Part shown: in pieces, positions 1-41,747 of the stretch
Layout of the letters: each line of letters opens with the position of its first letter
How positions within the stretch are numbered: position 1 is the first letter of the stretch
Assembly: GCA_044892505.1 (NCBI GenBank)
Contig: CM097883.1
Location: 73,904,159 to 73,945,905, forward strand
Length of the DNA stretch: 41,747 nucleotides
Direction: 5' to 3'
Source: Schmidtea nova
Lineage: Eukaryota
Position numbers and translations under genes: made by a program
Notes under the pieces: generated by a model
The model's input: only the letters and a program-made list of their open reading frames with translations
Database searches by the model: none
What the model was told of the DNA's origin: nothing

Positions 1-903
1 AAAGTGTGATGTAAAGTATTATTAAATAGATTATAAAAAAAATTTTAATGGAGAGAAAATATTATTAATTTTACTTTATCTTATTATTAAGCCTTAAAAT
101 TGCTCAAGTGCTTGGCGTAAAAATTCCAAATATTATCTTTCTGAATTATATGGAATTAATCACTAATTTCCTCTTTTATTAAAAATAACTTAATAGTTTT
201 TCTTTTATTATCAGAAAAATTTACTTTGATTAGCTTAATATTATAAATATTGGGAAAAATATAAAGAAGTTCAAGTCAATTTAACTGTCACTGATAAAAC
301 TTTAAGAATTTTCTAATAGTCTATGAAATAGAATTTCTCTAATAGTTTTTTAATATAAATTTTCTAGCAAAAAACAGAATCCAAAATTAGAAAATTCAAT
401 GAACTCAATATATTTTAAAAGATGAACTAAAATATATATTTTTTCTAATATTTTATGACTATAGATCAACAATTTTATAGTTGCTGAATTTATTAATAAT
501 ATAAAAGCGTTTTCTTTAAAATGAACTGTGACTTGTTAAAAATATTTTTTTTTCTTTTGACATTAAAATAAAAATCTCATAAAAAGATTTTAGCAAAGAA
601 ATGACATGCAACACTTCTAAAGTTTTGGTAACAATTATGTTAAAATGTATTCTGCACTTCTTGACTTGGAATAGACAATAAATTAAAATTAAAATTTTCA
701 AAGATTTAGAGACTCATTTTTCACAAACGCTTTTTCATTCAATTAATTTTTCAGACTTGATGTCTTTGCATTATCATATTTAGGATACTAAATAAATTAA
801 TAATCCTCGAATAAAATTTCCCCTTAGAATTTATTTGATTCAAAACAGATAGTTATTGGTATTAAGGGAAAGATCGAGCCATTTCTGCAAACTGGTGAAA
901 ATA

Positions 904-927
904 CCGTATTTTCCATAATATAAGACG
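904..927 (+). mobile_element. Possible solo pogo/Tigger-like terminal inverted repeat
   Basis: TA followed by CCGTATTTTCCATAATATAAGACG resembles pogo/Tigger-type termini recalled from memory; no partner TIR found. Confidence 0.25.
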
Positions 928-1419
928 ATCATAGTTTTTATTTAAAAATATACAAAAATATACTGACACATCGGGTCATTTTGACAGTTTAAATTTCACA
1001 TGTAATTTATTCAAAAATATAAGAAACCAATTATTTTTAAATTTTAAAGAATTTTTGTAGTGCATAACCTTGTTTTATTTTCTGATCATTTGCGACTAAT
1101 AATTTTTTTGGTTTATATTTTAATGAAACATTTTGTATAAAATACGAGTTTTATTAATAACAGATTTTAGTAATTAAATTTTATAATTTCCATTAATATT
1201 CTTTGATATATGTCAGCTTGTTTCGAGACAATAAGGAGAAAATGGAGTACTTTTATTGTTGAAACATATTTTTGTACTAAGTATATAATGTACCGAAAAG
1301 AAATATCCTTTGAGCTTTTTTAAAATAAATTAAAAACAGTAGTGTATAAAATTTGAAAAGGATAAAAAATCATAGATTACTATTTAAATATGATTAATAT
1401 TATTTGATTTGAAAACTTA

Positions 1420-1478
1420 ATATAATACAAAAATAATATAATACAAAAATAATATAATACAAAAATAATATAATATGA
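1420..1478. repeat. 16-bp tandem repeat (AATATAATACAAAAAT), ~3.5 copies
   Basis: Directly visible tandem units. Confidence 0.8.
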
Positions 1479-1753
1479 AAATATAACATATAAATATCAA
1501 TAAATATTAATATATATTTATATAATGTAGAAATATTAAAATCTTTTATATTTTTTATTAAAAAAATTTATTTTATTGGGAAAAAAAGAAAGTTTTCGTA
1601 TGCTAGGTATTAAAAAGAGTGTAACCTTTGATGTAATTTTCAATAATGCTAATTCTTTTATTTTCAATTCGTTTCGGATAATGATCGATATTTCTTCGAA
1701 AAATGTAATATTAGAATTTATTAAAAATTCAAGTTTATTTTATATTTAAAATA

Positions 1754-1965
1754 ATATCATAATTATCTTTTTGTTTCACCTTTAATCTCTTTATATTTTT
1801 ATCAGTAATTTCCATAATGATATGACTATAGATCAAATTTCTTTTAACAAGTACACAAAATTTCGGCACAAGTGTGTATTTCTGAACTACGAACATGATG
1901 AAGGCTGTGTACTTGTAAAAAGAAATTTGATCTATAGTCATCCATTATGGGAATTATTGATAAAA
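1754..1965. repeat. Palindromic (foldback) repeat family copy, paired arms
   Basis: Left arm ATATCATAATTATC...GACTATAGATCAAA...TTTCGGCAC followed by an inverted arm ...TTTGATCTATAGTCATCCATTATGGGAATTATTGAT; same family as 21546-21684. Confidence 0.75.
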
Positions 1966-3586
1966 ATTTTAAATAATAATTTGAAATCTCATGAAAGTTT
2001 TAATGAATGTTAATCTTAAGAGTTTATAAATAACGTTTTTATTATTAAGATTGTGTTGAAGAAAAATTAACTTTGAGTGTGTCCAATATCAAAACAAATT
2101 GCACGTCTGTAAAAAATTGAAAATAAACGAAATTGAAAATGAAAATAAATCAGTTGAAAAATAAATATTCACAAATTTGTTAGTTTTTTTTTTAATAATC
2201 AAAAATAGATCTGTGAGAAATACAACTATCATAATTTTACTTTTTTTCGTAGAAAATTTTCAAAGAATTTTTATAAATACATATTGCGTGCCAGATCAGT
2301 TAAGAGTTATAGAGCCAGAAAACGGAATACTTTACGATATATTAATTTTATAATTATCAACATTTTTTGAAATTAAAAAATATATATTTGTAAATTAAAT
2401 AAATGCATGAATTTATTGAGAAATATTTATAATTAATCCTTTTAACTATTAATAAACGAAATTATTAAAAATATTTATTCCAAAAAAATATCAGTTGATA
2501 ATTAAATGTGTTAATCAAACAGATTTGATGCGTTGATTTTTTTATTTTTTTCATACTATTTTAAATTTAAAAGTTTTTATTTATTTTATTTTTTTAAAAC
2601 AGGGTACAAACGTTTTGTGTTAAAAAAATTTCTTGATCAGTTGTTTGTGAAAAAATGAAAGTAAAATTATATTAAGTCAAATGTAAAGAAAATTAGAGAT
2701 TTTAATGGTAAATAATGATGTTTAAAAAATTCAACAATTTACCGCCATACATTTTTATAAACAACTATATTTTAACTAAATAAAATGTAATTCAAGTTAT
2801 ATTTTAAAAAAATTAAATTTACATAAAGTTTAAAAAATATTTAAAATGATGTGAAATTTCCTTAAAAAAGTTTAACATTTTTTTGCAGTGGAAATTTTCT
2901 TTTTAATTGCAATATAATTTTAAGTGTCTCCAATTCTGCTGTTTGTTCTTTTTTACCTTTTGAATATTTTCAGGCGTTGTTTTGGAACTTTAGTGTGATC
3001 TTGTAGTCCAATTAACAATATCATGTGACTAAAGTTCTATTGAAAATAACTCGCATACCCCTACTATAATGAAAATGTGTACCATTTTTCATCCAAACGA
3101 TTTTGTTGAAATCACTTATACATGTCTACTCTTAATCAATATTGTTTACTTTAAGTCATTTTTCAAGTAAAACCCTTTAGGACAAAATATGTTAAATGAG
3201 AGACCCTACTATCTAAAATAATACTTGGACTACTAATTGTCACTTCCTCTATCAATTTCGAATTGTATGTATAATATTTAACTGAAATGAGTTCATTTAT
3301 AGAGATTAATGTCCAGAGATTTGAGTTTAGGAAACTATAACTTAAATAAAATCTTTCAAATTAATAATAAAGTTTTCCTTTTCTGTCCGATTCCTCAAGC
3401 TATTGAGGTTTCTAGTTACTCAAATATATTTCTTGATAATATATTGATTCTTGCAATTTTCAGATCATTCAGATCTTGAAACTAGTGTTCTTTTTTCTGA
3501 AATAGACATATTTGTGTCTATTTTCTCTTACTCGACATCAATAAACTTATTTACTTTATGAAGTTCAATAAATAATTATGATAGTA

Positions 3587-5534
3587 GAGGATAGTAAGCG
3601 GTCTGAATCACTTTTTTCACATATCAATGGTTACTAAGGAAAACACACACATTAATAAATAGTCCCTGGAGATGATGTTGCCAGGGTAAACACACTCATC
3701 AAAATATAATCCCCAAGGGACCTGCTGTCAGGGTAAACAAACATCAGTATATAATCCCCGAGGAACCTGTTGCTAGGGTAGACACACACAATAAAGTACA
3801 GTCTCCTTGCAACCTGTTGCTAAGTTAAATACACGTGTCAATATATAATTCCTAAAGTATCTATTGCTAAGATAAACACACTATTGTGTAACTTCCATGA
3901 CTACTGTTGCTAGAGAAAACATACACACCATTAATTATTACCCGTAACACACACGATAATTGTATTTTATTTAATTGAATAACAAATTAATAATAAAACA
4001 TGTGTGCAACACGAAAAATGACTCATTTTATATTTTTATTTAAGCCATTTTATAAGAAATTATATTTAACATGTACACTGCTTATGTGAAAACTCATTAT
4101 CTTTATTACATTATCAAAGAAAACCAATTAATAACAACAAAACTCGTGTGCGGCGCGCAAAACATAATATTTTGAATTTTCATTTCGGCCATCTTCTAGA
4201 GAATAAAATTCTGTCTATAATTCACAATTTGAGGCACAAACACAGAAAAGAAAAAACGGAAGAGTAAGCAATAGTGAGTGGTTTAGCTCAACCTATTAAA
4301 ATCAATCTAAATTTATTACATTGTATTTTAATAATAATTAATATCTAACATTCAATAATTTTAAAAAAAATTTTATTGTAAAAATAAATTACATTATGGT
4401 TTTTACAAACGTGTTGTGTTTTCTCGAATTTGATTCGTTAAAAGTTTTAGAATTTAGTATATAAACAATAGTTTTTAATTGAAGAATCACTTTTTACTGC
4501 AATCTAAATTTGATAAGTTAATTTTTGTTTTAAAATTTTTAAATAATCAACTTATTTTAGATAAAATGAACAACACCAACAACAATATGGACATTGACAA
4601 GAACAATGATTACATCAACAACAACGATCTCGACAACAACATGAACAACGTTATTGGTTACAATATTGAAACATCTGAAAAAATGGATAATTTAATGAAA
4701 AAAAATCTTAACGATGAAATGATAAAAAAAGTAACTGTAAGTGTCGATTTATTTTATAAATTTATTTAATAAATGCAATTTATAATTAATTACCTTGGTA
4801 CATAAATATTAAGTAATTTAAATTATTTAGTAATTAGTTTTCTTTATCAATTTTGTAATTTAGTAATTAATCTTTATTTATTATTCAATAAGATTTGTAA
4901 TATCTTTCATTGATAAGATAATAAATACTAATGAAAACTTCAATTTTCACTATAATTAACTGTATTATTTAAATTTTTTAATTAATTTTCTAGTGTTCAC
5001 TATTATTTTGAAAATTATTTACATTATTTAAATTTGAACTTTAAGATTATAACTAATTATTAAAACAATTCTAGTTTTAATTATAATAATTATAAATTTT
5101 TATGATAATTAATTAATTAGTTTGAATATAACTTTAATTTTAATATTTCATATTTAAAATGCTATTCAATTTAATAATAACGGGTAATAATTAATGGTGT
5201 ATGTTTACTCTAGCAACAGTAGTCACAGAAGTTCCAAAATGATGTGTTTATCTTAGCAATAGATACTTTAGGAATTATATATTGACACGTATATTTACCT
5301 TAGCAACATGTTTCAAGGAAACTGTACTTTAATGTGTGTGTCTACCCTAGAAACAGGTTCCTCGGGGATCATATATTGATGTGTGTTTACCCTGGCAACA
5401 GGTTCCTCAGGGGTTATATATTGTTGTGTGTGTTTACCCTGGCAACATCTTCTCCAGGAACTATATATTGATGTGTGTTTACCTTAGCAATCGTTGCTAT
5501 GTGAAAAAAGTTGTTCAGACCGCTCACTATCCTG
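3587..5534. mobile_element. Non-autonomous foldback-type DNA transposon with ~355-bp TIRs, TA-flanked
   Basis: 3587-3945 is the inverted counterpart of 5180-5534 (ends (G/C)AGGATAGT(A/G)AGCGGTCTGAA); TA at 3585-3586 and 5535-5536; each arm holds 7 subrepeats of ~43-47 bp; no transposase inside. Confidence 0.8.
4566..4769 (+). CDS. Asn/Asp-rich short ORF or first exon inside the foldback element; function unknown
   Basis: MNNTNNNMDIDKNNDYINNNDLDNNMNN...; AAC-rich and more C-rich than its flanks; GTAAGT donor-like site near 4736. Confidence 0.3.
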   Translation: MNNTNNNMDIDKNNDYINNNDLDNNMNNVIGYNIETSEKMDNLMKKNLNDEMIKKVTVSVDLFYKFI

Positions 5535-6084
5535 TACTTATGATTGATCCTTAAATTTATTCAGTAATTCAAAAAGTAATAAATGTTTCCTAATATAGCT
5601 CTTTCTAAAATATTTAATATACACACACATATATATTTATTTATTTAAGTTTTTAAATGTAAATTCGTATTTTATTTAAATATTTATATTTTAATAAGCC
5701 TTTAAATAAAATAATTATTCTTTATCAACAAATTTGAGTTATTTTGAAAATAATTCTTCCTGATGAAAAATAATTAATTATTAATTTTGGAGAATTTATT
5801 TGTAATTAAATATTGTAATTTTTATTTCTATTTTTATTTAATTTAATCGAAAAATTAAATATTGAAAAAACTTAAAAATCCAATTAAAATAAGATCCTGC
5901 TAAAAAGGTTAATGCATGCAAAATTATTTAAAAATATTTTTTTCAGTAACAATTTCATTTAATTTTCATTGAAAAGTACAAATAAAAATTTGAAATGTAA
6001 TTGAAAACAAATAAATGCAGTTTTATGATCACTTCTAAAATTTTTATTTCGAATCGTAATTTGGTGTTACAATTTAAATTTTAA

Positions 6085-6447
6085 CCCTTTAAGGGTGGGA
6101 TTTTTTTAAAAAAAGTTTTAAAAAAATAAAATTTGTTTTTTATTCAAATGTTTATTTTTGTATGATAAATTTCAAAACAATCAATAACACACAACTCAAC
6201 ATCACAGTCATTACATTCAAATCTTGATCGCTTATTTGCAAGTTTTTTTTATCCTGTTGTACAAACTATGCATTTTACAATAGGAAAAAATATCAAATAT
6301 TTTTAATTTTTTCAAAATAGGTCATGCTATATATCAAGATGTGCATCTTTTAATTATCTTTCAAATGATTCCTAAATAAAATAAAATTGTTAATTCTTTC
6401 TCAAGATATTTGAGTTACTATATATAATACGCCCATCCTGAAAAGGG
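6085..6447. mobile_element. piggyBac-type MITE (363 bp)
   Basis: TTAA|CCCTTTAAGGGTGGG...CCCATCCTGAAAAGGG|TTAA: TTAA on both sides (6081-6084, 6448-6451), CCC/GGG termini, imperfect TIR. Confidence 0.7.
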
Positions 6448-8270
6448 TTAAATAAATCTTAATTTTTTTTAAATTCCCGTTACTTGTTATAAAACAAGTT
6501 TTAGAAAATAATGATTTTGAATTAATAAAATTTAAAAATATTTTACATTTTTGGTTATTTGATAAATAGGTTTTTTAAAATTATTTTTAAATAAAATAAT
6601 CAAATTTACTTTATTATTATTAAGTAAAAAGTACATTTCACCTTAAAAATTACATAATTTTTATTTTTTTGTGTACTTTTTAATTTTAAATATTTTTCCA
6701 TCAATTTTACATCATTTTTAGAAATTATGTCTTGCCTTCAGATAATTATTTTGTTTTTTTAGAATTATCTTTTCTAGGTATCTAAAATAATAAAATTTTA
6801 ATTTCATGTTAAATGTTAATAATATGACAAAAGATAAAATGGCTGTAAGTTAACTCACCATTATTGTTTGGGCTGTCTTCTTTAAAAGCTTCTTCTTACA
6901 TTTAATCTTCTTAAAAAGAATAAAATTCTTGTCACTTATGTAAAATTTATTAAGAAAAATATATTAGAATGCTACTTGATTATAATGATGGGATTTTTTA
7001 AAGGGAAAGGAATAAAACTCGAACTAACTTGTACATAATTCTAGTATGAGTTGTATCATTTTTATGAATATTTCCAGAAAGTGGCAATCATTTAAAATAT
7101 TAATACCTAAATAATAGTTTAAATAAAATCTTAATTGTTTCTAATAAATCTGATGGAGAAATGAAAAATAATTCATATAATTTCATAGCAACCGGCCTTA
7201 TAATATTTATATCAAAAATAAATAAATTTATTAATAAACAATTTATAAAAGTGGGAATAATAAATAATATTTTTAATTAAAATAATAAATTCGATTTTTA
7301 CTTATCAATTCGAAAAATAATTATAATTTAAAGTAATAATTATATACTTTAAATAAATTTTAAAAAAAATTTTAAATTACAATTTTCCGATATTTTTCAT
7401 ATTATTTTCTATAGAATTCTACTGAAGGGTTTTATATTTTACGCTATTATTTATTTATATTTTATATTTTATTATTATATAATTTTAATTATTTATTTTT
7501 CTTTTAACATATTTGATTTGAGAAATAATAATTTTTATAAATTTATCCTCTTAATTTTATTATGAATTTTTTATAAACGCAATGTAAAAATTAAAAAAAA
7601 ATTTATTTATTTTTCGTTTTAAATCTCTTGAAAGCAAAATTACTTACCCATTTCATAATGAATAAGCAATGAAAAATTGAGAATAAAATTAACAAAAATT
7701 CATTATCAATAAAAAAAGGAAAATTATACGTTGTAATGGAAAGGATTAGAAATTACCATTAGTCTCATGAAGAACAGGCAGATAGAAAACAAGACGTATA
7801 CATTTCTGCAATACACAACCGAGGAAATTGAACATTAATGTTAGCGACTCCCACAACTGCCATGACGATAATGTCAAATAAGTTCTACATTATAATGGTG
7901 TCTGTTTAAATTTGTATGAATAAAAATTGTGATTTGGTCTAACTTCCTCCAACACATACAAACAATGTTTATTGTAAGAATCTGATAATTTGGCAAATTT
8001 TATTTTTTTCAGTTAACAAATTTTTTTCCTAGCTATAATGGCATATAAAGCGAAAATTATTACTTCGACATTTTGACAAAAAAAAATAAAATATAATAAA
8101 CTTTTAATTTCTACAAATGATTGTTTATTCGTTTTATTTTAGAAATGGAATTCCGCGCAATTTTATATCGATTTTCTTTTGTTTTTTCTAAAGTAAATTT
8201 TCTCAATTAATCAATAGTATAATTAATATTTTGTTAAAAATAATTTTGATTTATATTAAGAATAATAATA

Positions 8271-8275
<5 letters not shown>

Positions 8276-8322
<47 letters not shown>
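8276..8322. repeat. (TA)n microsatellite
   Basis: Directly visible; similar arrays near 11376-11406, 13409-13430, 24650-24690, 34164-34218, 37467-37535 and 40385-40463. Confidence 0.95.
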
Positions 8323-8324
<2 letters not shown>

Positions 8325-9475
8325 TACGTTTAAAAAAAAACATTTCAAGAAATTTTAATTTAAAAGTTTTGTAATTTAATTAACACAAAAAAAATAGTTT
8401 ACTATTTGTCTGGAATTCAAAATTTTAAAACAATAAATTTCTTTTTAAAAATAATTTTACATAATAATTTTAATTATCCAATTTAATTTTATAATATACC
8501 AAAAATTCAAGCAAACATTCAAGACAAAAGTGTTCATAGCATTTTGCATATTAAATTTCGGATTCAATGATCTTATCAATCACGCTTCATATATAACACA
8601 TAAATATTTACCAACTCTTTTAGTCGTCCTTGATTCAAGAACTCAAGTATATAGATGACAAACAGTCTCTCATCAAAATATACATTGTTGTACTCATCAT
8701 ATTTAAATTAATAAACAAGATTCATGCACATTATAACCGNNNNNNNNNNNNNNNNNNNNNNNNNNNNNNNNNNNNNNNNNNNNNNNNNNNNNNNNNNNNN
8801 NNNNNNNNNNNNNNNNNNNNNNNNNNNNNNNNNNNNNNNNNNNNNNNNNNNNNNNNNNNNNNNNNNNNNNNNNNNNNNNNNNNNNNNNNCCTAATTGGGT
8901 TTTTGTTAGTTGTATGTGTGAAGGAGTAACAGTTGTTTGTTAAGGAGAATTTGTACGAACCCAAAAGAGTCTCCCAAAACTTGTTGTGGAGACAATTGGG
9001 GTGCCTGTGTTTGTAAGGAAGTATTTGCAATGAATTAAATAAGTTTTATAAAATGAATAAAAATTAAATTTTACAATAAATATATTCTAATAAACAGGAT
9101 AATAAAAAATCAAGAAAAAGTTACTTTTGTGTGTGTGTAAACGCAGGGAAAATATATTTACTGGAATAGGATCTTTTGATAGTTAGCTTGAAAGTTTTTT
9201 ATATAGCTTCTTTTAATATTTTCAGATTCGATAAAATAATATTTTATTTAGTCTGGTTGAATTGTTGGATTGTTGTTCTTTGGTTAAATATTTCTTTAAT
9301 TAAAATACGGAAGATCCTCGCCAACTTTTGGCTTATTATGATTGCTAGTTAATATTGTTTTCTTTTCCAGTCTTTGCTTCTTTACAATTTACGATATACA
9401 AACTAGTTTTCAGCTTTATTATTATTTTAATAAAAATCAATTTTTTTAATTTCTGTTTTCATAGCTTACTATAGT

Positions 9476-9690
9476 TTCCTATAGTAAGCTATTTGAATAA
9501 AATAATTCAAATTTTATTCAAATTATTTTATTATTTTTATTATGGTAACGCAATTCAGTACTATAAAAAATAAGGGGGGGGGGCTGGTGACCGTAAGGGT
9601 GCCGTACCTAGTAATGACGGTGCTTACGACCTCATACCAAAATGACAGTAACCATCCTCATAAAAATAACACAAAAATATCACATTCACA
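9476..9690 (-). repeat. LTR-like direct repeat, 3' copy (215 bp)
   Basis: Identical to 11162-11375 except a G10 vs G9 run; starts TGTG on the minus strand after the PPT (9691-9706). Confidence 0.75.
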
Positions 9691-10137
9691 TAACTTCCCC
9701 CTTTAAAACCGGAGAATAACGATAACCTAAAAATTAACAAATTACTTGAATTTTACATATTTATACAACCGGTAACTTAAAAAAATTTTTTTTTTTATGT
9801 TTTGTTTTGTTTTGTTTTGTTTTTGTTTTGTTTTACAATTTAACAACATAAATTACATAATTACATAGAGCATAAAAATCTGTAACTTTTACATATTTAC
9901 ACGAAAAAAATAAAAACTGTACATTTCGCTGTGTTGTGCTTGTGTTTTGCTCGTGTATGTTTGTGTATTTTTTTATTTGAGGCAATCACTATAGCGTTTT
10001 TTGTAAAGGGGTGTGATTATGGTGTCCTTGTCGAACAGTTTTATCGAGTTTTTGGAGTTGAATGTGATGTGTTTGTGTTTTGTTTGAGTTTTTATTTCTG
10101 CCGGGGCTTTTTCTTTTGTGGGGGTGTTTGGAGTGTT

Positions 10138-11196
10138 TTAGTTGTTGTGGTATGGCTTAATTCTTCTAAGGTTGATTCTTATTTTGGTGTTGTCTTTTAT
10201 TATTGTTGCTACATTTTTATTAATTTCAAGCAATCTGAAAGGGCCTTCGTATTTTGGTTCGAAACCTTTGGTGAAGGGCTTTTTTATTAATACGTAGTCT
10301 GTTGTTAGAACTACTTTTCCATCCATTTCAGAGTTAGCTCTCTTTTTGAGGATTCCTTTTAATTTCTTTTCTGCTCTTTCGTTGTTTGTGCTGGTTGCTT
10401 GTTTGTTGGTTTCCGCGTTTTCGGTTGTATTGTTTTTAATTGTTGGGAGATTTGATTCTCTGCCGAATACTTTGTATGCTGGGCTTTCGTTGTCAGTTGA
10501 GTTTGGCGTGTTTCTTAGGCCCAATAAGATTGTCGGGAGTTGACTTAGCCAATTTCTGTCGTCTGCTTTGGTGCGGATACTTTCCTTTAGTGTTCTGTGC
10601 AATCTCTCGATTTTTCCATTTGCTTGAGGGTTGTAAGCTGTTGTGCGGTTTCTTTTGATGTTGTATTTGTTGCACAGGGTACTGAATAATTCTGATTCGA
10701 ACTGTCTCCCTTGGTCTGTTATTAATACTTTTGGTTGACCGTAGCGAGCTATCCAATTTAGCTCGAGCTTGTTACATATGTTCTGGGCGGATGTTTCCTT
10801 TAGTGGGATGATTTCGAACCAGTTAGTTTTCCTGTCGATGATTGTGAGTAGGTAGTTGTACCCGTTGTTTGGTGGTAACGGTCCTACTATGTCGATGTGA
10901 ATCCTCTCGAAAGGTTGACTGCTGGGAAAATTTACTTTCTGTGTTGTTGGTTTCTTTGATATTTTGTTGATTTGGCAATCTTTGCATGTTTTTACGAAAC
11001 TTTTGATTTCCTTTCTCATATTTGGCCATATGTATCTGTTGTGAATTATTTCGAAAGTGGCTTTGTTACCTGGATGGCTTATGTCATGAATTTTCGAAAT
11101 ACACGATTTCCTAAACTCTTTTGGTAAGAGTATTCTTGGTGTGTTTTCGTTGCTGACGTCGTTCCTATAGTAAGCTATTTGAATAAAATAATTCAA
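10138..11196 (-). CDS. Ty3/Gypsy integrase (C-terminal part of Pol), N-terminally truncated
   Basis: HHCC zinc finger (IHDISHPG...CKDC), catalytic core IHIDIVGPL / ITDQGRQFES / NGKIERLHRTLK, and GPF module (YEGPFRLL). Confidence 0.92.
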   Translation of the reverse strand: MNYFIQIAYYRNDVSNENTPRILLPKEFRKSCISKIHDISHPGNKATFEIIHNRYIWPNMRKEIKSFVKTCKDCQINKISKKPTTQKVNFPSSQPFERIHIDIVGPLPPNNGYNYLLTIIDRKTNWFEIIPLKETSAQNICNKLELNWIARYGQPKVLITDQGRQFESELFSTLCNKYNIKRNRTTAYNPQANGKIERLHRTLKESIRTKADDRNWLSQLPTILLGLRNTPNSTDNESPAYKVFGRESNLPTIKNNTTENAETNKQATSTNNERAEKKLKGILKKRANSEMDGKVVLTTDYVLIKKPFTKGFEPKYEGPFRLLEINKNVATIIKDNTKIRINLRRIKPYHNN

Positions 11197-11372
11197 ATTT
11201 TATTCAAATTATTTTATTATTTTTATTATGGTAACGCAATTCAGTACTATAAAAAATAAGGGGGGGGGCTGGTGACCGTAAGGGTGCCGTACCTAGTAAT
11301 GACGGTGCTTACGACCTCATACCAAAATGACAGTAACCATCCTCATAAAAATAACACAAAAATATCACATTC

Positions 11373-11375
<3 letters not shown>
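11162..11375 (-). repeat. LTR-like direct repeat, 5' copy (214 bp)
   Basis: Matches 9476-9690; abuts (TA)n at 11376 and overlaps the start of the integrase ORF. Confidence 0.75.
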
Positions 11376-11414
<39 letters not shown>

Positions 11415-11737
11415 ATATGAGTGTGTGTTTAGGAAATGATATTTCACTGCTTTAAAAATTAAAATCTTTGAAATCAGAATTGTGGCATTTGTCTTCGATT
11501 ATAGTTACGGGCTCGGAGCATCCTAAACAATTCATATATGCGGTTTTGATAAAGAAAATATCAGGAAATTAAAAGATTTTTTTCTTTTTAAATGAACAGA
11601 TCTATATCTGAAAAAGAAAATATTATCAATTTTCTTTCACAATAAAACTTAATAAAAAAACTTAATAAGAAATTAAAATAAGAAATGAAAATTTAGTTAC
11701 TTTTTTTTACTTATTAACTACATAATTCATTGATTTA

Positions 11738-11803
11738 CTAGCTGTAACCCGTGACAAATCACGTGATGTACTGTCACAATTTACATTTTATATATTTCAT
11801 AGA
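11738..11803 (-). mobile_element. Putative mini non-autonomous Helitron (66 bp)
   Basis: Minus strand reads A|TCTATGAAATATATAAAA...CGTGA-TTTG-TCACG hairpin...GGTTACAGCTAG|T: 5' TC, 3' hairpin plus CTAG, A|T target. Confidence 0.5.
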
Positions 11804-12318
11804 TCAGAAAAATTTAATCAAAATATTTCTCTTTTTAATTTACTTAAAAATATTAGTAAAAATGTTTTGGAAATAAAACAGTAATTTTATTATTTCAATC
11901 TTTATTTATAGTACTTTGATAGTTATAAATTTTCTAGTTATTAACAATAAAATCATTTATCTTTTTCGTCATCTTTGATCTGTTTTCAGTTTAATTTTTA
12001 TTTATTTATATTTAGGTTTTGACTATATCAATATTTTATAAATTAATATGTATAACCCGAAAAAAGGTTAACCCAGAGTTTAATTACCATATTCTAATTT
12101 TTAATTAAAAATAAAAATTAACTAAAACTATATTAAAATTGAAAACATTATTTATTTTTAACTAATAATTCGCAAAAAATAGTTTAGAATTAAAAATAAA
12201 AGAAATAAAGTTGGCCTCCATGAAAATTTAAAAAATAATTAAATGAACTTGTAACTTAATTGAACGCAATAATAATTAAAACCTAAACTAAAGAATATGG
12301 TAATTGAGAATTTATATA

Positions 12319-13408
12319 CACCAGTTTTCGTTGATTAAAAGTAACTATGATACAAGTAGGTGTGTAAATCTACTTGTTACTCATAGTTACTTTGTTTTAA
12401 TTTTTTGTGATACATTTTTATGTAGCTATTTATTTTTCATTTAGCCATTTTTTAAAAATGGCTATCAGGTAATTTTATTTATTTAGATATCTTTTAAGGT
12501 TTCTGTTTTGATTTTACAATGATATAAGATCACTACAGAAGCTTTGAAAGTTTATCTATATTCATCAATATTATTTTATTTTATATTTATTAGCTTTTAG
12601 AAAAATATGATTTTTTATGAATTTTTTTGGAAGTATTTTACATTAAACGTAAGTAAAAATATTTTTTAACAATAGTTTATTAATGAAATTCCATTATATT
12701 TGTTCTTGGCTTATTTTTATTTATTATTAAATAATTTCTAGGAAATCATGATTTTTTAACATTTTTTTGGGAATTATTTTCATTTAACGTAAGTTAAAAA
12801 ATCATTTTTAATTAATAATTATTATAATTATTTCTAATTTTGAAATATTTTTTGGATATTCCAAGAAATAATTTAATTAAGCTTAATTTTTTATTTCAAG
12901 AACAGCCAAATTTTATCGTCCTGTATTATATGAGACTTCAAAATGATCCAAATTGCAGAGTAAATATGCTTAATTGTCTATAATTTGAAAATAATTAGAC
13001 GAAATTATTTTTTGGCTACTGAAAAAAGGGAAAATTTTGTCATATAAATTTTGTAAATATATGAAATTTTATATTAAAATAAAACTTACGATGTTATTTA
13101 TCCATTTTCTAGACAACTCCCTTAGAAAATATTCCAAAAATCTACCTAAAAATCATATTTTAAAAATAAATTAATTAATTATAAGACTTTTAAACGCGTA
13201 AAAAAATGTACCCTTAAAAGTTTGCATGCAATTTTCATTGTGTGTTGTGTTTGTGTGCATAATTTATTTTTTCTCATAGATTGTCTACCACATACTAAAA
13301 CTTTTAAACGACGTAAAATCAACTGTTAACATCAACGTAAGTTATCATTTTCTATTGGTTATTTATTTTTTATATTATAGATTTACTTTTATCGAACGAA
13401 AACTGGTG
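12319..13408 (-). mobile_element. Non-autonomous, diverged relative of the DD28E Tc1/IS630-like element (1090 bp)
   Basis: TA|CACCAGTTTTCGTT...AACGAAAACTGGTG|TA (14-bp perfect TIR). Interior aligns by eye to both subterminal regions of 14947-18989 (AGCCATTTT..AAAATGGCT..CAGGTAATTTT..GATCACTA.AGAAGCTTT; TTGTGTTTGTGTG..TTGTCTAC.ACATA) and keeps a decayed transposase N-terminal remnant (RLIIFKL vs RKIIYKF). Confidence 0.8.
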
Positions 13409-14289
13409 TATATATATATATATATATATATTTATAGCAAAATTTTCTTTTTCATTCACATCAATTAAACAATATTTCTATCAAAGTTTTTCAGCTTTGT
13501 TTCACTGTCATTTGAAACAATCAAATCTGAATATACAGCTCTCTGTATATTTTCAATTTTACACATTGAAAAATAAGTTTTGATTTAATTTAATTTTTCA
13601 TTAACATTACATAACAATTAATTAATAATTTCATACTTTTACAAACGAAAATTAAATTCTAAATAATAAAACTAATAATTTTTTAATTATCTTTTGGTTT
13701 CTTCTTTGATCTCTTTTCTTATTCAATAATTTTCATATTAACTTTTTTTAAAACTATTGACCAAAGTTTTTTTTGGTTGTAAGTAATAAGATGTGAGCAC
13801 ACTGGCTTCATCGAGGAAGCAATGAGTCATGACTATGACTCATTAATTGGATAAGGCATGAGCGAGTCTTTTTGTTATGACTCATGGCCTTTATTCTACA
13901 GCGTGTTAAACACGTCGTGTCAAGGTCATTAGATTTTTAAAATAATTTTATGTTTTTTTAAAGAGGTTATAAGCTCACTAGCTGAACTGGTAATAGCTTC
14001 TCAAAAGCTACAATGAAGGCTACAAGTTGTCATGTTATTGTTTCTATATACCCAAAAAGTGCATCGGATAAGGACGCAAACTGCCAAAGTCGAGAAATCT
14101 TTTCATTTTACAAAGATATTTTGGATCATCCCGATTATTTGACCCATTTCGATATCAACCCGATTTTTTGACCCAAAAATTTTTTTATAAATAAATTATA
14201 ACATATTATTGTTTTAAATAAATTAATAATAAATAAATAATAATAATAATTGTAATAATAGTAATAATAAAAATAATAATAAAAATTAT

Positions 14290-14500
14290 TATTATCAATA
14301 ATTCCCATAATGATGTTTATAGATCAAATTATTTTTTATAAACAATAACAATAAAGGTAAAGGCTGTAATGATAGAGGCTGTGACGAAATATTGTGTTAT
14401 TGTTTATAAAAAAAATTTTGATCTATAGTCATCATTATGAGAATTATTGATAATAATAATAAAAAAGATCAAAGGTGAAAAAAGATAATTATGATAATAA
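14290..14500. repeat. Palindromic repeat family copy, paired arms with rearranged centre
   Basis: TTATCAATAATTCCCATAATGATG..TATAGATCAAA... then inverted ...TTTTGATCTATAGTCATCATTATGAGAATTATTGATAAT...AAAGATCAAAGGTGAAAAAAGATAATTATGAT. Confidence 0.8.
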
Positions 14501-15280
14501 TAATAATAATAATATCATTTTTATTTAATTTTTATCCTACCCAATAGGTCAAAAAACAGCTTGGTCCAATATTTTGGAGACTCCTCTCTCACAGCAACAA
14601 AAGACATTTTGTAAGATTCAGCATTAGAAAAAATATTCTCAGAAAATATTTTTTGATACGATCCTTCCTTCAACTCGAAATGGGAAGCGAAGATTTTTCC
14701 TTTATATTATAAAAACTTGGAAACCTGTTGTTTTAATCTATCTGTTGTATCTCATCAAATGATTGACATATTGTCCAAGCAAAATGTTTGTTCAGTTCAG
14801 AAAAGATTTAAAAAAAATATTTTGTGAATTTCATCAAAATCTTTGTTCCATGCTGTGCTTATCCAATCAGATTTGTATTTGTATGCCGAACAAGTACTGC
14901 AATGTCTTTGTTAAACAAGTACGTAATGTGTCTCATAAAACTGGTACACCGTGTTTCATTGGATATGGCGACCTATAATACAGGTGAGTGATATACATCA
15001 CGAGTTATTATTAGTCATTAATTCAAAATTTGTTGGAATTAGCCATTTTAAAATGGCTTTCAGGTAATTTTTGTAATTAGGATAACTTTTAAGTCTTTTA
15101 TTTTGATCGCATAATGTTATGAGATCACTATAGAAGCTTTAAAAGGTTATCTTTATTCATCAATTTTATTTTTATTTAATTTTTAAATAATTAGTAGAAA
15201 ATGTTTATGATATTATGGAATTATTAACATCAAAGGTAAGTAAAAATTCAATTCGAACTAATATTTATTTGATAAACACA

Positions 15281-16702
15281 TTAATCTCCAAATATTTCAA
15301 TTTTCCGAAAACATTTAGAAAAAAATCGGCGAACATGTAAGAAAAAGTTTTCCAAATCTTTATAATCATCTTTGTTTAATTCGTCTTCAAGAGCTGTTTT
15401 CACCAAACAAAATCTGTCTTGGAAAGACATTGTGGAGAAGCCATTTGATCTTGATATTGTCTTCCTTAAACTGCATTTTATTTTGCTAAATAAACTTTCG
15501 ATTGGGTTGAGGAAAGGGCTGTATGGTGGTAAATTTACAACGAAATTGTTTTCTGATATTACTCCACCATGTATTGAGGCATTATCATGAATTAAGTGGT
15601 ATCCTGTACCATCTAATTTTGACGTTAATTCTTGAATGAAAAGTTGGTAACTTTCTTTTTTGAAAGATCCAACTATAAATTTGTGATGTACTGGTCCTTT
15701 TAAGCCAATTGCAAGAACCAGTGACATATTTGAGCCTCGGTTAGTGGGTACAATTTGATAAAGTCTTTCACCTTTCTTCTTCCTTCCCAGATTTTGGCCT
15801 GACCATGAATTAAATCCACATTCGTCAATGTAAATTAATTTTTTGTCTTCCCAAGCTTCGTCTAAAAAGCGAGTTACATACTGTAACCTTAACTCGAGTA
15901 CGCGGTCTGAATTTCGAGCAGCTACACATGGCCTTATTTTTTTTAATGTAATTAGGTTCCTGTTCAAAAACCTAAAAATTGTCGCTCTTGATACTTGGCA
16001 ATTAAATTCATTGAGGAATTTTCTCATTTCCTCTAAGGTTGCACCAACGTTGTTTTCTACAAAATCTAACAACTTAATCCCTGTTTCTTCTGAAATTCGA
16101 GGCTTGCTACCACCTCTTGTGCTTTCTGGTAGGTGGCCATATTTTTCAAATTTATAAATTATTTTTCTTATAGAATTTTTTGTTAGGCCAAGTAAGCTTC
16201 CCAAATGGAAGTAATCTTGTTTATTTTCCTTTGCGTTTATGATTCTTGCTTTGTCGATATCTGAAATCCTATAAAAATCAAATAACTTTTTAAATATTTA
16301 TTATTTCATCTTACGATTTGCGAACATTTTTTCGGATATCAAATGAAATGTGGTTGGACGATGTCCCTGGAATATCTGAAAGGCTAAGCCCATAATAAAT
16401 ATTTTAATAAATAAAAAAGGTGATACCATTTTCCTAATTCATCTTCACGAAATGCCATTGTTTCCACTGAATTTTCTGAAAAACTGGGAAAATATAAAAA
16501 TTTTATGACTTAATTTACATTACTTACGATGATATTTCATCTTTTTCACGAAATGGTATTGTTTCCAGTGAATTGTCTGAAAAACTGGGAAAATATAAAT
16601 TTTTCAATACTTAAATTATAATACTTACGATGATATTTCATCATTTTCGCGGAAAGTCAGTGTAGATCCATCAGATCCAATTATCGAAATTTTATTTTCC
16701 AT
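15281..16702 (-). CDS. DD28E Tc1/IS630-like transposase, 5 predicted exons, 414 aa (exons 16702-16629, 16584-16528, 16483-16427, 16383-16315, 16268-15281)
   Basis: Catalytic motifs LIYIDECGFN, LIHDNASIH, LPPYSPFLNPIE; HTH-like N-terminal region (RGGSKPRI, GATLEEMR). Four GT-AG introns of 44, 44, 43 and 46 nt, all phase 2, give a continuous frame from the ATG at 16702. The transposase call is secure; the exon model is inferred. Confidence 0.85.
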
Positions 16703-16921
16703 ATTTATTTTCAATTTTTCTGCTGATAAAAATTATATATGGTAGCCATATTGAATAAAACAAAACACACCCATAAAAGTTACCATCTGTTTTTTTCTAT
16801 GTTTTGTGTTTGTGTGTAATTATTTTTTTTCTTACCTTTTGTCTACGACATAATAAATCGCCATTTTCAGTAAAACAGCAATGAATTAGGTACAGGTAGG
16901 TGTGTATTTTTCTATAATATA

Positions 16922-18942
16922 CACCGTGTTTCATTGGATATGGCGACCTATAATACAGGTGGATGATATACATCACGAGTTATTATTAGTCATTAATTCA
17001 AAATTTGTTGGAATTAGCCATTTTAAAATGGCTTTCAGGTAATTTTTGTAATTAGGATAACTTTTAAGTCTTTTATTTTGATCGCATAATGTTATGAGAT
17101 CACTATAGAAGCTTTAAAAGGTTATCTTTATTCATCAATTCTATTTTTATTTAATTTTTAAATAATTTGTAGAAAATGTTTATGATATTATGGAATTATT
17201 AACATCAAAGGTAAGTAAAAATTCAATTCGAACTAATATTTATTTGATAAACACATTAATCTCCAAATATTTCAATTTTCCGAAAACATTTAGAAAAAAA
17301 TCGGCGAACATGTAAGAAAAAGTTTTCCAAATCTTTATAATCATCTTTGTTTAATTCGTCTTCAAGAGCTGTTTTCACCAAACAAAATCTGTCTTGGAAA
17401 GACATTGTGGAGAAGCCATTTGATCTTGATATTGTCTTCCTTAAACTGCATTTTATTTTGCTAAATAAACTTTCGATTGGGTTGAGGAAAGGGCTGTATG
17501 GTGGTAAATTTACAACGAAATTGTTTTCTGATATTACTCCACCATGTATTGAGGCATTATCATGAATTAAGTGGTATCCTGTACCATCTAATTTTGAAGT
17601 TAATTCTTGAATGAAAAGTTGGTAACTTTCTTTTTTGAAAGATCCAACTATAAATTTGTGATGTACTGGTCCTTTTAAGCCAATTGCAAGAACCAGTGAC
17701 ATATTTGAGCCTCGGTTAGTGGGTACAATTTGATAAAGTCTTTCACCTTTCTTCTTCCTTCCCAGATTTTGGCCTGACCATGAATTAAATCCACATTCGT
17801 CAATGTAAATTAATTTTTTGTCTTCCCAAGCTTCGTCTAAAAAGCGAGTTACATACTGTAACCTTAACTCGAGTACGCGGTCTGAATTTCGAGCAGCTAC
17901 ACATGGCCTTATTTTTTTTAATGTAATTAGGTTCCTGTTCAAAAACCTAAAAATTGTCGCTCTTGATACTTGGCAATTAAATTCATTGAGGAATTTTCTC
18001 ATTTCCTCTAAGGTTGCACCAACATTGTTTTCTACAAAATCTAACAACTTAATCCCTGTTTCTTCTGAAATTCGAGGCTTGCTACCACCGATTGTGCTTT
18101 CTGGTAGGTGGCCATATTTTTCAAATTTATAAATTATTTTTCTTATAGAATTTTTTGTTAGGCCAAGTAAGCTTCCCAAATGGAAGTAATCTTGTTTATT
18201 TTCCTTTGCGTTTATGATTCTTGCTTTGTCGATATCTGAAATCCTATAAAAATCAAATAACTTTTTAAATATTTATTATTTCATCTTACGATTTGCGAAC
18301 ATTTTTTCGGATATCAAATGAAATGTGGTTGGACGATGTCCCTGGAATATCTGAAAGGCTAAGCCCATAATAAATATTTTAATAAATAAAAAAGGTGATA
18401 CCATTTTCCTAATTCATCTTCACGAAATGCCATTGTTTCCACTGAATTTTCTGAAAAACTGGGAAAATATAAAAATTTTATGACTTAATTTACATTACTT
18501 ACGATGATATTTCATCTTTTTCACGAAATGGTATTGTTTCCTGTGAATTGTCTGAAAAACTGGGAAAATATAAATTTTTCAATACTTAAATTATAACACT
18601 TACGATGATATTTCATCATTTTCGCGGAAACTCAGTGTAGATCCATCAGATCCAATTATCGAAATTTTATTTTCCATATTTATTTTCAATTTTTCTGCTG
18701 ATAAAAATTATATATGGTAGCCATATTGAATAAAACAAGACACACCCATAAAAGTTACCATCTGTTTTTTTCTATGTTTTGTGTTTGTGTGTAATTATTT
18801 TTTTTTCTTACCTTTTGTCTACGACATAATAAATCGCCATTTTCAGTAAAACAGCAATGAATTAGGTACAGGTAGGTGTGTATTTTTCTATAATATAAGC
18901 TATTTAATTATTATAGGTCGCCATATCCAGTGAAACCTGGTG
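16922..18942 (-). mobile_element. Tc1/IS630-superfamily DNA transposon, inner nested copy (2021 bp)
   Basis: Same TIRs (16922-16954, 18910-18942); TA at 16920-16921 and 18943-18944; inserted just inside the right TIR of the outer copy. Confidence 0.92.
17256..18677 (-). CDS. DD28E Tc1/IS630-like transposase, second copy (exons 18677-18604, 18559-18503, 18458-18402, 18358-18290, 18243-17256)
   Basis: Offset 1975 bp from the first copy; all splice sites conserved; few amino-acid changes (R>I in ESTRGG, L>Q in exon 2, T>S in exon 1). Confidence 0.85.
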
Positions 18943-20435
18943 TAAGCTATTTGATTATTATAGGTCGCCATATCCAGTGAAACCTGGTGTATAAATACTT
19001 AGAAATTTTAACAAATATGTTTTGAAGTGCATCAAGAAAATTTTATAATTTCTCTATTGAATAAAGACAATGTTATATCTAGCCTAAAATTCTTTATAAC
19101 GGATGATGAAGCTGCTTTCGAAAAGAAACTAATTGATTTTTCGTGGATCTTGAACCAAAAAATTGTTTTGGGCAGAAAAAACGCTTTTATAAAAACGTAT
19201 TCGATATACAATTTGAAGATCAAATGAAATGCAGTCGAATTATCATAGGATTTCTTTATATAGAGAAAATTTTGGAGATATTGGGCATTCATTATGAAAG
19301 TCATTTTTAATGATCTTTAGAGGTAAATTAATGTATATAATTATAATAATGACTTCATATCTCAGATGAGACTAAATGAAATGACTTTATGGATACAGAA
19401 TAATAGATCTTGGCAGAAATCGGTCTGGCTCAAAAGGAAAGACGAAGATGACTGAAAGGCGGAAGAAATCGTCATTTATTTGACTGAATTAACTTTTAGA
19501 TTATCGAGTCTTTATGTAGATTTTAACATTGAGTTTTGTAAATAAATTTTATCAGCTTTTTATTCATATAATACTATTTTTGTTGACAAGTACAATAATC
19601 ATCAACACATTTTATCAAATCGCTAGTATTTATTAGATTCTATTTGCTTCAGGTAGATCATTAAGATCATCAAAATGTTCATCAAATTTTATAAACTACT
19701 ATTTTCTTCAGCTATTTCATGAGATTCATTAAATAATTCTTCTGAAAATTTTTCATCACAAAACTCATAATTTTTCGTCATATTGATTAATAAATCTTAT
19801 CGTTCCATATGCAAAATCCGATATTGTTTTAATATTTTAAATAAACCTTTAATATACACTTACATTTTAAATTTAAATAATTGACCTTTGTTTGTATTTA
19901 AAATATTTTAAGCAAATATTTTATCAAGTTTGGTAAAAATATTTTAAAATACCACAACGTAAGATATTTATTTTCTGATTGGTTGATACTGAGTCACTTA
20001 ATTATTTTGTTTTGTAACTATCCAAATTCTCATTGATTTGTAAATAAAGTATGTTTTTTCACCATACAAAATTCAATTTTTGAAAATTATTAAAATAAAT
20101 CTGTTTAAAAATGGTGTAAATGATACGGGATATCCGATGGGTTTCCGAATTTCATTAATAAGGAACAAATTAGTTGATATATAAAATTTATTGAATTCGA
20201 ATTTTGTAATTTAAGAACAATATATATGTATTAAAATTTAAATAAATCTGAATCTCTTTATTATCATATTTTTATTGTAAAAATATCAACAAATTCTCCC
20301 TCACAACCAAAAATAGTTTGATTTGTCAAAATAATAAAATGATTGATTTAAATTATAATAATTATTAGTTATAACATGAAACTATTAAAAGTAAAATGAT
20401 AGTAGATTTGATGAAGGTTTATACGTTGCTGTTTA

Positions 20436-21283
20436 CCCTTTGCACTCGAACATTTTCTAATATGGGTAATCAGCTGCTCAACAGTAATTTGATAAAAAAG
20501 TGTAAAAGATCAATCATAAGAACTTTAAATATAAGTATTTTATTTAGATATTTCCTGTATATTTGCATACTACAAACATAATATTTAAATGTTATTCTTT
20601 GAAATGTATTTTGGTGTGATATTTTAGGAAAAACTATCCAAGGTATAACCTAGGTTTTTCAGAACAAGTATTGCAAAAATATGCAGCTTCGTGCCTTCAC
20701 CTTTCTTTTTCTAGTCAGAGCACACTCGAAAATTCTTTTGTTCTTTTTAGCATAACATGTAGCTTACTGTTCAATCGAACACTCATTATTAGTTGCAGAA
20801 ATAGAACAGCAGCCATTTCCACAGTTTTGCCTATAATCTCCTTTAAGCATATTTACTAAAAATTTCACATATTTTAAATGAATAATTAAAATCTCATTTC
20901 TTTGCTTTTTCACCATTTTATATAAGATCTAGGAATCGATCACGCATGTCGCCAATCCCCAGAGAATTAACTTGCCATGTAACTTGTATGACCTTTAAGC
21001 ATAATAAATTTAAAATAATTGAAAAAGTATTATGTATAATTTTTATTAATTTTACTTTTAAGCTTACTTATACACAATACACTAACCACAAAAATATTTT
21101 CAAAAGTTGTAATCCACAAAAAAATTGCACCGCAAAACTGTTGTGGAAAATATAAATAAACAAATTAAAAGAAATACAAAGAAATATTTAGTACCGTGAA
21201 CAGTGATGGCACTTCACATGCGCCGTTCGAGTTGAAGTAACGAATAGGATGGCGACTGAGAGGTGTCATTCGAGTGCAAGGGG
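20436..21283 (-). mobile_element. Internally deleted piggyBac element (848 bp)
   Basis: 15-bp TIRs CCCTTTGCACTCGAA (20436-20450) and TTCGAGTGCAAGGGG (21269-21283), one mismatch; flanks TTTA/CGAA no longer a clean TTAA; encloses a decayed transposase C-terminus. Confidence 0.75.
20592..20860 (-). pseudogene. Decayed piggyBac transposase C-terminus (cysteine-rich domain)
   Basis: Minus frame ...VRLNSKLHVM...KKR*RHEAAYFCNTCSEKPRLYLG*FFLKYHTK resembles the piggyBac CRD pattern (R.ET.Y.C..C...P.LC.G.CF..YH); several stops. Confidence 0.65.
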
Positions 21284-21545
21284 CGAAGTTTGCATGTTTA
21301 TGTTTTTTTTTGTCAAGGTTAATATTTATTTAACAATTGTGACAGTTTTTGGAACTAAGGAAGTAAAACAAATAATATTTCACTTAATATTACAAAAGAA
21401 TAATGTAAAACAACAGATATTTAAATAACCTAATCATAATTTGTGCTAGAAACGTTTTTACTCAAATTTGACAGACTTACATCAGCATTAAGATTTTTAA
21501 TTTCTTTAAATCGATTGATGATTTATTTTAATTATATAAATTAAA

Positions 21546-21684
21546 ATATCATAATTATCTTTTTTCACCTTTGATCTTTTTTTATTATTATTATCAATAA
21601 TTCTCATAATGACTATAGATCAAAATTTTTTTTTATAAACAATAACACAATATTTCGGCACAGCCTTTATCAAGTGTGTATTTC
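21546..21684 (+). repeat. Palindromic repeat family, single full-length arm (139 bp, used as reference)
   Basis: ATATCATAATTATCTTTTTTCACCTTTGATC...GACTATAGATCAAAA...AACAATAACACAATATTTCGGCACAGCCTTTATCAAGTGTGTATTTC; recurs about ten times in the window. Confidence 0.85.
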
Positions 21685-22834
21685 ATTAATTAATTAAATT
21701 AAAATGTTAATTTTTATTAATAATTTAAATATATACAAGTTTTAAATTTTTTATGTAATAGATAATTTATAAGAAATTACAAAATAAACGATAAAAATGT
21801 AGCCTAATTAAATAAAAGAAATATCCTGATTTTCCAATATTTTTCCGATTTTCTTCTTTCGACCTTCGGTTCATGTAGTAAAGGGGGAGTTCGCAAAATA
21901 TCTTTCAAANNNNNNNNNNNNNNNNNNNNNNNNNNNNNNNNNNNNNNNNNNNNNNNNNNNNNNNNNNNNNNNNNNNNNNNNNNNNNNNNNNNNNNNNNNN
22001 NNNNNNNNNNNNNNNNNNNNNNNNNNNNNNNNNNNNNNNNNNNNNNNNNNNNNNNNNNNNNNNNNNNNNNNNNNNNNNNNNNNNNNNNNNNNNNNNNNNN
22101 NNNNNNNNNNNNNNNNNNNNNNNNNNNNNNNNNNNNNNNNNNNNNNNNNNNNNNNNNNNNNNNNNNNNNNNNNNNNNNNNNNNNNNNNNNNNNNNNNNNN
22201 NNNNNNNNNNNNNNNNNNNNNNNNNNNNNNNNNNNNNNNNNNNNNNNNNNNNNNNNNNNNNNNNNNNATTTTCTTTTATTATATTATAATTTATTGTATA
22301 AATTGCTTGAAATACAATAATCAATAAAATGTATTGAAAATAAATATTCACGATATTATCAGATTTAAATTTCGGCTTTTCGCTTANNNNNNNNNNNNNN
22401 NNNNNNNNNNNNNNNNNNNNNNNNNNNNNNNNNNNNNNNNNNNNNNNNNNNNNNNNNNNNNNNNNNNNNNNNNNNNNNNNNNNNNNNNNNNNNNNNNNNN
22501 NNNNNNNNNNNNNNNNNNNNNNNNNNNNNNNNNNNNNNNNNNNNNNNNNNNNNNNNNNNNNNNNNNNNNNNNNNNNNNNNNNNNNNNNNNNNNNNNNNNN
22601 NNNNNNNNNNNNNNNNNNNNNNNNNNNNNNNNNNNNNNNNNNNNNNNNNNNNNNNNNNNNNNNNNNNNNNNNNNNNNNNNNNNNNNNNNNNNNNNNNNNN
22701 NNNNNNNNNNNNNNNNNNNNNNNNNNNNNNNNNNNNNNNNNNNNNNNNNNNNNNNNNNNNNNNNNNNNNNNNNNNNNNNNNNNNNNNNNNCACTAAAATA
22801 ATTAAAAGAAAACGCCAATCCAAATATATATTTT

Positions 22835-22875
22835 GCACAATATATTTCGAGATTTTAATTCTCTTCATCAGGTGC
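22835..22875 (-). ncRNA. Minimal type-I hammerhead ribozyme (PLE-associated type)
   Basis: GCAC-CUGAUGA-A-GAGA(auuaaaa)UCUC-GAAA-UAUA-UU-GUGC: intact core, 4-bp stem I, 4-bp stem II, palindromic mini stem III. Confidence 0.8.
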
Positions 22876-23259
22876 TACTCAATCTTACATCCAAATATAA
22901 ATCAAATAAATCGATTTTTTCAAACGAATTAGTATTAATTTTTTAAAATAAAATATATATTTTAAATTCCATATTATAGTTGAAAAATTTAAATCGATTA
23001 AAATTTTTTNNNNNNNNNNNNNNNNNNNNNNNNNNNNNNNNNNNNNNNNNNNNNNNNNNNNNNNNNNNNNNNNNNNNNNNNNNNNNNNNNNNNNNNNNNN
23101 NNNNNNNNNNNNNNNNNNNNNNNNNNNNNNNNNNNNNNNNNNNNNNNNNNNNNNNNNNNNNNNNNNNNNNNNNNNNNNNNNNNNNNNNNNNNNNNNNNNN
23201 NNNNNNNNNNNNNNNNNNNNNNNNNNNNNNNNNNNNNNNNNNNNNNNNNNNNNNNNNNT

Positions 23260-24212
23260 AATATATATAAACGTTACGTTGATGATATCATTTTTAGTAT
23301 TTTCGAATGCTGATGATGTTTTTCCTTTTTTAAATTTTTTGAATGGGCTACATTCCAATATTAAGTTCACGGTGGAAGAAAAAGTTAATGCTTTTCTTTC
23401 ATTTTTAGATTTGTTAGTGGAACGAACATCTAAGGGGTTTGAAATAGAAGTATATAGAAAGCCAACAGATACAGGTCTATATACTACTGCTAACACCTTT
23501 TGTGATTTTAAATATAATAAAAATATGATTAAGGGTTTGATTTTTAGATCGTGGTCATTATCTTTTACTTTTGAAAAGTCTAACAAAAGTATACACAAAC
23601 TTGTTTCTCTTCTGAATAAAAATGGATGTTCAAATGCTTTTGTAGAAAGACTGACTAAGGAAACCATTCATCGGCTTTTGATCGAGCCTGATGAAAACAT
23701 TGGATATGGTAGTCCATCTAATGATCGTGAACATATAAAAATGCACGTTTTCGGAATTCCATATTCGGAAGGTTTTAAAAACTTTAAGTGTTCTGTAAGG
23801 AAATCCTTAGGAAATTCAAACATATTTAACATAGTGTCAAAGTCTTTAAAATCAGTATGTTTAGTGTCAAAGTCTTTAAATTCAATATGTTTAGTAATAA
23901 ATCTCAAACCCCAAAAGGTTTAGTGTCTGATTTAGTGTATAAGCTTTCATGTAATGGGTGCAATGTCACATACATTGGAGAGACTTCCCGTCATCTCCGC
24001 ACACGGGTTCAGGAACATAGCCGATTGAAAGGTGTGAGTAATATTATTGAGCATAGAAAAATGTGTAAATGAGAAACTGATTTAAAAGATTTTAAAATTA
24101 TATTAAAAAACTTTAACAAAAAATGGAAAAGTGTGAGGCGTTGGTGATTAAATCACAATCCCCTACAATAAATATTCAATCAGCAACGAATTTATTGAGA
24201 TTATTTAATTAA
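23260..24212 (+). pseudogene. Penelope-like element, Poseidon/Penelope type: RT C-terminus plus GIY-YIG endonuclease, frameshifted
   Basis: KRYVDD, IKFTVE, FLDLLVER, VYRKPTDTGLY; LVYKLSCNGCNVTYIGETSRHLRTRVQEH; ends PTINIQSATNLLRLFN*. Frameshifts, a stop and an internal 30-bp duplication near 23833-23892; 5' end lost in the gap. Confidence 0.9.
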
Positions 24213-24280
24213 CTCATTTAATCATAGCCATTACATCATAACTGTTTCCGTATATAGCATTTGATTTAGATTATGATGGC

Positions 24281-24319
24281 AGACTGATGATGAGGACTAT
24301 GTCCTTGAAATATATTTCG
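24281..24319 (+). ncRNA. Minimal hammerhead ribozyme in the PLE 3' region (weak stem I)
   Basis: AGA-CUGAUGA-U-GAGGAC(uau)GUCCUU-GAAA-UAUA-UU-UCG, about 70 nt after the PLE stop codon. Confidence 0.65.
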
Positions 24320-24364
24320 ATTATTGGGAAATTTCGTGTTTTTATTAATAATAGGCCATCATTT

Positions 24365-24520
24365 TTTCAATAATAATGATATCAATATTTCCCATAATGG
24401 ATGACTATAGATCAAAGTTTGTGTGATTATTTAAACTAACTTTGATCTATAGTCATCCATTATGGTATATATTAATAATAAAAAAGATCAAAGGTGAAAC
24501 AAAAAGATAATTATGATAAT
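24365..24520. repeat. Palindromic repeat family copy with central deletion
   Basis: CCATAATGGATGACTATAGATCAAAG...CTTTGATCTATAGTCATCCATTATGG...AAAGATCAAAGGTGAAACAAAAAGATAATTATGAT. Confidence 0.75.
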
Positions 24521-24648
24521 AATAATAATAATAATAATAACTTATGTAATAAAAAATTTTAAGGACTAATAATAAATCACAAAGTGCATTCTCTTAGCCA
24601 AGTTCTGCTAAAAATAAGCTAAACTAAAATAAATATATTTTGTACAAC

Positions 24649-24649
<1 letters not shown>

Positions 24650-24694
<45 letters not shown>

Positions 24695-24955
24695 ATGATA
24701 TTCATCAATATTTATACCACAAGATTCACACTTATCAGAGTTTTTTAAACATTTTGAACAAATAATTACATGTCCACAAGGTAAATATAAAATGCAAACT
24801 CTATTGATATTATATATTGAACATGTGAGAAATCTTTGTTTCGTTTCTTCTAATTTATTGTTGACATTTACCTCTAAAATATCCACATTCAGCATAAAAA
24901 TTCGAATAAGAGTACGGTATTTTCCAAGTCGAAATTCTATGCACGACCAGAAAAT
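24650..24955 (-). pseudogene. IAP-type C3HC4 RING domain fragment, copy 1 (second Cys replaced by Tyr)
   Basis: TCSIYNINRVCILYLPCGHVIICSKCLKNSDKCESC; the PCGH...CxxC...CxxC pattern is typical of IAP-like RINGs; frame runs into (TA)n. Confidence 0.65.
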
Positions 24956-25011
24956 CCTTCAATAATAAATTAATTATTGGTTTAACAGAATCATTCGGAT
25001 ATGATAAATCG

Positions 25012-25349
25012 ATGATGAAATTATCCAGTTTTATTATGATTCTTAATGATAGCGATTCTATTGAATTCAATTTGAATACCATTTTCTGGTCATGTATGGA
25101 ATTTCGACTTGGAAAATACCGTACTCTTATTCGAACTTTCATGCTGAATGTGGATATTTTAGAGGTAAATGTAACCAATAAATTGGAAGAAACCAAACAA
25201 AGATTTCTCACATGTTCAATATGAAATATCAATAGAGTTGGCATTTTATATTTACCTTGTTGACATGTCATTATTTGTTCAAAATGTTTAAAAAATATTA
25301 ATAAGTGTGAATCTTGTGGTATTAATATTGATGAATATCATGTGATATA
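25012..25349 (+). pseudogene. IAP-type RING domain fragment, copy 2 (two nonsense codons)
   Basis: TCSI*NINRVGILYLPC*HVIICSKCLKNINKCESC; 25081-25349 is the inverted repeat of 24687-24955. Confidence 0.65.
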
Positions 25350-25541
25350 NNNNNNNNNNNNNNNNNNNNNNNNNNNNNNNNNNNNNNNNNNNNNNNNNNN
25401 NNNNNNNNNNNNNNNNNNNNNNNNNNNNNNNNNNNNNNNNNNNNNNNNNNNNNNNNNNNNNNNNNNNNNNNNNNNNNNNNNNNNNNNNNNNNNNNNNNNN
25501 NNNNNNNNNNNNNNNNNNNNNNNNNNNNNNNNNNNNNNNNN

Positions 25542-25616
25542 ACTATAGATCAAAATTTTTTTTTATAAACAATAACACAATATTTCGGCACAGCCTTTAT
25601 CAAGTGTGTATTTCTA
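25542..25616 (+). repeat. Palindromic repeat family arm flanking the PLE 3' end
   Basis: ACTATAGATCAAAA...CAGCCTTTATCAAGTGTGTATTTCTA; outer part lies in the gap. Confidence 0.8.
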
Positions 25617-25701
25617 TCGTTATATTTACTTAATCCTAAATAGTAGCCTTAATTATTTTTTTAATATTTTATAATGATTTTATTGGATGAAAAAATTTAT
25701 T

Positions 25702-27468
25702 TTAATTTTTTTGTGCGAATTGAATGTTGATGGACGGTTTGTATTTTTTTATGAAAAAAGTCTCGGAAGCTAATCTTTGTAATGAATTTTTGAATCCCTC
25801 TTGTAGGATCTGGCATTTTGTTTCTTCTATAGATGGAGTTGTTTTATGTACTTTTTCCCAGTGTTCGTAATAATTACTGGTTTTGATTTTAGTATGTTCA
25901 TTAAGTCGGGTGCGAAAAGTTCTATGTGTTTCTCCTATGTAAGTAGCGTCACATTTTTGACAAGAAAGTTTATATACTATATTTTTGGAAAAGCAAAAGC
26001 ATCGGGTTGTGGAACGGCAAAGACATTTATGTTTGGAGATGTTGGAAATTGGTGGCTTTCGGAGTTGTGATTTTAACGGTGCGGAGGTTATGAATGTTGG
26101 ACGGATGTGGATAGGCAAATCTGTTTGATTAAAAATGTTGGTGATTTTGTTGGCTGTAGTGTCATTTAGGAAAGGTAATCTTAGATATGTTGTGTGTTTG
26201 TTATTGTTATTGTGTTTCTGGCGTTTTCTATTGTTGCGTTTATTGTGGTATGGTTCGTTAAGGAAGTGTTTCTTTACAAAGTCTTCAGGGTATCCATTTT
26301 GGAGGAATCGTATTTTGAAGTTTTCTAATGTTTCTTGTATTTTGTTTGCGTCTGAACAGTTTCTTATGGCTCTTTTTCTTTCTCCAATTAGTAATGCGAT
26401 TTTGCGTTGATGTGGAACGTGGCTTTTCCATGGGAGGATATGACCGCTATGTAAACTTTTAGAATATAGCTCGGTGTTTGCATTTAGTGTATCTTGGCCT
26501 TTTGTGAAACTTACCATGGTATCTAAAAACGGTATTTTACCTTCTGTGTTCGGTGTTTCAAAAGTGAATTGTATGTTGGTGTTAGTAGAATTTGCGTGTG
26601 ATAGGATTTGATTGAGAGGGATTGTGGAGACTATGAAGATGTCGTCGATGTATCGTTTCCAGAAAAGTATTTTGTCCCCAAAAAAAGATATGATCTTAGA
26701 TTCTATAAAGTTCATGTAGAAGATGGCTAAGATGGGAGAAAGGTTATTACCCATGGCTAATCCATGAATTTGTTTGAATGGTTTTTCTTTAATTATGACA
26801 GTATCTGAATTTATTGCTAATTTTAGAAGTTCTATAAAGTCTTGTTTAGTTAAGTCTGCGAGGTCAGTATTGGCTTTATGAGTTTCAAAGAAAGAAGCTG
26901 CGATATCGAAAATGTTATTCTCTCCGTGAAGAGGAATAGATCCGTAAAGATTGGAAACGTCAAGAGATCCCCAGAAGTACTGTTGTTCTGAGTTTAACGG
27001 AAGAGACGTATTTGTTATTTCGGAGACGAATTCAGTTGTGTTTTTAAGATGAGAAGGAACCAAAGGCAAAAGTGTTTTTAGAATTTCTGAAAGAACTTTA
27101 GAAAGTGTTGTGGAAGGAGTGTCAACTGCAGATACAAGAGGTCTACCTTTTAAAGGACTTTTGTGATCTTTAGGTAACATAGTCATATTACTAGGTAAAG
27201 GCTCACTGCAGTTGCATTTTAAAAGTAAATCTTTGATTTGAAGGTTAATTTGTTTATTTGCAAGTGTTGAAAGTTTCTTATTGTATAAAATCTGAGTCGA
27301 TGCAGGTAAGATTATTTTGTTTATCGGTTCATAGTTCGAGAGATGTTCTTCAAATAGAGTATTGTGTTGTTCTGTGTCAAGGGCAATTAGTCGATTTGTT
27401 TTATCTGATGGAAGAATTGTGAAGTCTTTGGAATTCTTAATTTTCTTTATGTTTGAAGTGAAACACAA
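25702..27468 (-). CDS. Penelope-like element RT plus GIY-YIG endonuclease, 5'-truncated, uninterrupted frame (588 aa)
   Basis: PSDKTN, PKDHKSPLKGRPLVS, SLDVSNLYGSIP, GLAMGNNLSPILA, RYIDDIF, IPFLD; IVYKLSCQKCDATYIGETHRTFRTRLNEH; ends KYKPSINIQ. The N-terminus is a truncation point, not a true start. Confidence 0.93.
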   Translation of the reverse strand: MCFTSNIKKIKNSKDFTILPSDKTNRLIALDTEQHNTLFEEHLSNYEPINKIILPASTQILYNKKLSTLANKQINLQIKDLLLKCNCSEPLPSNMTMLPKDHKSPLKGRPLVSAVDTPSTTLSKVLSEILKTLLPLVPSHLKNTTEFVSEITNTSLPLNSEQQYFWGSLDVSNLYGSIPLHGENNIFDIAASFFETHKANTDLADLTKQDFIELLKLAINSDTVIIKEKPFKQIHGLAMGNNLSPILAIFYMNFIESKIISFFGDKILFWKRYIDDIFIVSTIPLNQILSHANSTNTNIQFTFETPNTEGKIPFLDTMVSFTKGQDTLNANTELYSKSLHSGHILPWKSHVPHQRKIALLIGERKRAIRNCSDANKIQETLENFKIRFLQNGYPEDFVKKHFLNEPYHNKRNNRKRQKHNNNNKHTTYLRLPFLNDTTANKITNIFNQTDLPIHIRPTFITSAPLKSQLRKPPISNISKHKCLCRSTTRCFCFSKNIVYKLSCQKCDATYIGETHRTFRTRLNEHTKIKTSNYYEHWEKVHKTTPSIEETKCQILQEGFKNSLQRLASETFFIKKYKPSINIQFAQKN

Positions 27469-27609
27469 AATTCTTTCACTTCAAACATAAAGAAAATTAA
27501 GAATTCCAAAGACTTCACAATTCTTCCATCAGATAAAACAAATCGACTTATTGCCCTTGACACAGAACAATACAATACTCTATTTGAAGAACATCTCTCG
27601 AACTATGAA
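27328..27609. repeat. 136-bp foldback at the PLE 5' truncation
   Basis: 27328-27463 and 27474-27609 are reverse complements with 2 mismatches and a 10-nt spacer. Confidence 0.92.
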
Positions 27610-27631
27610 TACACACTAGAAAATACACACA

Positions 27632-27746
27632 TAGAAATACACACTTGATAAAGGCTGTGCCGAAATATTGTGTTATTGTTTAAAAAAAAATTTTGATCTA
27701 TAGTCATTATGAGAATTATTGATAATAATAATAAAAAAAGATCAAA
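27632..27746 (-). repeat. Palindromic repeat family arm flanking the PLE 5' end, inverted relative to 25542-25616
   Basis: TAGAAATACACACTTGATAAAGGCTGTGCCGAAATATTGTG...TTTTGATCTATAGTC...AAAGATCAAA. Confidence 0.85.
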
Positions 27747-28535
27747 NNNNNNNNNNNNNNNNNNNNNNNNNNNNNNNNNNNNNNNNNNNNNNNNNNNNNN
27801 NNNNNNNNNNNNNNNNNNNNNNNNNNNNNNNNNNNNNNNNNNNNNNNNNNNNNNNNNNNNNNNNNNNNNNNNNNNNNNNNNNNNNNNNNNNNNNNNNNNN
27901 NNNNNNNNNNNNNNNNTTGAAAAAGTTTTGATAAGAATCTTCAATAGAAAGAAGAATTACAAATTTAATAGTCATGCCTTTGAGTCTAGTCTTTCACTAG
28001 TCTTGCACTATAATTGTTAAACCTAGATAATGAAAATTACTTTCTAAGAATATCTCGTTTTAACATAAAAATTATAAGCAATTTTAAAAGATTTTTTATT
28101 GAAAGAAAATAACTTTGGAAAAGTCAAATGATCTCACTTACTTTAAAGATTTTATTAAAATGAAGTTTACTAGAATGCATTAGGTGATAGAGCCATTGTA
28201 ACCAATTTGTTAATTGGGAACCCAAGCGAACATATTTATCGAGCACCGAAATGTCGATATTTTTTAACAAGAATGTTATTATTTTTCATTTTATTTAAAG
28301 GAAAACTAATTTAAAATTAATTAATTAATATTGAAAATACAACACTGAAATATTCACTCTGTCAATCATTGGATTGAAAGTTATTTGGTGATTGTACAAG
28401 ATTCAATTTAAATTTACAGTTTAATTAAAATCACCTTTTTTTATTTTTTGGTATGTTTTGTGAAAATAAATAAATTTACCTTTTAATATAAAGCTGAATA
28501 CAATTTAAGTGTATATCAATAAGTTTCATAATTGC

Positions 28536-28610
28536 ATGACTATAGATCGAAATTCTTTGGTTGTTAAGTACACAATATTTAGGCACAGCCTTTATCAAGT
28601 GTGTATTTCA
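28536..28610 (+). repeat. Palindromic repeat family, partial single arm
   Basis: ATGACTATAGATCGAAA...CACAATATTTAGGCACAGCCTTTATCAAGTGTGTATTTC. Confidence 0.75.
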
Positions 28611-29189
28611 ATCGTTACATTAACTTAAGTGTGATTTTAATTTGATGATTTAAAGACTATAAAATAACGATCAATAAAGCATTGATTCATATTTGATTTG
28701 TCTAATGTACCCACAGATAGAAAATAAAGCACTTTTGTTCTTCTCTAAAATTCATGACTTAACCCCATTTATTTCTCCAAGCATACTCGACCATTATCGT
28801 AGCCTTGTGAACAACAATCTTAAAAAAGAATATTATTTTTTCCAGAATTTCGAGAATATTTTCTATTATATTTTCTACAGTTTTTTCAGTAAAGTTCATA
28901 AACTCTATGAAATGTTCGTTAACTTTGAATTCATTCGAATCTTAATTTTGTGACATATTTGAAAATTAGAATATTTTGTTCAATGTGTAAAATATCTTGG
29001 ATTGAATTTTTATAATTCCAATCCTTTCTTGGTTCTAGAATTGTTTGAAGAACATTTTTACCACACAAGGTTATAGTAACAAAATGAGAAAAAATGAGTC
29101 ACCCCTATCCCGGTGGTAGAAAAATTTTCATTATGACTCATTGGTATTACTCATCGGTATAACTCGTCGATGACGTAATCGACGATTCA

Positions 29190-30420
29190 TTTCACACTAG
29201 AAATACAGACAATAATAATCATAAAAAGAAATATTATCACACTAGTGCAAAGATATACAAAAGGTATTATCACATTACACAAAGCTTATCACATATACGA
29301 AATATTATTATACTTTAATGTAAAATACAAACAAAATATAAAAGCTTACAAACATATACACAAAAGATTATCACTTATAGTGCAAAACATTAGAAATACT
29401 TACAAAATATACGAAATGTCATCTCAAAGTATCATTACATAACTGAAATATCATTACAAAATATCAAAGATTCACAAAAGCAATATTAGAAATACAAACA
29501 TAAATACACAAAACATTATCATACTATTATTTGATAACATAGAAATACATGAAAATCAAAAAAGAACATACAGGTATCATTACATATATGAAATATCATG
29601 ACACAAGAGATTATCACATACATGAAATATCTACATAGTATAATGTAAAATATATACAAAATAACAAACATACATAGAAATAAATCATATACATAAAATA
29701 TATCATTGCATACATAAAATATAATCAGAATATCTATACATACATGAAATATTATCATGCTTTAATGCAAATACACATAATATTAAAAATACATCATACA
29801 CACAAAGGATATCATACACATGAAAAGTTATCATGTTATAGTCAGTCAAATGCATGAAATATTATCATTCAATAGTGCAAAATACATACATAATATCAAA
29901 TATACATAGAAATACATCGTACCCACAAAGAATATCATCACAAAATATCAGCATACTATAGTGCAATTACATAGAAAATCATCAAAAATACACAGACGTT
30001 CATCAAACACACAACAATAATCATTAAAGAAATATCTACATACTAAAGTGAAATTACATAAAAAATATACAGAATATTAAAAATACATGAAACATCATAA
30101 CAAAATGTCATCATACTATAGTAACAATATACACAAAATATCAAACTTTCATCAAATATGTACACAAAATATCATTATATAACTGATATATCATCACAAA
30201 ATACTAAAAATACATAACACACGTACAAAATATCACCACATATATGAAATATCAACGCAAAATGTCTTTATTCTATAGTTTGTTAACATAGAAACACATA
30301 GAAAATCTTCAAAATACACACAAAATAACATAAATACATAGAAAATCATCACAAATATACATGAAATATCAATATTACATAGAAAGTCATCAAACAACAA
30401 ATATCCACATAAGATTTGTC
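29190..30420. repeat. Degenerate A/C-rich minisatellite-like array
   Basis: Recurrent AAATACATAGAAA, ATATCATCACA and CATACTATAGTG motifs; G is scarce on the plus strand. Confidence 0.65.
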
Positions 30421-32249
30421 ATTTAAAGTGTATTAGTAAATATTGTGAAATGTAAGAATTTTTAACATTTTGTGTCTGTTACTGGATAAAATTGAAACAT
30501 TGATCAAAACTCATAAATGATTATGCTAATGACTGATATTGTACTATATGTGTGAGTAATGAGGTTTAGCAAATAAAACCATCACAAAAGACGTTCTGTT
30601 ACTAAAGGTTATGGTAGCAAATTTCTGTTTGCAATGTTCTGCTACTGAAACAAAATTGATGAAAATGTAACAATAATGAAAATAAATCTTTTAAACATTA
30701 CTGTAGGTTCTACTTTAAAATGAGGAAAATCAAAAGATATTTTAAAAACAATGGAGAAAATATTAATGGGTGAGAATATTAGAACAATTGATACTGAATA
30801 AAGTCGGATTGTAACAGTAAAGAAATGTTCGAGTAATAAGCTTTGGCAGATATAAATCATCACAAAAGATGTTCTGCTACTAGGGTTCTGATATAAATGT
30901 TCGACTACTGCGTTACTCATCAGATTTCAAGTCTGCTTTGTTGATATAAATCACTCTGATGCATGTTACGCATGTTTGAAACACTTGTACTTCCATGTGT
31001 CATGCACTTGTATTTCAACTTGATTGCACTTTTATTGCAAGTGTCATTCACTTGTGGTATTCAAGAAAATGTATATTTTCTTTCATTTTCCTTAAATATT
31101 AATCAATTGTACAGAGTTTAATTATTATTTTCAGAGTAAATTTAATACAAAATATTGACAATTTCTGTATTTACTAATCAATCATTTATTAAGCAATGAT
31201 TTTGGGCACTTTGCGATGATACAAAATGGGTTATATAATTGTAAAAGGATAAAACTATGATCAATATTTTCCCTGTACATTCAATTACAAAAAGTCTATC
31301 AAAATCATAACAAGTGTAAAAACCATAAATTTACAATTGATTCAAAGAAATACTCAATAGGTTTGCCTAATAAGTTAAAATAGTTGTATTTTAATCAAAC
31401 TGTACATATTGTATCATAGTTTTTAGAGTCAATTTCTTTAACATACAAAAACAATCACAAAGCGGATTTTCATATCAAAGATCACGCTATGGTTCTAAAT
31501 AAAATTTTAAAATTTAAAAAACTTCAGCATCTGACAAAGTATTCTCATTATAAGAAACACACACACACATTTATATATATCCATCACAAGTTTTTTCTCT
31601 TAAAACTTTTGAATATTATATAATTTCATCGGAAGAATTATTATTTTAAAAAAACAAAAAAGGGTGACTCATGTTCTTTGTTTGAGTCATCGATGAGTCA
31701 TCATGCCTTTGTTCTTGACTCCACACTTCTACCTACTCACACAGGCCAATAAACTGATTTGGAGAATATCACGATAAATAATAGGCTTATTCTTTCAAAA
31801 TTCCTATTATAAAGACCTTTAACCAATGTATTGTCCCCTTAAAACGCAAGACGTCTAGATGATAAAAATAATATTACATATATTCCAAAAGAAATTTCTA
31901 ATACAAATACAATCTTTTATTTCCACGTATTTTTCAGGAAATGGGAATATGTCGTATAATTTATTATAAGGTTTATTTCTGGGAATTTTTAACTAAATTG
32001 CTTAAATTTCCATTATTTTCATTGCAAAATATTCTTTATGATAAATAGTGACGAGTTTCTTTCATGACATTCCATGTTGATATATTCTCGAGGAAAAGCC
32101 TCTTTTAATCTTTTATCTTTTATTTTAGAATAAATTATCGAATCTTGAGGATTTTATACCAATAATTTCTTTTGGTAAATCTTTATAAACATTTAGGAAT
32201 TCTCAAAACTGATCGTTTGTAATATATATCTTTTAAAATTTATTTGAGA

Positions 32250-32330
32250 CTAGAAAATAAACCCGTCTTGCCGGGGTGTTTTTAATAGTTTAAATTAAGA
32301 GCAAACGTGTTATTTAACAATAGTATATGA
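32250..32330 (-). mobile_element. Putative mini non-autonomous Helitron (81 bp)
   Basis: Minus strand A|TCATATACTA...CCCG-GCAAGA-CGGG hairpin, TTTATTTT, CTAG|T. The 3' end is canonical; the 5' end is less certain. Confidence 0.5.

Positions 32331-41747: not shown

What the first reader, a model, noticed from the sequence alone, without database searches (positions are those of the whole stretch)
15497..15586. DD28E catalytic spacing in an intact Tc1/IS630-type transposase
Seen: between the second Asp (HD, 15584-15586) and the Glu (NPIE, 15497-15499) there are exactly 28 residues (NASIHGGVISENNFVVNLPPYSPFLNPI), identical in both copies, with all flanking motifs intact. Established: Tc1 is DD34E and described relatives are mostly DD34-38E. 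Inference: a 6-residue-shorter loop may define an undescribed family; I know of no DD28E group but could not search. The nested insertion with a perfect TA duplication shows the element was mobilised, by this enzyme or by a longer-spaced helper.
Basis: partly seen in the sequence, partly recalled or inferred. Interest (0 to 1): 0.8.

Follow-up and report, generated by a model that had tools for sequence, protein, structure and literature searches.

The report
Short-linker (DD28E) Tc1/IS630-type transposon, nested pair
Two almost identical 2-kb copies of a Tc1/IS630-type "cut-and-paste" jumping gene, one inserted inside the other, encode an enzyme whose catalytic Asp-to-Glu linker is 28 residues, not the textbook 34. 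The short linker is real and is shared, at 27-30 residues, by the element's closest relatives, a lineage for which I found no name. It is a modest variation on a very well-known kind of element.

Summary
The second Asp (15584-15586) and the Glu (15497-15499) are separated by exactly 28 residues, identically in both copies, and all flanking motifs are intact.

The protein is a genuine IS630/Tc1/mariner transposase:
- Pfam DDE_3 matches at 5.7e-17, and NCBIfam IS630 scores 110.6 bits against a cut-off of 100.
- The AlphaFold model (pLDDT 89) has Mos1, SETMAR and Sleeping Beauty as its best structural matches.

The short linker is not a private deletion. About 30 of the nearest relatives (30-47% identity), all unnamed metagenome or SRA contigs, have DD27E to DD30E. 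A profile search adds about 60 more DD30E proteins. Some of these are generically annotated in lobster and prawn. DD32-33E forms occur in echinoderms. Four other DD28E proteins turn up in other lineages. The triad is intact in 88 of 90 relatives with a spacing of 31 or less.

Structure prediction places the missing residues in the helix between strand 4 and strand 5 of the RNase H fold.

No paper in the searchable library names a DD26-32E transposon group. "Undescribed family" is therefore plausible, but 28 itself is not a fixed signature.

The nested insertion with a TA duplication is confirmed. The 414-aa gene model is uncertain, because a 330-aa one-intron model fits the relatives better. 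Interest is modest.

The parts
14947..16919 (-). Outer copy (Y), main piece, from just after the nested insertion to the right terminal inverted repeat. It is flanked by TA at 14945-14946.
   Evidence: The right TIR core lies at 14947-14973. This piece matches the inner copy at 1965 of 1977 aligned bases, with one indel.
18945..18989 (-). Outer copy (Y), left-end piece: the first 45 nt of the left TIR region. The TA target duplication lies at 18990-18991.
   Evidence: It differs by 1 base from the same stretch of the inner copy. The two pieces were compared apart and never joined.
16922..18942 (-). Inner copy (X), a complete 2021-nt element nested in Y between the TA dinucleotides 18943-18944 and 16920-16921.
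   Evidence: TIR cores lie at 18916-18942 and 16922-16948. The arms are 36-38 nt long and 92% complementary.
15281..16268 (-). Last exon of the transposase gene in copy Y, stop codon included. It holds the whole paired-like DNA-binding region and the DDE domain.
   Evidence: It is an open frame of 328 residues matching DDE_3, HTH_32 (weak) and NCBIfam IS630. AATAAA follows the stop.
17256..18243 (-). Last exon of the transposase gene in copy X.
   Evidence: It shows 1 residue and 4 base differences from copy Y, with no stops.
15461..15838 (-). DDE (RNase H-like) catalytic domain of copy Y, exon residues 144-269. D148 lies at 15824-15826, D228 at 15584-15586 and E257 at 15497-15499.
15497..15586 (-). 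The reported D-to-E stretch: 28 residues between the second Asp and the Glu. The equivalent stretch in copy X is 17472-17561.
15938..16267 (-). Bipartite paired-like helix-turn-helix DNA-binding region of copy Y (about residues 1-110), with a GGSKPR linker motif.
   Evidence: Pax6, Pax5, Prd and Sleeping Beauty PAI matches; six helices in the model.
16315..16702 (-). 5' region of the gene in copy Y. Model (a) has mini-exons at 16629-16702, 16528-16584, 16427-16483 and 16315-16383. Model (b) has its start codon at 16325-16327 and a single intron at 16261-16314.
   Evidence: Each exon was translated apart, and both models are in frame with the last exon. No RNA evidence is available.
12319..13408 (-). 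Non-autonomous relative of 1090 nt. It is TA-flanked, its TIRs start CACCAG, its subterminal regions are 72-77% like the full element, and it has no transposase ORF.
   Evidence: (I11, D3, D5). tblastn with the transposase finds only the two full copies.

Best explanation
This is a eukaryotic cut-and-paste DNA transposon of the IS630/Tc1/mariner group. It is present as two 99.4% identical copies of about 2.02 kb, one of which inserted into a TA 45 nt inside the left end of the other. Each copy has 36-38-nt terminal inverted repeats starting CACC, TA target duplications, and an intron-containing gene. The last exon of that gene encodes a paired-like bipartite DNA-binding domain followed by a compact D79-D28-E RNase H-type catalytic domain.

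The element belongs to a lineage, unnamed as far as I could find, whose transposases have only 27-30 residues between the second Asp and the Glu. The missing residues correspond to the helix that normally lies between strand 4 and strand 5 of the fold. The strands and the helix that carry the three carboxylates are kept.

Inferred mechanism, from established Tc1/mariner enzymology: transposase dimers bind the TIRs through the paired-like domain, the DDE site cleaves both ends, and the excised element integrates at a TA. What is shown is the anatomy, the family membership, the spread of the short linker among relatives, the nested TA-flanked insertion, and a TA-flanked non-autonomous derivative in the same window. 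What is inferred is that this enzyme, and not a helper, is catalytically competent.
For: Family and fold:
- Pfam DDE_3 5.7e-17; NCBIfam IS630 110.6 bits against a cut-off of 100.
- A profile search of PDB finds Sleeping Beauty 5cr4 at 7e-12, Mos1 3hos at 3e-11 and Pax paired domains.
- The AF2 model has pLDDT 89.4, with Foldseek top matches Mos1, SETMAR and SB.

The short linker is shared:
- Linker lengths among 120 word-search relatives and 79 further profile hits are 27 (7 proteins), 28 (5, including the query), 29 (4), 30 (74), 31 (1), 32-33 (30) and 34 or more (79).
- The nearest 24-30 relatives are all 27-30.
- The query sits in an all-short clade of at least 15 members in 194 of 200 bootstraps with the linker columns removed.
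- The D-D-E triad is intact in 88 of 90 relatives with a spacing of 31 or less.

Structure: a DD34E relative (P0049) has helices 243-246 and 248-256 between D240 and strand 260-263. The window protein keeps only a 3-residue turn at 231-233 before strand 242-245.

Signs of past mobility:
- There are precise TA-TIR junctions at all six ends, and the copies differ by 12 mismatches and one indel in 1977 nt.
- A TA-flanked non-autonomous relative lies in the window.
- Complete relatives on other contigs (L002, L018, L019) also end TA-CACC...GGTG-TA.

Eukaryotic host: no in-frame ATG lies in the last exon upstream of the DNA-binding domain, GT-AG introns of 43-54 nt are present, metazoan-type retroelement genes lie nearby, and 185,579 prokaryotic genomes gave only remote partial matches.
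Against: - No direct evidence of catalysis or expression exists. The two copies differ too little (3 silent changes and 1 replacement in the last exon) to measure selection.
- The start of the protein is unresolved: 414-aa or 330-aa model.
- Exact clade boundaries are weak. The 24-member clade recurs in only 28 of 200 bootstraps, and NJ on about 172 columns does not resolve whether all short-linker lineages form one group.
- Named reference sequences of Tc1, Gambol, Hiker, Traveler and others could not be brought into the tree.
- Repbase and Dfam were not searchable, so a curated consensus of this lineage may already exist there.
Confidence: 0.8

Rival explanations
1. The 28-residue spacing is a private six-codon deletion in an otherwise DD34E Tc1-like element. 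On this reading both copies are dead relics that were moved, if at all, by a full-length helper.
For: More distant relatives are mostly DD34E (67 of 199). Only two copies are visible in the window, and both could descend from one deleted ancestor.
Against: All of the nearest roughly 30 relatives (30-47% identity, independent contigs) have 27-30 residues. The association holds with the linker columns excluded. The triad and flanking motifs are conserved in 88 of 90 short-linker proteins. tblastn finds no other transposase of this group in the window.
Confidence: 0.04
2. The head-to-tail pair arose by tandem duplication, unequal recombination or an assembly artefact, and not by transposition of one copy into the other.
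For: The two units lie in the same orientation with a 1975-nt period. Repeat-rich, AT-rich regions are prone to duplication and mis-assembly. Eight masked N runs show that the window is not fully resolved.
Against: The junctions are exactly those of an insertion. A full left TIR follows a TA, and a full right TIR is followed by the same TA, interrupting the outer copy 45 nt from its end. An unequal crossover between two copies would not create a second left TIR next to the first. The duplicated 45-nt stretches differ by one base and the bodies differ by 12 mismatches, which argues against a collapsed or duplicated assembly of a single copy.
Confidence: 0.07
3. The short-linker protein still binds DNA but is not a working transposase. 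Its role would be that of a regulator or a domesticated gene, and the elements would be mobilised in trans by another enzyme.
For: The helix removed from the linker lies in the catalytic core. No activity data exist for any DD27-30E protein. The N-terminal extension of the 414-aa model has no counterpart in relatives.
Against: The gene lies between intact TIRs in multiple near-identical copies, which is not the pattern of a domesticated single-copy gene. The triad is conserved across deeply diverged short-linker lineages, many of them on contigs that are complete TA-flanked elements. pogo-type transposases, reported as DD29-36D (PMC8472432), show that the wider group tolerates linkers of about 30.
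Confidence: 0.09

Closest known systems
IS630/Tc1 family in the broad sense (Pfam DDE_3; NCBIfam NF033545 'IS630 family transposase')
   Same: It scores above the curated NCBIfam cut-off (110.6 against 100 bits) and matches DDE_3. It has a TA target duplication, short TIRs, a paired-like bipartite DNA-binding domain followed by a DDE domain, and the PPYSPFLNPIE motif around the Glu.
   Different: The second Asp to Glu spacing is 28 (27-30 in the nearest relatives) against 34-36 for IS630 and Tc1 as listed in PMC11544213 and PMC8533490. The host is eukaryotic and the gene has introns. No close relative was found in 185,579 prokaryotic genomes.
Tc1 proper / Sleeping Beauty (DD34E) and mariner Mos1 (DD34D), the structurally solved members
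   Same: The fold is the same: Foldseek probability 1.0 with TM-scores, normalised to the target, of 0.54-0.75 for the catalytic-domain entries. The order of domains and the TA target are also the same.
   Different: Sequence identity over the structural alignment is only about 15-19%. A single-sequence search of PDB finds no transposase at all. The helix between strand 4 and strand 5 is reduced to one turn.
DD34E/Gambol, DD35E/Hiker and DD34E/Dici, the eukaryotic groups that also hit the IS630 domain
   Same: Published Dici transposases hit NF033545 and are placed near Gambol and Hiker (PMC13469147). This search's more distant hits include DD34E proteins of Anopheles funestus and Mucorales and DD35E proteins of characiform fish. 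From memory of the literature, these plausibly belong to those groups.
   Different: Identity to these hits is only 26-31% and the linker is 6-7 residues shorter. Membership could not be tested because no named reference sequence could be brought in. The assignment of those hits to Gambol, Hiker or Dici is my inference, not a tool result.
Generically annotated DD30E proteins of decapod crustaceans (e.g. Homarus americanus KAG7165130.1, Macrobrachium nipponense XP_064100877.1) and DD32-33E proteins of echinoderms (e.g. Strongylocentrotus purpuratus XP_030846747.1)
   Same: These are the nearest named-organism relatives found with the clade profile (E 1e-102 to 1e-77). They share the short linker, the D80D spacing (decapods) and the same motifs.
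   Different: They are about 29-30% identical to the window protein. In the NJ trees they fall in a neighbouring group, outside the window protein's own subgroup. They carry no family name.
pogo superfamily (DDxD; reported spacings about 29-36, e.g. DD30D)
   Same: The linker length is comparably short, which shows that the wider group tolerates about 30 residues.
   Different: In pogo the third catalytic residue is Asp, not Glu. Pfam DDE_1 and CENP-B-type DNA-binding domains are not matched here.

Membership tests
IS630/Tc1/mariner (ITm) group | TA target-site duplication | tested here: met
   TA lies on both sides of the outer copy, the inner copy and the 1090-nt non-autonomous relative.
IS630/Tc1/mariner (ITm) group | Terminal inverted repeats bounding a single transposase gene | tested here: met
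   The arms are 36-38 nt long and 92% complementary (I7-I10), with one gene per copy.
IS630/Tc1/mariner (ITm) group | N-terminal bipartite (paired-like) helix-turn-helix DNA-binding domain | tested here: met
   The profile matches Pax6, Pax5, Pax8 and Prd paired domains (2e-11 to 5e-9) and the SB PAI subdomain. The model has six helices in residues 3-103.
IS630/Tc1/mariner (ITm) group | RNase H-like DDE/D catalytic domain | tested here: met
   DDE_3 5.7e-17. D148, D228 and E257 are invariant. Foldseek best matches are Mos1, SETMAR and SB.
IS630/Tc1/mariner (ITm) group | Demonstrated cut-and-paste activity | not testable with these tools
   There are only indirect signs: near-identical copies, a nested TA-flanked insertion and a non-autonomous derivative.
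Tc1 family proper (DD34E) | 34 residues between the second Asp and the Glu | tested here: not met
   The spacing is 28 residues here and 27-30 in the nearest relatives.
Tc1 family proper (DD34E) | Placement inside the Tc1 clade with curated reference transposases | not testable with these tools
   No named reference sequences could be brought in. Sleeping Beauty is reached only with a profile (7e-12) and not with the single sequence.
IS630 family (NCBIfam NF033545) | Score at or above the curated cut-off of the model | tested here: met
   110.6 bits against a cut-off of 100, over residues 6-270.
IS630 family (bacterial insertion sequences) | Prokaryotic host and an uninterrupted gene | tested here: not met
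   The start codon is reachable only through GT-AG introns. Metazoan-type retroelements lie nearby. The scan of prokaryotic genomes gave only 26-41% partial matches.
pogo superfamily (DDxD) | Third catalytic residue Asp; DDE_1 domain; CENP-B-type DNA-binding domain | tested here: not met
   The third residue is Glu in an NPIE motif. Pfam gives DDE_3, not DDE_1, and there are no CENP-B-type matches.
Proposed short-linker lineage (DD27-30E; unnamed) | Linker of 27-30 residues, D79-80D spacing, and TA-CACC termini | tested here: met
   The window element has D79D28E and termini TA-CACC...GGTG-TA. The same termini occur in L002, L018 and L019.
Proposed short-linker lineage (DD27-30E; unnamed) | Monophyly apart from all named families | tested here: inconclusive
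   The query lies in an all-short clade of at least 15 members in 194 of 200 bootstraps. Exact boundaries are weak (28 of 200), and no named references are in the tree.

The most novel reading that the evidence does not exclude
The DD27-30E proteins, and perhaps the neighbouring DD30E decapod and DD32-33E echinoderm lineages, form a distinct ITm family that has not yet been named. It would have a minimal catalytic core lacking the helix between strand 4 and strand 5, would have been recently mobile in this AT-rich animal genome, and would be widespread in aquatic invertebrates and environmental DNA.
Probability: 0.45. Interest if true: 0.45.

Novelty: new variant of a known kind. Interest (0 to 1): 0.35.

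Why it matters
The spacing between the second Asp and the Glu/Asp is the label by which the field names Tc1/mariner families (DD34E, DD35E, DD36E, DD37E, DD38E and so on).

A lineage at DD27-30E would extend that range downwards. It would show that the helix between strands 4 and 5 of the RNase H fold can be dispensed with in this group.

It also adds to published evidence that spacing alone is an unreliable family marker, because 28 occurs here in at least two unrelated lineages.

In practice, these elements are currently annotated only as 'DDE superfamily endonuclease' or 'uncharacterized protein', so repeat libraries and gene sets of invertebrate genomes probably misfile them.

This is a taxonomic and structural refinement of a very well-understood kind of element, not a new mechanism.

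Tried and rejected
- **Single-sequence PDB search.** It returned only a weak paired-domain hit. A profile was needed.
- **Rfam and tRNA scans of the window.** Nothing found.
- **Exact search for the 20-nt TIR core in metagenome contigs.** No match, so no further copies of this very element were found.
- **Search of papers for the sample accessions of the closest contigs.** Nothing found, so their hosts stay unknown.
- **Search for extra internal transposase-binding repeats inside the element.** Allowing up to 5 mismatches to the TIR core, only the four TIR copies matched.
- **Translation of the flanks of the outer copy.** This tested whether it interrupts a gene. No convincing frame was seen.
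- **Host identification.** The neighbouring integrase ORF points only to a metazoan, probably an ecdysozoan or another invertebrate. The species was not determined.
- **Alternative catalytic Glu giving DD34E.** Rejected, because residue 263 is not acidic.
- **Not run.** The large HMMER representative search was skipped because it is costly and carries no names, and the protein was not left open. A scan of viral contigs was left out so as not to fetch animal-virus contigs.
- **Spliced gene models.** These were never joined or searched as one sequence. Only the last exon, by reference, was used as a query, and the mini-exons were translated apart.
- **The two pieces of the outer copy.** They were never joined.
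- **The N runs.** They were left untouched.

Full report
**1. What is there**

The window is very AT-rich, 15-32% G+C in 2-kb steps, and full of repeats. On the minus strand between 14945 and 18991 lie two units of one element with a 1975-nt period.

The junctions, read directly, give this order:
- TA (18990-18991);
- the first 45 nt of a left end starting CACCAGG (18945-18989);
- TA (18943-18944);
- a complete element with both inverted repeats (inner copy X, 16922-18942, 2021 nt);
- TA (16920-16921);
- the rest of the outer copy Y (14947-16919), ending in the right inverted repeat;
- TA (14945-14946).

This is what insertion of X into a TA of Y produces, with the TA duplicated. X and the corresponding part of Y match at 1965 of 1977 aligned bases, with one indel. 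The two pieces of Y were compared apart and never joined.

**2. The gene**

The last exon (15284-16268 in Y, 17259-18243 in X) is open in both copies. It encodes 328 residues that differ at one position. It contains no in-frame ATG upstream of the DNA-binding region, so the start must come from upstream through splicing.

Two models are in frame (each exon was translated apart):
Four mini-exons (74, 57, 57 and 69 nt) plus the last exon give 414 codons. It uses the acceptors cccag, cccag, ttag and tatag. It adds an 86-residue N-terminal extension that no relative has. Two of its exon-plus-intron units are a 101-nt tandem duplication (D1).
- **Model (b).** An ATG at 16325-16327, four codons, then one 54-nt intron (gtaaga...atttcag) gives 330 codons. 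This is the length of the relatives (304-344 residues). Its N-terminus resembles theirs: compare the alignment, where relatives start about 5-20 residues before the conserved 'IDK' position.

I could not decide between the models without RNA data. Both keep the entire transposase core.

**3. The observation**

In the exon protein the catalytic residues are D148 (in IDECGF), D228 (in IHDNAS) and E257 (in NPIES). These are window positions 15824-15826, 15584-15586 and 15497-15499. There are 79 residues between the two Asp and 28 between D228 and E257. This is exactly as reported, and identical in copy X (17559-17561 and 17472-17474).

These residues are invariant columns in a 42-sequence alignment. 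Residue 263, which a 34-residue spacing would require to be acidic, is not acidic.

**4. What the protein is**

- Pfam: DDE_3 at 5.7e-17, with a weak HTH_32.
- NCBIfam: IS630 family transposase, 110.6 bits against a curated cut-off of 100.
- PDB, single sequence: only a weak paired-domain hit.
- PDB, profile of the protein and 41 relatives: the Sleeping Beauty catalytic domain (5cr4, 7e-12), Mos1 (3hos, 3e-11), SETMAR, and the paired domains of Pax6, Pax5, Pax8 and Prd.
- AlphaFold2 model built on that alignment: confident, mean pLDDT 89.4. Its best structural matches in PDB are Mos1 transpososomes, the SETMAR transposase domain and Sleeping Beauty.

Together with the TA duplications and the inverted repeats, every testable defining feature of the IS630/Tc1/mariner group is met.

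**5. Is the short linker private or shared?**

The word-based protein search returned 124 relatives at E of 0.001 or better, of which the best 120 were listed and analysed.

The anchors DN..H and LPPYSPFLNPIE make the count independent of alignment details. The nearest roughly 30 relatives have 27 (7 proteins), 28 (1), 29 (4) or 30 (19) residues. More distant ones have 32-36 residues, mostly 34.

I built neighbour-joining trees on about 175 catalytic-domain columns with the linker columns removed:
- The query falls in a 24-member clade that is entirely short.
- That exact clade recurs in only 28 of 200 bootstraps.
- The query lies in some all-short clade of at least 15 members in 194 of 200 bootstraps.

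A profile of the short clade retrieved 532 proteins at E of 1e-20 or better. Among the 79 new ones listed:
- 57 are DD30E. These include many generically annotated proteins of the lobster Homarus americanus and one of the prawn Macrobrachium nipponense.
- The DD32-33E forms include proteins of sea urchins and a brittle star.
- Three more are DD28E (P0252, P0256, P0264), with a different D85D spacing.

Over all 199 relatives, the D-D-E triad is intact in 88 of the 90 with a spacing of 31 or less.

So the short linker is a property of whole lineages and not a recent deletion. The number 28 itself is neither constant in the nearest clade nor unique to it.

A pattern-based scan of one genome from each of 185,579 prokaryotic species gave only remote partial matches (26-41% identity, with one 22-residue fragment at 77%). 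These came mostly from Chloroflexota and Methanobrevibacter.

Three relatives' contigs that contain complete elements (L002, L018, L019) end TA-CACC...GGTG-TA like the window element.

**6. What is missing structurally**

In the model of a DD34E relative (P0049, pLDDT 89.7), the second Asp (D240) is followed by helices 243-246 and 248-256, then strand 260-263, and then the helix carrying the Glu.

In the window protein, D228 is followed by a single turn (231-233), a short loop, strand 242-245, and the helix 251-273 carrying E257.

The six missing residues therefore correspond to the helix between strands 4 and 5 of the RNase H fold. The elements that hold the three carboxylates are retained. 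I could not measure carboxylate distances because model coordinates are not exposed.

**7. Literature**

'DD28E' as a transposon term is absent from the searchable library. Searches for DD26E to DD33E, and for 'mariner' combined with DD27 or DD28, found only two items:
- a partial DD31E IS630-like gene in a Wolbachia phage (PMC11544213);
- a DD33E variant of a pogo/Tigger element in bees (PMC8472432).

Current lists of families give DD34E/Tc1, DD35E/Traveler, DD36E/Incomer, DD37E/TRT, DD38E/Intruder, DD34D, DD37D, DD39D, DD41D, DDxD/pogo, DD34E/Gambol, Zator, TP36 and DD78-111E/Sailor (PMC8533490). More recent additions are DD35E/Hiker and DD34E/Dici (PMC13469147).

PMC11544213 also argues that the DDxE number is not conserved enough to define families.

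Subscription journals, Repbase and Dfam could not be searched.

**8. Other copies and context**

A 1090-nt TA-flanked element at 12319-13408 has inverted repeats starting CACCAG. Its subterminal regions are 72-77% identical to the full element, and it has no transposase frame. It is a non-autonomous relative, which is further indirect evidence that this group has moved in this genome.

The neighbouring retroelement genes are an integrase ORF at 10138-11196 and a reverse-transcriptase-like ORF at 25702-27468. The integrase's nearest named relatives are in Lepidoptera, Trichuris, spiders and shrimp. Together with the 43-54-nt GT-AG introns, this points to an invertebrate animal host. The species was not determined.

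**9. Verdict**

This is a member of a short-linker (DD27-30E) lineage of IS630/Tc1-type transposons for which I found no name. It is not a one-off deletion.
- It is not a 'DD28E family'. Relatives with similarly short linkers already sit, unnamed, in public protein sets.
- Whether they deserve family rank depends on a phylogeny with curated references, which I could not build.
- That the enzyme itself is active is inferred from intact frames, conserved triads, near-identical copies and a precise nested insertion. It is not shown.

It is a new variant of a very well-known kind of element, and the interest is modest.

Noticed in passing
window 10138-11196 (-): A 352-residue ORF carries an integrase zinc-binding H2C2 domain and an rve core, so it is part of an LTR-retrotransposon pol gene. 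Its nearest named relatives are in Lepidoptera, Trichuris suis, spiders and shrimp.
   Followed up: partly
window 25702-27468 (-): A 588-residue ORF gives a weak reverse-transcriptase (RVT_1) match. The surrounding 26-28 kb stretch has an unusually strong GC skew of +0.29.
   Followed up: no
window 14285-14496 and 21547-21732: An AT-rich, internally palindromic repeat of about 200 bp is present twice in inverted orientation, with arms up to 100% complementary. The two copies bracket the region that holds the transposon pair. It may be a MITE-like element or the ends of a larger one.
   Followed up: no
window 16439-16663 and 18414-18638: A tandem duplication with a 101-nt period lies in the 5' part of each transposon copy. 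In the 414-aa gene model it corresponds to one mini-exon plus one intron, repeated, and gives a repeated peptide motif. Its function is unknown.
   Followed up: partly
window 8740-8889, 21910-22267, 22387-22790, 23010-23258, 25350-25541, 27747-27916, 33784-33958, 39399-39710: There are eight runs of N, 2010 bases in all. Several ORFs listed around 22-24 kb and 39 kb run through them and mean nothing.
   Followed up: no
window 16108-16125 (copy Y) and the same place in copy X: The linker between the two helix-turn-helix halves carries GGSKPR, the same motif as in Pax/Prd paired domains (alignment). The only amino-acid difference between the two copies (Arg against Ile) lies just before it.
   Followed up: partly
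P0252, P0256, P0264 and P0021 (proteins from public assemblies): Four other proteins have exactly 28 residues between the second Asp and the Glu. They belong to at least two lineages other than the window protein's nearest group (D85D and D78D spacings, 29-39% identity), so this length has arisen more than once.
   Followed up: partly
L018 1783-3693 and L019 2-1915: A DD30E relative from JGI metagenomes has very long inverted repeats (about 330 nt, 90-98% complementary, with internal sub-repeats). The window element's repeats are 36-38 nt, so end architecture varies within the lineage.
   Followed up: no

Follow-up and report, generated by a model that had tools for sequence, protein, structure and literature searches.

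The best explanation of the sequence described here, and in our judgement a very probable one, is that a young transposase gene of the IS630/Tc1-mariner superfamily in Schmidtea nova carries a spliced N-terminal leader that has grown by duplication of an exon-intron unit. The gene lies on the minus strand, at positions 15,281-16,702, of a stretch of 41,747 nucleotides (GenBank assembly GCA_044892505.1, contig CM097883.1, 73,904,159-73,945,905), referred to below as the window. Its main exon has no start codon before the first HTH helix, and the ATG together with an 86-residue leader would come from four upstream exons, which the host spliceosome would join across four phase-2 micro-introns of the size usual in the host. 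The ancestral state, common to the clade, would have been an intron adjacent to the HTH and a leader rich in Ser, Asp and Glu at its head and basic at its tail; in the window family this leader would have lengthened through tandem duplication of a 101-nt unit (exon tail, intron and head of the next exon), with unequal recombination still altering the number of units between copies. Because the unit consists of a whole intron and 57 coding bases, each gain or loss would keep the spliced frame.

What appears to be new is the combination of a mobile, high-copy IS630-like clade, the whole of which seems to depend on host splicing for its start codon, with a leader intron conserved in position and phase, and with repeated duplication of an exon-intron unit whose intermediates coexist in one genome. 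The multiplication of introns is an old open question for which clear recent cases are rare, and here intron gain by unit duplication is directly countable and testable, a sister family having apparently done likewise independently. The element's family may, moreover, be among the DNA transposon families that have expanded in S. nova, whose larger genome has been attributed to DNA transposons and Gypsy elements, the families being left unidentified (PMC11410931). If active, the element may interest planarian researchers as a genetic tool.

The five-exon gene and its transposon

The first-pass annotation of the window, made from the sequence alone, held that the track of open reading frames misses about 107 N-terminal residues that are spliced in through four GT-AG introns, all in phase 2. 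Mechanical rebuilding of the model (Table 1) returned the same intron coordinates and lengths and a joined frame of 414 aa with no internal stop, 107 residues longer than the listed ORF of 307 aa. The donor sequence ATC/GTAAG (the slash marking the exon border) recurs, as had been noticed, in three of the introns, the fourth donor being ATG/GTATCA, and the x-TCA-GA start ascribed to the post-intron exons proved common to them: NTTTCAGA opens each, and all four read N-TTTCAG-A. Exons have a GC content of 30-39% and introns one of 13-21%. Retention of intron 1 leads to an immediate TAA stop, and among 23 phase-2 introns 22 read NN/G TAA, an instant stop if retained.

Table 1. Features of the window discussed in the text (positions within the window)
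Feature	Position	Strand	Remarks
Main exon 5	15281..16268	-	paired-like HTH and DDE domain; 328 aa; stop codon included
Intron 4	16269..16314	-	46 nt, phase 2, GTAAGA..TATAG; position conserved in 18 related elements
Leader exon 4	16315..16383	-	69 nt; ..LSDIPGTSSNHISFDIRKNVRK..; basic tail
Intron 3	16384..16426	-	43 nt, phase 2, GTATCA..CTTAG; weakest donor of the four
Leader exon 3	16427..16483	-	57 nt; ..FSENSVETMAFREDELGK..
Intron 2	16484..16527	-	44 nt, phase 2, GTAAGT..CCCAG
Leader exon 2	16528..16584	-	57 nt; ..FSDNSLETIPFREKDEIS..
Intron 1	16585..16628	-	44 nt, phase 2, GTAAGT..CCCAG, 18% GC
Leader exon 1	16629..16702	-	74 nt; ATG at 16702-16700; peptide MENKISIIGSDGSTLTFRENDEIS..
Tandem array of 101-nt exon-intron unit	16439..16648	-	Tandem Repeats Finder: period 101, 2.1 copies, 86% matches
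Copy A, body (outer element, carries the five-exon gene)	14945..16921	-	
Copy B, complete, inside copy A	16920..18944	-	2025 bp
Copy A, 5' terminal 47 nt (inverted repeat), displaced by copy B	18945..18991	-	46/47 identical to the canonical 5' end

Exhaustive enumeration of GT[AG]..YAG paths leading from upstream ATGs into the main frame found only four, the longest of which is the five-exon model. When the upstream 533 nt were simulated 1000 times with a first-order Markov model, 106 simulations gave some path, and in no simulation did the upstream coding sequence joined in frame to exon 5 reach 257 nt. The five-exon model is beyond chance expectation. The path search demands frame consistency, so that the regularities of phase and exon length are partly built in. 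An additional 5' exon upstream of the ATG (GTAAGA..ACAG, approximately 16790-16850) was considered and rejected, both of its acceptors running into stops, and an Rfam search of 14900-19000 returned no known RNA family. The same five-exon gene recurs at +1975 (leader region 18244-18677, main exon 17256-18243). At position 16656 (minus-strand codon 16, in exon 1) the window copy encodes Thr (..STLTFRE..) where nearly all other copies and read contigs encode Ser (..STLSFRE..), a private substitution of this copy.

The element that contains the gene measures 2025 bp, including the TA on each side, and has 36-nt inverted ends, identical in all copies, whose arms are 92% complementary; TA stands on both sides of all 16 full-length copies, amid unrelated flanks. 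Its main exon matches Pfam DDE_3 (5.7e-17) and HTH_32, and the family profile matches the catalytic domains of Sleeping Beauty and Mos1 and the paired domains of Pax proteins, with the DE, DN and NPIE motifs aligned and a catalytic triad (D148, D228 and E257 of the 328-aa main exon) that is invariant in the alignment with relatives. The element had been called Tc1-type, a label that stands insofar as TA duplication, terminal inverted repeats (TIRs), and DDE and HTH domains make it a member of the IS630/Tc1-mariner (ITm) superfamily but is loose in its strict sense: the spacing from the second Asp to the Glu is 28 residues here (DD28E) and 28-31 in the clade, as against the DD34E that defines the strict Tc1 family, and the best curated family hit is the NCBIfam IS630 model (110.6 bits versus a cut-off of 100). 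Classical Tc1/mariner elements (Tc1, Tc3, Minos, Sleeping Beauty, Mos1) likewise have TA duplication, TIRs, a paired-like HTH and a DDE core, but they have a D-to-E spacing of 34, and their proteins begin some six residues ahead of the first helix and their genes contain at most one intron, whereas here the helix is preceded by an 86-aa leader with four introns.

A genome search yielded 1929 first-look candidates for the element. Full-length copies at 99.3% identity or more were found at 16 of the 30 loci fetched, and 12 of 17 copies have the 414-aa frame intact; copies differ by at most 0.7%, too little for exon and intron rates to be compared within the family. What looks like a tandem pair with a period of 1975 in the window is in fact one element nested in another copy of the same element, copy B having entered copy A at the TA that follows nt 47; the TA was duplicated, and the 414-aa frames of both copies are intact. 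This nested insertion is direct evidence of recent movement. Given the TA duplications, the near-identical full-length copies, the intact frames and the insertion of copy into copy, the element is young and very probably still active.

Shorter derivatives accompany the full-length copies. A non-autonomous subfamily of about 1.37 kb (L122-L141, for example G000:C1:170687-173719) has nt 1-784 or 1-846 joined to the 3' end, and such deletion derivatives, with about 398 pattern matches genome-wide, retain the whole leader with its four introns and the first HTH; their products, predicted at 133-138 aa if spliced, may be repressors or simply debris. A group of read variants that was taken, for the purpose of selection analysis, as a more diverged subfamily turned out to consist of these derivatives. 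Elsewhere in the window, positions 12310-13417 are taken up by a ~1.1-kb element bounded by inverted ends (ATATACACCAGTTTTCG..), whose inner parts resemble the non-coding 3' (80%) and 5' (72%) regions of the transposon. It probably derives, as a miniature form, from a sister family.

Duplication of the leader unit and the ancestral intron

The period of the tandem array in the leader is the sum of 57 and 44 nt, and the unit comprises an exon tail of 26 nt, an intron of 44 nt and the 31-nt head of the next exon, so that the last 26 nt of exon 1 are part of it. Introns 1 and 2 match at 36 of 44 positions, and exons 2 and 3, both of 57 nt, at 43 of 57, which bears out the paralogy that the first-pass annotation had proposed for each pair. 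Its further proposal, that the transposon gained its introns by serial duplication of one exon-intron unit, stands in part: at least one 101-nt unit has been duplicated in tandem, but intron 4 and at least one leader exon are ancestral (see below). The ends of the duplication seem to lie inside exons, possibly aided by the short homology x-S-D/E, often ATT TCA GAT, with which the module exons start just as the main exon does. That same-phase exons can be skipped without a frameshift follows, as had been remarked, from arithmetic, all internal leader exons being multiples of three between phase-2 introns; alternative splicing of this kind, which the first-pass annotation saw as a possible means of tuning activity, would keep the frame.

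The first-pass annotation had also suggested comparing module number across genomic copies, and the number is demonstrably polymorphic. Measured genome-wide between exact anchors, one in exon 1 and one where intron 3 begins, 297 copies have the standard anchor span of 288 nt, 29 have a span of 187 nt (one unit fewer, exon 2 being absent), and one has a span of 389 nt (one unit more, exon 2 being duplicated); this exact-anchor count found no copy genome-wide with two units fewer or more. The copies with one unit fewer show at least three different recombination breakpoints (L151, L152 and L154), and one of them, L154, is a full-length element with an intact frame of 395 aa, while L157 has five upstream exons. 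In a sister family, family B, L173 has one more 60-nt exon and intron than L164, the main exons of the two being 98% identical, and this duplication is independent of that in the window family.

The descent of the leader was followed in a comparison set of 18 elements, made up of ten S. nova loci (about five paralogous families, from a search for the clade that gave 4490 first-look candidates) and eight metagenome relatives. All 18 have a phase-2 micro-intron at the identical codon before the first DNA-binding helix, preceded in each by one to four homologous Ser/Asp/Glu-rich leader exons. Their 35 introns are 36-57 nt long, with lengths modulo 3 distributed as 13, 12 and 10, donors that are mostly GTAA[AG], and acceptors that read TAG in 26 cases and CAG in nine. 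The eight metagenome relatives are the closest found there (40-47% identity, on contigs of 30-41% GC, read at the DNA level), a metagenome scan with the family profile having given only distant relatives at 38% identity or less. At the codon of intron 4 all eight have an intron with GT..AG borders, 38-49 nt long and in phase 2, and upstream of it one or two short exons that start M-(E/Y)-N.. and include an S-D-I-S-like motif and a basic end resembling K-K-T-R-K-(S/T), to which the basic tail of exon 4 is homologous. One of the metagenome contigs (Ga0173609_10292843; L034:20-90) starts with Illumina and Nextera adapter sequence, and its first ~90 bases are an assembly artefact.

Within S. nova the leader introns of the families are all in phase 2 and 42-57 nt long, and the number of leader exons ranges from one (L168-L171) through two (L158) and three (L164, L166, L167) to four (L173 and the window family). 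The MEN start of exon 1 and its S-D-x-S motif recur in the relatives L118, L119, L168 and L169. Between sister families the lengths of leader exons differ by 0, 3 or 9 nt and those of introns by 1 or 5 nt. The leader appears to be under modest coding constraint, introns being as conserved as leader exons when families C and C' are compared. A maximum-likelihood tree built from the main-exon proteins separates the intron-bearing clade from intronless elements with support of 100/100, unites the ten S. nova loci in a single clade (99/99), and places the window family with families B and C, whose leaders consist of three or four exons (99/99). From these groupings, intron 4 and a one-module leader are ancestral to the clade, including elements from other hosts, and module number rose within the planarian lineage. 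Six mutually diverged clade members (L168-L171 plus a further two matches) are found within 240 kb at G000:C1:444.62-444.86 Mb. Their main exons are 57-92% identical, each has a leader of a single exon and an open frame, and inverted repeats are weak or lacking; they may be old copies that no longer move, or a cluster of domesticated genes.

Composition and possible role of the leader

The description of the N-terminal extension as acidic and rich in Ser, Glu and Asp is borne out by its 86 residues, which have a pI of 4.6, a net charge of -7.4, 16 Ser (19%) and 17 Asp or Glu (20%), and which are an extension relative to ordinary Tc1-type N-termini. The charge is unevenly spread, the first three leader exons together carrying about -9.5 and the last being basic. 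Motifs that recur are S-(D/E/N)-x-S, (F/Y/C)-R-E and the basic tail beside the first helix. We infer from this composition a disordered, acidic and perhaps phosphorylated tail, the basic end of which lies in or adjoins the DNA-binding domain; it might plausibly affect binding, import or stability.

It is quite possible, though we put it somewhat short of an even chance, that the spliced leader is real and that its extra modules are nonetheless neutral, being slippage-prone repeats in a disordered tail that tolerates them, with no regulatory role. Such neutrality would accord with the polymorphism of unit number, the 414-aa and 395-aa frames both being intact, with the fast evolution of the leader, the exons of which are no more conserved than the introns between families C and C', and with the single-module leaders that suffice in other families. 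Two hints point the other way, namely the persistence of the S-D-x-S and F-R-E motifs in families that are only 52-67% identical in the catalytic exon, and the independent recurrence of module gain in L173.

At the opposite pole, the leader might be a control device and not a mere tolerated extension, combining splicing-dependent output of transposase, self-inhibition set by the modules, and repressors made from derivatives, a composite that we consider unlikely. If it were true, output would hang on host splicing, with nearly all retained introns ending the frame and the AG sites 8 nt beyond the acceptors yielding only non-functional isoforms; how strongly the adjoining DNA-binding domain is self-inhibited would depend on how many acidic modules there are; and the roughly 400 deletion derivatives (leader plus first HTH, 133-138 aa) could be repressors.

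Probable splicing of the leader and comparison with known systems

The four sequencing runs that contain the sequence behave as DNA (contigs unspliced over introns 1-3, Nextera adapter and many internal-deletion joints), and for this reason the case for the introns is a comparative one. Since some regularities are partly built into the path search, independent support for the introns comes from the presence of a frame-restoring path in every relative and from the homologous peptides that result. The main exon has no in-frame ATG ahead of the first helix, and its first Met (MRKFLNEF) is at about residue 80 of 328, past the first HTH, while Sleeping Beauty and the intronless relatives P0012, P0016, P0018, P0022 and P0023 start with a Met of their own 5-9 residues before the aligned I-S-x-x-D-K. 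Host introns in the CCT and HSP60 genes, of 40, 44, 46, 47, 48, 49, 51, 55 and 80 nt, have GTAA donors and YAG acceptors; the features of U2-type introns, with GT..AG borders and host-like length and signals, are found in all four introns here and in 35 of 35 across the 18 elements. The three common indel variants that reads show within 16269-16702 all fall inside predicted introns (a 2-nt deletion at 16510, in intron 2, and 1-nt deletions at 16413 and 16419, in intron 3), and intron 3 is 42 nt long in several genomic copies. These comparisons support the upstream exons and micro-introns as real gene structure, and we infer that the introns are removed in vivo.

Splicing might, on the other hand, proceed mostly by other routes, with the 414-aa protein a minor product. 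Those routes would be the use of TTTCAG acceptors 8 nt further on, which would shift the frame and be unproductive, initiation at the exon 3 Met (MAFREDE..), or a single 54-nt intron following the ATG at 16429. All four introns of the window gene do have a second AG 8 nt downstream of the acceptor (16261-16268, 16376-16383, 16476-16483 and 16577-16584), the enumeration did return three alternative paths, and the donor of intron 3 (GTATCA) is weak. We nevertheless regard this as improbable: the +8 AG is no conserved signal, occurring in just 3 of 19 introns of the sister families, peptides homologous to those of other families result only with the acceptors of the five-exon model, and the context of the MEN start codon is common to L118, L119, L168 and L169. 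We also rejected a nematode-like reading with TTTCAG as the true acceptor, as it puts a stop in exon 2, and is further disfavoured by host introns, which use the first YAG after the T-rich tract, and by sister families that lack the motif. Most improbable of all, despite the many GT and AG dinucleotides that AT-rich sequence contains, is that the upstream "exons" are unspliced, untranslated 5' sequence and that translation begins within the main exon, at an internal or a non-AUG codon, given that none of the 1000 simulations matched the five-exon model, that the homologous leader peptides of 18 diverged elements are readable only after phase-2 splicing, that the first HTH precedes any internal Met, and that exons and introns contrast clearly in GC.

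The five-exon model, with its spliced and duplicated leader, has partial counterparts elsewhere. In the Drosophila P element, transposase production depends on host splicing, which is tissue-specific, and intron retention yields a repressor; here host splicing would likewise be needed for transposase, and intron retention would nearly always end the frame at once. Tandem exon duplication, or intron gain by tandem genomic duplication, copies an exon and an intron head to tail with the frame kept; what differs from the general case is that the duplication here affects a mobile element with hundreds of copies, among which the minus-one, standard and plus-one states coexist. Among ITm-type transposase genes, spliceosomal GT-AG introns are likewise found in the TLEWI, Tc1-like elements of bivalves with two to five such introns, the number varying between elements (bioRxiv 10.1101/656579). 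The TLEWI are DD36E elements of low copy number, mostly without TIRs or TSDs, have introns throughout the coding region and have been read as domesticated (bioRxiv 10.1101/656579), whereas the window family is DD28E, has 297 exact-anchor copies and intact TIRs, and has introns that are confined to the leader, all in phase 2, 36-57 nt long and apparently multiplied by unit duplication. HvSm (Hydra, S. mediterranea) is DD34E and is not of the clade of the window family, and a literature search found no named DD28-32E family.

One further repeat came to light in the host genome: the C-terminal third of the CCT chaperonin (PF00118, approximately 349-486) occurs in more than 70 scattered open copies genome-wide (for example G000:C1:159223005-159327316), which suggests that this fragment has been carried and amplified by some repeat.
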